DNA from: an uncultured Alphaproteobacteria bacterium
Lineage (GTDB): Bacteria > Pseudomonadota > Alphaproteobacteria > Rhizobiales > Xanthobacteraceae
Direction: 5' to 3'
Assembly (NCBI GenBank): GCA_963755895.1
Contig: CAVWMD010000027.1
Span: 240,881 to 304,880 of the forward strand
Length of the DNA stretch: 64,000 nucleotides
Part shown: positions 1 through 64,000 of the stretch, piece after piece
How the letters are laid out: every line of letters starts with the position of its first letter
Position numbering within the stretch: the stretch's first letter is position 1
Translations under genes and position numbers: made by a program
The notes under the pieces: model-generated
What the model saw: the letters and a program-made list of their open reading frames with translations, nothing else
Database searches by the model: none
Told to the model about the DNA's origin: nothing

Positions 1-54
1 TCCTTGGCTTGCGCCATTGCCGGGTTGGAGGGCATACCTTTAGGAGAAGCAACC

Positions 55-615
55 ATGCAGCTCGACAACAAAAAGATCGCTATCCTCGCCACCAATGGCT
101 TCGAACAGGCTGAACTCGAGGTTCCTCGGGACAAACTCACGGCGGCTGGAGCCACCGTCCACGTCGTTTCGCTTGAAGCCGGTGAAATCAAGGGCTGGGA
201 CAAGAAGGATTGGGGACGGCCCGTCAAGGTCGACAAGACATTGAGCCAGGTTTCCGCCGACGAGTATGATGCTGTGGTGCTGCCGGGCGGCCAGGTCAAT
301 CCGGACCTGCTGCGGGTTGAGCCCAAGGCGTTATCCTTCATCAAGGACATGTTCAACCAGAAGAAGATCGTCGCCGCGGTCTGCCATGCGCCATGGCTGT
401 TGATCGAGACCGGCATCGCCAAAGGCCGCAAGATGACGTCCTACAAGTCGATCAAAACCGACGTCGCCAATGCCGGTGCGAAATGGGAAGATTCGCAGGT
501 GGTGGTCGATAGCGGGGTCATTACATCCCGCAACCCCGGCGACCTCGAATCCTTCTGCACCAAGATCATAGAAGAGGTCGGCGAGGGCAAACACACCAGC
601 CGCAGCGCCGCCTGA
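55..615 (+). CDS. DJ-1/PfpI family protein (type 1 glutamine amidotransferase-like, YhbO/PfpI type)
   Basis: ORF 4..615. ATG at 55 follows the RBS aggagaag. Sequence KKIAILATNGFEQAELEVP...AAVCHAPWLL carries the nucleophile-elbow Cys-His typical of PfpI/DJ-1. Confidence 0.85.
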   Translation: MQLDNKKIAILATNGFEQAELEVPRDKLTAAGATVHVVSLEAGEIKGWDKKDWGRPVKVDKTLSQVSADEYDAVVLPGGQVNPDLLRVEPKALSFIKDMFNQKKIVAAVCHAPWLLIETGIAKGRKMTSYKSIKTDVANAGAKWEDSQVVVDSGVITSRNPGDLESFCTKIIEEVGEGKHTSRSAA

Positions 616-804
616 TATCTCGCTTCGTTTGGCAAAAGATTATCGGAGGCGCCGCGATCATATCGCGGTGCCTTGTCATTTTTCGGATTTTTTCGAAAGG
701 ACATCCCGCGTTTGGCCTGAAACGTCGTACCCGCAAGAAAGTTGCCGGACGCGCCAATCCAAATCACTCGATGTTGCGTCCAGCCCCTTTCATGCCGCTG
801 CGTC

Positions 805-1290
805 ATTTCTGATTTTCAGAAATTGTCCTTGACTCCTGACCCAAATCACCTGCTTATTGCTCGCCATCCCGTCCCGAGATGAGGGGACGTTGGCCATCGT
901 CACTGACGTTGGGGCGGGAAGCGGTGGACGCGGATGCTGCGACTGACGAGCGCGGCTGAAGCGTATGGCGAAGTCGTGTGGTCCTGACGCCCCAATGGCA
1001 GGTGTCAAGTTCGTGATGATGCTTCGCATCGCGCGGATGACGGTGACAAGCAAGCTCTGGTCTCACCGAGGAGAGCACGGAATAAGCTGTAAAACCATTG
1101 CGCAGGGAAGGCCGGACTGCTTCCGCTGAACCTGTATGCTCGTGTGCGCTTTTTTATGTGCATGTTTGCACACGAGATCGCGGGTGCAGCGCGCACCCGG
1201 TCTTCCCTGCGTCCTTTCTTTTTTGAGGGCGGATGAGTTTGCAAACCTCGGACAAATGCTGTCGCGAGAACGCGGAGTTGTGTCTGGTGA
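805..1290. repeat. Copy A of a roughly 490 bp mosaic intergenic repeat (inverted partner at about 15150..15655)
   Basis: By eye, 805-1290 aligns with the reverse complement of 15150-15655 at roughly 85-90% identity. For example, ccattgcgcagggaaggccggactgcttccgctgaacctgtatgctc matches the reverse complement of 15320-15366, and the tcgccatcccgtcccg...ttggccatcgtcactgacgttggggcgg block is also shared. Confidence 0.85.
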
Positions 1291-1291
1291 T

Positions 1292-1489
1292 CGTAGCCCG
1301 CATATCGCTTTGCTGATGCGGGCTACGGGCTGGATTGGTTCGCTCCGCTCGCAATGACGAAACCCACGTCGTCCCGGCCTCCGCGCCGGGACCCATAGGG
1401 CGAGGACTCGCGTTTTCGGCACTGGAGCAGATGCCTTCTTTTACCATCAGCGTTGGTGGCTATGGGTCCCGGCTCAAGGCCGGGACGAC
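1292..1489. repeat. Cluster of REP-like hairpin modules
   Basis: 11 bp stem gtagcccgcat/atgcgggctac (1292-1330). Half-copy of the cattgcgag...caatccag element (about 1328-1358). Paired inverted hairpins gtcgtcccggcc..ccgggacccatag (1368-1398) and ctatgggtcccggc..gccgggacgac (1460-1489). Confidence 0.8.
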
Positions 1490-1496
1490 AAGTGGT

Positions 1497-2534
1497 CTAC
1501 GCCGTCGCCTCGAGCCATTCGGCCGCACCCCGCCACAGGGTGTCGCGATGTTCGGGGCGGAAGAAACCGAGATGGCCGATTCCAGCGGCATCGGCATCGG
1601 CGGGCGCGATGGTCAGGATCTCTGGCTTGGTCGCGGTGAATCCGGAGCAGAGCAATTCGACCGCCGGCCGCGTTCCCCAGGGATCGTCGGACAGGCACAG
1701 CGCGCGCAGCGCGCCCTGGTACTTCGCAAAGTTCTGCAATGCGGCGAGATCAGGCTCGTCGAACAGATAGCGCGGGCTCATGACCCAGCGGGTCCATTGC
1801 TCGAACACGCCCTTCGGCAAATCCATCCCGATGCCGCCCCAACCCGGCGCATAGCCGAGCGCCCAAGTGAGCGGCGTGCCGAGGAAATTCATCATGGCGT
1901 AAACGCGATAGCGCTCCGGCGAGGCCATCAGCTTCCAGTGGGCAGCTTGCGCTGCGATCAACAGCGCGCGCGCGACTTCGCTGTTGTTGGCGAGCAGTCC
2001 GAGCGCCTGGCCGCCGAAGGAATGTCCGACGTAGGCCAGCGGCAGGTTCTTGTAACGCTGGCGCATCCAGGCCACCGCGGCGGTGACGTCGAGCGCGGCC
2101 CAGTCCGACATCGAGGCCTTGAAACCGACCAGCGATTTCACTTGATTGTAGCTGACCGGCGACTTCTGCCGGCTGCCACCGATGCCGCGGTAATCATAGG
2201 TCAGGACCGCGCAGCCGCGTCGCGCCAGATAACCGGCGAAGGCGCGGTAGACCTTGCGCGGCACGGCGGTGGCCGAATTGATCAGCACGGCGTGACGCTT
2301 GGCGCCAAGCGGCAAAAACAGCGTCGCGCCCAGCAAATATCCGTCCGTAGCGGGAAGACTGATGTCGTCGATGAAAAAATCGTCCAGCGCAGCCTCGGCC
2401 ACCGCGATAACCCCCATGCCGTCGCGACGGCCCAGCAGATGCGAATTCGGCTTTTGCCGCAAGGGTTTGTGTCGAAAGTCAGGAAACCGATAGCGGTCCG
2501 CCGTCAGCCTGTGTATAAACCGGCGCGCCGCCAT
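1497..2534 (-). CDS. alpha/beta hydrolase fold protein
   Basis: 345 aa ORF with the GHSFGG nucleophile elbow (GxSxG) and typical alpha/beta-hydrolase spacing. An internal Met at 2417 is an alternative start. Confidence 0.75.
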
Positions 2535-2573
2535 TTGCCCATAAGTAGCGGTTTTTGCTCAGGAGTTAACGTC

Positions 2574-3962
2574 ATGTCCGAGCGGTGGACCCCAGACAGC
2601 TGGCGCGCCAAGCCGGTCTTGCAGGTACCCGATTATCCCAACGCCAAAGCCTTGGCCGACGTCGAGGCGCAGCTTGCCACGTTTCCTCCGCTGGTTTTTG
2701 CAGGTGAGGCCCGCAATCTGAAGAAGGCGCTGGGGCGGGTCGCGGCGGGCGAAGCCTTCCTGTTGCAGGGCGGCGACTGCGCCGAGAGCTTCGCCGAGCA
2801 CGGTGCCAATAACATCCGCGACTTCTTCCGCGTGCTGTTGCAGATGGCCGTGGTGCTGACCTATGCCGGCGCGCTGCCGGTGGTGAAGGTCGGCCGCGTC
2901 GCCGGACAATTCGCCAAGCCGCGCTCGTCGCCGACCGAGACAATCAACGGCGTCGAGCTGCCGAGCTATCGCGGCGACATCGTCAACGACATCGCGTTCA
3001 CGGCTGAATCGCGCATCCCCGATCCGCAGCGCCAATTGATGGCGTACCGGCAGTCAGCGGCGACGCTCAATCTGTTGCGGGCGTTTGCGACCGGCGGTTT
3101 TGCCAACCTCGGCAGCGTGCATCAATGGATGCTCGGCTTTCTCAAGGATTTACCGCAGTCGCGCCGTTACCGCGAGTTGGCGGACCGCATTTCCGACGCA
3201 CTGAATTTCATGCGCGCCTGCGGCCTCGATCTGGAGAGCCATCCCGAATTGCGCGCCACCGATATCTACACCAGCCATGAGGCGCTACTGCTCGGCTATG
3301 AGCAGGCGTTCACGCGGGTCGATTCCACTACCGGCGACTGGTATGCGACCTCGGGCCACATGATCTGGATCGGCGACCGCACCCGCCAGCTCGATCACGG
3401 CCATGTCGAATATTTCCGTGGCATCAAGAATCCGATCGGCCTGAAATGCGGTCCTTCGCTGAAGCCCGATGAATTGCTCAAGCTGATCGACGTGCTCAAT
3501 CCGGACAACGAGCCGGGACGGCTGACGCTGATCAGCCGCTTCGGCGCGGATAAGGTCGGCGATCACCTGCCGGGCCAGATCCGCGCGGTGCAGCGCGAAG
3601 GCCGCGTCGTCGTCTGGTCCTGCGATCCGATGCACGGCAACACCATCACCGCCAACTCCGGCTACAAGACCCGGCCATTCGACCGCATCCTGTCGGAGGT
3701 CAAGTCGTTCTTCACCATCCACGCAGCGGAGGGCACCCATGCCGGCGGCGTTCACCTGGAAATGACCGGGCAGGATGTCACCGAATGCATCGGCGGAGCC
3801 CGCGCCATCACCCATGAGGATCTCAGCGACCGCTATCACACGGTATGCGACCCCCGTCTCAACGCCGAGCAATCAATCGACATGGCTTTCCTGATCGCCG
3901 AATTGCTCAAACAGGATCGCGGCAGCAAGCTCACGCCGATGCCGGTAGCGGCGGGACTCTGA
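2574..3962 (+). CDS. class II 3-deoxy-7-phosphoheptulonate (DAHP) synthase
   Basis: [23 protein letters not shown]...[11 protein letters not shown]...[15 protein letters not shown] is the class II DAHPS signature. The 875 aa track ORF is an upstream read-through; the real ATG is at 2574. Confidence 0.92.
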
Positions 3963-3963
3963 G

Positions 3964-4317
3964 TTGCTGAGGTTCTGGCGGGCGACGCTCAACTCACGGA
4001 ACGGCCTGGCCTTCGCGATCAGGTCGGAGCAGGCCATTCGCGAAGAACTGGTGGCGCTGGTGCTGGCGCTGCCGATGGCGTGGCTGGTCGGCGCCACCAT
4101 CATGCGGCGGATCGAATTGGTCGCCGCCGTCGTGCTGGTGCTGATCGTCGAGTTGCTCAACACCGCGATCGAGAAGCTCGCCGATCGCCTGACAACCGAG
4201 CACGATACGCAGATCGGGCGGGTCAAGGACATGGGCTCGGCCGCGGTGGGCGTGTCGCTGGTGATGGCGGGACTGTTCTGGATCTTGGCCATCGCCGAAC
4301 GCATGGGCGTGTTCTGA
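3964..4317 (+). CDS. dgkA: diacylglycerol kinase
   Basis: 117 aa, three predicted TM helices. ELLNTAIEKLADRLTTEHDTQIGRVKDMGSAAV matches the DgkA core. TTG start lies immediately after the DAHPS stop. Confidence 0.85.
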   Translation: MLRFWRATLNSRNGLAFAIRSEQAIREELVALVLALPMAWLVGATIMRRIELVAAVVLVLIVELLNTAIEKLADRLTTEHDTQIGRVKDMGSAAVGVSLVMAGLFWILAIAERMGVF

Positions 4318-4492
4318 GGGGCGGGGTCGCAATGCAGCGTTGCGATCCAAGGCGGCTGGATGGGACGATTTCGCCGGCAGGGCACCTAGCGCAGGTTTGG
4401 CGGGCATGCTATATTCGATTTGCTCGTTATGAGCATAATGCTACTTCCTCACGAGTAAGACTGCTTCCTCACGACATATCGAACGCGGCCCC

Positions 4493-6250
4493 ATGACAGA
4501 ACGCACCAACCAGTTCGCGATCACGCTCGCCCAACTCAATCCGACGGTGGGCGATGTCACCGGCAACGCCGCCAAGGCACGTGCCGCGCGCGTTCGCGCC
4601 GCGGCCGATGGCGCCGATCTCGTGGTGCTGTCGGAACTGTTCATTGCCGGCTATCCGCCGGAAGACCTGGTGTTGAAGCCGGCCTTTCAATCGGCCTGCC
4701 GCAGCGCCATCGAAGAGCTGGCGCGGGAAACCGCCGATGGCGGTCCGGCCGTGCTGATCGGCACGCCCTGGGTCGAGGACGGCAAGCTCTACAATGCCTG
4801 CGCGTTGCTCGATGGCGGGCGCATCGCGGCGATCCGTTACAAGTGCAATCTGCCGAATTACGGCGTGTTCGACGAAAAGCGGCTGTTCGCGCGCGGTCCC
4901 GCCGCGGGGCCGGTGACGATCCGCGGCATCCGGGTCGGCGTTCCCATCTGCGAGGACATCTGGCTCGAAGAGTCCGAGGAATATGAGAACGTCGTCGAAT
5001 GCCTCGCGGAGACCGGCGCCGAAATCCTCGTGGTGCCCAACGGCTCGCCTTACGCGCGCGACAAGAACGATGTGCGGCTGTCGGTCGCGGTGGCGCGGGT
5101 CACCGAGAGCGGGCTGCCGCTGATCTACCTCAATGAGGTCGGCGGCCAGGATGAGCTGGTGTTCGACGGCGCGTCGTTCGCGCTGAACGCCGATCTGTCG
5201 GTTGCGGCGCAGCTTCCGGCGTTCGAAGAGAACGTCACTACCTTGCGCTGGAATAGAACCGATTCCGGCTGGCGCTGCGCCGGGCCGGTGGCGCCGCTGC
5301 TCGACGGCGACAAAGGCGACTACGCCGCCTGCGTGCTCGGTCTGCGCGACTATGTCGGCAAAACCGGTTTTCCCGGCGTGTTGCTGGGCGTCTCCGGCGG
5401 CATCGACTCGGCGTTGTGCGCGGCGATCGCGGTCGATGCGCTCGGCGCCGATCGCGTTCGCGGCGTGATGCTGCCGTTTCGTTTCACCGCACAGGTCTCA
5501 CTCGACGACGCCGCCAAACTCGCCGGCGCCCTCGGCATCCGCTACGAGGTGCTGCCGATCGCAGACGCCGTGAACGGGTTCGAGAAAATTCTGTCCGGCA
5601 CCTTCGCAGGGTTGCCGCGCGACATCACCGAAGAGAATTTGCAGGCGCGCGCGCGCGGCACGCTGTTGATGGCGATCTCCAACAAGACTGGCGCGATGGT
5701 GGTCACCACCGGCAACAAGTCGGAAATGTCGGTGGGCTATGCCACGCTCTATGGCGACATGAACGGCGGCTTCAATCCGATCAAGGATATCTACAAGACC
5801 GAGGTGTTCCGGCTCTCGGCTTTGCGCAATTCATGGAAGCCGGACGGCGCGCTGGGCCCGTCAGGCGAAGTCATTCCGGTCAACATCATCACCCGGCCGC
5901 CCACCGCGGAGCTGCGTGAAAACCAGACCGATCAGGATTCGCTCCCGCCTTACGACATGCTCGATGCGATCCTGGAACGGCTGGTCGAACGCGAACAGCC
6001 GCTGGCCTCGATCGTGGCGGAAGGATTCGACCGCGAAGTGGTGGCGCGGATCGACCGCTTGCTCAATATCGCCGAGTACAAGCGGCGGCAGGCGGCGCCG
6101 GGCGTCAAGGTGACGCAAAAGAACTTCGGGCGCGACCGCCGCTATCCCATCACCAACCGGTTTCGCGACACCGGCAAGCCATTGCCGGAGCCCGACCACG
6201 CGCTGGTGTCACGCGCGAGAAGCGGATCGGCCGAGGCGTTCGAAGGATAG
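4493..6250 (+). CDS. nadE: glutamine-dependent NAD+ synthetase
   Basis: 585 aa. N-terminal nitrilase/CN-hydrolase domain (VVLSELFIAGYPPEDL, ICEDIW) plus C-terminal NAD synthetase domain with P-loop GVSGGIDSA. Confidence 0.93.
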   Translation: MTERTNQFAITLAQLNPTVGDVTGNAAKARAARVRAAADGADLVVLSELFIAGYPPEDLVLKPAFQSACRSAIEELARETADGGPAVLIGTPWVEDGKLYNACALLDGGRIAAIRYKCNLPNYGVFDEKRLFARGPAAGPVTIRGIRVGVPICEDIWLEESEEYENVVECLAETGAEILVVPNGSPYARDKNDVRLSVAVARVTESGLPLIYLNEVGGQDELVFDGASFALNADLSVAAQLPAFEENVTTLRWNRTDSGWRCAGPVAPLLDGDKGDYAACVLGLRDYVGKTGFPGVLLGVSGGIDSALCAAIAVDALGADRVRGVMLPFRFTAQVSLDDAAKLAGALGIRYEVLPIADAVNGFEKILSGTFAGLPRDITEENLQARARGTLLMAISNKTGAMVVTTGNKSEMSVGYATLYGDMNGGFNPIKDIYKTEVFRLSALRNSWKPDGALGPSGEVIPVNIITRPPTAELRENQTDQDSLPPYDMLDAILERLVEREQPLASIVAEGFDREVVARIDRLLNIAEYKRRQAAPGVKVTQKNFGRDRRYPITNRFRDTGKPLPEPDHALVSRARSGSAEAFEG

Positions 6251-6266
6251 ACCGATTCAGATTGGT

Positions 6267-7412
6267 TTAGCGGGCGGGGACAAAGGTCGGGCCGACCGAC
6301 CGGATCGAGCCGGGTGCCGTGGTCGGCGCCGTCGGGCCTGCGTTCGCGGAATCATCGGGCGCCGGCGTTGGCGTGGCCGCATTGGTGGCGGCAGGCGCGC
6401 CCTTCCTGGCCGTGGTGGGCGTCGGCTTGACCGGCGCGCGCGACATCTTCTTCGCGCTCTCCTCGGTGACGATGATGTCGCCCTGCTGTTCGGCGGCGTT
6501 CTTGTCGTCGGCGTCTTTCAACGCGTCCGACCAACTCTGGCCCGCTGCCTTGCAGGAACAGGATGGATTGAATTCCTGGCGGTAGCGAAATGCATTCGGC
6601 AATGCCGTGTAAGGCTGGCCGTTGATCGACACCGCCGAACTGATGTCCTCGCCGGGGTTGCGGTAGGTGAAGAGCGTGGCCTCGGACGCCGGACACAGCG
6701 CCTTGCAGCTCCTTTCGTCGTCCGGGAAACGCCCCGGCACCGTCGCAAACGAGATCGGAAAATAACCGCCGTCGCAGCTGCGGACGCAAACCGTGCGGTA
6801 GGTTCCGGATTGCGGTCCGACATCGCCGCCTGGCATGCCGGGCTGTCCGACGGGATTGCCGCCGCCGAACAAATTGTTGAGGAAATTGCCCGAGCCTTGC
6901 AGCGCGGCGGCGTATTGCGGGCCGCAATTATTCTGCGCCAGCGCCATCAGCACCGAGCGGCGCTGATTGTCGCGATCCGCGCTGCCAGCGCCGCGCAATT
7001 GTGCGAGGCTCGAATTGATCTGGTCCAGATTGCCCCGCATCTGCTGAATCTGGTTATTGACCGGGCCGCATTGCGCCGATTGGCCGGAGAACAGCGAGAA
7101 GAACCCGGAACTGTCGCAGCCCATTCGCTTGGCCTGCGACGTCACCCGATCGAGTTCGCCCTGCTGCTTGTTCGCGGCATCCTGATAGCGGCGGATTTGG
7201 TCGTCCTTGGCAGGATCGCCGCTGCTGCCGCCGCGATCAATGGTCGCCAATTGTCCTTCCAGACGCGGGCACATCGGATTGACCGGCGGCGCTGGCGCGC
7301 CTTGCACGGGCGGCGGCGCATTCGGGTTCATCTGCGCCCAGGCGTCAACGCCAGGCACTGCGACGCCGAGCAGGACAACGCAAGCGAGGATCCAACTGGA
7401 AAAGGGGCTCAT
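6267..7412 (-). CDS. DUF2865 domain-containing secreted protein
   Basis: The C-terminal TYRTVCVRSCDGGYFPISF...ALCPASEATLFTYRNPG motif is characteristic of DUF2865. A signal peptide starts at MSPFSSWILACVVLLG. Start chosen at the Met at 7412; the ORF extends to 7481. Confidence 0.75.
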   Translation of the reverse strand: MSPFSSWILACVVLLGVAVPGVDAWAQMNPNAPPPVQGAPAPPVNPMCPRLEGQLATIDRGGSSGDPAKDDQIRRYQDAANKQQGELDRVTSQAKRMGCDSSGFFSLFSGQSAQCGPVNNQIQQMRGNLDQINSSLAQLRGAGSADRDNQRRSVLMALAQNNCGPQYAAALQGSGNFLNNLFGGGNPVGQPGMPGGDVGPQSGTYRTVCVRSCDGGYFPISFATVPGRFPDDERSCKALCPASEATLFTYRNPGEDISSAVSINGQPYTALPNAFRYRQEFNPSCSCKAAGQSWSDALKDADDKNAAEQQGDIIVTEESAKKMSRAPVKPTPTTARKGAPAATNAATPTPAPDDSANAGPTAPTTAPGSIRSVGPTFVPAR

Positions 7413-7576
7413 CAGCGTTTCAGGCATATCCGGCCATTGGGAAATTTCGCGCAGGCTGGAAACCGACCAGAGCGCAGCCAACGCGGCTCCACATAGCCGC
7501 TTCTGACGGCAGCGTCACGTCGTTTCCGGGGCCCCGGTGTGGCAGGTGCCGGCCATACGTCGCAGGGCAGGCGGGC

Positions 7577-7882
7577 TCAGCGTTGACAGGTGATGGCGAC
7601 GTATTCGTCGCAACCGCCATGGCTGCAGTTGCCGCCGGATTTCGGAACCGAGCCCGTGATTTCCTCCGGATCGACGCGCCGGTAGGACGTCGCCTGGGCG
7701 AAGTCCCGCGACTGGCAATAAGACAATGCGGCGTGCGCGCCACATTTTTCGCCCTTGGCGAGGCACTGATCGACCCCGTAGCCATCGGCCTGGTTTTCAA
7801 CGATGAAAACGCGGCTATCTGCCCGAGCCGCCGACGCAGCAAGCAGGAACGCACAGGCCAATAGCGCTGGGATGGATCGCAT
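7577..7882 (-). CDS. small secreted Cys-rich hypothetical protein
   Basis: 101 aa with a clear signal peptide (MRSIPALLACAFLLAASAARA) and six Cys in the mature part. No recognised domain. Confidence 0.6.
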   Translation of the reverse strand: MRSIPALLACAFLLAASAARADSRVFIVENQADGYGVDQCLAKGEKCGAHAALSYCQSRDFAQATSYRRVDPEEITGSVPKSGGNCSHGGCDEYVAITCQR

Positions 7883-8159
7883 GCTGCACCGATGAGCGAG
7901 AGGATTACGGTCATTCGATACGCCAAAAACGTTAAGAATGATTAACCATGGCGGCAGCGGGTACCGGCGGATCGTGGCCGAAATCAGCCCCTATCGCCCC
8001 TTGACGCGATCCCCCTGGCTGCCGCATGGTGCCGCGATGTACGGTTTCCTCGCCATTTGCGGCATTTGCCGCGAGATTATGAGCTAGCGATTCGCTGGCT
8101 GAGGCCGTCTTTTCTCACACGAGATCACTGGACGCCCGGCCGCAAGGGACGGGATTTCC

Positions 8160-9555
8160 ATGGAACTACGCCTTCACGATACCTTGACCAAGGAAAAGCG
8201 CGCCTTCGTGCCGCTCGATCCCAGCAACGTGCGCATGTATGTCTGCGGGCCGACGGTCTACGACTTCGCCCATATCGGCAACGCGCGCCCGGTGATCGTG
8301 TTCGACGTGCTGTTCCGGCTGCTGCGGCATCTCTACGGCCCAACTCACGTCACCTACGTCCGCAACATCACCGACGTCGATGACAAGATCAATGACCGCG
8401 CCGCGCGCGATTTCCCTGGCCTGCCGCTGAACGAGGCGATCCGCAAGGTCACGGAAAAGACCGCGGCACAGTTCCATACCGATGTCGCGGCCCTCGGCTG
8501 CCTGCCGCCGACATTCGAGCCGCGCGCCACCGATTTCGTGCTGCCGCGCCCCGACGGCAAGGCCGACATGGTGACGTTGATCAAGCGATTGATCGCGCGC
8601 GGCCACGCTTACGAGGCCGGCGGCGAAGTGCTGTTCGACACCCAATCGATGGCGGACTACGGCGCGCTGTCCGGCCGCAGGCTCGATGAGCAACTGGCTG
8701 GCGCGCGCGTCGCCGTCGATGCCCACAAGAAAAACCCGGCCGATTTCGTGCTTGTGGAAGCAATCATCGGATGACGAGCCGGGCTGGGAAAGTCCGTGGG
8801 GCAGGGGACGTCCGGGCTGGCATATCGAGTGCTCGGCGATGAGTGCGGCCTATCTCGGCGACGTCTTCGACATCCATGGCGGCGGGCTCGACCTGATCTT
8901 CCCGCATCATGAAAACGAAATCGCGCAGTCGCGCTGCGCGCACGGCACACCGACGATGGCGAACTACTGGATGCACAACGGCTTCCTGCAGGTCGAGGGC
9001 GAGAAGATGTCGAAGAGTCTCGGCAATTTTTTCACCATCAACGAGGTGCTGGCGGATTGGCCGGGCGAAGTGTTGCGTCTCAACATGCTCAAGACGCATT
9101 ACCGCTCGCCGATCGACTGGACCTTGAAGGGATTGGAAGAGAGCGCGAAGACACTGGATGACTGGTATTGGGTCGCCGCCGACACCGAAGGCACGCGGGT
9201 CGCCGACACGGTTGTCGAGGCGCTCTCGGATGATCTGAACACGCCGCAGATGGTCGCAGCACTGCATGGCTTGCGGAATAATGCGGCTTCGGGAAACGAG
9301 CACGACCGTGACGCCTTCGCGGCTTCGTTGCGGCTGCTCGGCTTCCTGTCCGAGAGTTCGGCGGCGTGGAACGATCGCAAGCAAAAGGCCAGCGGCATCG
9401 ATGCCGGACAAATCGATGGCTTGATCGCGGACCGCACGGCGGCGCGCGCGCGAAAGGACTTTGGGGAAAGCGACCGCATCCGCGACCTGCTCGCGGCGAT
9501 GGGGATCGTGATCAAGGACTCCAAGGACGGCACCACCTGGGAGGTCGCTCGCTGA
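8160..9555 (+). pseudogene. cysS: cysteine--tRNA ligase, single +1 frameshift as assembled
   Basis: The N-terminal ORF 8160..8774 carries the HIGN motif ([10 protein letters not shown]). The C-terminal ORF 8686..9555 carries [20 protein letters not shown] and KMSKS. The frames join at gtg ctt g tgg aag (8748-8760): one extra base at about 8753/8754 turns ...[16 protein letters not shown]... into two ORFs. Confidence 0.9.
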
Positions 9556-10067
9556 TGGGACAGGCATTGCCCAAACCTGCTTTGCGGCCGTTTCTCGCGG
9601 CGGATACACCGGTGCTGGCGACGATCTTTGCCGCTGCCATCGAGGAGTTGACGGGCGAAGATTACAGCGAGGCGCAGCAGCAAGCGTGGGCGAGCGTTGC
9701 CGATGACGAAGAGCAGTTCGGCAAGCGGCTGGCCTCCGAACTCACGCTGATCGCCACGCTGCGGAATTCGCCGGTCGGCTTTGCTTCGTTGAAAGGCGCA
9801 GATCATATCGACATGCTCTATGTCCATCCGAGCGCTGCCGGGCAGGGCATAGCCTCGATGCTGTGCGACGCGCTGGAAAAACTCGCCGGCGCCCGCGGCG
9901 CCAAGAGTCTCACGGTCGATGCCAGCGACAATGCGCAGGCGCTGTTCGCCAAGCGCGGCTATGTTGCCAAGCAGCGCAACACCGTGACCCTCAATGGCGA
10001 ATGGCTTGCCAACACCACGATGCAGAAGAATTTGGCCGAGAGCGCCGCCCCGGGAGTACAGACATGA
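9555..10067 (+). CDS. GNAT family N-acetyltransferase
   Basis: The ATG at 9555 overlaps the cysS stop (ATGA). LYVHPSAAGQGIASMLCDALEKLA is the acetyl-CoA binding Q/RxxGxG/A motif. Confidence 0.8.
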   Translation: MGQALPKPALRPFLAADTPVLATIFAAAIEELTGEDYSEAQQQAWASVADDEEQFGKRLASELTLIATLRNSPVGFASLKGADHIDMLYVHPSAAGQGIASMLCDALEKLAGARGAKSLTVDASDNAQALFAKRGYVAKQRNTVTLNGEWLANTTMQKNLAESAAPGVQT

Positions 10068-11662
10068 GCCGCGAGCGCCTCTATCTGTTCGACACCACGC
10101 TGCGCGACGGCGCGCAGACCAACGGCGTCGATTTCACGCTGCATGACAAGCAATTGATCGCCCACATGCTCGACGAACTCGGCATCGACTATGTCGAAGG
10201 CGGCTATCCCGGCGCCAATCCCACCGATACCGAATTCTTTGCCACCAAGCCAAAGCTTGATCATGCCCGCTTCACCGCGTTCGGGATGACCCGGCGCGCC
10301 GGGCGCTCGGCCTCCAACGATCCGGGCCTCGCGGGGCTCTTGGAAGCCAAGGCCGACGCGATCTGTTTTGTGGCAAAAGCCTCGGCCTATCAGGTGCGGG
10401 TGGCGCTGGAGACCACCAATGAAGAGAATCTCGCCTCGATCCGCGACAGCGTGAAGGCGGCCAAAGAAGCGGGCCGCGAAGTGATGCTCGACTGCGAGCA
10501 TTTCTTCGACGGCTACCAGGAAAATCCTGAGTTCGCGCTGGCCTGCGCCAAGGCGGCGTATGATTCAGGCGCGCGCTGGGTGGTGCTGTGTGACACCAAT
10601 GGCGGCACCATGCCGCACGAGGTCGAGACCATCGTCGGCGAGGTCATCAAGCAGATTCCGGGCGATCACGTCGGCATCCACGCCCATAACGATACTGAGC
10701 AGGCGGTCGCCAATTCGCTGGCCGCGGTGCGCGCGGGCGTCCGCCAGATCCAGGGTACGCTGAATGGCCTCGGCGAGCGCTGCGGCAATGCCAATCTGTG
10801 CTCGCTGATCCCCACGCTGCGGCTCAAGAAAGAATTTTCAGAGGCTTTCGAGATCGGCGTGTCCGAGGACAAGCTGGCGACCTTGATGAAGGTGTCGCGT
10901 ACGCTCGACGATATGCTCAATCGCGCGCCCAATCGCCACGCGCCCTATGTCGGCGAAAGCGCGTTCGTCACCAAGACCGGCATTCATGCCTCCGCGGTGA
11001 TGAAGGATCCGCACACTTATGAACATGTGTTGCCCGAACTGGTCGGCAATCACCGCAAGGTGCTGGTCTCCGATCAGGCCGGCCGTTCCAACGTCATCGC
11101 CGAACTCGACCGCGCCGGCATCGCCTACGACAAGGCTGACCCCAAGCTGGCGCGGTTGGTCGATGAATTGAAGGAGCGCGAAGCCGCCGGCTACGCCTAT
11201 GAATCCGCCGACGCGTCGTTCGACCTGCTGGCACGGCGCACGCTGGGCCGGGTGCCGGAATATTTTCAGGTCGAGCAATTCGACGTCAATGTCGAGCAGC
11301 GCTACAACGCCAACGGCCGGCGCGTCACGGTGGCGATGGCGGTGGTGAAGGTCGATGTCGCCGGCGAAAAATTGATCTCGGCAGCCGAGGGCAACGGCCC
11401 GGTCAACGCGCTCGACGTCGCGCTGCGCAAGGATCTCGGCAAATATCAGAAATATATCGAGGGCCTCAAGCTGGTCGACTACCGCGTGCGTATCCTCAAC
11501 GGCGGCACCGAGGCGGTGACGCGGGTGCTGATCGAGAGCGAAGACGAGGCAGGCGAGCGCTGGACCACGATCGGGGTGTCGCCAAATATCATCGACGCCT
11601 CGTTCCAGGCGCTGATGGATTCGGTGATCTACAAGTTGGTGAAGTCCGGCGCGCCGGCGTGA
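10064..11662 (+). CDS. cimA: citramalate synthase (LeuA/CimA family)
   Basis: LYLFDTTLRDGAQTNGVDF..HAHNDTEQAVANSLAAV..; about 533 aa with a C-terminal LeuA-dimer-like domain. The start overlaps the GNAT stop. Confidence 0.85.
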   Translation: MSRERLYLFDTTLRDGAQTNGVDFTLHDKQLIAHMLDELGIDYVEGGYPGANPTDTEFFATKPKLDHARFTAFGMTRRAGRSASNDPGLAGLLEAKADAICFVAKASAYQVRVALETTNEENLASIRDSVKAAKEAGREVMLDCEHFFDGYQENPEFALACAKAAYDSGARWVVLCDTNGGTMPHEVETIVGEVIKQIPGDHVGIHAHNDTEQAVANSLAAVRAGVRQIQGTLNGLGERCGNANLCSLIPTLRLKKEFSEAFEIGVSEDKLATLMKVSRTLDDMLNRAPNRHAPYVGESAFVTKTGIHASAVMKDPHTYEHVLPELVGNHRKVLVSDQAGRSNVIAELDRAGIAYDKADPKLARLVDELKEREAAGYAYESADASFDLLARRTLGRVPEYFQVEQFDVNVEQRYNANGRRVTVAMAVVKVDVAGEKLISAAEGNGPVNALDVALRKDLGKYQKYIEGLKLVDYRVRILNGGTEAVTRVLIESEDEAGERWTTIGVSPNIIDASFQALMDSVIYKLVKSGAPA

Positions 11663-11677
11663 GGCGAGGGGCCGCTC

Positions 11678-12055
11678 ATGATCGACCACGTCTCCGTTGG
11701 CGTCCGTGACCTCGAACGCGCCGCGCGTTTTTACGAGGCAACGCTGGCGGCGCTCGGGCTGTCGCGCCTCGTAACCCGGCCCGCGACGATCGGGTTCGGC
11801 AGGAGCTATCCGGAATTCTGGATCAATCTGCGCGCCGGAATGGCGCAAGTTCCGCCGGAAAGCGGCGTCCACATTTGCCTGCGCGCCAAATCGACCGGCG
11901 AGGTCGATGCGTTTCACGCCGCGGCGCTGGGCGCGGGCGGCCAATCCGACGGCGCTCCGGGACCGCGGCCACATGACCGCGTGCGCTACTACGCCGCCTT
12001 CGTCATTGATCCCGACGGCAACCGTATCGAAGCGGTGACGTTTCCGGCGGAGTGA
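11678..12055 (+). CDS. VOC family (glyoxalase/bleomycin resistance/dioxygenase) protein
   Basis: 125 aa. MIDHVSVGVRDLERAARFYEATLAALGL is a typical VOC N-terminus. Confidence 0.8.
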   Translation: MIDHVSVGVRDLERAARFYEATLAALGLSRLVTRPATIGFGRSYPEFWINLRAGMAQVPPESGVHICLRAKSTGEVDAFHAAALGAGGQSDGAPGPRPHDRVRYYAAFVIDPDGNRIEAVTFPAE

Positions 12056-12062
12056 CGCGATC

Positions 12063-12668
12063 TCAGAGTCTTCGAGCGACCTCGGGAGCCAGTTCCTCGG
12101 TGCCGTCAGGCGCCAGCGCCGCGGCGGCGCGCAGCCGCGGCAGAATATCGGCGACCCGTTCGGCTTTCAGGATGTCGACGGTCAGGGTTGGGCGAATAAA
12201 CGCGGTTGCGCGCATATGCGCCAGCAGCGCCAGCAGCGGTTCCCAGAAGCCATCGATATTGGCGAGCAGGACCGGCTTGCTGTGACGTCCGAGTTGCTGC
12301 CAGGTCAGTTGCTCGACCAGTTCCTCCAGCGTGCCGATGCCGCCGGGCAGCGCAACGAACGCGTCGGAGCGTTCGAACATCAGCCGCTTGCGCTCATGCA
12401 TGTCCGGCGTGACGATCATCTCCTGGACGTGCGCCAGCGCATTTTCCTTGGCTCGGAGGAAGTCCGGAATGATTCCGGTGACGGAGCCGCCGTGATCCAG
12501 GGTGGATTTGGCGACCGCGCCCATCAGGCCAACCGAGCCGCCGCCGTAGACAAGGCGGATACCGCTTTCGGCAAGGGCCTTGCCGAGTTCAACGGCCGTC
12601 TCAATAAAATGCGGATTTGTACCGGGACCGGAGCCGCAATAGACGCATACGGTTTTGATCTTGCTCAT
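12063..12668 (-). CDS. LOG family protein (cytokinin riboside 5'-monophosphate phosphoribohydrolase-like, TIGR00730)
   Basis: Contains VYGGGSVGLMG and PGGIGTLEEL motifs. Start taken at MSKIKTVCVYCGS; the track ORF extends upstream to 12791. Confidence 0.85.
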   Translation of the reverse strand: MSKIKTVCVYCGSGPGTNPHFIETAVELGKALAESGIRLVYGGGSVGLMGAVAKSTLDHGGSVTGIIPDFLRAKENALAHVQEMIVTPDMHERKRLMFERSDAFVALPGGIGTLEELVEQLTWQQLGRHSKPVLLANIDGFWEPLLALLAHMRATAFIRPTLTVDILKAERVADILPRLRAAAALAPDGTEELAPEVARRL

Positions 12669-12879
12669 GCCCGCCATGTGGCACTGCAGCGTAAAGCGCG
12701 TCAAGACCGGGTGCGGATAGAACAGTTGAATCTGCCGTAAATGCTTAAAATCGTGAAAGAACTGCCTCTGCGTGGGTAGCCGGCGCACCAAAACGCTCTA
12801 TATGACTACCGAATGTACATGAAGCGAAAAATACAGGCGGCGCCGCCTCGGCGCGCTGATTTGCCCCGGGTTGCTGCCG

Positions 12880-14844
12880 ATGGCTGATGTCAATTCGTCC
12901 AGCGCTGATTCGTCCGCCGGCGCAGCGTCAACCTCCGGCAAATTCGTCGAACGCGCGAGCCTGATCGGCACGCTGGCGCATCTATGGCCCTACATCTGGC
13001 CCGGCGATCGCGCCGACCTCAGGATGCGCGTGGTCTGGTCGGTGGTGCTGCTGCTGATCGCCAAGGTCACGACCTTGGCAGTGCCGTTTTCATTCAAATG
13101 GGCGGTCGATGCGTTGACGGGAGCCGACAGCGCTCCGGTGCAGGCGTCGAACTGGAAGCTGTGGCTGATCGCCTCGCCGTTGATCATGACCGGCAGTTAC
13201 GGCGCGTTGCGCGTCGTGATGGGGGTGATCACGCAATGGCGCGACGGTATCTTCGCCAAGGTGGCGATGCATGCGGTGCGCAAGCTCGCTTTTCTCACCT
13301 TCGTCCACATGCATGAACTGTCGTTGCGCTTTCATCTGGAGCGCAAGACCGGCGGCTTGACGCGGGTGCTCGAGCGCGGCCGGACCGGCATCGAGACCAT
13401 CGTCCGGATGGTGATCCTGCAACTGTTGCCGACCATCGTCGAGGTGGCGCTGCTGATGGCGGTGCTGCTGTGGAAATTCGACTGGCGTTATCTGGTCGCC
13501 ACGCTGCTCATGGTCGTGACGTTCATGTATTTTACCTACGTCGCGACCGAGTGGCGGATCGAGATTCGCCGCAAGATGAACGATTCCGATACCGAGGCCA
13601 ACACCAAGGCGATCAACTCGCTGTTGAACTATGAGACCGTGAAATATTTCGGCTCGGAGCAACGCGAGGCCGAGCGCTACGATCGTTCGATGGAACGTTA
13701 CGAACGTGCCAGCGTCAAGACCTACACGTCGCTCGCGCTTCTCAATACCGGGCAGGCCGTCATCTTCAGTGTCGGTCTCACCGGAACCATGCTGATGTGC
13801 GCGCTCGGCGTCCGCGCCGGCCACAATACCGTCGGCGATTTCGTCATGATCAACGCCATGATGATCCAGCTCTACCAGCCGCTGAATTTTATGGGCATGG
13901 TCTATCGCGAGATCAAGCAGGCGATCATCGACATCGAGAAGATGTTCGAGGTCTTGTCACGGAGGCCCGAAGTCAGGGATATCCCGGGGGCAAAACCCCT
14001 GATCGTGACGTCAGGCCATGTGCGCTTCGACAACGTGCGCTTTGCCTACGATCCCGAGCGGCCGATCCTGAAAGGCCTCAGCTTCGAGGTGCCGGCCGGC
14101 AAGACGGTCGCGATCGTCGGTCCATCCGGCGCCGGCAAATCGACGATCTCGCGGCTGTTGTTTCGTCTTTACGATGTCTCGGGCGGCCAGATCCTGATCG
14201 ACGGCCAGGACATCAGGAACGTGACCCAGGAGTCGCTGCGCGCCTCGATCGGCATGGTGCCGCAGGACACCGTATTGTTCAACGACACCATCCGCTACAA
14301 CATCCGTTATGGGCGTTGGGGCGCGAGCGATGCGGAAGTCGAGGAGGCCGCCCAACTGGCGCAGATCGACCGTTTCATCAAGTTGTCGCCGAAGGGCTAT
14401 GAGACCCAGGTCGGCGAGCGCGGCCTGAAACTGTCCGGCGGCGAGAAGCAGCGGGTGGCGATCGCGCGCACCGTGCTCAAGGCGCCGCCGATCCTGCTGC
14501 TCGACGAAGCGACATCGGCGCTCGACAGCCACACCGAGCATGAAATCCAGGGCGCGCTGGAGCGGGTGTCGCGCAACCGCACCTCGCTGGTGATCGCGCA
14601 CCGGCTGTCGACCATCGTCGGCGCCGACGAGATCATCGTGCTGGACCAGGGCCGGATCGCCGAGCGTGGGACGCATTCCCGGCTTTTGTCGACAGGCGGG
14701 CTTTACGCCAGTATGTGGAACCGGCAGCGCGAGGCCGAGGAAGCGCGCGAGAGACTGGCACGGATCGATGACGAGAACGAAGCACCGAACCGCGCGCCGC
14801 CACCGCTCGACGACACGCTGGCGACCCCGGCTGCGGCTGAGTGA
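12880..14844 (+). CDS. ABC transporter permease/ATP-binding fusion, Atm1/HMT1-like exporter
   Basis: Six-TM domain followed by an NBD with Walker A GPSGAGKST, signature LSGGEKQRVAIAR and Walker B LLLDEATSALD. The ERY-rich loop is typical of the Atm1 family. Confidence 0.88.
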   Translation: MADVNSSSADSSAGAASTSGKFVERASLIGTLAHLWPYIWPGDRADLRMRVVWSVVLLLIAKVTTLAVPFSFKWAVDALTGADSAPVQASNWKLWLIASPLIMTGSYGALRVVMGVITQWRDGIFAKVAMHAVRKLAFLTFVHMHELSLRFHLERKTGGLTRVLERGRTGIETIVRMVILQLLPTIVEVALLMAVLLWKFDWRYLVATLLMVVTFMYFTYVATEWRIEIRRKMNDSDTEANTKAINSLLNYETVKYFGSEQREAERYDRSMERYERASVKTYTSLALLNTGQAVIFSVGLTGTMLMCALGVRAGHNTVGDFVMINAMMIQLYQPLNFMGMVYREIKQAIIDIEKMFEVLSRRPEVRDIPGAKPLIVTSGHVRFDNVRFAYDPERPILKGLSFEVPAGKTVAIVGPSGAGKSTISRLLFRLYDVSGGQILIDGQDIRNVTQESLRASIGMVPQDTVLFNDTIRYNIRYGRWGASDAEVEEAAQLAQIDRFIKLSPKGYETQVGERGLKLSGGEKQRVAIARTVLKAPPILLLDEATSALDSHTEHEIQGALERVSRNRTSLVIAHRLSTIVGADEIIVLDQGRIAERGTHSRLLSTGGLYASMWNRQREAEEARERLARIDDENEAPNRAPPPLDDTLATPAAAE

Positions 14845-14884
14845 TTGATTCAATTTTCAAACAGCGGTGCTTGCTTTTCACCTC

Positions 14885-15655
14885 GCCCCGCTCGCGGGGA
14901 GAGTGAAAGCGCTCTCATTCCAACATCGTCATTGCGAGAAGCGCAGCGACGAAGCAATCCAGTCTTCCTTGGCGCCTCTGGATTGCTTCGTCGCTGCGCT
15001 TCTCGCAATGACGATGCGCCATGCTCCACCCACTACCGTCATACTCCGCGAAGGCGGAGTATCCAGTATGCCGCGAGTTTTCGATTCCATCACGAGCGTC
15101 TCGGAATACTGGATCGTCCACTTCGCGGACGATGACTGCGGAGACGTAGTGTGCGGACGCAAATCCACGATCTCGCGACAGTACTCGCCCGAGTTTTGCA
15201 AATTCATCCGCCCCCAAAAAAATAGAGGGCGCAGCGCGACCCTCAAGAGAGCGCGGGGAAGACCGGGTGCGCGCTGCACCCGCGGTCTCATGTGCAAATG
15301 GAAATAGCAAAACGCACATGAGCATACAGGTTCAGCGGAAGCAGCCCGGCCTTCCCTGCGCAATGGTTTTAACAGCTTATTTCGTGCTCTCCCCGGCGAG
15401 ACCAGAGCTTGTTTGTCACCGTCGCCCCCAGGAAGCGTGAGCTTCTTAGGAACTTGACACCAGCCATCGGGGCGTCAGGACCACACGACTTTGCCGTCCG
15501 CGTCACGCGCTGTTCGTCAAAAGCGCATCGGGGTCCATCGCTCCCCGCCCCAACGTCAGTGACGATGGCCAACGCCCCCTCTCACCGGGACGGGATGGCG
15601 AGGAATAAGTAGGTGAGTTGGGTCAAGAGTCAAGGATAATTTCTGAAAATCAGAA
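14885..15655. repeat. Copy B of the mosaic repeat (core about 15150..15655, inverted relative to 805..1290) plus extra REP modules
   Basis: See copy A. The segment 14885-15150 adds further modules, including atccagtat...atactggat and the 35 bp hairpin listed separately. Confidence 0.85.
14928..15012. repeat. Perfect 35 bp inverted repeat (hairpin) REP-like element
   Basis: gtcattgcgagaagcgcagcgacgaagcaatccag (14928-14962) and its exact reverse complement (14978-15012) are separated by a 15 nt loop. A half-copy occurs at about 1328-1358. Confidence 0.95.
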
Positions 15656-15683
15656 GTGCCATGGAGGTGCGAAGGGGACTTTT

Positions 15684-16865
15684 TCACGTGCTTCGGTCGC
15701 TTTCCAGGCGTTGCGGTCCAATACCCGCCACATCGCGATCGCCGCGATTGAGCTTTGTCACGTCGCCACCAGCCCAGGCCAGCACTTTCGGGTCCATCAC
15801 CCGGAACCAGAGCGGTGGAAGCGTCGCCAACCCGAACATCCCGGTATAGCCGTTCGGCAGCCGCGGGATGTCGTCGAAGTCGCGCAGCGACTGGTAGGGT
15901 CGCATCGGGTTGGCGTGATGGTCGGAATGGCGCTGCAGGTGGAGCGTCATCAGGTTCGATACGATGTGATTGGTGTTCCAGGAATGGCGTGGTTCGACCG
16001 ACTGGTAGCGCCCGTTCGGCAGCTTCTCGCGCAACAGCCCGTAGTGCTCGACATAATTGGCCTGGGTGAGCGCATACCAACCGAGGAAGTGATGGGCGAG
16101 AATGAACGGTGCTACCTTCCAGCCGAACACGGCAATCAGCGCGACGGCCACGACGAGCGTCAGTGCGAAGCCCTGCAGGATCTCATTGTCGATCGACCAG
16201 GCACCCTTGCCGCGCTTCGCCAACCGCTCGGCTTCATTGCGCCAGCCGCGCTTGAACGCCCCCGGTAGTTCACGCCCGGCGAAGGCGTAGATCAATTCGC
16301 CGAAGCGCGCGCTCGCCGGATCCTCCGGTGTCGCCACCCAGGTGTGATGGCCGCGGTTGTGCTCGATGCGAAAATGCGCGTAGCCCACCGCATTGTTGGC
16401 GAGCATGCCGAAAAAGCTGTTGAGCCGATCCGGCTTGTGGCCGAGTTCGTGCCCGATCAGAAGCGCGCCGCCGTCGATCGTGCCCACGCCGAGCAGAAGC
16501 GCCACGTAGGACCACCACGGCAGGTCCTGCGTGCCGATGAACGCAATCAGGGCGATGTAGTTCAACCATGGAAACACCACCGTGATGCGTGCAAGCCGCA
16601 GGTAGTAGGGGTCGGACTCCATTGCCGCGACCACCTCGGCCGGCGGATTATGCGTGTCTTCGCCGATCACGGCATCGAGCAGCGGGATGAGACCGAAGAT
16701 GAAGACAAAGGGAATGAGCGTCACGGCCGGGTTCGCTGTCCTGATGTAGAGCCAATAGGACAACAGCGGGATCAGCGGCGGAATGAAGGAGAGCATCCAC
16801 AAATAGCGCTTGCCGTCGCGATAGGTGATCGTCTCGCCGGCAGCGGTCTTGCCTGTGAAAATCAT
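15684..16865 (-). CDS. alkB: alkane 1-monooxygenase (integral-membrane di-iron hydroxylase)
   Basis: All AlkB His boxes are present: HELGHK, EHNRGHH, NYVEHYG, LQRHSDHHA. The ATG at 16865 follows a ggagga RBS. Confidence 0.92.
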   Translation of the reverse strand: MIFTGKTAAGETITYRDGKRYLWMLSFIPPLIPLLSYWLYIRTANPAVTLIPFVFIFGLIPLLDAVIGEDTHNPPAEVVAAMESDPYYLRLARITVVFPWLNYIALIAFIGTQDLPWWSYVALLLGVGTIDGGALLIGHELGHKPDRLNSFFGMLANNAVGYAHFRIEHNRGHHTWVATPEDPASARFGELIYAFAGRELPGAFKRGWRNEAERLAKRGKGAWSIDNEILQGFALTLVVAVALIAVFGWKVAPFILAHHFLGWYALTQANYVEHYGLLREKLPNGRYQSVEPRHSWNTNHIVSNLMTLHLQRHSDHHANPMRPYQSLRDFDDIPRLPNGYTGMFGLATLPPLWFRVMDPKVLAWAGGDVTKLNRGDRDVAGIGPQRLESDRST

Positions 16866-16994
16866 CGCGTTCCTCCAGCTTTTCCGGATCGGCGTGTTGC
16901 CGACTGTTTGGATGGAGGATGCCGCGGCACCGGCCTGCGTTGCCAGTTCCCGACAGGCCAAAATTGTGGCATTTTGCGCCAGCCTCAGTTCGCA

Positions 16995-18026
16995 ATGGAG
17001 ATCGCCGCCGCAATGCCTCGCGGACCGCAAAAACTAGACGCTCTGCAGGCACCGGTGTCCGCGGTCTACGCGCGGGCGCTGCTACGGCATTTCGGCAAGA
17101 GCGACGGCGAGCGCGATGAATTGCTGAAAGGCACGGGCATTCGGCAGCAAACCCTGGGCGAGCCGGGCGCCGACATGCCAGTGTCCGCGCTGGTGGCGCT
17201 GGCCACCAATATCACCCGCCGGCACGGCGAGTTATGGCCGCTGTCCGCGGCGACGGTCTGGTCGACCTCGCTGCAGGGTGCGCTCGATGTGGCGGCGCGG
17301 ACCGCACCAACAATCGAGGATGCGCTGAAGGCCGGCGCCCGCTTCGGGTCGATCCGTGCGCCATTCATCTGCAATCGGCTGCACGCGACCAGCAGGTCGA
17401 TCCAGATGGAGATCCTTCCCGCTATCCCCATGGACGACACGCTGTGGCGCGCAGTCGCGCTGGCTGTCGGTCTCAACGTACACGCGCTGTATTCGCAGCT
17501 GCTTGAGGATGCGATCGGACGCGCGACCCTCGCCTTTCCCTGGTCGCCGCCTGCGGGCGTCGCTCGGGTGTTGCCGCACTTTTCCTGCGCGCTGCAATTC
17601 GACGCCGCAGCTTTCATGTTCGACGTACCGAAAGACCTTTGCGCGCTCGCCTCGCCATTCGCGGACCTTCAACTGCACACCAAGGCGATCGAAGCGTTGG
17701 AAGCGGCCGGCGCGCGTCGATCGGACACAGCAGCGCTGGCACAGATTGTCGAAAGCCTGATCGCAGCACGCCTGCCACAACGCCTCAGCGAAGAAGACGC
17801 GGCGCGCCTGATCGGGACCTCGCGGCGCACCCTGGTGCGGCGCCTCGCCGAGGGCGGTCACGCCTTCCGGCCGCTGCTCGATGGCGTGCTGCGCGAGCGT
17901 GCCCGCACGATGCTTGCAGCCGGCGCGCAATCGCGAGACGGGATGGCGGCTATGCTCGGATACACCGACGCCACCAGTTTCAGCCGTGCCTGTCGGCGCT
18001 GGTTCGGCAGCGGGAGCGTGCGGTGA
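16995..18026 (+). CDS. AraC family transcriptional regulator (divergent from alkB)
   Basis: C-terminal HTH_AraC: LSEEDAARLIGTSRRTLVRRLAEGG...MLGYTDATSFSRACRRWFG. The start is ATG 16995 or 17013; the upstream part of the track ORF is antisense to alkB. Confidence 0.85.
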   Translation: MEIAAAMPRGPQKLDALQAPVSAVYARALLRHFGKSDGERDELLKGTGIRQQTLGEPGADMPVSALVALATNITRRHGELWPLSAATVWSTSLQGALDVAARTAPTIEDALKAGARFGSIRAPFICNRLHATSRSIQMEILPAIPMDDTLWRAVALAVGLNVHALYSQLLEDAIGRATLAFPWSPPAGVARVLPHFSCALQFDAAAFMFDVPKDLCALASPFADLQLHTKAIEALEAAGARRSDTAALAQIVESLIAARLPQRLSEEDAARLIGTSRRTLVRRLAEGGHAFRPLLDGVLRERARTMLAAGAQSRDGMAAMLGYTDATSFSRACRRWFGSGSVR

Positions 18027-18489
18027 ACAGATGCGCGCGACACCCGAAGCGGCGTGTGTCAAATTAAATCGCCTCAATAAATTCGATTTTGCGCGCGTCG
18101 CTACTTTGCCAGAGAAAGGATGACAGCCGCGCAATTTGGGCAACTCGCCGGATTTTCTTAAGGACTAGCAGCATCGAGTCTGGCGTCCACTGAGGCTAGC
18201 GCCGAAGTGATAGCGGCCCTTCAATCAAACGGTGTTACGGAGCAGGCCATCAGTATGGCCCAGCAATTTTACGAGCAAGTAGCAAATGCAAATCCACCGT
18301 GCCCGCGACGTCGCCTTGCTCCAAACACGTGCTGCTTCTTGCGAAATGTGAAGATCGCTCTCGCACCCACAGCAGCGAGAGAGATTTTGGGGTCGAACAT
18401 CCTCTTGGCTGACTTCCCCGACGGCGCCGCCTCTGGCTCGACCAATTTCACCTACAATTTTCACCTAACTTGAGCGCGCCGGGCCGCTA

Positions 18490-18526
18490 TATGGAATTAC
18501 TAAGTTGGCGTTATGGAATTGCTAAG
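18490..18526 (+). promoter_or_regulatory. Direct repeat tatggaatt(a/g)ctaag x2, candidate operator
   Basis: Two 15-mers (18490-18504 and 18512-18526) match 14/15 with 22 bp centre-to-centre spacing, about 145 bp upstream of the small ORF at 18671. Function is inferred only. Confidence 0.3.
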
Positions 18527-18670
18527 GCCAGGCCACCAAAGTTGAAGCGGCTCCCGTTAGTTGGGATAGACTAGAATTGCCGCCCCGGGTGTGCTACGCC
18601 AAGGCGGCGAGGAATATTGCGCATCCAGAATGACCGAACCCTTTGAATGGTGCGCGAGGGAGGATTTGAA

Positions 18671-18856
18671 ATGTCGCTTCGAGCCATCATCGTGAGTGCC
18701 GCCTGCGTTATTGTCGGCATCGCATTTTTCGCGACCGTCTCAACCGAGGCCTTTGCCCGCGATGCCGGGCTGCTTCGCCTTGACCACGGCCGCCACCATC
18801 ATCAACCCGCCCATCATGGCGGACGGGTGCACCGTGGGCACCCGGTCGCGCGCTAG
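18671..18856 (+). CDS. small exported His-rich peptide (hypothetical)
   Basis: The ATG follows a strong RBS (gagggagga). Signal peptide MSLRAIIVSAACVIVGIAFFATVSTEAFA, then a 32 aa mature part with 9 His (LDHGRHHHQPAHHGGRVHRGHP). Confidence 0.5.
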   Translation: MSLRAIIVSAACVIVGIAFFATVSTEAFARDAGLLRLDHGRHHHQPAHHGGRVHRGHPVAR

Positions 18857-19296
18857 AGCCTGCGTCCGCCCGGGCCCCGGCATTTGTCCGAGGCTTTTGT
18901 TGGCGGCCAGAACATGCGCCCGCGGATGCTGTTGCACGCAATCTGTATTTAACAGCGGGTGATGCCGCCTATCGGATGGTGTGGACGGCTCGTCCACCGG
19001 CATGTGCGTGCCATGGATGGGGGCTATTAAAGCTCCTACAATTCAAAATCTCCAGATTGTTGGGTCCTACGTTTTCGCGGAGGTGAATTCTCGTTTCTTT
19101 TAAGGGGCGTCGACCGGCGTTTCCGACATCGGCTTCCTTTGCCGGGAGCTTGCCTTGCCAAGTGAAACATCTTCGGAGGCCCCGCCTCACGAGCGAAAAA
19201 TCAGAAGCCCGCAGCGCCGACCGCAAGACAAGTGCGTGGCGGCCAAAATAGCGGAGAACATTCGAACACAGGCAAGGCGAAGAAGGGGTAATTCCA

Positions 19297-20913
19297 ATGG
19301 AAACGAAAATCGTGGAACGTCGAACGGTTCTTAAGGGTGGCGCGGCCGCTTTTGGGATGCTGGGCAGTGGCGCATCGGCTTCAATGGTAACTGGCATAGA
19401 GCAGGCACGCGCCGATACGCCTCCGTCATCACTTCCGGATCAAATTCAACGCGCGTTTCAGCGTTTTCGTGAAACCATTCCAGCCAACTTCGATCACGAG
19501 TACGTCGAAAAGGTCGTCAGACCGTTTTTCCTTACGAGTTTTTACGAAGGTGAACGTCCGATGCTGCCGCTGATCGACGTCACCTTTAGCAAGGAAAACG
19601 CACTGCCTTACGACCTTTGGGGACTCATTACCCGCGACTGGCGACCGACCCCTGAAGACGGCGTGACGGTCTTTTTGCAGGGCCTTGAGAAACGCGGTCC
19701 CCATAATCTCCGTAAAAGGATCTACTTCTCGGGGGTGACGCCTGACCTTTACAAACCAATGTACAGCGCGAAAGTCGTCGCGTTCTTCGACAAACTCATG
19801 GACCAGAAGTTCGCCAACAAGCCGTTCATGCGGCATTACCTCGATTATTATTTCGACCTTTACTGGGACCTTCATCTTGGAGTGGCGGCAGACGCTATTC
19901 CTTTCGAGGTGCGTCAGATCGGCGAAGCCTTCAACACGGTTCTTGCATACAGGAACCCTCTGCTGCCCGTCACGTATGATAACTACATGATAGTTCGTGA
20001 ACGACTCGACTTTCTGAAATCATGGATCGATGATCGACTGACCGACATTGAAAGTGGCAAAACCGAAGCTCCGGAAAAGACGATAGCCTGGTATTGGCTG
20101 AAGAACGCCGGCGACGGCCGCCACTTTGCGAAGAAGGACGTCGTGTTCGAGTGTTTCCACAATTTCGTCGCGCTCAGCCAATGGGGCAACTCGATCTTCG
20201 GAATTATGTCGCGCTTGTCCGAAGACGGCGGCGATCCGGCGGTTCGAGCATCGTTTCAGAAGACGATGAGCGGAAATTTCGATGACGCCAACGGTGCTGC
20301 GTTCTCCCCGCTGGAATTGTTCGTCATGGAACTATTCCGCGTGATCTCTCCAAACGGCGGGAGCATCTCGGCTATCCACGATGCGAGAACAAGCGCCTAT
20401 GGCGGATCTCCGCAGCAAAAGTTTGGCCTTCCGATGGAGCGCCATAGCTACATCAGCACGCCCCACACGAGTACCAGCCTGGACCCAGTCCACTGGAAGG
20501 ATCCGAATGCTTTTGATCCGTCCAGATATCTTGGCGTTCCTACCAGCGCGCAGATTACGGAAGATAAGTGCCGGCAGATCGGGCTTGCGCGATGCCCATT
20601 TGAGACCACAAATTTCGAGGTCACGGATGGGCGCACGGCAAGCATCACGAATAGCGGTTTTGGGACGGTTTTCGGTGTTGTCGATGGGAAGAGCCTTCCG
20701 GTTTGTGACTATGCGGGCTTCGCGCCATTCGGCTTCGGATACCGGCGGTGTCCGGGCGAACAGTTGACGATTCAGGTCTTCGAAGATTTTCTCCGCAAGG
20801 TTTGGCGAGACAAGATCGTCTTCCGCAAACTCAATCTCGCCAATGCAGGCCAGGTTCCGATCGGGCCGACGGCTGTCATCGAAGACGATCTCGGATTCAC
20901 CAGGTCGGCCTGA
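19297..20913 (+). CDS. cytochrome P450-fold protein with twin-arginine (Tat) signal peptide, atypical I-helix
   Basis: N-terminus METKIVERRTVLKGGAAAFGMLGSGASA has an RR-x-[FV]-L-K Tat motif. It also has EXXR (ELFR), FDPSRY (a PERF-like motif) and the Cys-ligand loop FGFGYRRCPGEQL (Cys485, tgt at 20749). The I-helix region ECFHNFVALSQWGNSIFG has no AGx[DE]T motif. GC is about 52% by eye, against about 64% in the flanks. Confidence 0.8.
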   Translation: METKIVERRTVLKGGAAAFGMLGSGASASMVTGIEQARADTPPSSLPDQIQRAFQRFRETIPANFDHEYVEKVVRPFFLTSFYEGERPMLPLIDVTFSKENALPYDLWGLITRDWRPTPEDGVTVFLQGLEKRGPHNLRKRIYFSGVTPDLYKPMYSAKVVAFFDKLMDQKFANKPFMRHYLDYYFDLYWDLHLGVAADAIPFEVRQIGEAFNTVLAYRNPLLPVTYDNYMIVRERLDFLKSWIDDRLTDIESGKTEAPEKTIAWYWLKNAGDGRHFAKKDVVFECFHNFVALSQWGNSIFGIMSRLSEDGGDPAVRASFQKTMSGNFDDANGAAFSPLELFVMELFRVISPNGGSISAIHDARTSAYGGSPQQKFGLPMERHSYISTPHTSTSLDPVHWKDPNAFDPSRYLGVPTSAQITEDKCRQIGLARCPFETTNFEVTDGRTASITNSGFGTVFGVVDGKSLPVCDYAGFAPFGFGYRRCPGEQLTIQVFEDFLRKVWRDKIVFRKLNLANAGQVPIGPTAVIEDDLGFTRSA

Positions 20914-21194
20914 TTTATCAGCGCAGCACTTTGATCATGAGAGAGCGCCATGTTCAGCCCGTGGCCCTACGGTCAGGCATCATTGACGGTCTGGTTGGCG
21001 ATAGCGGGAAGATCAGGGGTTTCGCGTCCCCAGGTTCTGGAATAATGAAGGGCTGCGTGACGCCGGCGGTATCGCGGTATCCTGGAGTCGATACCTAACG
21101 ATACTTGCCGCTTGCGCAGACCCTGTCCCGGCACGCCGCTGCGCGGTGCGCCACCCTCTCCCACAAGGGGAGAGGGATAGCGAAGTGAAACCTG

Positions 21195-21896
21195 ATGTCC
21201 ATTGGCAATTCCATCCGCGCGCAAATTCCGCCTATTCATCGCGAAGGCTATCCGTTTATCGGCGGCTTTGCGCTGGCGAGCCTCATTCTGTTCTGGCTAT
21301 GGACGCCGCTCGGCTGGATCGGCACGGTGCTGACGATCTGGTGCGCGCTGTTCTTTCGCGATCCGGTCCGGGTGACGCCGGTGCGGGAAGGCATCGTGGT
21401 GGCGCCGGCCGATGGCCGCGTCTCGATGATCGGGCAGGTGGTGCCGCCGGCCGAACTCGGTCTCGGCGACCGGCCGCTGCCGCGGATCTCGATCTTCATG
21501 AGCGTGTTCAACTGCCATGTGAACCGCAGTCCGGTGGCCGGGCGGATCGACCGGATCGCCTATCGGCCGGGCGCCTTCATCAACGCCGAACTCGACAAGG
21601 CGAGCGAAGACAATGAGCGCAATTCGCTGGTGATCTCGACGCCGAACAACGGCCGCATCGGCGTGATCCAGATCGCCGGACTGGTGGCGCGGCGGATCGT
21701 GTCGTTCGTTCGCGAAGGCCAGCAGCTCGGCGCCGGCGAGCGGTTCGGCCTGATCCGGTTCGGTTCGCGGCTCGACGTGTATCTGCCGGAGGGAACCACG
21801 GCGCTGGTCTCGGAAGGCCAGACCGCGGTGGCCGGCGAGACGATCCTGGCCGATTTCAGGCTCAGCGATGCGGGGCGAATCTACCGGGCGGATTAA
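21195..21896 (+). CDS. psd: phosphatidylserine decarboxylase proenzyme
   Basis: 233 aa. [13 protein letters not shown]-terminus and the [14 protein letters not shown] self-cleavage (G-S) region of the short alphaproteobacterial Psd type. Confidence 0.9.
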
Positions 21897-22248
21897 CCAA
21901 CCCAGTAGCCGATATCTTCAATGTCTGCGACATAGAATAGCTTTCGATCCAAGGCGCTCGCGATTATTGATAACCACGAGAGAAATCCATCGATTGCAAC
22001 GCGATACAGACGAGGATCTTCACTTATTTCTTCAACAGTTCAATCCGCTCGAAGCGCTTGAGCGAATATGCGTCGGTCGTGCTGAATAAGTCGCGGATTG
22101 TCCGGCATATACGGACGAAGCGTTTCGGGAAGCGCGAGCGGACCTCCGAACCAGTCAAGGCATCTGCCCGCGAACACAAGCTCCTGATTCGTGTTAAAAT
22201 CCTACACGTTCTGATATCGAGCGCGCTCTAAACACAGGGGAGACTACG

Positions 22249-22527
22249 ATGAAGAACCTGGTGGCTGCTGCGGCATTTGCAGCCTTTACCTTTTCGCCCG
22301 CTTCCGCAAAGACGGTGGCGTGCACAGGCGAAGATTTCGCCAGGATGATGACCCGAATGGCTACTATGCCTTACGGTCACAAAAGGATGGGCATGACGAG
22401 GGAGATGGCAGCGGTCAATACTGGCCTGAGCAACGGCGATCTTCGTGGGGCTTGCAAACACTACGTCATCGCCCAGAGAATTCAAAACAACGAGCGTGAT
22501 CCCTTCGCGGACTTGCTTCTTGAATGA
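22249..22527 (+). CDS. small secreted hypothetical protein
   Basis: RBS gggga, then signal peptide MKNLVAAAAFAAFTFSPASA. Met-rich mature region with 2 Cys. Lies in a low-GC insert. Confidence 0.45.
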   Translation: MKNLVAAAAFAAFTFSPASAKTVACTGEDFARMMTRMATMPYGHKRMGMTREMAAVNTGLSNGDLRGACKHYVIAQRIQNNERDPFADLLLE

Positions 22528-22615
22528 CGGACAGATCGGGTATCTGTCTCAAGACGCCCACTACATTGTTGGTGGCGATTTCATGCGGTGCCATCTTGCC
22601 AATGATCGGAGAGGC

Positions 22616-22873
22616 TTATGTTGCGAGCGTCTTGATCCGTTGGTCATGGTGGTGATGACCTTCCCATCCATCTTTGTGTTGAGTGATATAGTCGAGCGCT
22701 ACGTCCTCGAATGTGTCCGCGGCCGTTGTGATCGCGGTAGCGGTTTTGATCGTGGCGTTTCGTTCATCAAGTCCGGCCTCTATTTTCTTTCGGAATTCCG
22801 CCGTCTTCCATTCGAGTGCCTTCAATTTCGCGGCGTCGATTGTTCGTAGGTCTCGATCGTCACCAGACGACAC
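22616..22873 (-). pseudogene. N-terminal remnant of a P4-like tyrosine integrase
   Basis: 85 aa: ...TFEDVALDYITQHKDGWEGHHHHDQRIKTL resembles the integrase N-terminal SAM-like region (TFxEVAxxWxxxHxxGWxNxKHxxQWxxTL). No catalytic domain follows. Confidence 0.55.
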
Positions 22874-23074
22874 TTGCCGGTTGTGGTTGAATAGCGGAGC
22901 GCCCAGAAGGCTTTCCCGCTCTAAACTTGTGGATAATCAAAAAGGTAGCGGCCTAATTGGCATCACGCAGGAGCGCGTGACGCCGTGATTTTAGGGATTA
23001 ACCATCGCCATGGTCGACGTCGCCGGCTTGCCGCCACAATGGCGGGCAGGCCCAGCGTTTGCTATATACCGCTG

Positions 23075-23962
23075 ATGATGCAGATGCCTTCCGATCCCGG
23101 AAATCCCGAATTGCGCCGTCGCCGGTTTCGCCCGATCCCGGTGCGCATGCTGGTGCCCAATGTCATCACGCTGCTGGCGATCTGCGCCGGGCTGACGGCG
23201 ATCCGGGTGTCCACCGAGGGACGGATGGAATTGGCGGTGGCGGCGATCGTGTTCGCGGCGGTGCTCGACGGCCTCGACGGCCGGGTCGCGCGCATGATCA
23301 AGGGCCAGTCGAAATTCGGCGCCGAGCTCGACAGCCTGGCGGATTTCGTCAATTTCGGCGTCGCTCCGGGATTGATCCTGTATTTCTGGCAGCTGCATGA
23401 GCTCGGCAATGGCGGCTGGATCGCGGCGATGGTGTTCGCGATCTCAGGCGGCTTGCGGCTCGCCCGCTTCAACGCCACCATGGACGATCCCGACAAACCG
23501 CCGTTCGCCGCGAATTATTTCACCGGCGTTCCCGCGCCGCTTGGCGCGATCACGGTGCTGCTGCCGATCTACCTGGAGTTTCTCACGATACCGAAACCTC
23601 CGGCGGTGCTGACCGCGTTCTATACGCTTCTGATCGCGTTCCTGATGGTGTCGCGGCTGCCGGTGTTTTCCGGCAAGACCGTGCGGATGCGGGTGCCGCC
23701 GGAAATGGTGCTGCCGGTTTTCGTCTCGGTGATTTTCTTCATCGCGCTTCTGGTCGGCTATCCCTGGCATATTCTTTCGGCCTGCACAGTGCTGTATCTG
23801 TTGAGCCTGCCGGTTGGATGGAAATCCTACCGCGACCATGAGCGCCGGGCCGCTGCACAAGCGGCGATGCCGGCCGCTGCCGCTCCGCCAAATCCGGCCG
23901 CGCCGTTTGCGACGCCCGCGCCCGGGCCGGATCCGGACGACCGGCCGGCCCGGCTGAACTGA
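23075..23962 (+). CDS. pssA: CDP-diacylglycerol--serine O-phosphatidyltransferase
   Basis: CDP-alcohol phosphatidyltransferase motif DGLDGRVARMIKGQSKFGAELDSLAD, multiple TM helices, Pro/Ala-rich tail. Start taken at MMQMPSD. Confidence 0.9.
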   Translation: MMQMPSDPGNPELRRRRFRPIPVRMLVPNVITLLAICAGLTAIRVSTEGRMELAVAAIVFAAVLDGLDGRVARMIKGQSKFGAELDSLADFVNFGVAPGLILYFWQLHELGNGGWIAAMVFAISGGLRLARFNATMDDPDKPPFAANYFTGVPAPLGAITVLLPIYLEFLTIPKPPAVLTAFYTLLIAFLMVSRLPVFSGKTVRMRVPPEMVLPVFVSVIFFIALLVGYPWHILSACTVLYLLSLPVGWKSYRDHERRAAAQAAMPAAAAPPNPAAPFATPAPGPDPDDRPARLN

Positions 23963-24148
23963 ACGGCCCGCGTGATATCTGCCGGACGACTGCCAAATAG
24001 CAGCCATGAGCGATTGCCGAGTTGGGTCCGTTCCCAATCTCGGCTATAGCGCTGTCGTAGGCGGCCTTTCAGGCGGCCTTTTAAGGTTGCCTTGGAAAAA
24101 TCGGCAGCGCTTTGAAAATGCTGCCCGCGAAAATCAGGAGAGAACGCC

Positions 24149-24868
24149 GTGACGAATTCCGCATCCGCGCCGCTGCCCGCTTCCTTGCTCGAGGCGTTGG
24201 GTCGCTATGACACGCCGACGATCTGCAACGCGATGGAGGTCGTGGCGCCGGAACGCCGGCTGATCGGCTACACCACCAAGCCGCTGGTGTGCCCGTTTCC
24301 TGATTTGCCGCCGATGGTCGGCTATGCGCGGACGGTGACGATCCGCTCCGTACTGAAATCCGACCTCCCGGCCGCCGAACAGTCGAAGCGGCGGATCGAA
24401 TATTACGAATATATGGGCACCGGACAGGGGCCGCGAATCACCGTCATTCAGGACATCGACGGTCCCGATGTCGGTTACGGCGCGTTCTGGGGCGAGGTGC
24501 AGAGCAACGTCCACAAGGCGCTGGGCTGTCTCGGCGTCATCACCGACGGATCGATCCGCGACATCCCGCAATGGGCGCCCGGATTCCAGGCGCTGGCCGG
24601 CTCGATCGGGCCGTCGCACGCCTGGGTTCACGCCGAGAATTTCGGCGGCGAAGTCCGCGTTGCCGGCATGACCGTGCGCAATGACGATCTGATTCACGCC
24701 GATAGCCACGGCGCCATCGTGATCCCGCACGATATCGCCGCGAAGATTCCCGATGCCGCCGAGCTCTGCGGCCGGCGCGAGACGCCGATCCTTGAAATCG
24801 CGCGCAGCCCGGATTTCACGCTGGAAAAACTGAAAGCGGCGTTGCAGAAGTCGGCCGAGATTCACTGA
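24149..24868 (+). CDS. RraA family protein (HMG/OAA aldolase-like)
   Basis: GTG start after aggagag. YDTPTICNAME...GAFWGEVQSNVHKALGCLGVITDGSIRD matches the RraA/dimethylmenaquinone methyltransferase fold family. Confidence 0.8.
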   Translation: MTNSASAPLPASLLEALGRYDTPTICNAMEVVAPERRLIGYTTKPLVCPFPDLPPMVGYARTVTIRSVLKSDLPAAEQSKRRIEYYEYMGTGQGPRITVIQDIDGPDVGYGAFWGEVQSNVHKALGCLGVITDGSIRDIPQWAPGFQALAGSIGPSHAWVHAENFGGEVRVAGMTVRNDDLIHADSHGAIVIPHDIAAKIPDAAELCGRRETPILEIARSPDFTLEKLKAALQKSAEIH

Positions 24869-24888
24869 TGTGAGTTCGAAGGAGCACC

Positions 24889-25713
24889 GTGATGAAGATG
24901 GACGGCAAGACAGTCTTGATCACGGGCTCGACCGACGGCGTCGGCCGCTATGTCGCAACCCGGCTTGCAGCCGCCGGCGCCAGGGTATTGATCCACGGCC
25001 GCGACAAAGGGCGCGCCGACATCCTTGCCGATGAGATTCGCCGGCAAGGCCACGCTGCGCCTGCCTTCTACCCTGCGGATTTGTCATCTCTGGCCGGAAC
25101 CCGGCAACTCGCGGAAGCGGTCCTCGCGGATCATAAGCGGATCGATGTCTTCATCAGCAATGCCGGGATCGGCTCACGCTCGCCGGGTGCCGAGCGCCAG
25201 ACCAGCGCGGACGGCCACGAGTTGCGCTTCGCGGTGAATTACCTCTCGGGCTTCCTGCTCGCGTATCTGTTGCTGCCTGTGATCAAGGCCGCGGCGCCGT
25301 CGCGGATCGTCAACGTCGCCTCGCTAGGCCAGCACCCGATCGATTTCGACGACGTGATGATCACCAGGGGTTACAATGGCGGGCGCGCTTACGCGCAGAG
25401 CAAGCTCTCGCAGATCATGTTCACCATCGATCTCGCCCATGAGCTGAAGGGATCGGGGGTCACGGTCAATTCACTGCACCCGGCCACCTACATGAACACC
25501 ACGATGGTGCGCCAAGGCGGCATCACGCCGATCTCGACGGTGGAGCAGGGCGGCGAGGCGATCCTGCATCTGGCAACCGGCGACGACATGGCCGGCAGAA
25601 GCGGGTTGTTCTTCAACGGCATGTACGAAGCGCAGGCCAATCCGCAGGCGTATGACGTGAGCGCGCGCAAAAGATTGCGGGCGCTGAGCCTGGAGCTGAC
25701 GGGGCTGCCTTAA
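24889..25713 (+). CDS. SDR family oxidoreductase
   Basis: TGSTDGVGR Rossmann motif, NAG, and the YAQSK catalytic Tyr-x3-Lys. Confidence 0.88.
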   Translation: MMKMDGKTVLITGSTDGVGRYVATRLAAAGARVLIHGRDKGRADILADEIRRQGHAAPAFYPADLSSLAGTRQLAEAVLADHKRIDVFISNAGIGSRSPGAERQTSADGHELRFAVNYLSGFLLAYLLLPVIKAAAPSRIVNVASLGQHPIDFDDVMITRGYNGGRAYAQSKLSQIMFTIDLAHELKGSGVTVNSLHPATYMNTTMVRQGGITPISTVEQGGEAILHLATGDDMAGRSGLFFNGMYEAQANPQAYDVSARKRLRALSLELTGLP

Positions 25714-25722
25714 AGCTCTCCA

Positions 25723-25830
25723 CCCTGCGAACGCAGGGACCCATACGGCGCGGACTCTCGTTTCTGAACTGGAGCGGAGGCTTTTTTCTACTTGTTAGGC
25801 CAGGGGTTATGGGTCCCTGCGTTCGCAGGG
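25723..25830. repeat. REP-like element: paired 23 bp inverted hairpins
   Basis: ccctgcgaacgcagggacccata (25723-25745) and tatgggtccctgcgttcgcaggg (25808-25830) are exact reverse complements. Each arm is itself a hairpin. The architecture matches 1368..1489. Confidence 0.9.
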
Positions 25831-25940
25831 ACAACTTGCGGAGACACCACGCAAAACTGAAAACAGTCGCCCGCTGACCGCACAGAAGATTTCCATATGC
25901 GATAGCCCTGCAGCGCGCGGGCGAGAGATTAAGTCATCAA

Positions 25941-27092
25941 TTACTTCACCAGATGAAACCCGCCGTCCTTGACCTCGATCAGGAACGCCGAGCGCTCATC
26001 GTAGCCGTTGTGATTGTCCGGCGTCATGTTGGAGAGGCCGTTGTTGAGCGCGAGGTCTGTTGTTTTCTCGATCTCGCTGCGCAGCGCGGCACGAAATTCC
26101 TCGGTGCCGGGTTTTGCGACCTTCAGCGCCGCCGGAATGGCGTGCTCGACCAGCGTCATCGAATCCCAGAGATGGGCGCCGAAGATCGAGGGGATGGTGC
26201 CGTTGACGGCCTTGTAGGCGTCGACGAAAGCCGCCGTCGTCTTGCGGAACGGACTGTCGGCGGGCAGATCGTTCACCACCGTAAAGGCTTCGCCGGTGAA
26301 GATCGCGCCATCGACATCCTTGCCACCGAGCTTGATGAACTCGTCCATCGCAACTCCGTGGGTCTGGAAGATCGGTCCCTTGTAGCCGCGTTCGCGCAGC
26401 GCCTTCTGCGGCAGCACGGCCGGTGTGCCGGCCGACGCCACGAACACTGCGTCGGGCTTGCCGGCGATGACCTTCAGCACCTGTCCGGTAACGCTGGCGT
26501 CGCTGCGCGCATAGACTTCATGGCCGGTCAGCGTGATGCCGAGCTTTGGTGCGGCCTCGCTCAGCACCTTGTAATAGCCCTCGCCATAGGCATCCGACAC
26601 GCCGATATAGCCGAGCGTCTTGACGCCCGATTTGGCGATGTATTTGAGGATCGCGTTGGCCATGATGTCGTCGTTCGGGACCACCTTGAACGCCCATTTC
26701 TTCTTCTCGTCCATCGGCGTCACCAGGACGGCGGCGGCGGCGAGCGAGAGCAGGGGCGTCTTTGATTCAGCGGCGATATCGATCAGCGGCAGACTGACCG
26801 GGGTCAGCGAGGAGCCGATCAGCACATCGACCTTTTCTTCCGCGATCAGCTTGCGGGCGTTCTGGGCGCCCTTGGTCGGGTCCGATTCATCGTCGAGCGC
26901 AAAATACGTGATCTTCTGCCCGGCGATCTCTTTCGGCAATGCTGCGACCGTCTTGGTCTGCGGCTGGCCGAGGGCTGCTCCTGGTCCGGAGCCGCTCATG
27001 GTGATGCCGACCTTGATCTGCGCCTGCGCGCTGCCGGCGCTCAGCACGACCGCCGCCAGCGCGATCATCCAGCCTTTATGATTTCCCAGCAT
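25941..27092 (-). CDS. HAAT-family (LivK-like) ABC transporter substrate-binding protein
   Basis: 383 aa, signal peptide MLGNHKGWMIALAAVVLSAGSAQA, type I periplasmic binding fold sequence features. Intact. Confidence 0.85.
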   Translation of the reverse strand: MLGNHKGWMIALAAVVLSAGSAQAQIKVGITMSGSGPGAALGQPQTKTVAALPKEIAGQKITYFALDDESDPTKGAQNARKLIAEEKVDVLIGSSLTPVSLPLIDIAAESKTPLLSLAAAAVLVTPMDEKKKWAFKVVPNDDIMANAILKYIAKSGVKTLGYIGVSDAYGEGYYKVLSEAAPKLGITLTGHEVYARSDASVTGQVLKVIAGKPDAVFVASAGTPAVLPQKALRERGYKGPIFQTHGVAMDEFIKLGGKDVDGAIFTGEAFTVVNDLPADSPFRKTTAAFVDAYKAVNGTIPSIFGAHLWDSMTLVEHAIPAALKVAKPGTEEFRAALRSEIEKTTDLALNNGLSNMTPDNHNGYDERSAFLIEVKDGGFHLVK

Positions 27093-27136
27093 GACGTCTC
27101 CCTCCGGTGTGTTTGTTGATTTGACTGGCCGCCAGT

Positions 27137-27862
27137 CTAGTACTCATTGCCGCCGAGGCCGAGATAACTTTCGACCAGTCGGGGGTCCGCGGCGATTTGC
27201 TGCGGCGAGCCCTGCGTGGTGATGGCGCCGAGCTCCATCACATAGGCATAGTCGGCGACTTCAAGGGCCGCCCGCGCATTCTGTTCGACCAGCAGGATCG
27301 AAACGCCGGTCCGGCGCAGATCGGTCAGGATATGAAAGACGTCGCGGACGATGCGCGGCGCCAGCCCGAGGCTGGGCTCGTCCAGCATCAACAGCGCCGG
27401 CCGCGCCATCAGCGCACGGCCCATCGCCAGCATCTGGCGCTCGCCACCGGATAGCGTGCCCGCCAGTTGCTGCCGCCGCTCCTTCAGCCGTGGCAGGCGC
27501 GCAAAGATCTCCTCCAGCGTCTGCTTGCGCTCGGCGCGGGATCGCCTGAAGCCGCCGAGCAGCAGATTGTCCTCGACCGGCATGTCGGCGAACAGTTCGC
27601 GGCGTTCCGGCACCAGACAGAGGCCGGACTGCACGCGGCTCTCCAGCGCGACGGAGCTAACCTCAGCGCCGCGGAATCCGATGCCGCCTTTGGCCTTCAA
27701 CAGCCCCATGATGGCGTTGAGCAGCGTGGTCTTGCCGGCGCCGTTGGAGCCGATCACGGTGACCAGCGCGCCCGGGGTCACCGTGATCGAGACATCGTGC
27801 ACCACCTGGGCGCGGCCGTAGGAAACGCAGAGATTGCGGACATCCAATAGCGGCGCTGTCAC
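27137..27862 (-). CDS. HAAT ABC transporter ATP-binding protein (LivF-like)
   Basis: Walker [10 protein letters not shown], signature [15 protein letters not shown], Walker [11 protein letters not shown]. Intact. Confidence 0.88.
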
Positions 27863-28696
27863 GATACGCCTCCGAGATAGGCCTCGAGCACCGCGGGATG
27901 CTGCCGGATGTCGGCGGGGACGCCTTCGGCGATCCGGGTGCCGAAATCGAGCACCACCAGCCGGTCGGCGAGACTCATGACGAAATCCATATCGTGCTCG
28001 ACCAGGAGCACGCTGAGCCCCTCGCTGCGGACTTCGCGCAACAGTCGCGCCAGCGCTTTCTTTTCACCGACGCGCAATCCGGCCGCGGGCTCATCCAGCA
28101 GCAGCAACACCGGATTGAGGCACAGCGCGCGGGCGACCTCGACCAGTCGTAACTGGCCGAGCGCCAGCGTGCCGGCCGGCTTGAAGGCGACATCGGCAAG
28201 CCCGACGCGGGCGAGCTGGCGTTGGCGTTGGCGAACAGCAGCGCTTCCTCGGCGCGATCGAGGCGTAAGCATCGCGCGCAGCGGGCCGGCGCGTGCCCAG
28301 CAGATGCGCGCCAAGCGCGACGTTCTCGATCACGCTCATGTCGGCGACGATTTCGACGTGCTGAAAGGTGCGGCCCAGTCCAAGGGCGGCGGCGCGTTGC
28401 GGGGTCTGCGTCCGCAGCGCGTGACCCTCGAACTGGATCTGGCCGGAGCTCAAGGGCAGAACGCCGGTGATCAGATTGAAGGTCGTGCTTTTGCCGGCGC
28501 CGTTCGGGCCGATCAGTCCGATGATGCGGCCGCTATGGACGTCGAAGTTGACGTCGTTGACGGCGACCAGGCCGCCGAATACCTTTCTTGCATTCTGCAC
28601 CTGCAACAACGGCGTTCCCGGCGCGGGCGGCGTGCGCTCGGGCGTCGTGTTGCCGTCGCGCGGCTCGGGCGGGCTTGGCGCGTGGCGGCGGTCCAA
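27859..28696 (-). pseudogene. HAAT ABC ATP-binding protein (LivG-like), multiple frameshifts
   Basis: The N-terminal part (GPNGAGKSTTFN) is in ORF 28091..28696 and the C-terminal part ([11 protein letters not shown]...HDMDFV) in ORF 27859..28314. Reconstructing the join needs three frame changes within about 28200-28300 ([36 protein letters not shown]). The upstream boundary is approximate and the gene may be fused to LivM. Confidence 0.75.
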
Positions 28697-29635
28697 ACAG
28701 GATCGGCCACAGGCCGCTGGACGCGGTTTGCAGGATCAGCACCAGCACCGCGCCGAAGGCGATGGTTTCGTAATTGCCGGTATTGCCGATCAGCCAGGGC
28801 AGGAAATTCTGCAACTGGTCGCGCAGAAAGGTGATTCCGGCGGCGCCCAGGATCGCGCCGTAGACCCGGCCGGCGCCGCCCAAGCACCGCCATCAGCAGA
28901 TATTCGGTGCCGGTCGTGATGCCGAACGGGCCGGGCGATACCGAGCGCTGGAAATGCGCGTAGAGCCAGCCGGCGAGGCCCGCGAGCATCGCAGCATAGA
29001 CGAACACCATCAGCTTGGCGGCGGCGGTGTTGACGCCGAACGCCTCGGCGGCGCGGGTGCTGCGCCGGAGCGCGCGGATCGCACGGCCGATGCGGCCGCC
29101 GAAGCAGGTTTTGGGTCGCGATCACCGCGAGCACTACCGCGATCCAGACCACCACGAAATAGTCGCGCGGATCGATCAGCGCATGGGTGCCGATCCGTAG
29201 CGGCGGGATGCCGGCCAGCCCGTCATGGGCGCCGAGCCAGTCGATGTTGCCGAACAGATAGAAGAACGCGATGCCCCAGGCGATGGTGCCGAGCGGCAGA
29301 TAGTGACCGGAAAGCCGGACCGTGATCGCGCCGATCAGGCCGGCGACCAACATCGTCACGATCAGCGAGGCCGGCAGCGTCAGCCATGGCGAGATGCCGA
29401 ACTGCGTCGTCAGCACCGCGGTGGTGTAGGCGCCGAAGCCGACAAAGGCCGCCTGGCCGAACGACGTCATGCCGCCGACGCCGGTCAGCAGCACGAGACC
29501 GATCGCGACCAGGCTGGAAATGCCGATATAGTTGAACAGCGTGATCCAGTAATCCGGCAGCAGCCCGGTGAAGGGCGCGATCAGGATCGCCAGCGCGCAG
29601 ACCGAGGGAATGATGGGACCGCGCGAAAACTTCAT
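28697..29635 (-). pseudogene. HAAT ABC permease (LivM-like), frameshifted
   Basis: N-terminal MKFSRGPIIP...GAITVRLSGHYLPLGTIAWG is in ORF 28790..29887. The continuation ([19 protein letters not shown]..; [21 protein letters not shown]) lies in two other frames (ORFs 28513..29010 and 28533..28883). The 3' boundary is approximate. Confidence 0.75.
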
Positions 29636-30699
29636 TCGGTTTCCTCGGCATGCGGCGCATAGACCGAACGCCAGGCGAGCACCGGAATGATCAGGGTGAA
29701 CACCAGCACTTCCTTGAAGTTGCTGGCCCAGAACGAAAACAGCGCTTCGGCAAATCCGACGCCAAGCGCTGCCAGCACCGTCAGCGGATAGCTGACGAGG
29801 CCGCCGAGGATCGCGGCGACAAAGGCCTTCAATCCGATCAGGAAGCCGCAAGTCGTAAAACACCGTCATCAGCGGGCCGACCAGCACGCCGGAGACCGCG
29901 CCGAGCAGTGCTGCCAGCGCGAACGCGATCTGCCCCGCGGCGGAGGTCGGAATTCCCGACCAGCCGCGCGCCGATGCGGTTCGACGAACAGGCCCGCAGC
30001 GCCTTGCCCAGCAGCGTGCGCCCGAAAAACAGCGCGAACAGCACCAGCAGACAGCGCGGTGACGATCAAGACCGCGACGCTTTGACCGGTTACGACGAGA
30101 TCGCCCAGCGAAAATGACGCCGACGATAACGGCGTGGTGCCGGTGCCTTCGGGGCCGAAAAACAACAGGCCGAGGCCGGTCAGCGAAAAATGCACGCCGA
30201 ACGCCGCCATCAGCAGCACCAGCACGCTGGAATGGGCGATCGGCTCGAAGGCGATGCGATAGATCATCGGCCCCATCGGCGTGATCAGCGCGATCGCCAG
30301 CAGGATGTTGGCGGCTTGCCCGAGTTTCATCGGCGCCAGCGTTCGCGTCAGCAGCAGCAGCGCCACCGGAAGCGCCAGATCGAACAGCACGATCCTGGCC
30401 ACGCGCCGCAAGGTCAGCTCGCTGACGTGCCGCACGATTTCAGACGCGGCGGCGAGGCAGCCGAGCGCCAGCAACAGCCACGGCGTCGCGGGAACGTTGC
30501 CGTTTTCAAGTGCTGCGATCGTCAGCGCGGTGAACGCCACGAACTCGCCCTGGGGCACCAGGATGACCCGCGTCACCGCGAACACCAGCACGGTTGCGAT
30601 GGCGACCAGGGCATAGACCGCACCGTTGATGATGCCGTCCTGCAGCAGGAATAGGAAAATGGTGCCGTCCACGCCCGTTCGATCCCCCCAGATGCGCAT
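29632..30699 (-). pseudogene. HAAT ABC permease (LivH-like), frameshifted
   Basis: The protein is split over ORFs 29869..30699, 29838..30044 and 29632..29832 (INGAVYALVAIATVLVF... / LGKALRACSSNRIGARLVG / MKAFVAAILGGLVSYPLTV...). Confidence 0.75.
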
Positions 30700-31090
30700 T
30701 TTCCGGGGAGGTGAATGGCCCGGTGCGCTAACGATTTTTTGATTGCAGCCAAATTCACCAACCGCCGGCTTAATTCAAGCGGATAGTTCGGCCCATGTGG
30801 CGCGACCGATCGTCCGGGCATGGCCGCTTCAGCCGGTGGTCGCTCGCCGCTCCGCGGCGATGCACAATATGCGGGCAAGTATCTCATGAAACGAGGTACT
30901 TTCGCCTGAGAAGCGGCCGGCGCTGTGCGACGAAAGTGACATTGACAGGGCGACATCCCGTGACGCGATATGCCCGCCCAGCAAGCCCGCATTCGCGCCC
31001 CATCAACGAGGGCCGCCGGCGTCGGCGCTGCATCGTCTGAACGTCCGGCTGTCGTCGGATGCGTCACAATAAGCATTGGGAGGATCGGTC

Positions 31091-32446
31091 ATGAAAAAAA
31101 CTATCGCCGGACAGGATTCCGGCCTCGTGGTGTCCCGTCGCAAGCTGTTGCAGTCGGCCGCAGCGTTGGCCGGAGGAGCGATGCTCCCCGCCGGCATGGC
31201 ATTGCCGGCCTTCGCCGACGACAAGCCGGCGATCGGGACCTATCCCGCCGGTTCGTCCGGCTCCTCGGTTTTCATCGGCATCACCGTGCCGCGCACCGGC
31301 ACCTATGCGGTGCAGGGCGAAGACGAGCTCAAGGGCTATGAACTCGCGATCGAGCACATCAACAGCGGCCACGAGCTGATCAAGAAGATCTCGCCCAAGA
31401 CCACCAAGGGCGTGCTCGGCAAGGAATTGAAGTATGGCGTCGCCGATTCCGCCGCCAAGCCGAACGAAGCGGTGCAGGCGCAGCAGCGCTTCATCAGCGA
31501 GAACAAGGCGATGATGATCACCGGCGGCACCTCGAGCGCGGTCGCGGTCGCGCTGAACAAGCTGGCGCAGCGCGAAAAGGTGCTGTTCGTGTGCGGCATC
31601 TCCGGCTCCAACGACACCACCGGCAAGGATTGCGTGCGCTACGGCTTCCGCCAGAGCTTCTACGGCCAGACCGCGGCGGCCGCGATCAGCCCGACGCTGA
31701 TCAAGACCTTCGGCAAGAACAAGAAGGTCGCTTATCTGACGCCGGACTACACCTACGGCCACACCGTCACCAAGTCGATGCAGGACAATACGGCTGCGGC
31801 CGGCTGGACCACCGTGACCAACCAGGTCTCGCCGCTCGGCGCGCCCGACTTCTCGTCCTATCTGCTCAACGTCGCCAATTCGGGCGCCGATCTCCTGATC
31901 AACGTCAACTGGGGCCACGACGCAGTGCTGTCGATCCAGCAGGCCAAGCAGTTCGGCGTGCTCGACAAGATGAAGCTGATCGTGCCCTACCAGGTGCCGT
32001 TCCTCGCCCGCGAAACCGGCGGCCTGATGCAGGGCGTCTACTCGGCCACCGACTATTGGTGGGCCATCGAGGACAAATATCCGCTCGCCAAGATGTTCAA
32101 CGAGGCGTTCGAGAAGAAGTACGGCTACAAGCCGGAGTGGGGCGCGGCGAACTCCTATATCAGCTTCGCGCATTGGGCGCGCATGGTCGAAGAGACCGGC
32201 AGCTTCTATCCGCCTGACGTGATCAAGACCTATGAGAAGGAAGAGGTCATTCCCTCGCTCGTCGGCGACGTGCATTACCGCAAGGAAGACCACCAGTGCG
32301 TCCGCCCCGTCATCATCGTCAAGGGCAAGCTGGAAAAGGACATGAAGGGCAAGGAAGACTTCTACGACGTGGTCGACATCGTTCCGGGCGAGGGCTTGAT
32401 GCAGAAGCCGGACGCGTTCGGCTGCAAGCTCGGCGACTACACCTGA
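31091..32446 (+). CDS. HAAT-family ABC substrate-binding protein with Tat-like signal
   Basis: ATG after gggagga. SRRKLLQSAAALAGGAMLPAGMALPAFA signal, then a type I PBP-like sequence. Intact (451 aa from ATG 31091). It is the only undisrupted gene between 27.86 and 44.97 kb. Confidence 0.85.
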   Translation: MKKTIAGQDSGLVVSRRKLLQSAAALAGGAMLPAGMALPAFADDKPAIGTYPAGSSGSSVFIGITVPRTGTYAVQGEDELKGYELAIEHINSGHELIKKISPKTTKGVLGKELKYGVADSAAKPNEAVQAQQRFISENKAMMITGGTSSAVAVALNKLAQREKVLFVCGISGSNDTTGKDCVRYGFRQSFYGQTAAAAISPTLIKTFGKNKKVAYLTPDYTYGHTVTKSMQDNTAAAGWTTVTNQVSPLGAPDFSSYLLNVANSGADLLINVNWGHDAVLSIQQAKQFGVLDKMKLIVPYQVPFLARETGGLMQGVYSATDYWWAIEDKYPLAKMFNEAFEKKYGYKPEWGAANSYISFAHWARMVEETGSFYPPDVIKTYEKEEVIPSLVGDVHYRKEDHQCVRPVIIVKGKLEKDMKGKEDFYDVVDIVPGEGLMQKPDAFGCKLGDYT

Positions 32447-32560
32447 GCGGGATCTGAAGTTCGGCGCCGCGGGGCTACTTCCTGCGGCGCCATTTTTGCG
32501 TTAGCACCATGATGCCTAGCTTCGCCGTACAGCCAAGTTGCCTTCAGGCGGGTCCTGCGA

Positions 32561-33447
32561 TTGTCTTTCATGATTAATTGGCCGAATTTCATTTCGCAGG
32601 TATTCAACGGCCTGGCGCTGGGCGCTCTGCTTGGCGCTGATCAGCTCCGGGCTGACCATCATCTACGGCACGCTCGGCGTGCTCAACCTCGCGCACGGCG
32701 CGATGTTCATGCTCGGCGGCTACGCCGGCTACGTCGCCTTCGAATATACCGGCTCGTTCATCGTCGCGGTGATCGCCGGCTCGCTGTTCGTCATGATCGT
32801 GGGCGTGGTGATGGAGCGCGTCATCATCCGGCATTTCTATCACCGTCCGCACGAGGACCAGCTTCTCGTCACCTTCGGGCTCGGGCATCTGCTTCGTCGA
32901 ACTGGTGCGGCTGGTGTTCTCCAGCGACTCGAAGCTGGTGCCGCCGCCGCCGCTGTTCCAGGGCATCACCTCGCTCGGCTTCATGTTTTATCCGACCTAT
33001 CGGCTCGCGGTGGTCGGCATCGTCGCGGTCGCGCTCGGCGCGCTGTTCGTCGTGCTCTACCGCACCCGGCTCGGCATGATCGTGCGCGCCGGCATCGAAG
33101 ATTCGGTGATGGTCGATTCGCTCGGCATCAACGTCTACCGCGTCTTCATGATCGTGTTCGGCATCGGCGCGATGGCGGCCGGCTTTGCCGGCATCGTCAA
33201 CGCGCCGGTGGTCTCGCTGACGCCGGGTGTCGGCGACGACATCCTGGTCGAAACCTTCGTGGTGGTGGTGATCGGCGGCGTCGGATCGTTTCCGGGCGCC
33301 ATTCTCGGCGGCCTGATCGCCGGCGAAATCATCAGCATCACCTCGATGTTCAATCCCGGCTACGCCTACGTCATGCTGTTCGCGGCGATGACGCTGGTGC
33401 TGGTGGTCCGGCCGCATGGCCTGCTCGGCACGCAGGGCCGCGAATGA
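32561..33447 (+). pseudogene. HAAT ABC permease (LivH-like), two frameshifts
   Basis: Pieces lie in ORFs 32561..33079 (NFISQVFNGLALGALL), 32631..33461 (ALISSGLTIIYGTLGVLNLAHGAMFMLGGY...) and 32905..33447 (C-terminal half). Frame changes at about 32625 and about 32890. Confidence 0.8.
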
Positions 33448-33460
33448 ACGTGGTCATCTG

Positions 33461-34440
33461 ATGCTCAAGCAACGTCCCTTTTTGATCGAGACATTGACGG
33501 CGATCGGCCTGATCGTTGCGCCGTTCGTGCTGCCGCATCTCGGCTTTGCCCCCAACACCGTGAACCGGATCCTGGTCTGGGGCCTGTTCGGCCTCGGCTT
33601 CGATATCCTGTTCGGCTTTACCGGGCTGTTGTCGTTCGGCCAGTCGGCGTTCTACGGCACCGGCGGTTTTGTCGCGGCCTATCTGCTGACCCGCGCCGGA
33701 TTTCCCAACGTGGTGCTGGCGCTGATCATCGGCATGATCGCCGCCGCCGCGGTCGGCTATCTGGTCGGGCTGATCGCGCTGCGGCGCACCGGCATCTACT
33801 TCTCCATGATCACGGTGGCGATCGCGGAGGTGTTCTTTTTCGTCGAGTTCAATCCGCTGTCGGACTGGACCGGCGGCGAGAACGGTTTGCCCGGCGTGCC
33901 GACGCCGAGCTTCAATCTCGGCTTCACCACATATCCATTTCACCACCGGCTGGTCGCTCTATCAGTTCCTCGCGTTGTGCTACTTCATCGGCGTCGTGAT
34001 CGCGCTGCGCATCGTGCGCTCGCCGGTCGGCGCGATCTTGAGCGCGATCCGCGACAATCCGCTGCGCGCCACCGCCGTCGGCCACAACATCCACGGCTAC
34101 AAGCTGACCGCCTTCGTGATCGCGGCCGCCTATGCCGGGTTCGCCGGCGGCCTGCTCGGCGTGCTGCAGGCGTTCATGCCGCCCGACGCCTTCACCTTCG
34201 ATACCTCGGGCCAATTGGTGATGCAGACCGCGATCGGCGGCCGGGGCACGCTGTTCGGCCCGCTGGTCGGCGCCGCGGTCTGGCTGTTCCTGCAGGATTT
34301 CCTGCAGGCGGCGCTGGGGCTTGGCGCGGCGTGGAAGCTCGTGCTCGGCGTGGTCTTCGTGCTGCTGGTCTGCTTCCTGCGCCGCGGCATTATCGGCGGC
34401 CTCGAGGATCTCTACGGCCGGATGACCGGCAAGCGCGCGA
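33461..34440 (+). pseudogene. HAAT ABC permease (LivM-like), frameshifted
   Basis: The N-terminal half is in ORF 33416..34591 (from ATG 33461) and the C-terminal half in ORF 33975..35102 (VGAILSAIRDNPLRATAVGHN...). Frame change at about 33945. All three frames stay open downstream, so the 3' end and a possible fusion to LivG are unresolved. Confidence 0.7.
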
Positions 34441-34443
34441 AGC

Positions 34444-35329
34444 ATGCCGAGCCGGAGCGAATCCGTCGCCGGTGCCGGCGCGCCGACGCGGCGAAAGCCA
34501 TGGACAGCGCTCGTCGCCGAGACAGCCGACGCCGGCGCCGGCTCGCGCGAGTGCGGCCGTACCGGCCCGATCCTGCAGGCCACCGGCCTGACCAAGCGCT
34601 ACGGCGGCCTGGTCGCCAACAGCGATATCGATTTCACGGTCAATCACGGCGAGCTGCGCGGCATCATCGGCCCCAACGGCGCCGGCAAATCGACCTTCTT
34701 CAAGATGCTGACCTGCGAGATTCCGCCGACCTCGGGCACGATCATGTTCGAGGGGCGCGATATCACCGGCACCAGCGTCACCGACGTCTGCCAGCACGGC
34801 CTGACCAAGAGCTATCAGGTCAACCAGCTGTTCACCGGACTGACGGTGCGCGAGAATGTCGTGATCGCGGCGCTGGCCAAATTGCGCGGCAAATTCCGGC
34901 TCGATCTGTTCCGCAGCCTCGACAGCATCCCGGGATTGAACGAGCTGGTGAAGCGCACGCTCGAACTCGTCAATCTCGCCGTCGCGGCCCGACACGCCGG
35001 TATCGGAACTCGCTTACGGCGAGAAGCGCCGGCTGGAAATCGGACTGGCGCTGGCGACATCGCCGAGCCTGTTGCTGCTGGACGAGCCGCTGGCCGGCAT
35101 GAGCCCGCGCGAGCGCGTCGAAACCGTCAAGCTGCTGAAATCGATCAGCCGGGACCGCACCATGATCATCATCGATCACGACATGGATGCGCTGTTCGAA
35201 CTGGCCGAACGCGTCACCGTGCTGCAGGAAGGCCGCGTCCTGGTCGAGGGCACGCCGGACGAGATCAAGAAAAGCACCGCGGTGCAGGAAGCCTATCTGG
35301 GCGGCGTGCATGGAGTGCTCGACGCATGA
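34444..35329 (+). pseudogene. HAAT ABC ATP-binding protein (LivG-like), frameshifted
   Basis: Walker A GPNGAGKSTFF is in ORF 34444..35637. After about 34985 the correct reading (DTPVSELAYGEKRRLEIGLALATSPSLLLLDEPLAGM...) continues in the frame of ORF 35072..35329. Confidence 0.8.
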
Positions 35330-36023
35330 GCTTGCTCGAGGTCAACGGCCTGAACAGCTATTACGGGGATTCCCATATCCTGTTCGACGTCTCGCTGCGG
35401 GTCGAGCGCAACGAGGTCGTGGCGCTGCTCGGCCGCAACGGCGCCGGCAAGAGCACGACGCTGAAGAGCCTGATGGGCGTGGTGACGCCGCGCGCCGGCA
35501 CGGTGATGTTCGACGGCGTCGATATCGCCGGGCGAAAGAGCCACGCCATCGCGCAGGCGGGCATGCAGCTCGTGCACGAGGATCGCCGGATTTTCGGCAG
35601 CCTCAATGTCGAGGAAAACCTCATCCTCGCGGGCTGACGGCCTCGAAGCGCTGGCCGCTCGACCGCATCTACGAGATGTTTCCGCGGCTCAAGGAGCGGC
35701 GCGGCAACCGCGGCACCGATTTGTCCGGCGGCGAGCAGCAGATGCTGGCGATCGCGCGCGCGCTGGTGCGCGATCCCAAGATCATCCTGCTGGATGAGCC
35801 GTTCGAAGGGCTCGCGCCGATCATCGTGCGCGACCTGATGAAGGCCTGCAGCGATCTCGCCGCGGCCGGCCAGACCATCGTGCTGGTCGAGCAGAATCTG
35901 GCGGCGACGCTGTCGCTGGCGCAGCGCATCTACATCGTCAACAACGGCCATATCGTTCACGAAGGCCCGGCGCAGGAAATCAAGGCGCAGCCGGAAGTCC
36001 TGCAGCGCTATCTCGGCGTCTGA
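35326..36023 (+). pseudogene. HAAT ABC ATP-binding protein (LivF-like), frameshifted
   Basis: MSLLEVNGLNSYYG...GRNGAGKSTTL ends in a premature stop at 35637. The continuation (LSGGEQQMLAIARAL, ILLDEPFEGLAP) is in ORF 35187..36023. Confidence 0.8.
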
Positions 36024-36154
36024 CGGCGGAGCGACACGACGCCGGCCGCGTTGTCGGCCATGCGCGGGTATATCGGCGGCTCCGGGAACAAACCTAAGCC
36101 ACTGGGGTTCGTCCTTACCGAATTCCCACAATCGTTTTGCTCGCGGAGTAAAAC

Positions 36155-37684
36155 ATGGCTGACGAACAGGCACCCCCGCGGGTCCAGACCTTACAAAAGG
36201 CGTATCTGCTGACGAATTCACCGGCGAGACCTTGCTGGGCCATGTCGGCGACCAGGATGTCTTGCTGGTGCGGTCCGGGTCCGAAATCTTCGCGATCGAC
36301 GCGCAATGCAGCCATTATCACGGGCCGCTCGCGGAGGGACTCGTCGTCGGGCGACGAGCATCCGCTGCCCCTGGCATCATGCCTGCTTCGATCTGCGCAC
36401 CGGGGAGGCCACGCGCGCGCCGGCGCTGACGCCGCTTTCGGTCTGGCAGGTCGAGCACGAAGGCGACCGCATCTTCGTCCGGCACAAGCGCGAGCAGCCG
36501 AAGCCGCCGGCAAGGGGCCGATCGAAGCGCCCGACAGAATCGTGATCGTCGGCGGCGGGGCGGCGGGGTTTGCCGCGGCCGAAATGCTGCGGCGGCGAGA
36601 GCTTTCGCGGCAGCATCGTCATGCTGAGCAGCGACGCGCGCCGCGCCGGTCGATCGGCCGAACCTGTCAAAGGATTATCTGGCCGGCAGCGCGCCGGAAG
36701 ACTGGCTGCCGCTGCGTCCGGACAATTTTTACGCGGACGCCAAAATCGATCTGCGGCTCAACAGCAAAGTCACCGCGATCGACGCCAAAGCGCGCAAGGT
36801 CGCCACTCGCCGACGGCGGCACGTTTCCTACGACCGCCTGCTGCTGGCGACCGGCGCCGAGCCGGTGCGGCTGCCGATTCCGGGCGCCGATCAGCCGCAT
36901 GTCCATACGCTTGCGGTCGCTGGCGGATTGCCGGGCGATCATCGACTCCGCGAAAGGCGCGCGCCGCGCGATCGTGATCGGCGCCAGCTTTATCGGGCTG
37001 GAGGCCGCGGCCGCGTTGCGTGCGCGCGAGATCGAGGTTCATGTCGTGGCGCCGGAGCCGCGGCCGATGGAACGCGTGCTCGGGCCCGGCATGGGCGATT
37101 TCGTGCGCGCCTTGCACGAGGAGCACGGCGTCATCTTCCATCTCGGCGACACCGTGACCGCGATCGACGGCAAGCGCGCGACGCTAAGAGCGGCGGCGTG
37201 CTGGAGGCCGATCTGGTCGTGGTCGGCGTCGGGGTGCGGCCGCGGCTGGCGCTGGCCGAACAGGCCGGCCTCAAGCTCGATCGCGGCGTCGTCGTGAACG
37301 AGTTGCTCGAAACCAGCGTTCCCGGGATCTTTGCCGCGGGCGATATCGCGCGCTGGCCCGATCCGCATTCGAAGGAGAATATCCGGGTCGAGCATTGGGT
37401 GGTGGCGCGAACGCCAGGGCCAGACCGCCGCGCGCAACATGCTGGGGCAGCGCGAGGCGTTCGACGCGGTGCCGTTCTTCTGGAGCCAGCATTACGACGT
37501 GCCGATCAATTATGTCGGTCATGCCGAGCAGTGGGACGAGATCGCCGTCGACGGCGACATCGCGGCAAGGGATTGCCTGCTGCGATACAAGCGCGGGGGC
37601 CGCGTGCTTGCGGTCGCCTCGATCTATCGCGATCTGGCGAGCCTGCAAGCCGAACTCGCGATGGAGCGGGGCACGATGCGCTGA
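36155..37684 (+). pseudogene. Rieske [2Fe-2S] domain fused to FAD-dependent pyridine nucleotide-disulfide oxidoreductase (ferredoxin reductase-like), heavily frameshifted
   Basis: Rieske CSHYHGPL (ORF 36232..36429) and CPWHHACF (ORF 36306..36545). FAD motif [15 protein letters not shown] (frame of 36155), NAD motif AIVIGASFIGLEAAA, and C-terminal FFWSQHYDVPINYVGH (ORF 37331..37684). My reconstruction needs at least 8 frame changes. Confidence 0.75.
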
Positions 37685-37757
37685 GATCGCGAAGTCACGG
37701 CTTCGGGAACATCTCGATCACGCGGCGGTTAGCTTTGCTCGTGGAGCTCGCGTGCGG

Positions 37758-39214
37758 ATGTCGGCAAGCCAATCAACCTCGCCGACGTCAGGCGCAGTGA
37801 AGACGGATATTCCTGCGCGGCTGGACCGGCTGCCCTGGAGCCGCTTTCACCTGCTCATCGTTGTTGGTCTCGGGGTGACCTGGATTCTGGACGGACTAGA
37901 GGTCACGATTGTTGGCGCGCTGGGTCCTGCGCTGCAGAATCCCCTGACGCTGCATCTGTCGAGCGCCGATCTTGGCGCCGTCGCCTCTTTCTACGTTGTC
38001 GGCGCCGTGACCGGTGCGCTGGTGTCGGGCTGGGTGACCGACCGTTTCGGACGGCGGCTCGTCTTTTACGCGACGCTGATCGTCTACCTCGCCGGCGTGC
38101 TGCTGAGCGCCTGCGCGTGGGATTTCTGGAGCTTCGCACTGTTCCGGATGCTGACCGGGATGGGCATCGGCGGCGAATATGCCGCGGTGAATTCCGCCAT
38201 CGACGAATTGATTCCCGCGAAATACCGCGGTCGCATCGACCTGATCGTCAATGGCAGTTTCTGGGTCGGCGCCGCTGCCGGCGCGGCGGTGACACCCTTG
38301 TTGCTCGATCAGGGCCTGTTTTCCGTCAATGTCGGATGGCGGCTCGGTTTCGGGATCGGCGGCGTGCTTGGCCTCTCGATCCTGATGCTCCGTCGTTTTG
38401 TGCCGGAAAGTCCGCGATGGCTGGTGACGCACTGCCGAAGCGGGGACGCCGAGCGAACGGTGCGGGACATCGAGGCCGACGTCGAGTCGTCGACAGGGCG
38501 CGCGCCGGCTCCCATCACCGAAAGTATCACGGTGCATCCGAGGAAATCATTTGGGCTCGGCATGATCTTCGCTTCGATGCTGGGGCCGCATCGCCTGCGC
38601 AGCGTACTGGCGCTGACGTTGATGGTGGCGCAGTCGTTTCTCTACAATTCGGTTTTCTTCAGCTACGGGCTGATCCTCTCCCACTTCTATCATGTGCCGG
38701 AGCAGCGTATCGGCTTCTATCTGCTGCCGCTGGCGCTGGGGAATTTTTGCGGCCCGCTGCTGCTTGGATCGTTGTTCGACACGGTCGGGCGTCGCAAGAT
38801 GATCGCGGGTACCTTCGCGGTCAGCGGGCTTCTGCTGCTTGGAACCGCGGCGCTGTTCGGGGCAGGGCTGCTGTCGGAGGTCACGCAGACCGCGGCGTGG
38901 CTCGTGATTTTCTTTTTCGCGTCGGCCGCGGCGAGTTCGGCCTACCTGACCGCCAGTGAGATATTCCCGCTGGAAACGAGGGCGCTCGCTATCGCCTGCT
39001 TTTACGCCTTGGGTACGTTGATCGGGGGAAGCCTTTCACCGCTGTTGTTCGGCTGGCTGTTGGATCCGGATCGAGTTGGCAAGTCAGCGGAGGCTATGCT
39101 CTGGCCGCGCTGCTTTTGTTGATAGCGGCCGTCACCGAGTGGAAACTGGGCATCGATGCGGAAGGAAAATCGCTGGAGAGCATCGCCACGCCGCTTTCGA
39201 GCCAGAACGGATGA
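37758..39214 (+). pseudogene. MFS transporter (metabolite:H+ symporter-like), C-terminal frameshift
   Basis: 12-TM MFS pattern (DRFGRR, LTGMGIGGEY). At about 39062 (ctgtt|ggatcc) the last TM helix and tail (GGYALAALLLLIAAVTEWKLGIDAEGKSLESIA...) continue in another frame, ending at 39214. Confidence 0.75.
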
Positions 39215-39428
39215 TTGTCTATTCGTATTCGTATTCGGGATCGGCGGGGCGGGCCGCGCTGGCGGTCGACGCCCCAGGTTCTAGCTTTTTGTTAACCAAT
39301 TGTTATGCCTACCAAATTCGGTAACGCGTCTTTAATGGCGGGACCGTAGGGTCATTTCCACGCGGCTCGGGATGGGCCGCGCTTCCGTCCAGGATGGCCG
39401 GAAATTCGCGTACGCGTTGGAGTTTCCC

Positions 39429-40204
39429 ATGGATATCATGACGTTGGTCGGGCTGGCGTGCGGCATCGCCGTCATCACCGTCATCATGCTGTTGGGCGGC
39501 AATCTGGAGATGTTCTGGAGCGAACACGCCGTCATCATCATCTTCGGCGGATCGATCGCCGCCACCATGATCCGCTTTCCGCTCATGCGCGATCGCTGCA
39601 TGGCCTGCCGCTCGGCGCGAAATTCGCCTTCACCATGAGCCGACTGTCGGCGCGCGACCTGGTCGACGAACTCGCCCGCATCGCCGAGATCGCCCGCAAG
39701 CAGGGGCCGGTCGGGCTGGAAAAGGTCGAGACCGACGAGCCGTTCCTCGCCAAGGGAATCCGCTACGTCGCCGACGGCTACGATCTCGAATTCATCCGCG
39801 ACAATCTCGAGCGCGACCGCGACAACTTCCTGATGCATCTCGACGAAGGCGGCAAGATCTACCGCGCCATCGGCGACTGCGCCCCGGCGTTCGGCATGGT
39901 CGGCACCCTGATCGGCATGGTGCAGATGTTCGCCAACATGACCGATCCGTCGAAACTCGGCCCGTTCATGGCGACCGCGCTGCTGGCGACGCTGTACGGC
40001 GCGCTGGTCTCCAACCTGTTCTGTCTGCCGCTCGCCGACAAGCTGCACGTCAAGCTGCTCGACGAGGAGACCAACCGCACGCTGATCATCGACGGCATCC
40101 TGATGATCCGGGATTCCAAGAGCCCGACGCTGGTGCGGGAAATGCTGCTGGCCTATCTGCCGGAAAAACACCGCCACGAAGAAGCCGAGCCGGTCCCGGC
40201 GTAA
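39429..40204 (+). pseudogene. motA: flagellar-type stator protein MotA/PomA, frameshifted
   Basis: MDIMTLVGLACGIAVITVIMLLGG... (ORF 39372..39638), then a frame change at about 39588 into ORF 39458..40204 (GDCAPAFGMVGTLIGMVQMF...ALLATLYGALVSNLFCLPLADKL). Confidence 0.8.
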
Positions 40205-40234
40205 GGCGACCGCTTCCGGTCCGGAACAACCACC

Positions 40235-41066
40235 ATGGCCAAGAAGAAACGTGGCGACGCGCATGGAGGAGGGCACGGCTGGTTCGTGACCTTCGCCGAC
40301 CTGATGGGCCTGATGATGAGCTTCTTCGTGATGCTCGTCGCGTTTTCCACCATGGACAACAACAAGCTCAAGATCGTCGCCGGTTCGATGCGCGATGCCT
40401 TCGGCGTGCAGACCGACAAGCGCTATTCCGGCATCATCGAATCCGACGGCCTGCCGACGCGGCCGAAGCTGAAGAATGCCGCGCACATCAATCCCGAGGA
40501 ATCCTCCAATACGCCGACCCCGGATCAGAACGAGGAAGCCAAGGTCTCCGGCGCCAAGCTCAAGATCGATCGCGAATTCGCGCTGGCCTCGGCTTCGCTG
40601 CGCCAGGCCTTGCAGGACATGCCGGAACTGACCGAGATTTCAAAGCACATCATGTTCGAGGAGACCAAAGAGGGTCTCAATCTGGAAATCGTCGATCAGG
40701 ATGGCCGCTCGATGTTCGCCGACGGCTCCAAGGTGCCGTATGATCGCACCCGCCGGCTGATCGAGAAGCTTGCCGCGCCGCTCAAGGCGACGCCGCTGCG
40801 CATCTCGATCATCGGTCATACCGCCGCGGGCTTCGTGCCGTCGCAAAGCGACTATGGCGCATTCGATCTCTCGGCCGATCGCGCCAACGCGGTGCGCCAG
40901 ATTCTGGAGCGGGAAGGGCTGCCGCCGGCCCACATCTTCGCGGTTTCGGGCAAGGCCGACACCCAGCCGCTGTTTCCCGACGATCCTTCGCTGTCGGCCG
41001 AACCGCCGCGTGACCATCACGCTGATGCGCGAGGATCCGGCGCTGCCGCCGAACCTGAAGCCGTAA
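40235..41066 (+). pseudogene. motB: MotB (OmpA-like C-terminal domain) stator protein, frameshifted near 3' end
   Basis: WFVTFADLMGLMMSFFVMLVA plug/TM segment with the conserved Asp, plus an OmpA-like domain. At about 41000 the reading switches to NRRVTITLMREDPALPPNLKP (frame of ORF 40770..41066). Confidence 0.8.
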
Positions 41067-41069
41067 TCC

Positions 41070-41231
41070 ACGACGTCGCGGCGCTCGCTGAAGCCGTCGG
41101 CGCAGTCGGGAATGCCGCAATGGCAGGATCATCTGTTCATCGCGCTGAGCCGCTCGGCCAACGACGCAACCGACTACTTTCCAGATTCCGACCGGCCGGG
41201 TGGTTGAGGTTGGGAGCCAGGTCACTATTTG
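41070..41231 (+). pseudogene. 3'-terminal remnant of a second kup gene
   Basis: 41106-41231 aligns with 43206-43330 (the last roughly 40 codons of kup) at about 85% identity by eye with one indel. It encodes [23 protein letters not shown].. versus [26 protein letters not shown]... Confidence 0.8.
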
Positions 41232-41395
41232 GGTTTGAGCCCCAACCCAGACTGTGATTTAAGTTGCAGCCAAAGATTTATGCGTTTTTGCATGGCGCTG
41301 GCCCAAAATCAGGGTAGGCTATGCTCCAAGCGCAGGGCTATAAGCCGCGTCGCTTTGCTATTGTGCAGTGAAGCATTTTTGAGGCCTCCGTTCCC

Positions 41396-43330
41396 ATGAC
41401 CACTGATGTTGTAGTTCCCGCCGCGGAAACGACGGCGGCCAACGGTCATGGCGACGCCCATTCCACCGCTGGCTTCAAGGCGCTGATGCTGGGCAGTATC
41501 GGCGTCGTCTACGGCGACATCGGCACCAGCCCGCTATACGCGTTGCGCGAGGCCGTGATCGCGGCCAGCGGCACCGGCCCCGCCGCCGTCGTCGACCCGC
41601 AGGCCGTGCTCGGCGTGCTCTCGCTGATCCTGTGGGCGCTGATCGTCGTGGTGACGCTGAAATACGTGCTGATCCTGCTGCGCGCCGACAACCATGGCGA
41701 GGGCGGAACGCTGGCGCTGATGGCGCTGGCGCAGCGCGCGGTCAGCCGCGGCGCCGGCGCGATCGTGCTGCTTGGGCATCATCAGCGGCGCGTTGTTCTA
41801 TGGCGATGCGGTGATCACGCCGGCGCTGTCGGTGCTGTCGGCGATCGAAGGCATCAAGCTCGTCACCTCGGCCTTCGATCCCTATGTCGTGCCGCTGACG
41901 GTCGTCATCCTGTTCGTGCTGTTCGCGGTGCAGTCGCGCGGCACCGCGCGGGTCGCGGCCTTCTTCGGGCCGATCATGAGGGTCTGGTTCGCCGTCATCG
42001 CGATCGCGGCGATTACCCCGATCCTGCGGCATCCCGAAGTGCTGTTCGCGCTCAATCCCGTGCATGCCGTCGCCTTCATGCTTCATCACGGCATCATCGG
42101 CTTCGTGACGCTCGGCGCGGTGTTTCTCGCGGTCACCGGCGCCGAGGCGCTCTATGCCGATCTCGGCCATTTCGGCAAACGTCCGATCCAGACCGCCTGG
42201 CTTTTCATCGTGCTGCCGTCGCTGGCGCTGAATTATCTCGGGCAGGGCGCGCTGGTGATCGCCGATCCGCATGCGGTCGAGAACCCGTTCTTCCTGATGT
42301 TTCCGGACTGGGCGTTGCTGCCGATGGTCGTGCTGGCCACGGTGGCGACCGTGATCGCGAGCCAGGCCGTGATCACCGGCGCCTATTCGCTGACCCGTCA
42401 GGCCATCCAGCTCGGCCTGTTGCCGCGATTTGAGATCCGCCACACCTCGGAAGCCCATTCCGGCCAGATCTATATTCCGCGCATCAACATGCTGCTGCTG
42501 GTCGCGGTGACGCTGCTGGTCTTGATGTTCCGCTCGTCGAGCGCGCTGGCGTCGGCCTACGGCATCTCGGTGACCGGCACCATGGTGGTGACGGCGATGA
42601 TGGGTTTTGTCGTGATCTGGCGGGTCTGGAAATGGTCGCCGATCGCCGCCGCCGCGCTGATCGCGCCGTTCCTGTTCCTCGATCTGACCTTCCTCGCCGC
42701 CAATCTGCTGAAGGTGCTCGAGGGCGGCTGGGTGCCGTTGGCGCTGGGCTCGGTGGTGATGCTGTTGATGTACACGTGGCGGCGCGGCAGCCGGCTGTTG
42801 TTCGAAAAATCGCGCAAGCTGGAGTTTCCGCTGGCCGACCTGGTGGCGATGCTGGAGAAGCGGCCGCCGCAGCGGGTGTCCGGCACCGCGGTGTTCCTGA
42901 CCAGCGATCCCGCCTCAGCGCGCCGACCGCGCTGATGCACAGTCTGAAGCACTACAAGGTGCTGCACGAGAAGAACGTCATTCTCACCATCGAGACCGCG
43001 CCGACGCCGCGCATCGACCCGTCCGAACGGGTGCGGATGGAGGAGATCAGCGCGACCTTCTCCCGGGTGACGCTGCGGTTCGGCTTCATGGAATCGCCCA
43101 ACGTGCCGAAGACGCTGGCGATCGCCCGCAAGCTCGGCTGGCATTTCGACATCATGTCGACGTCGTTCTTCCTGTCGCGCCGCGCGCTGAAGCCGGCCGC
43201 GCATTCGGGCATGCCGCGCTGGCAGGATCATCTGTTCATCGCGCTGAGCCGCACCGCCAACGACGCCACCGACTATTTCCAGATTCCCACCGGACGGGTG
43301 GTCGAGGTGGGAACGCAGGTCACGGTCTAG
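41396..43330 (+). pseudogene. kup: potassium uptake transporter Kup, two frameshifts
   Basis: [15 protein letters not shown] signature. Pieces are in ORFs 41396..42433, 41772..42935 and 42632..43330. There is an extra g in ctt ggg cat (41774-41776) and a second change at about 42920-42923 (gcgcgccgacc). Confidence 0.88.
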
Positions 43331-43467
43331 CAGCCGCCATTCGGCGTTTCCGAACAGCGTTCTAGCGCTTGATTTTCATCGCGCGAGGGGCGACTTTGGC
43401 CGCCGAAAGAGCGGGCGGTCGGCGCGGTCGATTTAGCCCGCAGAAATGGATCGTTGGGAGGACAAGC

Positions 43468-43810
43468 GTGGCGGATCATCAGGTGCACGATTTAACGCCG
43501 GACGAGGTATCGAAGGGCATCGCGGAGGGACGTTATCTTCTGGTCGATGTTCGCGAGCCGAATGAAGTTGCCGTTGAGGCCTATCCGGACGGCGTGGTCG
43601 TTCCGCTTTCGAGCTTCGATCCCGCAGGATATTCCCGATCCGCAAGGCAAGCAGGTGGTGTTCGCCTGCCGCTCCGGCAAACGCTCGGTGACGGCGTCGC
43701 TGGCGGCGCAGGCCGCGGGCCTGCCCTACGACAAGCATCTGGCCGGCGGCATGTTGGGCTGGAAGGCCGCGGGACTGCCGACCAAGACGCGGCGGCTGAT
43801 CGCTCCATGA
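43468..43810 (+). pseudogene. rhodanese-like domain protein, frameshifted
   Basis: GTG after gggagga. LLVDVREPNEV in one frame and the active-site loop VFACRSGKRS in ORF 43547..43810. The extra base is at gcaGGat (43627-43628). Confidence 0.75.
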
Positions 43811-44974
43811 TTTCGATGAACAAGGTCTTCGCCGACCTTCCGGTCACCATTTTCGAGGCGATGTCGCAAGCTCGCGCGCGACAATAACGCCATCAATCTC
43901 GGCCAGGGTTTTCCGGACGATCCGGGGCCGGAGGACATTCGCCGCGCGGCGGCGGATGCGACGATGGACGGCTATAACCAATATCCCTCGATGATGGGCA
44001 TTCCGGAGTTGCGGCAGGCGATCGCAGCGCATTACGGCCGCTGGCACGGGCTTGAGCTCGATCCGATGACCGAGGTGATGGTGACCTCGGGCGGCACCGA
44101 AGCGCTGACCAGCGCCATCCTGTCGGTCGTGGAGCCCGGCGACGAGGTGATCGTTTTCCAGCCGGTCTATGATTCCTATTTGCCGATCATCCGCCAGGCC
44201 GGCGGCATCCCGCGGCTGTTGCGACTCGAGCCGCCGCATTGGCGGCTTTCGCGAGGAGATGCTGCGCGGCGCGTTCAATCACAAGACCAAGGCGGTCCTG
44301 TTCAACAATCCGCTCAATCCGGCCGCGGTGGTGTATCCGCGCGAGGACCTCGAATTGCTGGCGCGGTTTTGCCAGGAGTTCGACAGCGATCGCGATCTGC
44401 GACGAGGTCTGGGAACACGTGATCTTCGACGGCCGCGAACATATTCCGCTGATTACCATTCCGGGAATGCGCGACCGCACCATCAAGGTCGGCTCCGCCG
44501 GCAAGATATTTTCGCTGACGGGGTGGAAGATCGGCTTTGTCTGCGCCGCGCCGCCGTTGTTGCGGGTGGCCGCTAAAGTGCACCAGTTTCTGACCTTTAC
44601 GACCGCTCCCAACCTTCAGGCGGCGGTGGCCTACGGCCTCGGCAAGCCGGCGGAATATTTTTACGACATGCGCAAGGATCTGGCGCGCAGCCGCGACCGC
44701 CTCGCGCGGGGATTGGAGCAGCATCGGCTTTCCGGTGCTGCGCTCGCAGGGCACCTATTTTCTCACCGTCGATCTGTCGCCGCTCGGACTTAACGAAACC
44801 GACGAAGCCTTTTGCCGGCGCATCGTGACCGATTACAAGGTCGCGGCAATCCCGGTGTCGGCGTTTTATGAGCAGGATGCCGTGACGTCGGTGGTGCGGT
44901 TTTGCTTTGCCAAGAACGACGCGACGCTCGATACCGCGCTGGAGCGGCTGTCGGATGCGGTGCATCGCCGCTAA
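43807..44974 (+). pseudogene. class I/II pyridoxal-phosphate aminotransferase (YbdL/kynurenine aminotransferase-like), multiple frameshifts
   Basis: The ATG overlaps the rhodanese stop. Fragments NLGQGFPD, QYPSMMGIPELRQAIA, NNPLNPAAVVY, SAGKIFSLTGWKIGF (PLP Lys) and RFCFAKNDATLD are spread over at least 4 frame changes. Confidence 0.78.
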
Positions 44975-44984
44975 GGATTGGCCC

Positions 44985-46100
44985 ATGATGCGCCGCTTGC
45001 GTTTGGCTCGGGTTCGATTGGTCGCCGCGCTGGCCGCCATCCTGGCGGCTGCCGCGCTGCCTGCGAGCGCACAGCAGCGCACCGTCAATTTCTACAATTG
45101 GTCGAACTACGTGGCGCCAGGCGTGCTGGAGGATTTTACCAGGGAAACCGGCATCAAGGTGGTCTACGACACCTTCGACGCCAACGAGACGCTGGAGACG
45201 CGGTTGCTGGCGGGAAAATCCGGCTATGACGTCGTGGTTCCCACCGCCTATTTCCTGCAGCGCCAGATCACAGCGCATGTGTTCCAGAAGCTCGACAAGT
45301 CGAAGCTGCCCAATCTGGCCAACGCCTGGCCGGTGGTGACCGAACGGCTCGCCACCTACGATCCCGGCAATCTCTATGCCGCCAATTACATGTGGGGCAC
45401 CACCGGCATCGGCTACAACGTCAAGGCGGTGCGGAAAATCCTCGGCCCCGACGCCCGCATCGACAGCTGGGACATCGTGTTCAAGCCGGAGAACCTGGCG
45501 AAGTTCAAAGACTGCGGCGTCCACATGCTGGATTCTCCGGATGATATTTTTCCGGCCGCCTTGGGCTATCTCGGGCTCGACCCCAATTCGACCAAACAGG
45601 CCGATCTGGAGCAGGCCGCCGACCTCGTTTCCAAGATCAGGCCCTCTATTCGCAAGTTTCATTCATCGGAATATCTGAGCGCGCTTGCCACCGGCGAGAT
45701 CTGCTTCGTGGTGGGATGGTCGGGCGACATCATGCAGGCGCGCAGCCGCGCCGCTGAAGCCAACAGCGGCGTCGAAATCGGTTACGCCATCCCGAAACAG
45801 GGCGCGCAGATGTTTTTCGACAATCTTGCGATCCCGGCCGATGCCGGCAATGTCGCCGAGGCCTATGAGTTGATCAATTATCTCTACCGGCCGGAGATCG
45901 CGGCGAGGAATTCGAATTTCCTGTCGTATGCCAACGGCAATCTGGCGAGCCAGAAGCTGATTGATCCAAAAATCCTGGACGACAGGAACATCTATCCCGA
46001 CGACGCGACGCTGAAGAAGCTGTTCGTGATCACGGCGCGCGACCCGGCCACCCAGCGCATCATCAACCGGCTCTGGACCAGGGTGAAGACGGGAAGGTGA
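44985..46100 (+). CDS. polyamine (putrescine/spermidine) ABC transporter substrate-binding protein, PotF/PotD-like
   Basis: Signal peptide MMRRLRLARVRLVAALAAILAAAALPASA, then VNFYNWSNYVAPGVLEDFTRETGIKVVYDTFDANE. No potGHI partner genes are in the window. Confidence 0.85.
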   Translation: MMRRLRLARVRLVAALAAILAAAALPASAQQRTVNFYNWSNYVAPGVLEDFTRETGIKVVYDTFDANETLETRLLAGKSGYDVVVPTAYFLQRQITAHVFQKLDKSKLPNLANAWPVVTERLATYDPGNLYAANYMWGTTGIGYNVKAVRKILGPDARIDSWDIVFKPENLAKFKDCGVHMLDSPDDIFPAALGYLGLDPNSTKQADLEQAADLVSKIRPSIRKFHSSEYLSALATGEICFVVGWSGDIMQARSRAAEANSGVEIGYAIPKQGAQMFFDNLAIPADAGNVAEAYELINYLYRPEIAARNSNFLSYANGNLASQKLIDPKILDDRNIYPDDATLKKLFVITARDPATQRIINRLWTRVKTGR

Positions 46101-46150
46101 CGGCGGCACGCGCCGACCTCACCAAGAGGAGTCTGTGAAGCTATCTCCGA

Positions 46151-46257
46151 CGTCATCCTGAGGAGCGGCGTCTTCGCCGCGTCTCGAAGGATGGTGTTGC
46201 GCAGTGCGTGCGGCCATCCTTCGAGACGCGCGCAAGAGCGCGCTCCTCAGGATGACG
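46151..46257. repeat. REP-like nested inverted repeat
   Basis: cgtcatcctgaggagcg (46151-46167) pairs with cgctcctcaggatgacg (46241-46257). There is an inner pair tctcgaaggatgg / ccatccttcgaga. Confidence 0.9.
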
Positions 46258-46331
46258 GCCGAGATAGCAAGACGCGCACTGGACAACGCAAGCGTTGCCG
46301 GGCAAATGCGCTGCTCGCCTTGAGGGCGTAT

Positions 46332-47264
46332 CTACCGCCAGCGGCGGTGCAGCCAGAGCCACTGATCCGGATATTCGCGGATCCAGCCTTCAATCACCGT
46401 GGTGACGGCCTGCATCGTTCCCTGAATATCGATCTCACCTGAGGCGTCGCGCACCGGCTCGACTTCCTCGGATATTTCGGCGCGAAAACGGTGATCGGGC
46501 AGGCGAATGACCCGCACCCCGTGAATCGGGCACTCGATCTGCCGCCGGAGCCGTGCCAGCGTCGGATTGGCCCGGGTCTTGCGGCCAAAGAACGTAACCT
46601 CGACGCCATTGGTAAAATACTGGTCGACCAGCATCGCGACATGCTGGCCGTTTTGCAGGGCTTGCGCCAGCCGGTATGGCGCGTCGCGGCCGGCCGCAAT
46701 CAGCGTGCCCATCTTGACGTTGCGCAGTTCTTCGACGATGCGCTCGGCGGAGGCGATGTTCGGCCTGCGATAGAGGATCGCGGCGTCGAGGCCGTGCGCG
46801 GCCGCCGCCAGCGCGGGCAATTCCCAATTGCCGAGATGGCTTGCAAAGAACAGCGCGGGTTTGCCGTCGTCGCGCAGGCGGTCGTACAACTCGGCGCTGC
46901 GCGGGCCGAATTCGACGCGGCCGTTGCCGGGATCGGCGGTGTCATAGTCCCAGACATGATCGAGATGGGCGAATTCGGCGCCGTAGCGGCCGAGATTGTC
47001 CCACACCCCCGCCAGGATGGCATCGATCTCCACGGGCGATTTTTCCGGGAAGGCGGCGGTTAGATTTTCCCGTGCGATCCGGTGCTCGCGCAGTTTCGGG
47101 CCGATCAAACGGGTGATGCGGCCGAATAAATTCGCGGTCTTGATCGGGTCGAAATGGCGCGTGGTGCGCAGCATCCCGATGGTCACGGCGCCGACCGCGG
47201 CGCCGCCGAGCGATTTTGCGCCGGTGCGAAGACGAGCCTTGGTGCGAGCGAGCAGGGGATGCAT
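46332..47264 (-). CDS. lpxXL: lipid A very-long-chain acyltransferase (LpxL/HtrB family, LpxXL by context)
   Basis: 310 aa lysophospholipid/lauroyl acyltransferase family (HLGNWE motif). It is the last gene of the acpXL cluster. Confidence 0.8.
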   Translation of the reverse strand: MHPLLARTKARLRTGAKSLGGAAVGAVTIGMLRTTRHFDPIKTANLFGRITRLIGPKLREHRIARENLTAAFPEKSPVEIDAILAGVWDNLGRYGAEFAHLDHVWDYDTADPGNGRVEFGPRSAELYDRLRDDGKPALFFASHLGNWELPALAAAAHGLDAAILYRRPNIASAERIVEELRNVKMGTLIAAGRDAPYRLAQALQNGQHVAMLVDQYFTNGVEVTFFGRKTRANPTLARLRRQIECPIHGVRVIRLPDHRFRAEISEEVEPVRDASGEIDIQGTMQAVTTVIEGWIREYPDQWLWLHRRWR

Positions 47265-47337
47265 CAGTTCCGTTCCGGCGTGAGCGGCCTATCGCCGGTT
47301 GGCGCTTCAGCCGCCGCAACCTGCCGAGGCCCGTGGA

Positions 47338-48615
47338 TTAAATCGGCTCGCGGGTCAGGATCAACGAGGCGTTCTGGCCGCCGAAGCCGAAGGAGTTCGA
47401 CATCACCGCGGTGACGCGGGCGTCGCGCGCCTTGTTGGGCACGACGTCGAACGGAATGGCGGGATCGGGAACGTCGTAATTGATGGTCGGCGGAATCCGC
47501 TGGTGCTCGAGCGTCAGCAGCGAGATCACGGCTTCGACCGCGCCCGCCGCCGAAACAGTATGCCCGATCATCGATTTGTTCGATGAAACCGGAATCTGTT
47601 TGGCGCGCTCGCCGAACACCGTGGAGATGCCCAGATATTCCATCTTGTCGTTTTCCGGCGTAGCCGTGCCGTGAGCGTTGATGTAGTCGATTTGATCGGA
47701 CTCCATGCTGGCGTCCGCCAATACCTTGCGTACGCAGCCGATGATCGGTTTGCCGTCGGGACTTGATCGGGTCCGATGGAACGAATCCGTCAGCTCACCG
47801 CAGCCGGCCACGACGCCGAGAATTGTGGCTCCGCGTGCCATCGCGGATTCATAGTTTTCCAGGACGAGAGCTGCGGCGCCCTCTGCGATGACGAAGCCGT
47901 CACGGTTCTTCGAGAACGGTTTTGATGCCGATCGCGGCGGATCGTTCTGGGTGGATAGCGCCGATAGCAGGGAAAATCGGACCAGCGACTCCGGATTGAC
48001 CGAGCCCTCGGTCCCAACGCACAACGCGGCATCGGTTTCGCCGCGGCGGATCGCTTCGACGCCGAGCTGGATTGCAGTTGCGCCGGATGCGCAGGCCGTC
48101 GAAAGCGAAATCGGCGATCCCTTGGTGCCGAACTTCTCGGCAAGATAGTCCGCCACCGAACCAAACAGAAAACGCCGATGATAGCGCGTGTATTTGCCGC
48201 CGCCGCTGACCCGAAGCAGATCGTCGTAATTGAACTCGGTCTTGCCGGTATCGTGTCCCAGTTCGAGCCGCTGCGGCCACTCGATCTCGACCGGCGCTAC
48301 GGCCAAAAACAGCGGTCCGGGAAAATCAGCTTTGGTTCCGATCGCGGATTGCGCAATGGCTTCTTCTACGACGATATCGGCCAACCGTTCCGAAAGGTCG
48401 GTCGAGGAAGACGGCTGCACCGGCAGGAAATCGATCGTTCCGGCCATCGACGTTTTCAAGCCATCGATCGGAAAGCGCGTGATGGTTCGGATTCCCGATT
48501 CACCCGCGGTGAGCTTCGCCCAATTGTCGCTCTTGCCGGTGCCGAGCGACGTCACCACGCCCATGCCCGTGACGACGACGATCGGCCTGCCGAATTTATC
48601 GCGCGTAGCTGTCAT
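47338..48615 (-). CDS. fabF1XL: beta-ketoacyl-ACP synthase II-like (FabF1XL)
   Basis: Canonical Cys-His-His triad: LSTACASGATA, INAHGTATPEND, NKSMIGHTVSAAG. Confidence 0.88.
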   Translation of the reverse strand: MTATRDKFGRPIVVVTGMGVVTSLGTGKSDNWAKLTAGESGIRTITRFPIDGLKTSMAGTIDFLPVQPSSSTDLSERLADIVVEEAIAQSAIGTKADFPGPLFLAVAPVEIEWPQRLELGHDTGKTEFNYDDLLRVSGGGKYTRYHRRFLFGSVADYLAEKFGTKGSPISLSTACASGATAIQLGVEAIRRGETDAALCVGTEGSVNPESLVRFSLLSALSTQNDPPRSASKPFSKNRDGFVIAEGAAALVLENYESAMARGATILGVVAGCGELTDSFHRTRSSPDGKPIIGCVRKVLADASMESDQIDYINAHGTATPENDKMEYLGISTVFGERAKQIPVSSNKSMIGHTVSAAGAVEAVISLLTLEHQRIPPTINYDVPDPAIPFDVVPNKARDARVTAVMSNSFGFGGQNASLILTREPI

Positions 48616-48642
48616 GTTTTCCCCGCCAATTCCGCGCCGTGC

Positions 48643-49851
48643 TCACCTGACCGCCTCAACCAGGCCCATGCCTTCGCCCCGCCAGTGACCGGCTCCGATC
48701 ACCACAATTTGGGTCGGAGGCTTCGACATTTCAACCTCCAGCGCGGTGGGATCGTTCGGGGAGAACAACGCGCCGCGCGAGATCGAGAGCGCTGCAAGCG
48801 CCAGGCCCAGCGGGAACTGCGCTTCCATGGTGTGGCCGAACGCGGTGCCGATGGCCCGCACCGCGAAATCCGGATGGTGGCGGAGAAACGCCAGTTCCTC
48901 CGACGTGACTGGCTCGGCGCCGGTTGCGCCGGTAATGATGGCGCCGTTGTCCTCAAGCTTGCCGAGCTTCGACCACAGTGTTTCGAGTGTTGCCGTCACC
49001 GCGCCGGGGCCCTTGCGGCGCGCCTGATCGGCCACGACGTTGGTCAGGCGGGCATAAGGCTTGGCGCCGCGCGCCTCCGCGTGCGGTCTGGATTCGATGA
49101 CAAGAAACGCGCCGGCCGAACCGAGCGCAAAGCCGGGCTTCGGGCCGCGTGCCCAGACCGGCTCGAACTTGTCCTTGAGGTTGAAATCGTCGAACTCGTA
49201 GAGCACCAGCATGTCCTTGCGCTCGCTGTTTTGCGAACCGCCGATCAATGCGATGTCACTCTGGCCTCCGGCGATGCGCGCCAGCGCAATCCGCGCCGCG
49301 TCGAAGCCTGCGGCTTCTTCGCCCATGAAAGTGCGCGACGTTCCGGTCACGCCATGCACGATGGCGATATTGCCGGCTAAAAGGTTCGAAAGCTGCGCCA
49401 GAAACAACGTCGGCCGCAGGTCGTTCATCAGCCGTTCGTTGAGGAAGTCGGGAGCCGAATTGCCCTTCGCTCTCAGGCTCAGGATGTTGCTATCCACCGC
49501 GAGATCGCGCTCGCCGCCGCCGGCGGCGACGATCATGTCCATCCGCCCCAGGATTTCCTTGTTACCCTTGACGCCGGCCGAATCCAACGCCAGTCCGGCG
49601 GCATAAGTCCCGATCCGCTGCCAGGCTTCCATCTGGCGCTGATCGCCCTTTTTGGGGATCTGGGTGTCGAAGTTTACCGGCGCCCAGGGATGAACGACAT
49701 AAGGCGCAAAGCCCTTCTCATCGACATTAGTGCGCCGCTGATTGAGCGCGTCCCAGTTCGCGTCCAGCCCTTCACCGAGGGACGTGGCAAGCCCGATGCC
49801 GGTGATCCAGACTTCCGCCGATCCCGGATTTGAAGATTTCGTCTCAGTCAT
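48643..49851 (-). CDS. fabF2XL: beta-ketoacyl-ACP synthase-like protein lacking the catalytic Cys (FabF2XL)
   Basis: Thiolase-fold KS-like sequence. The active-site position reads TSRTFMGEEAAG instead of TACASG, and the 402 aa translation contains no cysteine. Confidence 0.8.
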   Translation of the reverse strand: MTETKSSNPGSAEVWITGIGLATSLGEGLDANWDALNQRRTNVDEKGFAPYVVHPWAPVNFDTQIPKKGDQRQMEAWQRIGTYAAGLALDSAGVKGNKEILGRMDMIVAAGGGERDLAVDSNILSLRAKGNSAPDFLNERLMNDLRPTLFLAQLSNLLAGNIAIVHGVTGTSRTFMGEEAAGFDAARIALARIAGGQSDIALIGGSQNSERKDMLVLYEFDDFNLKDKFEPVWARGPKPGFALGSAGAFLVIESRPHAEARGAKPYARLTNVVADQARRKGPGAVTATLETLWSKLGKLEDNGAIITGATGAEPVTSEELAFLRHHPDFAVRAIGTAFGHTMEAQFPLGLALAALSISRGALFSPNDPTALEVEMSKPPTQIVVIGAGHWRGEGMGLVEAVR

Positions 49852-50350
49852 TGCCGGGGCTCGTCGGAGAGATTGGGTTCGTCGCAGGAATAACCTGATG
49901 CGGAAAACCGACGCGCTTGGCCTCGGCTTCCATGTGTCCGCGCAGATCGGGATTCGGGAAGGGGATAACGCCGAACGTGATCGTCGCGTTGCATCTCAGT
50001 TCGTTGTTCACCCGTACCTTCGCCTGGGTGATCGCGTAGCCCGAACCTTCGTGAACCAGACTCACATCGATTTTCAACAGATCACCCGGATTGACGAAGC
50101 TGCGCATCTTGGCTTCCTTGACCGCGGCCAGAAACGGCATCCGTTCGAACTTCGTCAGCGCAATCAGCAACCAGCCGGAACTCTGCGCCATGGCTTCGAT
50201 CAAGAGAACACCGGGCATGATCGGATAGCCCGGGAAATGCCCCTCGAAGATGGTGTTGGTTTGTGGAACCTGCGCCTCGACCGTAATCCGGCGCTCGCCG
50301 ATATCGAGTTCGACGATGCGGTCAATCAGCTTGAAATATTCGAGGTGCAT
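49844..50350 (-). CDS. fabZXL: 3-hydroxyacyl-ACP dehydratase (FabZXL)
   Basis: FEGHFPGYPIMPGVLLIEAMAQ hot-dog dehydratase motif. Overlaps the fabF2XL start. Confidence 0.88.
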   Translation of the reverse strand: MHLEYFKLIDRIVELDIGERRITVEAQVPQTNTIFEGHFPGYPIMPGVLLIEAMAQSSGWLLIALTKFERMPFLAAVKEAKMRSFVNPGDLLKIDVSLVHEGSGYAITQAKVRVNNELRCNATITFGVIPFPNPDLRGHMEAEAKRVGFPHQVIPATNPISPTSPGND

Positions 50351-50359
50351 GATGCGCGA

Positions 50360-50650
50360 TTAGGCGCTCGGGGTCTTGGCGGCGACCAGTTCGTCGATGC
50401 GTGCGCAGAGGTTCTTCAGCACGAAATACTGTTCGGTGGTGGCTTTGCCATCGTTGACTTCCTGGGTCCACTTTTCCAGCGGAAGCTTGATCCCGAACGC
50501 CTTGTCGATCGCAAACGCGATGTCGAGGAAATCGAGGCTGTCGATTCCCAGATCGTCGATCGCGTGGCTCTCCGGCGTGATCGTGTCGCGCGGTATGTCG
50601 CAGGTTTCAGCGATAATCGTAGCGACCTGATCGAATGTGGATGACATCAC
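50360..50650 (-). CDS. acpXL: acyl carrier protein AcpXL
   Basis: 96 aa. The phosphopantetheine site [12 protein letters not shown] and the extended C-terminus are typical of AcpXL. Confidence 0.9.
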
Positions 50651-50896
50651 TAAGCCTTTGATATATTGAGGATAAATTCAATGGCGGCCAAGCGGCCTGG
50701 CACCGGGTCCGGAAAACGCCCTGTCCACCATCCGGAGTCGACTGCCGGTATAACGGAGGCCCGCCCCCAATTCAATGGAGGTGGGCCGTGGGTAGGCGCA
50801 GGGCGCACTCAAGGGGAGGCCGCCCGGGTGGCCCCGAAGGCGGCGGTCTAGCGTTGTAAGCTTGCCGTTGCCCGGTGCGGAAATCCGCGCGGCGGT

Positions 50897-51823
50897 TCAG
50901 AACCGGTTGGGGACGTACATTTCGGGCGGGATCGGTCCGCGGTGATAATCAGGGTTGTGGACCCTCGGCGGCAATACGACGGGCTGGTGCTGCACCTCGG
51001 AATAGGGAATCTGATCCAGCAGATGGGAGATGCAGTTAAGCCGCGCCCGCTTCTTGTCCACGGCATCGACGATCCACCACGGCGAGTCCGGAAGATGGGT
51101 ATGCTCCAGCATCGCTTCCTTGGCCTTGGTGTATTGCTCCCAGCGGCTTCGCGACTGGACGTCCATCGGACTCAGCTTCCACTGCTTCAGCGGATCCTGG
51201 ATCCGCATGGTGAAACGGAATTGCTGTTCTTCGTCAGTGATCGAGAACCAGTATTTGATCAGGATGATCCCGGAACGCATCAACATGCGTTCGAACTCCG
51301 GCACTGATTGGAAGAACTCCTGGTACTGATCCTCGGTGCAAAAGCCCATCACGCGCTCGACGCCGGCGCGATTGTACCAGCTGCGGTCGAACAGCACGAT
51401 CTCGCCGCCGGCCGGCAGATGCGAGACATATCGCTGGAAATACCATTGCGTCCGCTCGCGCTCGCTGGGGGCCGGAAGTGCTGCGACCCGGCAGATACGC
51501 GGATTGAGCCGCTGGGTGATGCGCTTGATGGCGCCGCCCTTGCCGGCGGAATCCCGCCCCTCGAACAGAACGACGACCTTTTTCTTTTCGTGCTGGACCC
51601 AATCCTGCAGCTTCACCAGTTCGCCCTGCAGGCGGAACAGCTCCTTGAAATAGACCCTGCGGTCGACGGTGTCGCGGCCGGACGGATCGGGTGCGTCGTC
51701 GGTGGCGGCGTCGAGCCGGTGATCGTCGAGTTCGAGCTCCAACTCCTCGTCAAGCGTATCGGCCATATCCTGGCGAATGCGTTCGCGCAGCGCGGCTTCG
51801 GCGGTCATATCGGATGGGGTCAT
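50897..51823 (-). CDS. ppk2: polyphosphate kinase 2
   Basis: FEGRDSAGKGG Walker A, YFQRYVSHLPAGGEIVLFDRSWYNRAGVERVMGF, and the PPK2 lid region. Confidence 0.92.
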   Translation of the reverse strand: MTPSDMTAEAALRERIRQDMADTLDEELELELDDHRLDAATDDAPDPSGRDTVDRRVYFKELFRLQGELVKLQDWVQHEKKKVVVLFEGRDSAGKGGAIKRITQRLNPRICRVAALPAPSERERTQWYFQRYVSHLPAGGEIVLFDRSWYNRAGVERVMGFCTEDQYQEFFQSVPEFERMLMRSGIILIKYWFSITDEEQQFRFTMRIQDPLKQWKLSPMDVQSRSRWEQYTKAKEAMLEHTHLPDSPWWIVDAVDKKRARLNCISHLLDQIPYSEVQHQPVVLPPRVHNPDYHRGPIPPEMYVPNRF

Positions 51824-52153
51824 GTAAGCTTCCCTCTAAGCTTTCCTCGGCGGTCGTGCGACGTCGCGGATCCGACCATTGCAAAACTTGTATTGCGGGG
51901 ATGTGACAGCAACCATCGGCGTCCACCACGAGCCTTGTTCAACCGCGCAAGACGCCGATCGCAAGAAAACCAACCGCATAATACCTGTCCGACCCGGCCG
52001 GCCCGGCCGAGGACACCACACGTAAAAGAGGTGTCATGCCATTGTCATAAACCTTTTTTAATTGGCCGATAGACCATCGGTGTCGGGTCCGCGCGCATCC
52101 AATCTTTTGCGCCTGTGGCCTTTGGCTGTCTGTGTAACATAAGGACTTTCACG

Positions 52154-52531
52154 ATGAATCCGGCCCAGAATGGTCACGACGCAGCGGACAAGATCGACGG
52201 CGCCAACGAGCACGATGAGGAGGGCGGCATCAACAAGACGGTCGCGACTGTCGTCGTCGTCGCAGCCGGCGCGGCGCTGTTCGAGGCCGCGTTGTTGCCG
52301 GGCCTTGTGCTCGGTGTGGCCGCGATGGCCGCGCCGAAATATCTACCCAAACTTGCGAGCTCGCTCAATCCGCTGTTCAAGTCGACCGTGCGCGGAACGT
52401 ACAAATTCGCGCAGAAGTCGAAGGAGATGTTCGCGGAAGCTCACGAACAGGTGCACGACATCGTCGCCGAAGTGAAAGCCGAGAACGAAACCGCGGCCAA
52501 CAGCGGCACGACGTCACGGCCGGCCGCCTGA
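52154..52531 (+). CDS. small membrane protein (DUF5132-like), first gene of the atypical P-type ATPase cluster
   Basis: ATG at 52154. One hydrophobic segment (VATVVVVAAGAALFEAALLPGLVLGVAAMAAP) is followed by an amphipathic helix. The DUF5132 assignment is from memory of the family pattern and has not been searched. Confidence 0.55.
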   Translation: MNPAQNGHDAADKIDGANEHDEEGGINKTVATVVVVAAGAALFEAALLPGLVLGVAAMAAPKYLPKLASSLNPLFKSTVRGTYKFAQKSKEMFAEAHEQVHDIVAEVKAENETAANSGTTSRPAA

Positions 52532-52793
52532 TCCTGCGATCGCGCCTGAGCAGGGCCCGCCAAGTGGAACGGGCCTTGCATCGCTGAAATTGTCTTGTGG
52601 CGTTGCCTTGGTGATGCGCGAGCGGCGTCAACGGGTTTTGCAAGCGGATTTGAATTTGCATTCCGGCCGGCGCTATCTGGCGAAGTGATCGAGACGGTGA
52701 GTTCGCGATGAGATCGCAACCAGTTCAGATCGCGACAAGATCAAATCGGCGGAATTGCCCGACCGAGACGCCTTACCGAGCCTGAGATCATTA

Positions 52794-53370
52794 ATGACCA
52801 AGATGAAACTGGAGATCGCGCATCAGGTACCGGGCCGGATCCGCATGAAGGTCGGTGCGGCCAAGGCCAATCCCGAACTGCTCGAGCAGATCAAGGAAAC
52901 CTTCATGGTGATCCCGGGTGTAGAGCAGGTCGAGGTCAACCCGGCAACCGGCAGCGTCGTGCTGCATTACGACGTCGACCAGCACGATGAATTTCACGGC
53001 CATTTGCAGCATCACACCGGCGGCCACCACCAGCCGCCGCCGACCAACGAGATCGACGCGCTCGCCAGCAAGATTTCAGCAGGAGGCGGAATTTCTCGCC
53101 GAGAATTCCCATACCGCCAGGGTGATCGTCGATTTCTTCAAGGCAACCGACAAGCAGATCAAGTCCGCCACCAGCAACACCGTCGACCTCAAGATCGTGC
53201 TGGCCACCGCGATCGCCGGCTTCACGATCCTCGAGGTGGGCGCCAGTGCCGCGACCCCCGTCTGGGTCACGCTCTCGATGTTCGGATTGAACCATCTGAT
53301 CGAAGCCAACAGCCCGGAGGCCCGGGCCGAAGAAGCCGAGGCCGAGGCGGCCGAAGCCGCGACCACGTGA
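52794..53370 (+). pseudogene. stand-alone HMA2-like (Cys-less heavy-metal-associated-like) domain protein with C-terminal TM segment, one frameshift
   Basis: MTKMKLEIAHQVPGRIRMKV...VEVNPATGSVVLHY parallels the ATPase N-terminus (HAMPGRLRLNV...). An extra t at aag att t cag (about 53073) shifts into ORF 52987..53370 (QQEAEFLAENSHTARVIVDFF...TILEVGASAATPVWV). Confidence 0.65.
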
Positions 53371-53399
53371 GGGCTCGCATTGTGTTTTGGATCGATTGA

Positions 53400-55514
53400 A
53401 TGAACTTCTCCGTCCGTCACGCAATGCCCGGCCGGCTTCGGCTCAACGTTCCCGAATTATGCCGAAAGCGTTCGCTGGCCGAGGCGGTCTTGCGCTGGCT
53501 CGGCGTCCAATCCGGGGTCAAGGCCGCGCGGATCAATTACGACTGCGCCAGCCTGGTGCTCGAATATGATCCTGCCCAGGAACCAGTGCTTCGGCTGCTG
53601 TTGGAGCGCTTCCGCAACGCCTCGGTCGTGGAAGTCAAGGCGCTCGCGGCCAGCGCGCCTGCCGGTTCGGGTGCATCCGCCGCGCCGCCCGCGGTGTCGA
53701 AGCAGATGCCGCTGGCGCTGCCGACATTGTCATTGGTGATGGCGTTCAGCGCCAATCCGGTGGTGTTCGCCGCCAACATGCCGTTGATGCTGTGGAACGC
53801 CTGGCCGATCGCCAAGCGCGCCTGGAAGGTGTGGGACAACGAGCGCAGGCTCAACATCGATGTGCTCGATACACTAGCGATCAGCGCCTCGGTGCTGCAG
53901 GGCAATCCGCTCGCCGGCTGTATCGTCACCTGGCTGATCAAGCTTGGCGACTGGATCCGTGACCTGACCGCGGCGGGCTCGCGCCGGGCGATCAGCGATC
54001 TGCTGGAATTCCAGACCAAGAGCGCCTGGATTATCAGGGACGGCGTGGTGGTTTCGATTCCGGCGGCGGACCTTACCGCCGGCGACCTCGTCGTGGTCTA
54101 TCCGGGTGAGATGATCCCGGTCGACGGCGAAATCATCGAGGGCCAGGCCACCATCGATCAAAAGACCATCACCGGCGAAGGCCTGCCGGTCAGCCGCGGG
54201 ACGGGTGAGGCGGCGTTCGCGGCCACCGTGATCCGCGAAGGTCAGATCACGATCCGCGCGCTGCGCGTCGGTTCGGACACCACCGCCGGCCAGATCGTAC
54301 ATCTCGTCGAGTCCGCGCCGATCGGCGACACCAGGATTCAGAACCATGCGGAGCGCTTTGCGGATCGCCTGGTGACGCCGACGCTCGGGCTCGCGGTCGG
54401 CACCGCGGCCCTCACCGGTGATTTCAACCGGTTTCTCTCGCTTGTCATCGTCGATTACGGCACCGGTATTCGCGTCGCGGCGCCGACGTCGGTGCTGTCG
54501 TCGATGACCCACGCGGCGCGCGCCGGCATCATCATTAAGAGCGGCGGCCATATGGAGCGCCTCGCCGGGATCGACACCGTGGTGTTCGACAAGACCGGCA
54601 CGCTGACCCACGGCACGCCGGCGGTTATCGATGTGATCTCCTACCAGCATCACATCACCTCCAACCATCTGCTGGGCCTTGCCGCCGCGGCGGAAACCCG
54701 GTTGACCCATCCGGTGGCGCAGGCGTTGCGCGACCGCGCGCGCGAGCTCGCGGTCAATGTCCCGCCGTGTGACGAAACCACCTATCGCCTCGGGCTTGGC
54801 GTCGAGGGCCAGGTCAACGGCTACTACATGCATGTCGGCAATTCGCGCTTCATGCGCGAGAGCGACATCAGGATCGACCTGTCGGTGTCGGACCGCAGCG
54901 CGCTCGACGAGAAGGGCTATTCCTGCCTCTATATCGCGGTCGATGGCCAACTCGCCGGCCTCGTGCCATATTCGGACGAAATTCGCGCCGAGAGCAAACC
55001 CGTGATCCAGAAGCTCCACGCCCTCGGCATCAAGGACACGATCATGCTGACCGGCGACAATGCCGTGGTCGCGCGCGCGGTGTGCCGCAACATCGGCCTG
55101 ACCCGGCATTTCGCCGACATGCTGCCGGCCGACAAGGCCGACATTATCCAGCAATTGCAGCGCGAGGGCCGGCGCGTCGCCATGGTCGGCGACGGCATCA
55201 ACGATTTCCCGGCGCTGAGCTTTGCCGATGTCGGCATCGCGATGAAACATGGCGCGGAAGTGACCCACGAGTCCGCCGATATCATCCTGATGGAGGACTC
55301 GCTGTGGCGCCTCGTCAAGGCGGTCGAGATATCGCAGGGCGCTGTCAGGCTGATCAAGCAGAATTATGCGATCGTCGCCGGACTGAACACGCTGGCGCTC
55401 GGATTGGCGTTGCCCGGAGGACTGATCACGCCCGAGGTCACGGCGCTGATCAGCAATGGCTCGGCGATTCTGGCCAGCATGAACGGTATCCGGCCAATCC
55501 TGCGGTACCAATGA
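53400..55514 (+). CDS. P-type ATPase, P1B-like architecture but lacking CPC/metal-ligand TM motifs
   Basis: TGE (ITGEGLPV), DKTGTLT (D397), THP (N-domain), TGDN and GDGIND are all present. The position about 45 residues before DKTGT reads VIVD352-Y-G-TGIRVAAPTS instead of CPC. The last TM segment has SNGS instead of MxxSS. The N-terminal domain has HAMPGRLRL and no CxxC. Confidence 0.85.
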   Translation: MNFSVRHAMPGRLRLNVPELCRKRSLAEAVLRWLGVQSGVKAARINYDCASLVLEYDPAQEPVLRLLLERFRNASVVEVKALAASAPAGSGASAAPPAVSKQMPLALPTLSLVMAFSANPVVFAANMPLMLWNAWPIAKRAWKVWDNERRLNIDVLDTLAISASVLQGNPLAGCIVTWLIKLGDWIRDLTAAGSRRAISDLLEFQTKSAWIIRDGVVVSIPAADLTAGDLVVVYPGEMIPVDGEIIEGQATIDQKTITGEGLPVSRGTGEAAFAATVIREGQITIRALRVGSDTTAGQIVHLVESAPIGDTRIQNHAERFADRLVTPTLGLAVGTAALTGDFNRFLSLVIVDYGTGIRVAAPTSVLSSMTHAARAGIIIKSGGHMERLAGIDTVVFDKTGTLTHGTPAVIDVISYQHHITSNHLLGLAAAAETRLTHPVAQALRDRARELAVNVPPCDETTYRLGLGVEGQVNGYYMHVGNSRFMRESDIRIDLSVSDRSALDEKGYSCLYIAVDGQLAGLVPYSDEIRAESKPVIQKLHALGIKDTIMLTGDNAVVARAVCRNIGLTRHFADMLPADKADIIQQLQREGRRVAMVGDGINDFPALSFADVGIAMKHGAEVTHESADIILMEDSLWRLVKAVEISQGAVRLIKQNYAIVAGLNTLALGLALPGGLITPEVTALISNGSAILASMNGIRPILRYQ

Positions 55515-56335
55515 TCGCAGAACTCAGCACAGTTCTTTCCCAGCCCGATCGCGAAGCCTTGAAGCTTGCGGTGCACAACCTCGAAAATCCGAATTTCGCC
55601 GCGCGGCTGGCCGATTACGCAGGTGTGCCGGTCAATCGCGTGCTTGGCATCCTGCCCAAATTCGCCAACGGCCAATTGAGCGCCATGGTACGCTCCGCGG
55701 TCATGAAGGGCCTCGATGTCGCCATCGACACGCTTGACGAGGACGCGACGCTGCCGCCGTTGACCGGCTTCTCGTCGTTTCTGGCGGGGGTCACGGGCGG
55801 GGTCAGCGGATTGATCGGCTTCGCGGCGCTGCCGTTCGAGCTGCCTTTGACCACCACCTTCATGCTCCGTGCCATCGCTTCGATCGCGCGGCACGAGGGC
55901 GAGGATCTGTCGCAGATCGAGCCGCGGCTTGCTTGCCTCGAGGTCTTCGCATTCGGGGCCAAGCGCCCCGCCGGGCAGCAGATCGATATCGGCTATTACG
56001 CCGCCCGTGCCTTGCTCAGCAAATACACCAACGAGATCGCCGCGTTCGTCGCCGAGCGCGGGGCGGTCGACGTCTCCGCTCCCGTGGTGACCAGCCTGGT
56101 CAGCGAGATCGTTTCGCGCTTTGGCCTTGTGGTGTCCGACAAGGCTGCCGCGGGCGCGTTGCCGATCCTCGGCGCGGTCGGCGGGGCGACCGTCAATGTG
56201 ATTTTCATGGATCACTTTCAACGGATCGCGCAGGGTCATTTCGCGCTGCGCCGGCTCGAGCGCACCTATGGCAGCGCCACGGTCCGCCAGCTCTATGCCG
56301 ATCTCTCCAGCAAGCCGGCGCAGGCTCTTGGCTGA
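55511..56335 (+). CDS. EcsC family protein
   Basis: The ATG overlaps the ATPase stop (ATGA). NPNFAARLADYAGVP...LPFELPLTTTFMLRAIASIARHEGEDL matches the EcsC family pattern. Confidence 0.7.
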   Translation: MIAELSTVLSQPDREALKLAVHNLENPNFAARLADYAGVPVNRVLGILPKFANGQLSAMVRSAVMKGLDVAIDTLDEDATLPPLTGFSSFLAGVTGGVSGLIGFAALPFELPLTTTFMLRAIASIARHEGEDLSQIEPRLACLEVFAFGAKRPAGQQIDIGYYAARALLSKYTNEIAAFVAERGAVDVSAPVVTSLVSEIVSRFGLVVSDKAAAGALPILGAVGGATVNVIFMDHFQRIAQGHFALRRLERTYGSATVRQLYADLSSKPAQALG

Positions 56336-56438
56336 GCTGTCCGGTTCAGACACGCCGCACGCGGCGAAACGGAAGCCGCCGCTGAGCACCCCGGTGTTGA
56401 ATCCCGTCCCCGATACCAGGCTGCGCAATCTGCGCCGG

Positions 56439-57638
56439 ATGCGCTTTCTCGCCACCGCGCTGTTGGGGCTGATGTTCGTCATTTTCATCGCAACCTCATT
56501 CGCGCCGGTGCAATGGCCCTGGCTGTCCTACCTGCAGGCCTTCGCCGAAGCCGGGATGATCGGGGCCTGCGCCGACTGGTTCGCGGTCGTTGCGATGTTC
56601 CGCCATCCGCTCGGCCTGCCGATACCGCACACCGCGATCGTGCCGCACAACAAGGGCCGCATCGGCGGCGCGCTCGGCCGTTTCGTCTCCAACAACTTTC
56701 TGTCGCCGCTGGTGCTCGAGGCAAAGCTGCGGGAGATCGATACAGCCGGATGGATCGCCCGCTGGCTGTCGGAGCGCGAGAACACCAGGCGCATCGCGCG
56801 GCGGGCCGCAGCGGCGCTGCCTCATATGTTGCAGGCATTGCCGCGCGATCAGCTCGGCGCATTCCTGACCCGCGCCATACGCCACGGCATCGAAGCCGTC
56901 CCGGCAGCGCCGCTTGCGTCGGAATTGCTGTCGCTGTTCTGGGCGCAGGGCGAGACCCAGGCGCTGGTGGAAAAGGCGATCTCGATCGCGGCCACAGCCC
57001 TTGTCGACAATCGCGACGTCATCAAGGCTACGGTTGCGAAGAAATCCTCGCGCTTCATCCCGAAATGGGTCGATGGCATCGTCGCCGACAAGATCATGAG
57101 CGGGGTGTCGCAGCTGCTCGACGAGATGCGCAATCCCGGTCATCCCTGGCGGCTCGAGCTTGGCGCAGCAATCGAGCGGCTGATCAAGGACCTCGCCGAG
57201 AATCCGCAGATGATCGGGCGCGGCGAGGAACTGAAGGCCGAGATGCTGAGCAACCCGATGGTCGCCGAGCAGGTCGGCAAGCTCTGGATCCGGATCGAAA
57301 CCAGGATCGGCGCAGATTCCGCATCCTATATCGATCCGCTATCCGACGGGCTCGAACGCGGATTGTCCGCGCTCGGCGGCTGGATGGCGCAGGACGAGAA
57401 AATCAAGACCGCGATCAATCAATGGGTCGCGATAGCCTTGCTGCGCCTGGTCGCACCGCGCCGCGCCGAAATCGGTAACTTCATCGCACAGGTGGTGGAG
57501 CGGTGGGATAGCGAAACGCTGGTCAACCGGCTGGAATTGCAGGTTGGACGCGACCTGCAATATATCAGGATCAACGGCACGCTGGTCGGCGGCCTCGTCG
57601 GCCTGATCATCTTTTCCGCCAAGCGGCTTTTTCTTTAA
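56439..57638 (+). CDS. DUF445 domain-containing membrane protein
   Basis: GACADWFAVVAMFRHPLGLPIPHTAIVPHNKGRIG is the DUF445 signature. The start is uncertain (ATG 56439, or GTG at about 56394). Confidence 0.75.
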   Translation: MRFLATALLGLMFVIFIATSFAPVQWPWLSYLQAFAEAGMIGACADWFAVVAMFRHPLGLPIPHTAIVPHNKGRIGGALGRFVSNNFLSPLVLEAKLREIDTAGWIARWLSERENTRRIARRAAAALPHMLQALPRDQLGAFLTRAIRHGIEAVPAAPLASELLSLFWAQGETQALVEKAISIAATALVDNRDVIKATVAKKSSRFIPKWVDGIVADKIMSGVSQLLDEMRNPGHPWRLELGAAIERLIKDLAENPQMIGRGEELKAEMLSNPMVAEQVGKLWIRIETRIGADSASYIDPLSDGLERGLSALGGWMAQDEKIKTAINQWVAIALLRLVAPRRAEIGNFIAQVVERWDSETLVNRLELQVGRDLQYIRINGTLVGGLVGLIIFSAKRLFL

Positions 57639-57652
57639 GCCTCTCTCGCCGG

Positions 57653-58768
57653 TCAAAGCCCGGGCGAGAAGGTGACGCCGTCGGCCTCGGTCATCTTGTG
57701 GATCGCGGCATCGAACGACATCCGGTCGGCATTTTCCAGCGACTGTGCGCGCAGCGTCTCGGTCAGTTCGTCCTGTTCGAGCAGGAAGCTCTGACCGTCG
57801 CGAAGCCGGACATAAGCCGCCCAGGGAATGAATTTGGTGAGGGGGAACGGCAATCCCTCGGGCGGCGAGATGTCGATATTCAGTCCCGAAATGAACAGCA
57901 GGTTTTTACCGCGGTAGGCCGGCTCGTGCAGGATGCTACGATAGGTGCGATCGAATTCGAGCTGGGTATGGTAGCGCGCGGCGTCCAGCGCCGGCTCCGA
58001 TGACGTCACCAAGGTCGGCATCGCCGGAGCCAAGGCGGCTTCGAGGATGTCGTGGCCTTCAGGCCCTTCGGTCGGAGTGCGGCGGAAATGAAACATGTCC
58101 GGCGTCAGCCGGGAGCCGATCGGCTGTGGTTTGGTGCCAAAGGTCTCCGTGGGCAGGCTCGCAGCGAACGACGCCGCGGCCGGAAACGCCTTTGACGTGC
58201 TCAGCACCCTGAGCGGCTCTTCGCTGTGATCGACCAGCCGGTCCATATTCAGAAACAGGCCCTCGTGACGCCGTTCATCGAGGAACTGGTTGTCGATGAA
58301 CACGGTCGGCACGCCCTCGATGCGGCCGCACAGCACGTGATCGCGGGCCTGCTGGTATTCATGCTGATACCAATGCAGCACCGCGCACATCTTGCCGCAA
58401 CTGTCGCCGAACTCGCGGCCGGCGGTGCGCGGGCGCTGGTAGACGCCGAACCGTCTGGTATCGGCGTCGTAGCCGACATGGCTGGCCTGGACGATGATCA
58501 GGTCTTCGCCGTGATGGGAATGCGGCCCATGGCGATTGATCGCGACCTTGCCGCCGACCCGGCCATGGTCGAAGGGAAACGTGCCGAAATGCTGCGCCAG
58601 CAGAATGACGGGATAGCCCTGGCTTTCGTCCGAGCAGAACGCCCGCGACGGCATCATCCGCTGGCGCTCGAAACCGAGCGAAAGGCAGTAATTATACAGC
58701 CGCGGCACAAAATGGCTGTACCGCATCGCGCGGTCGCCAAGCTTCAGGTTCTCGATGATGCGCCGCAT
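57653..58768 (-). CDS. LCIB/LCIC-like protein (beta-carbonic-anhydrase-related fold family)
   Basis: SRAFCSDESQGYPV...HGPHSHHGEDLIIVQASHVGYD...GDSCGKMCAV gives candidate Zn ligands C45/H97/C124 (numbered from Met 58768). The spacing is close to the Cys-His-Cys triad I recall for algal LCIB. Recognised from memory, not searched. Confidence 0.6.
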   Translation of the reverse strand: MRRIIENLKLGDRAMRYSHFVPRLYNYCLSLGFERQRMMPSRAFCSDESQGYPVILLAQHFGTFPFDHGRVGGKVAINRHGPHSHHGEDLIIVQASHVGYDADTRRFGVYQRPRTAGREFGDSCGKMCAVLHWYQHEYQQARDHVLCGRIEGVPTVFIDNQFLDERRHEGLFLNMDRLVDHSEEPLRVLSTSKAFPAAASFAASLPTETFGTKPQPIGSRLTPDMFHFRRTPTEGPEGHDILEAALAPAMPTLVTSSEPALDAARYHTQLEFDRTYRSILHEPAYRGKNLLFISGLNIDISPPEGLPFPLTKFIPWAAYVRLRDGQSFLLEQDELTETLRAQSLENADRMSFDAAIHKMTEADGVTFSPGL

Positions 58769-58906
58769 GTGAATGCCCTGCCAAAGCGGGTTTTGACTTT
58801 GATATGAGATATTTCCGACACAAGCGTGACAGGAGTTGCGGTGCTTGTGGCAGCGCCAGGCATGGTTGCGGCCGTCGGCCGGCAAAAGGCCGCCGAGGTC
58901 GTAGTT

Positions 58907-59338
58907 CTAGATCGACGGCGTGGTAATCCGCACGCAGTCGCGGCGTCCCATCAGGACGCAATCCTGGGTCCGGCGCAGGTCCTGGATGCTCATGGCGAGC
59001 CATATTCCAATCGCCGTCAGGGCGATGGTAAAGGCAAGCGCCGCGATGTTTGCCAGGATACGATGATGAAAGTCATCCGGCTCATCCCGGGGCCGCTCAT
59101 AGCGCGACAGGTCGTTCGGCTCCCGACCGGCGTCCTTCAGCGGCGTAACGGCGGCGGGATCCTTCCTCCACCCCTGCGTGAGAGCGCCGTTACGCGGCCG
59201 GAATTGCAGCACGCGGTGCTCTTCTTCCGCCGCGATGGGCCGCTGGTTTTTCACTGCTGCCAGCTCCGTGAATCCTGATTTCAAATTAGCACGCTCGCGG
59301 CGCGTGTCACAGCAAATGTTGGGATTATAAGACACCAA
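58907..59338 (-). CDS. hypothetical membrane-anchored protein
   Basis: C-terminal TM helix ILANIAALAFTIALTAIGIWLAM followed by QDCVLMGRRDC. Lies between KirBac and the LCIB-like gene on the same strand. Start uncertain. Confidence 0.5.
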   Translation of the reverse strand: MVSYNPNICCDTRRERANLKSGFTELAAVKNQRPIAAEEEHRVLQFRPRNGALTQGWRKDPAAVTPLKDAGREPNDLSRYERPRDEPDDFHHRILANIAALAFTIALTAIGIWLAMSIQDLRRTQDCVLMGRRDCVRITTPSI

Positions 59339-59362
59339 CTAAAAGATGATGGCGATAGCCAG

Positions 59363-60262
59363 TTATGCCTGTTCGATGGTTTCGTTGAACCGGCCATAAT
59401 CCAGTCTCAAACGGCCGTCTTCCTGGGGGCCGAGGATATCGACATAGCTGCGGCCAAACAGGATGGCGGCGTGGTCGTACGACCTTCGGGCGTGGACCGT
59501 TTGCGCCGCAACAACATCATACCCGGACACCACCACCACGAGAGACGTGCTGGTTGCATCGAGGTCTTCCGCGCTCTGCTGATAGAGCGGGCTGTCTTCA
59601 TCGATCGTGTGGTAGAGCGTCCAGCTCAGCGCCAGCGCGGGGTGCTCGCTTCGCATCAGCGGCAATTCGTAAAATCGCCGATGCGATCGGCCCTCCAGGG
59701 TCACGACGTTTCTGAGCAGCCACAATTTGGCGGTGGCATTGGCGATAACGTTGTGACGTTCGTTGGCAAAACGTATCATCAGGGTCGGCTTGCCGTCGTG
59801 GTTTGAAATCACCGGATTGTCCGCGAACAACAGCCGTGCATTGGGGCGCGAGAACCGGGCAAAGATCAGGCCGGTCATCAACGACATCGAGAAGATGCCC
59901 GTGAACAACTCCACCGCGGCGATGAAATGCCCGTAATGGGTCTGCGGGTGCATGTCGCCGTAACCCGCGGTCGAAAGCGTCTCGATGCTGAAATAGAGAT
60001 AGTCGATATAGGCGCCGCCGGGGACGTTGGCGATCGGCTGATCTCCGATCCAGTAGAGCCAGGCGAAAATCGCGTTGAAGATCACAAACACCAGCGCGGC
60101 GCCGCCGATGAAGGCAGGCCATGTGGCGGTCATGCAGCGATGGCTGATGTCGGCCCAGAAACTGAGATGAAGGCCCTCGCTGATGATGATTTCGCGGTCG
60201 CCAAATCGAATGACCTGTTCGTTCGGTTTTCGTCTCGTTCCGTCGCCTTGAACATCGTCCAA
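59363..60262 (-). CDS. inward-rectifier-type potassium channel (KirBac family)
   Basis: YFSIETLSTAGYGDMHPQT pore and selectivity filter plus FARFSRPNARLLF and a cytoplasmic Ig-like C-terminal domain. Close to my recollection of KirBac1.1. Confidence 0.88.
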   Translation of the reverse strand: MDDVQGDGTRRKPNEQVIRFGDREIIISEGLHLSFWADISHRCMTATWPAFIGGAALVFVIFNAIFAWLYWIGDQPIANVPGGAYIDYLYFSIETLSTAGYGDMHPQTHYGHFIAAVELFTGIFSMSLMTGLIFARFSRPNARLLFADNPVISNHDGKPTLMIRFANERHNVIANATAKLWLLRNVVTLEGRSHRRFYELPLMRSEHPALALSWTLYHTIDEDSPLYQQSAEDLDATSTSLVVVVSGYDVVAAQTVHARRSYDHAAILFGRSYVDILGPQEDGRLRLDYGRFNETIEQA

Positions 60263-60371
60263 ATCTCTTGAAGCGCTCGCGCCAAAGGTATTTAATTGCC
60301 AGTGCCATCATGGCATAATCGCGGCGATTTAAGCGACATTTTTGCCCAGTCAGACATCGGGGGTTCAAGTC

Positions 60372-60998
60372 ATGGCGAATACGCGCGAACCGATCCTTCA
60401 GCCGGTCCCGATCCTCTCGCTGCGTCCGACCCAGATGACGGTCGGGATGCGGGAGGTCAAGGAAAAGCGCAAGCGCTGGCGCGAACACAAATCGGCGAAA
60501 AAGCGCGGCGAGATGCTGGGCAAGCATATGATCCCGGTGGTGCTCGGCCCGGACCAGCACTATTACGTGGTCGATCATCATCATCTGGCGCGCGCGCTTC
60601 ACGAGGAGGGCGTGAAGGACATTCTCGTCACCGTGATCGGCGATCTCACCATGGTCGAACGCGATGCGTTCTGGGGCGTGATGGACAACAAGCGATGGGT
60701 CTATCCCTACGACGCCAAGGGCGAGCGCCGGCACTTCAAGGATATTCCGAAATCGATCACCGCGCTCAAGGACGATCCGTTCCGCAGCCTTGCCGGCGAA
60801 TTGCGCCGCGCCGGCGGCTTTGCCAAGGACACGACGCCGTTCAGCGAATTCCTGTGGGCCGATTTCCTGCGCCGGAGGATGTCGCGCAAGAGCGTGGATG
60901 ACGATTTCGCCAAAGCGATGGAGAAGGCGCTGGCCTTTGCCAAAAGCAAGGATGCGATCTATTTGCCCGGCTGGTGCGGGCCGGCGTCGGACGACTAG
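60372..60998 (+). CDS. ParB-like nuclease domain protein (ParBc_2-like)
   Basis: ILSLRPTQMTVGMREV...VVDHHHLARALHEEG is typical of the stand-alone ParB/Srx-fold family. ATG at 60372. Confidence 0.7.
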   Translation: MANTREPILQPVPILSLRPTQMTVGMREVKEKRKRWREHKSAKKRGEMLGKHMIPVVLGPDQHYYVVDHHHLARALHEEGVKDILVTVIGDLTMVERDAFWGVMDNKRWVYPYDAKGERRHFKDIPKSITALKDDPFRSLAGELRRAGGFAKDTTPFSEFLWADFLRRRMSRKSVDDDFAKAMEKALAFAKSKDAIYLPGWCGPASDD

Positions 60999-61014
60999 GG
61001 CGCGAGCCGGCGAG

Positions 61015-61593
61015 CTATTTCGGCAGCCGCCCCATCAGGTAGAATTCGTCGTTCGGGCGCATCGCCGGTGACGTTGGCCATCCGGTTCGACAGCGCAAAG
61101 AACGCCGAGATCGCGGCGATGTCCCAGACGTCGTCGTCGCTGAAGCCGTGGCTGGCGAGATCGGCGAAATCCTGTTCGGAGATCTTGCCCGCCTCGCAGG
61201 CTGACCTTCATGGCGAAGTCGAGCATGGCGCGCTGGCGCGGCGTGATATCCGCCTTGCGGTAGTTGACGGCGATCTGGTCGGCGATCAGCGGGTTCTTGG
61301 CCCGGATCCGCAGGATCGCGCCATGCGCGATCACGCAATACTGGCACTGGTTGGCGCTGGAGGTGGCGACCACGATCATTTCGCGCTCGGCCTTGGTCAG
61401 GCCGCCGTCCTTCTCCATCAGCGCGTCGTGATAGGCAAAGAAGGCGCGAAACTCGTCGGGCCGATACGCCAGCGTCAGGAACACGTTCGGAACGAAGCCG
61501 GATTTTTCCTGCACCGCGAGCAGGCGGGTGCGGATATCCTCCGGCAGTGTGTCGATCGGGGGCGCTGGGAAGCGTTTCGGCGGTCTGGGTCAT
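61015..61593 (-). pseudogene. carboxymuconolactone decarboxylase/AhpD-like 'peroxidase-related enzyme', about 3 frameshifts
   Basis: The core with the CxxC-type motif ANQCQYCVIAHG is in ORF 61035..61514. The N-terminus MTQTAETLPSAP and C-terminus MRPNDEFYLMGRLPK are in ORF 61015..61593. The segment EAGKISEQDFADLASHGFSDDDVWDIAAISAFFALSNRMANVT is in the third frame. Confidence 0.7.
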
Positions 61594-61703
61594 CTCAGGG
61601 ATTCCGGCGCGCGGCCTGCGGGATGCGGGCGCGCTCGGAGCATAGTCGATGGCGGTGTCGCCGCAAAGCGCAAGTGCGTCGCGTTACTGGCGATTTCAGG
61701 CGC

Positions 61704-63367
61704 TTAGCGCAGCGGCTTTTTCAGCAGCGAAAAGCGGTCGGGATCGAGACCCATCGACGGTTGCAGCATCGGCGCTTCGACCGTGCGCGCGGCGGGCCGT
61801 TCGTTGATGGTGGGGTCGTTGGGCACGTCGCGATGCGAGGTGGCGCCGCGCCAGCGCTCGAGCACGGCGCTGACGAAATGCATGTCGTGGCCGGCGGTCG
61901 CCGACGGCACCGTCGCGATGGTGGCCTCGCTGCGCGGCAATTGATGCACCGGTACTTCCTTGAAACGCAGCCGGGTCGGCAGCGCCACGCCTTCGCCGAA
62001 GGCAAGCACTTCGCGGGTGCCGAGCGAGGGCACGAACGACAACAGGTTTGCGGCGGCGTCCGACACCGCCGAGCGCAGCAGCGCCTGGTCGCGGTCGTTG
62101 GCAAGGCGCATCGCAAACAGCGTATTGCATTGCGAAATGATGGTGGCGTCGAGTTCGGCGGGGCGCTGGGTCACGAGCCCGAGATAGACGCCGTATTTGC
62201 GGCCTTCCTTGGCGATCCGCGACACCGCCTTGCGGGTCGGCCCGAAGCCGATATTGCGGTCGGCGGAGGCGTAGCGATGGGCCTCCTCGCAGACGAACAA
62301 TAGCGGCGATACGCCGTCGCTCCACAGGCCGAAATCGAACGCCATGCGGCACAACACCGAGACCACGGAATCGACGACTTCGGCGGGGAAGCCGGCAAGC
62401 TGCATGATCGTCATCGGCCGGCCGTTGGCCGGCAGCCGGAACAGATGGCTGATGACTTCCGCCATGGTGTCGCCGCCGACATTGGCGTTGTCGAACATGA
62501 AGGCATAGCGCGGGTCGTTGCGCACGGTTTCGATGCGCGAGATCAGCTTGTGATAGATGATGCGCGACGAGCGGTTCTCGAGCTTGCCCATGCGCTCGTC
62601 GATCAGCGAGATCAGATCGACCAGGCGATAGGGGACGGGCGTGTCGACGGTATAGCCGATCGGCCTTGGGATCGATGCGCTTCAGCCCGAGCCGATCGGC
62701 ATTCTGGTATTGAGTATAGATACCCTTCGCCATCGGAATGACTTCGGCGAGAATGTCGAGTTCTTCGGGAACGCCGGGCCGGCCGGCGAACAGCACGTCG
62801 ACGATCTCTTCGAAATTGAACAGCCAGAACGGCAGTTTCAGGTTACGCGGATTGAGAACCAGCGAGCGGTCGCCGAAGCAGCGGCCATATTCGTTGTGGA
62901 CGTCGAGCAGGAACACCCGCAGGTTCGGGCCGCGATTTGAGGATTTCGTTCAGCAGCAGCGATACGCCGCTCGATTTGCCGACGCCGGTCGAGCCGAGCA
63001 CCGCGAAATGCTTGGAAAGCATTTCCTCGATATCGACATAGGCGATGACGGACGGATCCTGCTGCAGGGTGCCGACATTGATCTGGTCCGATCCGGACGG
63101 CGCATAGACCGTGCGAAGTTCCTGATTGCTGATCAGCTCGACCGTATCGCCGATGGTCGGATAATTGGTGACGCCGCGCTGGAATTTCGGGCGGTCCGCG
63201 ATGCCGAGGATTTCACCGAGCAGATCGACCGAGGCGCTGGCGATGTAGTTGTCCGAGGTCGGCAGATTCTCGCAGGATACTTCGGTGATCATGGCGACGA
63301 TCGTGGAGTTCGCGCAGCGGATGCTGACGAAGCGGCCGACTGTGGCCCTTACTTCCGAGACGGCCAT
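61704..63367 (-). pseudogene. HerA-like (DUF87) P-loop ATPase, two frameshifts
   Basis: Walker A GSTGVGKSS (ORF 62843..63367), middle section in ORF 61696..62916, C-terminal part with LLFVCEEAHRY (Walker B) and VTQRPAELD in ORF 61704..62591. Confidence 0.8.
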
Positions 63368-63689
63368 CTGGCTTCGTCGCCAGCAGTCCGACCCGGGCGA
63401 GGGATCCGCGCACCGAAATTACACGTCCGAAGGATGTCACTGTAAGAAGCCCGTCATCTCATGCGCATTCTGCCCATCGCACTATGGTGGGCGCGGTTGG
63501 ACAAACGGTTAAGCCGGCCCGGCCCGACTCGGTAAAATCAGCGACATCTTGGTCGGCATATGGCCTGATGGGGCGATCCATCGGTTTTATTGCCGAATAT
63601 TGCGGAAAAAACCGATGTCTTGCGACCAATCCTTAACCGGGACGGCGATTTGAGCTTAACGTTTGATTTACCAAGGTTTCGAGGAAGTC

Positions 63690-64000
63690 ATGATCGTGCG
63701 CCGGTTCCTGCTCGCCTCTGTTGTCGTCCTTGCCACCTGGCCGGCTCTGGCAGGCGAACGATGGGAGACATTGCCGCAGACGCCTGCGCCCATCGCAGCG
63801 GACCGTGCCGGCCACGCACAGGTGAATGGCATCAGCATTTACTACGCGGTCTACGGCCATGGCTCGCCGGTGATCTTTCTGCATGGCGGGCTGGCGAACA
63901 CCGATTATTGGGGCAACCAGGTTCCGGAGGTCGCGGCGCATCATACCGTTATCCTGATGGACAGCCGGGGTCACGGCCGCAGCACGCGCGATGCGCGGCC
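63690..64000 (+). CDS. alpha/beta hydrolase, secreted (5' partial, runs off window)
   Basis: ATG at 63690 after gaggaag. Signal peptide MIVRRFLLASVVVLATWPALA, then VIFLHGGLANTDYWGNQ...ILMDSRGHGRS (HG oxyanion motif). No stop before the window end. Confidence 0.7.
   Translation, partial: MIVRRFLLASVVVLATWPALAGERWETLPQTPAPIAADRAGHAQVNGISIYYAVYGHGSPVIFLHGGLANTDYWGNQVPEVAAHHTVILMDSRGHGRSTRDAR

Follow-up and report, generated by a model that had tools for sequence, protein, structure and literature searches.

A mobile family of divergent P450-fold proteins bearing twin-arginine signals: candidate periplasmic haem-thiolate enzymes

Introduction

Bacterial cytochromes P450 are generally regarded as cytoplasmic enzymes that require NAD(P)H-linked electron-transfer partners, and the periplasm contains no NAD(P)H. 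The cytoplasmic CYP152 peroxygenases (P450 BS-beta, SP-alpha, OleT) are driven by H2O2 with no redox partner; in P450 BS-beta and OleT, an Arg-Pro pair in the I-helix anchors the substrate carboxylate. The DyP-type proteins EfeB/YcdB have haem b inserted in the cytoplasm, are exported by the twin-arginine translocation (Tat) pathway and use peroxide in the periplasm; their fold is unrelated to that of the P450s, and their axial ligand is His where a P450-fold protein has Cys. The CYP74 clan (allene oxide synthase and hydroperoxide lyase, with members in Methylobacterium) and CYP8A/CYP5 consist of P450s that work without O2 or a redox partner; the oxygen-binding motif of their I-helix is replaced, and the hallmark of CYP74 is an insertion of nine residues in the haem loop (PMC10813956).

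Channels of the COG4313 family serve the uptake of hydrophobic molecules, and the uptake substrate of one of them is sphingosine, a lipid (PMC4493636). In Pseudomonas aeruginosa, the COG4313 channel SphA operates with the Tat-secreted periplasmic oxidoreductase SphC, which is predicted to be FMN-linked and is served by the cytochrome c SphB (PMC11398299). SphA/SphBC brings about the periplasmic conversion of sphingosine, a hydrophobic antimicrobial compound (PMC11398299, PMC4493636). For a natural periplasmic or Tat-exported P450 or haem-thiolate protein, our search of the open-access literature found none, returning only engineered export or unrelated papers. Here we describe a gene for a P450-fold protein with a Tat signal in the window, the whole 64,000-nucleotide stretch of alphaproteobacterial DNA that was analysed, and compare it with these systems.

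Results and Discussion

The protein has a divergent P450 fold

The gene and its P450 motifs are located as follows.

19297 to 20913, plus strand: gene of a divergent P450-fold, predicted haem-thiolate protein bearing a Tat signal (open reading frame, Pfam, PDB profile search, AF2 and Foldseek, dN/dS)
19283 to 19288, plus strand: Shine-Dalgarno-like AAGGGG, 8 nt upstream of the ATG, read from the sequence
20329 to 20340, plus strand: K-helix ExxR motif ELFR, residues 345-348 (E345, R348), invariant in the family alignment
20512 to 20529, plus strand: PERF-like FDPSRY, residues 406-411, aligned with the PERF stretch in P450s of known structure
20728 to 20766, plus strand: Cys-ligand loop FGFGYRRCPGEQL, residues 478-490, with canonical FxxGxRxCxG spacing

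The open reading frame encodes 538 aa from an ATG start. Promoter and terminator scans returned 0 promoter-like sites and nothing 3' of the P450 gene. Pfam model PF00067 matched the protein at 25.4 bits, just above its gathering cut-off of 22.8; the match, significant though marginal, is carried mainly by the Cys loop. A PDB search with the single sequence gave chance matches to botulinum toxin only and no P450, so the family profile was needed; with it, only P450s were matched (best E 6.7e-8). The AF2 model is confident (pLDDT 84.2, pTM 0.83), and as a Foldseek query against the PDB it produced 1001 matches at E<=0.001. The 50 matches listed are all P450s (probability 1.0, TM-score 0.45-0.61), and sequence identity to the matched solved P450s is 10-16%. 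The best matches are to CYP46A1, CYP51, CYP152 and P450 BM3, with no solved family particularly close. The fold is that of a P450, and all matched structures are remote (TM about 0.5-0.6).

An earlier, sequence-only reading of this gene had located an ExxR motif, a PERF-like motif and a Cys-ligand loop, with the Cys about 54 residues from the C-terminus. All three motifs were found where it placed them, and Cys485 (codon at nt 20749-20751) lies 53 residues from the C-terminus. In FDPSRY, F406 and P408 are invariant and R410 is at least 90% conserved, completing the E-R-R triad, and in the profile matches both the ExxR and PERF stretches align to the same motifs of solved P450s. The Cys loop reads F478-G-F-G481-Y-R483-R-C485-P-G487; G481, Y482, R483, R484, C485, G487 and E488 are invariant across the family, P486 being the exception. 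The protein thus shares with the P450 superfamily its overall fold, the FxxGxRxCxG loop, the ExxR and PERF triad and a long kinked I-helix, and differs from it in having a Tat signal, in lacking the acid-alcohol pair and in conserved blocks peculiar to the Tat-P450 family (e.g. RKRIYFSxVTPDLY and DLYWDLHLG). Haem binding is predicted from these sequence features. The P450-fold protein belongs to a large uncharacterised family far from all solved P450s; jointly with the whole explanation given below, we think it slightly better than an even chance that it is a haem-thiolate enzyme. In their sources, family members go by no names other than 'hypothetical protein' or 'cytochrome P450', the former being the label on most metagenomic copies.

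A likeness to CYP152 had also been proposed, of which only the local part stood. The Cys loop shares RCPGE with CYP152, the conserved Thr is missing in both, and CYP152K6 has the highest target-normalised TM-score among the Foldseek matches listed (0.61). In contrast, the NCBIfam CYP152 model NF053744 scored 10.7 bits, far below its cut-off of 600, on the Cys loop only; the window protein is about 120 residues longer, and it carries a Tat signal whereas CYP152 is cytoplasmic. The CYP152 Arg-Pro that would hold a fatty-acid carboxylate was sought in the I-helix (residues 279-307) and is absent.

A twin-arginine signal is conserved across the family

The N-terminal region of the protein carries the following feature.

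19297 to 19413, plus strand: twin-arginine signal peptide region (RR conservation, TIGR01409 in orthologs, AF2 disorder)

Residues 7-13 read ERRTVLK, with the RR at residues 8-9 (nt 19318-19323), and the h-region, GGAAAFGMLGSGASASMV, is mildly hydrophobic (mean hydropathy 1.07). Candidate AxA cleavage sites are ASA at 26-28 and ARA at 37-39, and residues 1-44 are disordered in the AF2 model. The window's own signal scores under the curated thresholds (Pfam, 11.6 against 22.7; TIGR01409, 13.1 against 16.7) and is homologous to ortholog signals that pass TIGR01409, as seven of eight orthologs do. Of 81 homologs, 80 keep the RR motif, and it persists in clades at about 54% identity. Orthologs do not consistently start downstream of the RR; many begin exactly at MERR, and PGAP labels the plasmid orthologs 'twin-arginine translocation signal domain-containing protein'. 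One ortholog's signal also gave a weak N-terminal match to the NCBIfam model for the Tat-substrate deferrochelatase/peroxidase. The twin-arginine signal first read from a single sequence is therefore a property of the family, and it suggests that the P450-fold protein is exported to the periplasm by the Tat pathway.

The I-helix lacks the acid-alcohol pair

The I-helix carries a motif peculiar to this family.

20149 to 20202, plus strand: I-helix motif ECFHNFVALSQWGNSIFG, residues 285-302 (family alignment, AF2 helix break)

E285 is invariant in the family alignment, and A292, S294, Q295 and W296 are at least 90% conserved. A near-invariant S-Q-W-G is found where the acid-alcohol pair would stand; S294-Q295 fall at the canonical position when the HMM anchor is extended without gaps to CYP76 I-helices, a mapping that rests on this remote alignment and on the helix break predicted by AF2 at residue 294. 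The model contains no haem, and what is said of the distal pocket draws on sequence and on that helix break. The motif [AG]Gx[DE][TS] occurs nowhere in the 538-aa protein, and the acid-alcohol pair is missing from every aligned family member, which agrees with the sequence-only reading that the AGx[DE]T oxygen-activation pair was absent. Searched alone against the PDB, the I-helix segment gave no match at E<=10, and its N-terminal half aligns with no solved P450.

An I-helix of this kind could belong to an isomerase or lyase of hydroperoxides or endoperoxides, similar to CYP74 (allene oxide synthase, hydroperoxide lyase) or CYP8A/CYP5, which would rearrange fatty-acid hydroperoxides or related lipid peroxides in the periplasm. 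The O-O bond of the substrate would then be the oxidant, and the amide of Q295 or of N289/N298 would act as the CYP74 catalytic Asn. Such chemistry would dispense with O2, NAD(P)H and partner alike and so fits the periplasm; conserved amide residues do lie at or near the position of the missing pair, and the import of a lipid, sphingosine, by one COG4313 channel points the same way. However, the CYP74 nine-residue insertion is missing from the haem loop, whose FxxGxRxCxG spacing is canonical, and no CYP74 or CYP8A entry occurs among the 60 profile matches listed or the top 50 Foldseek matches. With the I-helix also unmatched in the PDB, the proposed resemblance of the HN..(W)G pattern to CYP74-type enzymes was abandoned, and we judge rearrangement of lipid peroxides to be an unlikely function.

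An outer-membrane channel gene accompanies the P450 gene

Of 80 genome loci, 31 have a gene for a PF13557/COG4313 barrel beside the P450 gene; they span Alpha-, Beta- and Gammaproteobacteria, Verrucomicrobiota and Acidobacteriota. The barrel gene is likewise adjacent in 23 metagenome loci and two plasmids. The partner barrel matches Pput2725 (4RL8, E 1.7e-6), and on plasmids of Serratia and Paraburkholderia the P450 and barrel genes are together bracketed by IS elements. In its ancestral form, the unit is a cassette of two genes, those of the Tat-P450 and of a COG4313 outer-membrane channel. Serratia fonticola pR28_180 and Yersinia frederiksenii ATCC 33641 both bear the cassette. As in SphA-SphBC, a COG4313 channel is paired with a cofactor enzyme bearing a Tat signal, a comparison that holds for the gene family, the window having a remnant only; unlike that system, the Tat-P450 is a P450-fold, predicted haem-thiolate protein without a cytochrome c partner. 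We regard the likeness as one of architecture and not of homology.

At the window locus, the channel gene is represented by the following feature.

19047 to 19195, plus strand: COG4313 (Phenol_MetA_deg) channel pseudogene remnant, about 150 bp (tblastn, profile HMM)

The remnant corresponds to profile positions about 99-141 of 313; their order is kept across a frameshift, and there are stop codons within it. Searches by tblastn from many partner channel proteins all converge on this spot, and the profile HMM matches it in two consecutive frames, the NIFGGPA motif included. Similar channel fragments lie upstream in close relatives (L130, L151 and L154). Roughly half of the Tat-clade loci lack a channel gene within 2.5 kb, which indicates that the channel is dispensable and makes it less telling about the substrate.

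The gene is foreign in composition, mobile and under purifying selection

The P450 gene and the channel remnant lie together in a segment of unusual composition.

18030 to 21190, no strand assigned: segment of atypical base composition, bounded by the AraC-type gene and psd, in which the remnant and the P450 gene lie (GC, GC3)

The P450 gene has a GC content of 54.5% and a GC3 of 63.5%, against 62.6% GC for the window and a GC3 of 79-84% in the flanking genes. Most of the segment is at 52-58% GC, with 61% at about 18500-19250, and its flanks are at 62-68%, close to the island of about 52% against about 64% that had been described. An AlkB-type gene (15684-17030, minus strand) and an AraC-type gene (plus strand, ending at 18026) do lie upstream as reported, but this adjacency is incidental and common to no close relative: DNA homology to 16 close relatives ends at the borders of the P450 gene, and each relative holds the gene in a different context. 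A functional link to alkB/AraC was rejected on this ground. Neither a tRNA nor a transposase was found in the window, and no convincing flanking repeats, long repeats included, were found at the island borders.

The family occurs in at least 426 bacterial species of several phyla, with plasmid copies in Serratia and Paraburkholderia, and its members are 65-78% identical between phyla. The foreign composition, the gene-limited homology to the 16 relatives and the IS-flanked plasmid copies substantiate the horizontal acquisition suggested earlier: the gene is compositionally foreign and spreads from one bacterium to another as a small mobile unit.

The decay of the partner channel raises the question of whether the window copy of the P450 gene is itself a decaying relic, since all that is left of the barrel gene upstream is the frameshifted remnant with its stop codons. 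The P450 reading frame, by contrast, is intact and full length and keeps all family-invariant residues, and its dN/dS of 0.045-0.087 against 14 relatives indicates strong purifying selection. A P450 gene kept without the channel is also common among relatives (39 of 80 loci). We consider a relic highly improbable.

Redox partners and other neighbours

Redox-partner genes were found neither in the IS-bounded plasmid cassettes nor among the recurrent neighbours in 173 loci, in line with the expectation of the sequence-only reading that no such system would be conserved beside the gene. A conventional O2-dependent monooxygenase might still operate with an electron partner encoded at an unlinked site, in the cytoplasm or membrane with its signal uncleaved, or with a periplasmic donor. 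Many bacterial P450s rely on redox partners whose genes lie elsewhere; here the Cys loop and the E-R-R triad match the canonical form in full, and the window Tat signal is under threshold. This reading conflicts with an RR signal that is conserved across phyla, in orthologs that pass the curated model, with an acid-alcohol pair missing in every member, and with IS-bounded two-gene cassettes that cross phyla without a partner gene. Known periplasmic carriers, moreover, have potentials far too high to reduce a P450. We rate an O2-dependent monooxygenase as improbable.

Distant relatives without a Tat signal adjoin genes for enzymes that produce or use H2O2, which lends some indirect support to the use of a peroxide or hydroperoxide. 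A BBE-type FAD oxidase gene is operonic with P0124 and adjoins P0129/P0288, and P0140/P0292 are overlapped by a gene of the di-haem cytochrome c peroxidase family. In L102 the neighbour is a VioB-like or PF12902 protein, and P0133 contains one as a fusion. The relatives with oxidase or peroxidase partners are at 40-55% identity and have no Tat signal, and the Tat clade may not share their chemistry. Neither BBE oxidase nor RoxA-like nor guanylate-cyclase partners were found in the Tat-clade loci or the window, bar a distant cyclase match in L054.

In three distant-relative lineages, the P450 gene adjoins Guanylate_cyc+AAA_16 signalling proteins. Together with the high identity between phyla and the absence of attached pathway genes, this would suit a non-oxidising role, either as a periplasmic haem-thiolate binder or sensor (of NO, CO, sulfide or lipid) or as an organic-peroxide scavenger with no second substrate. 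The hydrophobic-uptake channel and the oxidases and VioB-like enzymes of the relatives instead suggest turnover of a small molecule, and the Tat clade has no fused or linked sensor output domain, making such a non-oxidising role very unlikely in our estimation.

In about 20 of 80 loci, a gene for a patatin-like lipase occurs no more than a few kb from the P450 gene, which would favour a lipid-peroxide isomerase or lyase; genes for a GntP permease, an AI-2E transporter and a metallophosphoesterase also recur nearby. A functional link to these four was rejected, as in related Alphaproteobacteria they invariably occur as one and the same chromosomal block, and the constancy of the patatin-GntP-AI-2E neighbourhood makes shared synteny the likelier reason for the presence of patatin. 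The search for a lipoxygenase or dioxygenase gene beside the Tat clade found none, which also counts against that function.

Proposed mechanism

The reading that we prefer, and which in our view is favoured by a little over even chances, is that of a redox-partner-independent, peroxide-dependent periplasmic haem-thiolate enzyme. The P450-fold protein would fold and take up haem b in the cytoplasm, after which the Tat pathway would move the haem-loaded enzyme to the periplasm, where the signal peptide is probably cleaved. There, the substrate of the enzyme would be a hydrophobic compound of external origin. With the ancestral cassette, this compound would enter via the dedicated COG4313 outer-membrane channel; at the window locus, where decay has left only a remnant of the channel, the enzyme would work alone.

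The lack of NAD(P)H in the periplasm, the lack of a ferredoxin or reductase gene alongside and the lack of the acid-alcohol pair together point to peroxide as the most probable oxidant, either H2O2, in a peroxygenase- or peroxidase-type turnover, or the substrate's own peroxide group. We infer both the use of peroxide and the substrate class from sequence and gene context. Most likely, the enzyme would detoxify a hydrophobic compound from the environment (lipid-like or aromatic) or carry out the first step of its conversion, in parallel with SphA/SphBC.

Conclusions

We tentatively propose, with somewhat less than even confidence, that these proteins represent the first natural periplasmic, Tat-exported P450 family: a separate, widespread and mobile clan with an E-x-x-H-N ... 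S-Q-W-G pocket, which would carry out peroxide-driven, partner-free oxidation of hydrophobic compounds from outside the cell. Annotation pipelines miss the family, PGAP naming the plasmid orthologs by their Tat signal only. If the proposal is true, a partner-free P450 in a substrate-accessible compartment would be attractive for biocatalysis. P450 chemistry in bacteria would extend to a new place and mode, the periplasm, with haem bound beforehand and no partner, and soil and host-associated bacteria would possess an unrecognised periplasmic route for hydrophobic environmental compounds.

P450 fold and heme-thiolate motifs

Every motif listed by the earlier sequence-only reading was found at its place in the 538-aa open reading frame, with Cys485 lying 53 residues from the C-terminus.

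Features of the P450 gene and its surroundings in the window
19297-20913, + strand: P450 gene, 538-aa ORF with ATG start
8 nt upstream of the P450 gene ATG: ribosome-binding site AAGGGG
P450 protein, residues 7-13: ERRTVLK
P450 protein, residues 285-302: I-helix region, ECFHNFVALSQWGNSIFG
P450 protein, residues 345-348: ELFR
P450 protein, residues 406-411: FDPSRY
P450 protein, residues 478-490: Cys loop, FGFGYRRCPGEQL
~19047-19195: barrel remnant, profile positions ~99-129 in one frame and 127-141 (NIFGGPA motif) in the next
22249-22527: 92-aa ORF inside a low-GC stretch, signal-peptide-like N-terminus

By all criteria that could be tested, the protein belongs to the P450 superfamily, though as a very remote P450. 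It passes the Pfam PF00067 model narrowly (25.4 bits against a cut-off of 22.8), mostly through the Cys loop, and a single-sequence search of the PDB returned no P450 among its matches. A profile built from 21 diverse family members matched only P450s in the PDB (best E 6.7e-8), in alignments spanning the K-helix, PERF region and Cys loop. The AF2 model, computed from the same family alignment, was confident (pLDDT 84.2, pTM 0.83) with residues 1-44 disordered. Foldseek returned approximately 1000 PDB matches at E<=0.001, and the best 50 listed were all P450 chains (probability 1.0), at TM-scores of only 0.45-0.61 and 10-16% identity; among these, CYP46A1, CYP51, CYP152 and BM3 were about equally distant from the model. 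Residues E345/R348 (ExxR), G481-Y-R-R-C485, G487 and E488 are invariant in the family alignment. Outside the Xanthobacteraceae group, the Cys loop of several homologs reads FGFSYRRCPGE instead of FGFGYRRCPGE (loci L032, L037, L045, L046, L048 and L071), the canonical Gly four residues before the Cys being Ser in Yersinia, Serratia, Paraburkholderia, Verrucomicrobiota and Acidobacteriota copies.

The I-helix had been described as lacking the AGx[DE]T pair, and the (A/G)Gx(D/E)(T/S) motif is indeed absent from the entire 538-aa protein. The AF2 model breaks this helix at residue 294, into segments 279-293 and 295-307. Only past the break do HMM alignments to solved P450s start, and the I-helix segment alone had no match in the PDB. 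Ungapped extension from the anchor (S299-IFGIMSRL in the window protein, T-IEWIMEEL in CYP76) suggests that the canonical A-G-x-D-T would fall on V291-A-L-S294-Q295. In the family alignment A292, S294, Q295 and W296 are conserved at 90% or more and E285 is invariant, while H288-N289 is common but not universal (S-D in the distant members P0125 and P0140).

The likeness to CYP152 and CYP74 enzymes proposed earlier did not hold as family membership. For CYP152, the I-helix lacks Arg-Pro and the match to the curated model reaches 10.7 bits where its cut-off is 600; for the CYP74 clan, the haem loop lacks the nine-residue insertion, and no CYP74 or CYP8A structure is among the PDB profile and Foldseek matches listed. 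The protein may still work like either enzyme group, H2O2-driven turnover being somewhat likelier than a CYP74-like rearrangement, which we consider unlikely.

A conserved twin-arginine signal

The Tat signal of the window protein scores under the curated cut-offs (Pfam, 11.6 versus 22.7; TIGR01409, 13.1 versus 16.7). Despite these scores, this predicted signal is a homologous copy of a conserved feature. The pattern [M]-E-R-R-x-[FV]-L-[KTA] occurs in 80 of 81 proteins (the window protein and 80 genomic homologs), with MERR the exact ORF start in many of them; orthologs starting downstream of the RR motif, which the sequence-only reading had named as evidence against export, are not the pattern seen. 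What follows the motif differs in length and sequence between the proteins, in keeping with a cleaved signal plus linker. TIGR01409 is passed by seven of the eight orthologs tested (17.6-26.3 bits), and the plasmid orthologs carry the PGAP annotation 'twin-arginine translocation signal domain-containing protein'. The signal is kept in metagenome-locus clades down to ~54% identity and is missing from family members at 30-55% identity, indicating that the predicted export is a trait of one clade in a larger, otherwise cytoplasmic-looking family. At L168 and L169 (5207-8428), the P450 part has lost the signal and is continuous with an upstream DUF3237-containing region in a 1073-aa ORF with altered conserved motifs (ECLHN, SQWAN, PGEK); this ORF is a fusion or else at an early stage of decay.

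A mobile cassette with an outer-membrane channel

Relatives were found in 426 species of the genome collection. The closest are Xanthobacteraceae MAGs (95%), and other hosts include Yersinia frederiksenii, Y. alsatica, Serratia, Sodalis, Paraburkholderia ginsengisoli, Acetobacteraceae, Verrucomicrobiota and Acidobacteriota, with cross-phylum identities of 65-78%. When the window is compared with 16 close relatives (84-91% identity), DNA homology does not extend beyond the P450 gene, except in L001, which has some upstream sequence in common; the gene context therefore differs in each relative. With dN/dS of 0.045-0.087 against 14 relatives, the gene is maintained by selection. The low GC content noted earlier was borne out: 54.5% in the gene against 62.6% in the whole window, and GC3 of 63.5% against 79-84% in the flanking ABC, alkB, psd, pssA, RraA-like and SDR genes.

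Neighbor clustering yielded one recurrent partner, a ~310-aa signal-peptide protein with PF13557 (Phenol_MetA_deg) that matches the solved COG4313 channel Pput2725 (4RL8, E 1.7e-6). COG4313 proteins form 12-stranded barrels in the outer membrane and are implicated in taking up hydrophobic molecules, trichlorophenol for TcpY and sphingosine for SphA being examples (PMC4493636). Of 80 genome loci, 31 have an intact barrel gene no more than 2.5 kb from the P450 gene; its side and orientation vary, and the hosts include Yersinia, Paraburkholderia, Verrucomicrobiota and Acidobacteriota. Ten further loci have partial matches (two cut by contig ends), 39 have no barrel, and 23 metagenome loci also carry an adjacent barrel ORF. 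Several of the ten partial copies, at L029, L076, L054, L011, L026 and L065, are plainly frameshifted or truncated. In the window, the barrel survives only as the remnant at ~19047-19195, with stop codons between its two frame segments, and the closest metagenomic relatives (L130, L151, L154) show the same decay state. On two plasmids, Serratia fonticola pR28_180 and one of P. ginsengisoli, the pair is bracketed by IS91/IS21 and IS1182/IS30/IS6 elements, and neither bracketed pair includes a ferredoxin or reductase gene.

Other elements were observed in the window. A second low-GC stretch (52-55%, 21750-23000), between psd and pssA, may be another insertion; its 92-aa ORF has no Pfam match. 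A 61-aa ORF (18671-18856, + strand) is served by a strong GGGAGG ribosome-binding site; its product, which has a Sec-type signal peptide and ends in a His-rich tail (HGRHHHQPAHHGGRVHRGHP), could be a small periplasmic metal-binding peptide; homologs lie ~475 nt (L001) and ~5 kb (L058) upstream of the P450 gene. Directly downstream of the ABC-transporter gene is a perfect 39-nt inverted repeat with a 15-nt loop (14924-15016). In L001, L005 and L006, copies of a surrounding ~450-bp stretch (15168-15624) with 70-80% identity lie close to the P450 gene, and the region resembles a palindromic repeat element dispersed in this bacterial group.

Neighbors of distant relatives

None of the distant family members examined has an adjacent ferredoxin or reductase. 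A BBE/FAD_binding_4 oxidase gene, of a class that makes H2O2, lies 23 nt downstream of P0124 on the same strand and also adjoins P0129 and P0288. The gene downstream of and overlapping P0140/P0292 scores 425 bits with the curated di-haem cytochrome c peroxidase model, whose cut-off is 150, and also encodes a RoxA-like domain. Large Guanylate_cyc+AAA_16 proteins are encoded beside three distant lineages without a Tat signal (L092, L095 and L096 for P0140/P0292; L086-L089 for P0125; L097 for P0288), and the cyclase/peroxidase-linked loci may form a signaling-linked oxidative module. P0133 (800 aa; L081 3167-5569, and L082), flanked by IS elements, has a PF12902 ferritin-like domain fused at its N-terminus, and L102 (5090-8431) encodes a near-full-length 1113-aa VioB/StaD-like neighbor (E 3.8e-284) holding PF12902. 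This VioB/StaD-type domain is tied to the family twice, independently. Taken together, these partners point towards oxidative chemistry that is linked to peroxide and may act on aromatic compounds. As the partner-bearing relatives share only 40-55% identity, transfer of this clue to the Tat clade is indirect. Within that clade, a deep-branching member (L174 5173-6734, 54% identity) lies 63 nt downstream of genes for an MsrP-like molybdopterin oxidoreductase with its own Tat signal and a cytochrome b subunit, an arrangement suggesting a connection with the repair of oxidative damage in the periplasm.

Proposed function

The P450 fold, conserved Tat signal, channel partner, mobile cassette without a redox-partner gene and purifying selection are directly supported. 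We lean modestly towards an exported haem-thiolate P450-fold enzyme that uses peroxide on a hydrophobic compound. Haem b would be bound while the protein is still cytoplasmic; Tat would then export the folded protein, and in the periplasm it would act on an external hydrophobic compound. Because the periplasm lacks NAD(P)H and the protein lacks the O2-activation motif, a peroxide would serve as oxidant, whether H2O2 or an O-O bond in the substrate itself. That the protein is a conventional monooxygenase fed by an unlinked partner is improbable. The closest architectural precedent is SphA/SphBC of P. aeruginosa, in which sphingosine is detoxified by a COG4313 channel together with a periplasmic oxidoreductase secreted through Tat (PMC11398299).

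Searches of the open-access literature turned up no natural P450 described as periplasmic or Tat-exported, so absence is unproven; public labels of the members read 'hypothetical protein', 'cytochrome P450' or name the Tat signal only. We rate the family as a new, widespread P450 clan, with a predicted unusual location, its own putative distal-pocket motif and a channel partner.

Follow-up and report, generated by a model that had tools for sequence, protein, structure and literature searches.

A cysteine-less clade of P1B-fold ATPases that probably pumps a hard cation, and its conserved membrane partners

Closest described systems

The nearest described pumps to the one considered here are the P1B-6/FezB ATPases, which have an 'R-rich' N-terminus and small partners; FezA, FezB and FezC build lipid-bounded Fe granules, and HNxxT has been defined as the M6 motif of FezB (Grant & Komeili; bioRxiv 10.1101/2020.01.10.902569). 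In the PacL-CtpC 'effluxosomes' of Mycobacterium tuberculosis, CtpC depends for its stability and clustering on PacL (DUF1490), which binds its N-terminal metal-binding domain, one without CxxC (PMC13460109). Genes encoding DUF5132 and CoBaHMA proteins flank and are co-expressed with ccyA and cax in Microcystis (bioRxiv 10.1101/2024.07.07.602159). Neither the CoBaHMA domain, nor the P1B-6/FezB pumps, nor this calcyanin neighbourhood had been brought in by the first-pass annotation of the DNA analysed here.

The window, a stretch of 64,000 nucleotides from a Bradyrhizobium-like genome, contains a five-gene cluster (52154 to 57638) in which every gene lies on the + strand, as first described, with family matches to PF17195, PF19991, TIGR01525, PF12787 and PF04286.

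The ATPase and its membrane ion site

The gene at 53400..55514 (+) encodes a P-type ATPase of 704 aa (TIGR01525, 507 bits against a cut-off of 346; E1-E2_ATPase and Hydrolase domains) belonging to a Cys-less clade defined by D-[YF]-G-T-G-[IV]-R. Canonical P1B pumps are the best structural matches of its AF2 model (pLDDT 85), with CopA, ZntA, ATP7B and CadA as best Foldseek matches (7r0g, TM 0.75-0.81), and it shares with them the fold, the eight-helix topology, the HP motif and the phosphorylation and dephosphorylation motifs. The full catalytic core and P1B-like topology that had been read from the sequence were thus recovered: T258-G-E, D397-K-T-G-T (54588..54602, +), H437-P, T551-G-D-N and G597-D-G-I-N-D. 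Among 58 homologues with identities of 37-97%, DKTGT, TGE, TGD, GDGxND, HP and the site residues of M4, M5 and M6 are invariant, and since the M4 motif is conserved throughout, the ATPase is no relic.

The M4 site, D352-Y-G-T-G-I-R358-V-A-A-P362-T363 (54453..54488, +), occupies the place of (A)CPC…ATPT. A HMMER alignment sets A-C-P-C of A. fulgidus CopA against D-Y-G-T, so that neither of the two Cys nor the M4 proline is retained. D352, G354, G356, R358, A361, P362 and T363 are invariant in the 58 sequences, V-I-V-D352-Y-G-T-G sits exactly 45 residues ahead of D397, where about 45 had been estimated, and in the AF2 model, a check that the first-pass annotation had suggested, M4 is broken or unwound at residues 351-353, around D352. 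The last helix contains S685-N-G-S688 (55452..55463, +), also as first described, in place of the MxxSS of CopA or the HNxxT of FezB, with S685, N686 and G687 invariant; in M5, N663, which corresponds to the N of the CopA YN motif, is invariant too. The ATPase differs from canonical P1B pumps in lacking CPx/xPC in M4, proline included, and a CxxC domain, and in having L-N instead of Y-N in M5 and SxxSA instead of MxxSS in M6 (hand alignment). The idea that every canonical ligand has been lost holds for the M4 Cys and Pro, but was slightly overstated, since N663 is invariant and, according to a hand alignment anchored on N-x-[IL]-R, one M6 Ser remains. The earlier view of the M4 site as one not suited to soft, thiophilic metals is supported. 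The literature searched contained no characterised orthologue with the D-Y-G motif.

Residues 1-73 (53400..53618, +) form an N-terminal CoBaHMA domain (PF19991, 29.4 bits, just below the cut-off of 30) with a predicted beta0-beta1-alpha-beta-beta-alpha order (AF2) and no CxxC. Its motif, H7-A-M-P-G-R12-L-R14, in which H7, R12 and R14 are nearly invariant in the 58 sequences, corresponds to the published CoBaHMA signature H-x-x-P-G-R-x-R (Pfam HMA_2, PF19991; PMC8890360). The motif H-x-x-P-G-R-[IL]-R-[ML] that was thought to replace GMxCxxC is present, but it lies on beta0/beta1 and is not an in-place substitute.

The Cys-less clade accounts for 87 of the best 150 cluster representatives at 50% identity, covering many phyla, and a neighbour-joining tree groups it beside the P1B-6/FezB pumps (D[YF]SCA type) and the CoBaHMA-CPC pumps. 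Judged by its sequences, it is an active, widespread and uncharacterised branch of the heavy-metal pump family.

Conserved partners, clade-specific additions and neighbouring genes

The conserved core consists of three genes, those of the ATPase, of a DUF5132 protein and of a small CoBaHMA membrane protein. Of 127 related loci, with identities down to 40%, nearly all have both partners beside the ATPase, whereas about 70 canonical P1B loci have neither, so that the neighbourhood survey proposed in the first-pass annotation did reveal conserved synteny, with these two as the universal partners. The DUF5132 protein (52154..52531, +; 125 aa; PF17195, 36 bits against a cut-off of 25) begins with a Gly-rich hydrophobic segment, …GAALFEAALLPGLVLGVAAMAAP, with GxxxG inside, followed by a cytoplasmic amphipathic helix that ends in E-x-x-x-D-I-V-A-E-V-K-A-E. 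In relatives with enough flanking DNA, its gene was found upstream of the ATPase in 5/5, 30/30, 9/9 and 14/21 loci of four identity bins. The stand-alone CoBaHMA (HMA_2) protein (52794..53370, +; PF19991, 50 bits) comprises a His-rich linker, a C-terminal two-segment membrane hairpin and a Glu/Ala-rich tail, and resembles FezC.

The EcsC-family protein (55511..56335, +; 274 aa; PF12787, 81 bits), which has Gly-zipper-like hydrophobic segments, and the DUF445 membrane protein (PF04286, 335 bits) are real but clade-specific additions. The ATGA overlap between the ATPase stop and the EcsC start (55511-55514) is present as described and recurs in 32/38 loci, which makes the coupling genuine within the clade. 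EcsC lies downstream of the ATPase in 5/5 loci at identities of at least 78% and in 24/34 at 60-78%, and upstream of DUF5132 in 2/9 at 50-60%; it appears in 0/21 loci at 30-50%, and all loci that have it encode an ATPase at least about 57% identical to that of the window. DUF445 was found downstream in 14 of the 21 evaluable loci at 60-78% identity, in none with an ATPase below about 60%, and not in the Bradyrhizobium sp. NP1 locus. Its gene spans 56268..57638 (+) with an uncertain start, at 56268 or later: the candidate ATG at 56268 overlaps EcsC, while relatives start one base past the EcsC stop, at a codon that is CTG in the window. The association of the ATPase with EcsC and DUF445 noticed earlier therefore stands for the close clade, but not as a universal one.

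As in the Fez system, a P1B-fold pump has an 'R-rich' (CoBaHMA) N-terminal domain instead of CxxC, M4 starts with D-[YF] and has a basic residue five to six positions later, a small GxxxG membrane protein and a small HMA/R-rich membrane protein are encoded alongside, and the two pump clades fall together in the tree. Equivalent partners occur in FezB-type loci, with an HMA_2 small protein in L049 and L009 and, upstream of the pump, a small TM-plus-helix protein (DUF6110; weak DUF1490 matches). On the other hand, M4 is D-Y-G-T-G-I-R here and D[Y/F]SCA-x-K in FezB, M6 is S-N-G-S instead of H-N-x-x-T, so that Cys and His are gone, and the small partner is DUF5132 instead of DUF6110. Moreover, the hosts include aerobic soil bacteria, whereas published FezB hosts are mostly strict or facultative anaerobes, among the neighbours sampled there are Ca exchangers, ion channels and carbonic-anhydrase-like genes but no Feo or Fur, and ferrosome granules have been observed while this module is known from its genes. 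PacL, too, is small, with a single TM segment and a cytoplasmic helix rich in Glu and Ala, and its gene immediately precedes that of a P1B ATPase with no CxxC in its N-terminal domain; DUF5132 has the same layout. DUF5132 proteins, however, have no Pfam DUF1490 match, CtpC keeps CPC and HNx(S/T), and no third CoBaHMA-hairpin partner, EcsC or DUF445 has been described there. The homology of DUF5132 with FezA and PacL is weak (hhalign probability 15%) and limited to a common C-terminal motif.

Convergent with the cluster, an LCIB-family beta-carbonic-anhydrase-like protein of 371 aa is encoded at 57653..58768 (-). The top 8 Foldseek matches of its AF2 model (pLDDT 80) are all LCIB, LCIC, PtLCIB4 or the related 6kfs, with probability 1.0; C45-S-D-E, H97 and C124-G are invariant, and its relatives carry PF18599. 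LCIB-family genes occur near the ATPase in three lineages and at none of the control loci, and in L095 and L146 the gene directly follows DUF445 on the same strand, so that it is a probable functional neighbour. A PPK2 polyphosphate kinase (50897..51823, -; PF03976/TIGR03707), divergent from the cluster, is also found near it in NP1 and in eight loci from metagenomes that belong to the 70-84% clade, in most cases transcribed away from DUF5132. It could be, however, that the adjacency of LCIB and PPK2 in the Bradyrhizobium-type clade reflects inherited gene order with no functional link. A Kir-like K+ channel (59363..60262, -; IRK_C and Ion_trans_2) is shared with the relative L003, and distant clade members adjoin other K+ channels (TMEM175, Ion_trans). 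The ATPase gene of Ca. Magnetominusculus (L090) directly adjoins two Na_Ca_ex genes and is followed by CoBaHMA-DUF454 and LCIB_C_CA, and in L186 the order is Na_Ca_ex, CLC, ATPase. Taken together, the adjoining transporters are mixed (Nramp, CorA, MgtC, CNNM, CDF, CLC, K+ channels), and therefore provide context without pointing to Ca2+ alone.

The combination of Na_Ca_ex, CoBaHMA-DUF454 and LCIB in L090 recalls the ccyA neighbourhood of CaCO3-forming cyanobacteria (PMC8890360), where DUF5132 and CoBaHMA proteins, some with a DUF454-like hairpin, adjoin a Ca2+/H+ exchanger. Neither the part of the window examined (about 48.6-61 kb) nor the related loci contained a calcyanin or (GlyZip)3 gene, and the literature searched describes no P-type ATPase in the Microcystis ccyA neighbourhood. 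Those cyanobacteria form intracellular amorphous CaCO3, whereas we know of no former of carbonate inclusions in Bradyrhizobium.

Possible substrates of the pump

The ATPase probably pumps a hard cation such as calcium and not a heavy metal, H+ being possible. We tentatively favour a Fez/PacL-type membrane pump module for a hard, non-thiophilic cation, with a rebuilt ion site that would comprise D352 and T355 (M4), N663 (M5) and S685/N686 (M6), and R358 as a putative built-in counter-charge. As substrate we consider a divalent ion of the alkaline-earth or Mn type most likely, preferring Ca2+; the pump would export it from the cytoplasm, either across the inner membrane or into a store bounded by a membrane. 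The N-terminal CoBaHMA domain would be regulatory and may bind a partner or anionic lipid, not metal. DUF5132 would act as a single-pass scaffold like PacL (DUF1490) or FezA (DUF6110), stabilising or clustering the pump, and the CoBaHMA-hairpin protein as a FezC-like third component. The translationally coupled EcsC and DUF445 may be membrane accessories added in the Bradyrhizobium-type clade, and the LCIB-type enzyme may handle the CO2/HCO3-/H+ side.

A plasma-membrane efflux pump for Mn2+ or Fe2+, organised as a PacL-style 'effluxosome' with no storage compartment and with coincidental Ca and carbonate neighbours, is somewhat unlikely. The pumps nearest to it among those characterised (P1B-6/FezB and the P1B-6-like CtpC) handle Fe or Zn/Mn-type ions, some clade members adjoin Nramp-Usp and ferritin-like genes, and known P1B pumps are all exporters (PMC10654040); but the Cys and His kept by the FezB and CtpC sites (D[YF]SCA, HNxxT) are exactly those lost here, and no Fur/DtxR regulator or Feo gene was found among the neighbours sampled, unlike in published fez clusters.

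One acidic residue and a conserved Arg make a meagre site for a divalent ion and would suit H+ equally well. P3A H+-ATPases use an Asp/Arg pair, and D352/R358 could form a similar one in a proton pump, placed in the cell membrane or on a compartment inside the cell, that energises an adjoining H+-coupled transporter (Ca2+/H+ exchanger, Nramp, CLC or CDF). The sole invariant acidic residue does lie in an unwound helix with the invariant Arg six residues on, and the pump is constant while the adjoining transporters vary, being mostly H+-coupled (Na_Ca_ex in L090 and L186, CLC in L186, Nramp in L183, Cation_efflux in L086); the K+/H+-leak channel TMEM175 adjoins in L148 and L205, and proton handling would suit a carbonic-anhydrase-like neighbour. 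To our knowledge there is no proton pump of P1B fold, which counts against this possibility, the related FezB clade with a similar D…K in M4 has been assigned to iron, and a proton would not need a coordination shell as full as that suggested by the invariant N663, S685 and N686, so that we consider a proton pump improbable. Built-in counter-ions in pumps have been discussed (PMC10654040).

It is very doubtful that the P-type cycle serves no ion transport at all, but moves or remodels anionic lipid, or drives regulation or assembly of Gly-zipper proteins (DUF5132, EcsC). Anionic lipids have been proposed as ligands of CoBaHMA (Gaschignard 2024, cited in bioRxiv 10.64898/2025.12.07.689555), the universally conserved M4 proline is gone and the partners are Gly-zipper/GxxxG membrane proteins; against this, polar residues at the canonical ion-site positions of M4, M5 and M6 are strictly invariant, the structures that match the fold are those of the ion pumps P1B and KdpB and not of P4 flippases, and the neighbours are ion transporters. 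Decay of the cluster into an inactive relic, which the frameshifted CoBaHMA partner gene might suggest, is effectively refuted for the ATPase by its intact reading frame, by catalytic motifs invariant across phyla in hundreds of intact homologues with conserved operon structure, and by 97%-identical relatives that lack the frameshift.

This frameshift counts, within the window itself, against the module reading. The stand-alone Cys-less HMA-like gene first annotated at 52794-53370 is present, but not as a single uninterrupted frame: its 577 nt are no multiple of 3, and alignment with the 97%-identical L003 and with Bradyrhizobium sp. NP1 (L001) revealed a 1-nt insertion, an A at 53078 (TTTCAGCAGG in the window, TTTCGCAGG in both relatives). 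As sequenced, the gene is read in two frames that shift after Ser95, and the conserved C-terminal membrane hairpin is lost; the insertion could be a sequencing error or mark a strain-specific pseudogene. Intact orthologues of 185-195 aa adjoin the ATPase in most loci.

A P1B-fold ATPase with a Cys-less ion site

The region belongs to a genome of 60-65% GC. The 704-aa ATPase encoded at 53400-55514 (+ strand) is 80-97% identical to Bradyrhizobium proteins, which marks the organism as Bradyrhizobium-like, and reaches 507 bits with TIGR01525, the model for P1B pumps (cut-off 346). An AlphaFold2 model built from an alignment of 58 homologues (mean pLDDT 85) has eight membrane helices in the P1B arrangement, that is, the two extra N-terminal helices MA/MB and six core helices, with M7-M10 absent (residues 106-115, 120-148, 153-167, 170-206, 312-339, 342-374, which is broken, 636-670 and 678-696). 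The best Foldseek matches to this model were CopA (7r0g, TM 0.75-0.81), ZntA, ATP7B and CadA, with KdpB next. The superfamily motifs (T258GE, D397KTGT, T551GD and G597DGIND) as well as the N-domain motif H437-P438 are present, and the corresponding TGE, DKTGT, HP, TGD and GDGxND are invariant in 58 of 58 sequences of 37-97% identity. The first-pass annotation had noted a full catalytic core (TGE, DKTGT, THP, TGDN, GDGIND) and a P1B-like topology, with which these results agree.

What defines P1B ATPases is a soft-metal site built on Cys and Pro, and the M4 proline is otherwise retained by P-type ATPases. When aligned with Archaeoglobus fulgidus CopA using HMMER, the D-Y-G-T of the window ATPase falls under A-C-P-C, so that both Cys residues and the M4 Pro are gone, and the M6 motif is SNGS; the replacements for CPC and MxxSS described in the first-pass annotation are thus confirmed. 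None of the M4 motifs listed for P1B-1 to P1B-7 (CPC, CPH, SPC, PCP, SCA or CSC; PMC13460109) matches. Neither does the combination of D[Y/F]SCA in M4 and HNxxT in M6 that defines P1B-6/FezB, the ferrosome pump (bioRxiv 10.1101/2020.01.10.902569), since the window protein has DYGTG and SNGS. Among the 58 sequences, D352, G354, G356, R358, A361, P362 and T363 are invariant in M4, N663 in M5, and S685, N686 and G687 in M6, and in the model the M4 helix breaks at residues 351-353, i.e. at D352. The putative ion-site ligands are hard oxygen ligands only (Asp, Thr, Asn, Ser), together with a conserved Arg. Such a set speaks against a substrate such as Cu+, Zn2+ or Cd2+, as had been proposed earlier for soft thiophilic metals in general. 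The invariance of the catalytic residues and of those listed for M4, M5 and M6 over the 58 sequences is the hallmark of a functional enzyme whose ion site is under selection; an inactive relic, for which degraded motifs in close relatives would be expected, is rejected on this conservation.

A HMMER search of 1.8 billion cluster representatives was used to place the protein among its relatives. When the best 150 matches were sorted by M4 motif, 87 had a Cys-less D-x-x-x-G, mostly D[YF]GTG[IV]R, 37 had D[YF][SAV]C and 16 were of the CPx type, and many members of each of these three groups carried an N-terminal H-x-x-x-G-R-x-R. In a neighbour-joining tree the window ATPase lies within the Cys-less clade, which adjoins a clade of D[YF]SCA and CoBaHMA-CPC types and has named members in Melainabacteria, Blastocatellia, Deltaproteobacteria, Nitrospirota (including the magnetotactic Ca. 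Magnetominusculus) and Balneolales. The authors of the fez work noted an N-terminal 'R-rich' motif common to FezB and 'related P1B-ATPases', as well as a second pump, FezH, neither of which was characterised (bioRxiv 10.1101/2020.01.10.902569). Two or three tandem CoBaHMA ATPases with differing M4 motifs occur in some distant loci (L086, 8001-15950, with DYAAGFK and DIGTGIR; L084, 8001-12879) and recall FezH, the second pump of large fez clusters. The family context of CoBaHMA, P1B-6/Fez and PacL is already published. In the literature searched, which left out Gaschignard 2024 (doi 10.1002/prot.26668), we found no P-type ATPase described as carrying DYGTG or DFGTG, no characterised orthologue with the DYG motif, and no account of this Cys-less clade, of the invariant D…R site or of the three-gene core.

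CoBaHMA proteins and the conserved gene core

The CoBaHMA domain, first described in calcyanin, is defined by a ferredoxin-like HMA fold with an extra beta0 strand carrying a conserved His, conserved basic residues on beta1/beta2 and no CxxC (PMC8890360). Residues 4-73 of the ATPase are predicted to form beta0-beta1-alpha-beta-beta-alpha, with beta0 (residues 4-9) ahead of beta1. H7, R12 and R14 are nearly invariant in the 58 homologues, and the domain, with its H7…R12-x-R14, lacks the CxxC of the cytosolic HMA domain (or the His-rich domain) of P1B ATPases. This H-x-x-P-G-R-x-R domain is a CoBaHMA (Pfam HMA_2, PF19991) domain, its score of 29.4 bits being marginally under the cut-off of 30. 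The stand-alone gene that starts at 52794 (+ strand) scores 50.3 bits with the same model, so that the family assignment of the HMA-like gene placed at 52794-53370 by the first-pass annotation stands; on the other hand, this stretch of 577 nt is not one open frame and bridges two. An extra A at 53078 shifts the frame after Ser95, with loss of the conserved C-terminal hairpin; the protein is intact in L003 (194 aa) and L150, both relatives at 97% identity, and in Bradyrhizobium sp. NP1 (L001, 185 aa). The extra base may stem from a sequencing error or else be a lesion specific to the strain, and it leaves the ATPase unaffected.

Several minor features of this gene and its surroundings were observed. 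A His-rich linker, QHDEFHGHLQHHTGGHHQPPP, at 52980-53043 is also present in NP1, but distant orthologues (L085 and L089, for example) lack it; it could bind metal even in the absence of CxxC. The Glu/Ala-repeat C-terminal tail, EARAEEAEAEAAEAA, at 53320-53367 resembles the EA repeats by which PacL, the scaffold of the mycobacterial pump CtpC, binds the N-terminal domain of its pump. A GC-rich hairpin at 52553-52575, directly 3' of the DUF5132 stop, is retained in L003 and L150 with a G-U change, and the spacer between the DUF5132 and CoBaHMA genes has ca. 118 bases more than that of L003 (ca. 52640-52756), with short GATCGC-type repeats.

Gene order was compared in seven distant loci with precomputed Pfam calls and in 120 metagenome loci recovered by means of a degenerate DNA pattern that was specific to the clade and encoded D-[YF]-G-T-G-[IV]-R-x-[AS]-A-P-T. 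As controls, about 70 canonical P1B loci (30-38% identity) were found by the generic patterns FDKTGTLTxG and GDG[IV]ND; the scan behind them, run on genome contigs with the clade alignment, was itself uninformative for Cys-less synteny, and about 10 FezB-type loci also came from its yield. Loci were scored with local HMMs, counted where flanking DNA was sufficient, and binned by ATPase identity to the window. The DUF5132 gene (52154-52531, + strand, in the window) was found upstream of the ATPase in 5/5, 30/30, 9/9 and 14/21 loci of the bins at 78% or more, 60-78%, 50-60% and 30-50%, respectively, and the small CoBaHMA gene in 5/5, 29/30, 7/9 and 10/21. In the 30-50% bin, DUF5132 was downstream instead in three further loci and the small CoBaHMA gene was downstream in 12/21; DUF5132 was found with the local HMMs in none of the canonical controls. 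Since these genes flank the ATPase in all identity bins, unlike EcsC and DUF445, DUF5132, the small CoBaHMA protein and the ATPase are the ancient unit of the cluster.

EcsC (55511-56335, + strand), whose ATG overlaps the TGA of the ATPase gene (ATGA), and DUF445 (+ strand, ending at 57638) are genuine later additions, restricted to loci in which the ATPase shares about 57% identity or more with that of the window. EcsC followed the ATPase in 5/5 and 24/34 loci of the two upper bins and DUF445 lay downstream in 1/2 and 14/21, being missing in NP1; the corresponding counts were 0/7 and 0/7 at 50-60% and 0/21 and 0/10 at 30-50%, with EcsC upstream of DUF5132 in two of nine loci of the 50-60% bin. 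The ATGA overlap was present in 32 of the 38 loci in which EcsC follows the ATPase. The coupling to EcsC and DUF445 emphasised by the first-pass annotation holds among close relatives and is not seen downstream of the ATPase below 60%. The window EcsC matches its family profile (PF12787, 81.5 bits, cut-off 30.4), with no significant match in a PDB sequence search. No ecsA (ABC ATPase) or ecsB (permease) accompanies it as in an EcsABC-type system, no ABC gene being found between 48.6 and 61 kb of the window or in L001-L003, the Bradyrhizobium-type loci that have Pfam annotation; for the metagenome EcsC loci the screen used our own HMMs, which included no ABC model.

DUF5132 and pump-plus-scaffold systems

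Like FezB, the window ATPase has an N-terminal RxR, and its operon includes two membrane proteins, a small one with GxxxG and an R-rich one of HMA type, the motifs being P-G-R-L-R-L in the ATPase, P-G-R-I-R-M in the stand-alone CoBaHMA protein and P-G-L-V-L-G in DUF5132. DUF5132 consists of a Gly-rich TM segment with this GxxxG stretch, followed by a helix ending E-x-x-x-D-[IV]-V-A-E-[AV]-[KR]-A-E. FezB-type loci carry partners equivalent to DUF5132 and the small CoBaHMA protein. In the control set, an HMA_2 small protein adjoins the FezB-type pump in Rhodobacter capsulatus (L049) and in a betaproteobacterium (L009), and in Firmicutes/Collinsella loci a protein of 80-100 aa, whose hydrophobic N-terminus is rich in Gly and whose helix closes with …E-N-x-E-D-I-L-A-E-A-K, is encoded directly upstream of the pump (L006, 3859-4134; L012, 448-753; L022, 7670-7939; L073, 7300-7602). 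This protein belongs to Pfam DUF6110 and shows weak secondary matches to DUF1490 in three of six cases, a similarity that hints that the ferrosome protein FezA and mycobacterial PacL may be related scaffolds.

PacL (DUF1490) is a single-TM protein whose Glu/Ala-rich helix binds the non-CxxC N-terminal domain of the P1B-6-like CtpC and which is required for stability and clustering of this pump (PMC13460109). DUF5132 is alike in layout, with a single Gly-rich TM followed by a cytosolic helix. Membership of DUF5132 in the FezA/PacL family was considered and dropped: hhalign gave a probability of 15% over a 26-residue C-terminal motif, reciprocal HMM matches to FezA (DUF6110) or PacL (DUF1490) appeared only in tiny databases, no Pfam cross-match to either family was found, and none of nine DUF5132-type proteins matched DUF1490 at E up to 5. 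Because sequence similarity is weak and the Pfam cross-match absent, the relationship would be one of analogy, DUF5132 perhaps working like FezA/PacL rather than being a member of that family.

Neighbouring genes and candidate substrates

Convergent with the cluster lies a gene for a 371-aa protein (57653-58768, - strand). The LCIB family is best known from algal CO2-concentrating mechanisms. A PDB sequence search with this protein gave nothing significant and PF18599 scored a sub-threshold 16 bits (cut-off 25), although close relatives carry PF18599; the kinship with LCIB emerged from structure prediction (pLDDT 80) and Foldseek, in which the best eight matches were LCIB, LCIC, PtLCIB4 or the related 6kfs, all with probability 1.0, and LCIB-family entries were the only significant ones. 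C45-S-D-E, H97 and C124-G are invariant and would supply the Cys-His-Cys zinc triad of the LCIB fold. The protein is thus a beta-carbonic-anhydrase-like member of the LCIB family, with a C-terminal extension that is longer here. An LCIB-like gene follows DUF445 directly on the same strand in L095 and L146, and LCIB-family genes occur near Cys-less ATPases in three lineages (counting L205/L206) and in none of the control loci.

In L090 (Ca. Magnetominusculus xianensis PEAH01000021, 5893-15174) two Na_Ca_ex genes abut the ATPase gene with gaps of less than 30 nt, and a CoBaHMA-DUF454 gene and a strong LCIB_C_CA gene lie downstream on the same strand. The full order, all on one strand, is two Na_Ca_ex, the Cys-less CoBaHMA ATPase, three small ORFs (two of them weakly DUF5132-like), CoBaHMA-DUF454, an unknown gene, T2SSE and LCIB_C_CA. 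This run looks like a candidate Ca/carbonate-handling island in a magnetotactic member of the Nitrospirota. The order Na_Ca_ex, CLC, ATPase was found in L186, and in Microcystis ccyA and a Ca2+/H+ exchanger gene are flanked by, and co-expressed with, DUF5132 and CoBaHMA genes (bioRxiv 10.1101/2024.07.07.602159). Further neighbours of distant members include TMEM175 and other K+ channels, Nramp-Usp, CorA, MgtC (twice), CNNM, CDF, SulP, PhoU_div and a ferritin-like protein; the census of Cys-less loci is heterogeneous and picks out no single ion. No riboswitch or other RNA that would name the ion was found with Rfam (E up to 1, 50.5-60.5 kb), and a promoter and terminator scan did not do better than it did on shuffled sequence.

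Read most simply, the locus would encode a pump module of the Fez/PacL type that moves a hard cation, either at the cell membrane or at an internal ferrosome-like compartment. Ca2+ is the favoured candidate substrate on gene context, although Mg2+ or Mn2+ would fit the data just as well. A proton pump based on the Asp352/Arg358 pair is likewise compatible with them: the adjacent secondary transporters vary by lineage and yet are mostly H+-coupled, as would be the case if the pump supplied H+. It is possible, but improbable, that the ATPase, DUF5132 and the CoBaHMA-hairpin protein load an undescribed ferrosome-like, lipid-bounded ion or mineral store of aerobic soil bacteria including Bradyrhizobium, consisting of Ca or Mg carbonate or phosphate, with the LCIB-type enzyme, PPK2 and a K+ channel supplying the anion and charge balance; a variant would have the first P1B-fold proton pump energise such a compartment.

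In this large branch, which spans phyla, the P1B soft-metal site has been rebuilt from Asp, Arg, Asn and Ser, and the catalytic machinery is retained in full. Since gene order links this Cys-less branch to small-protein families of the ferrosome, of mycobacterial effluxosome pumps and of the cyanobacterial calcyanin locus, the branch could represent the type of primary transporter so far missing from bacterial intracellular mineral or ion storage; at minimum, the principle of a pump with its scaffold, as in PacL and Fez, would be extended to hard cations. The cluster is present in culturable Bradyrhizobium, so that the question is open to direct experiment.

The PPK2 polyphosphate kinase gene (50897-51823, - strand) is divergent from the cluster and recurs in this orientation in the Bradyrhizobium-type clade, near the cluster in NP1 and in eight metagenome loci of the 70-84% identity clade, where the adjacency may be simply inherited gene order. 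Upstream of it, genes for an acyl carrier protein, a FabA-like dehydratase and a beta-ketoacyl synthase-like protein stand in a row (48643-50650, - strand) and look like a separate lipid or polyketide-type cluster. Two genes downstream of the cluster is a Kir-like K+ channel gene (59363-60262, - strand; IRK_C and Ion_trans_2), also present in L003, and K+ channels of other families (TMEM175, Ion_trans) lie beside distant clade members. A ParB-like nuclease (ParBc_2) gene follows at 60342-60998 (+ strand), with a homologue near the cluster in the metagenome locus L196.
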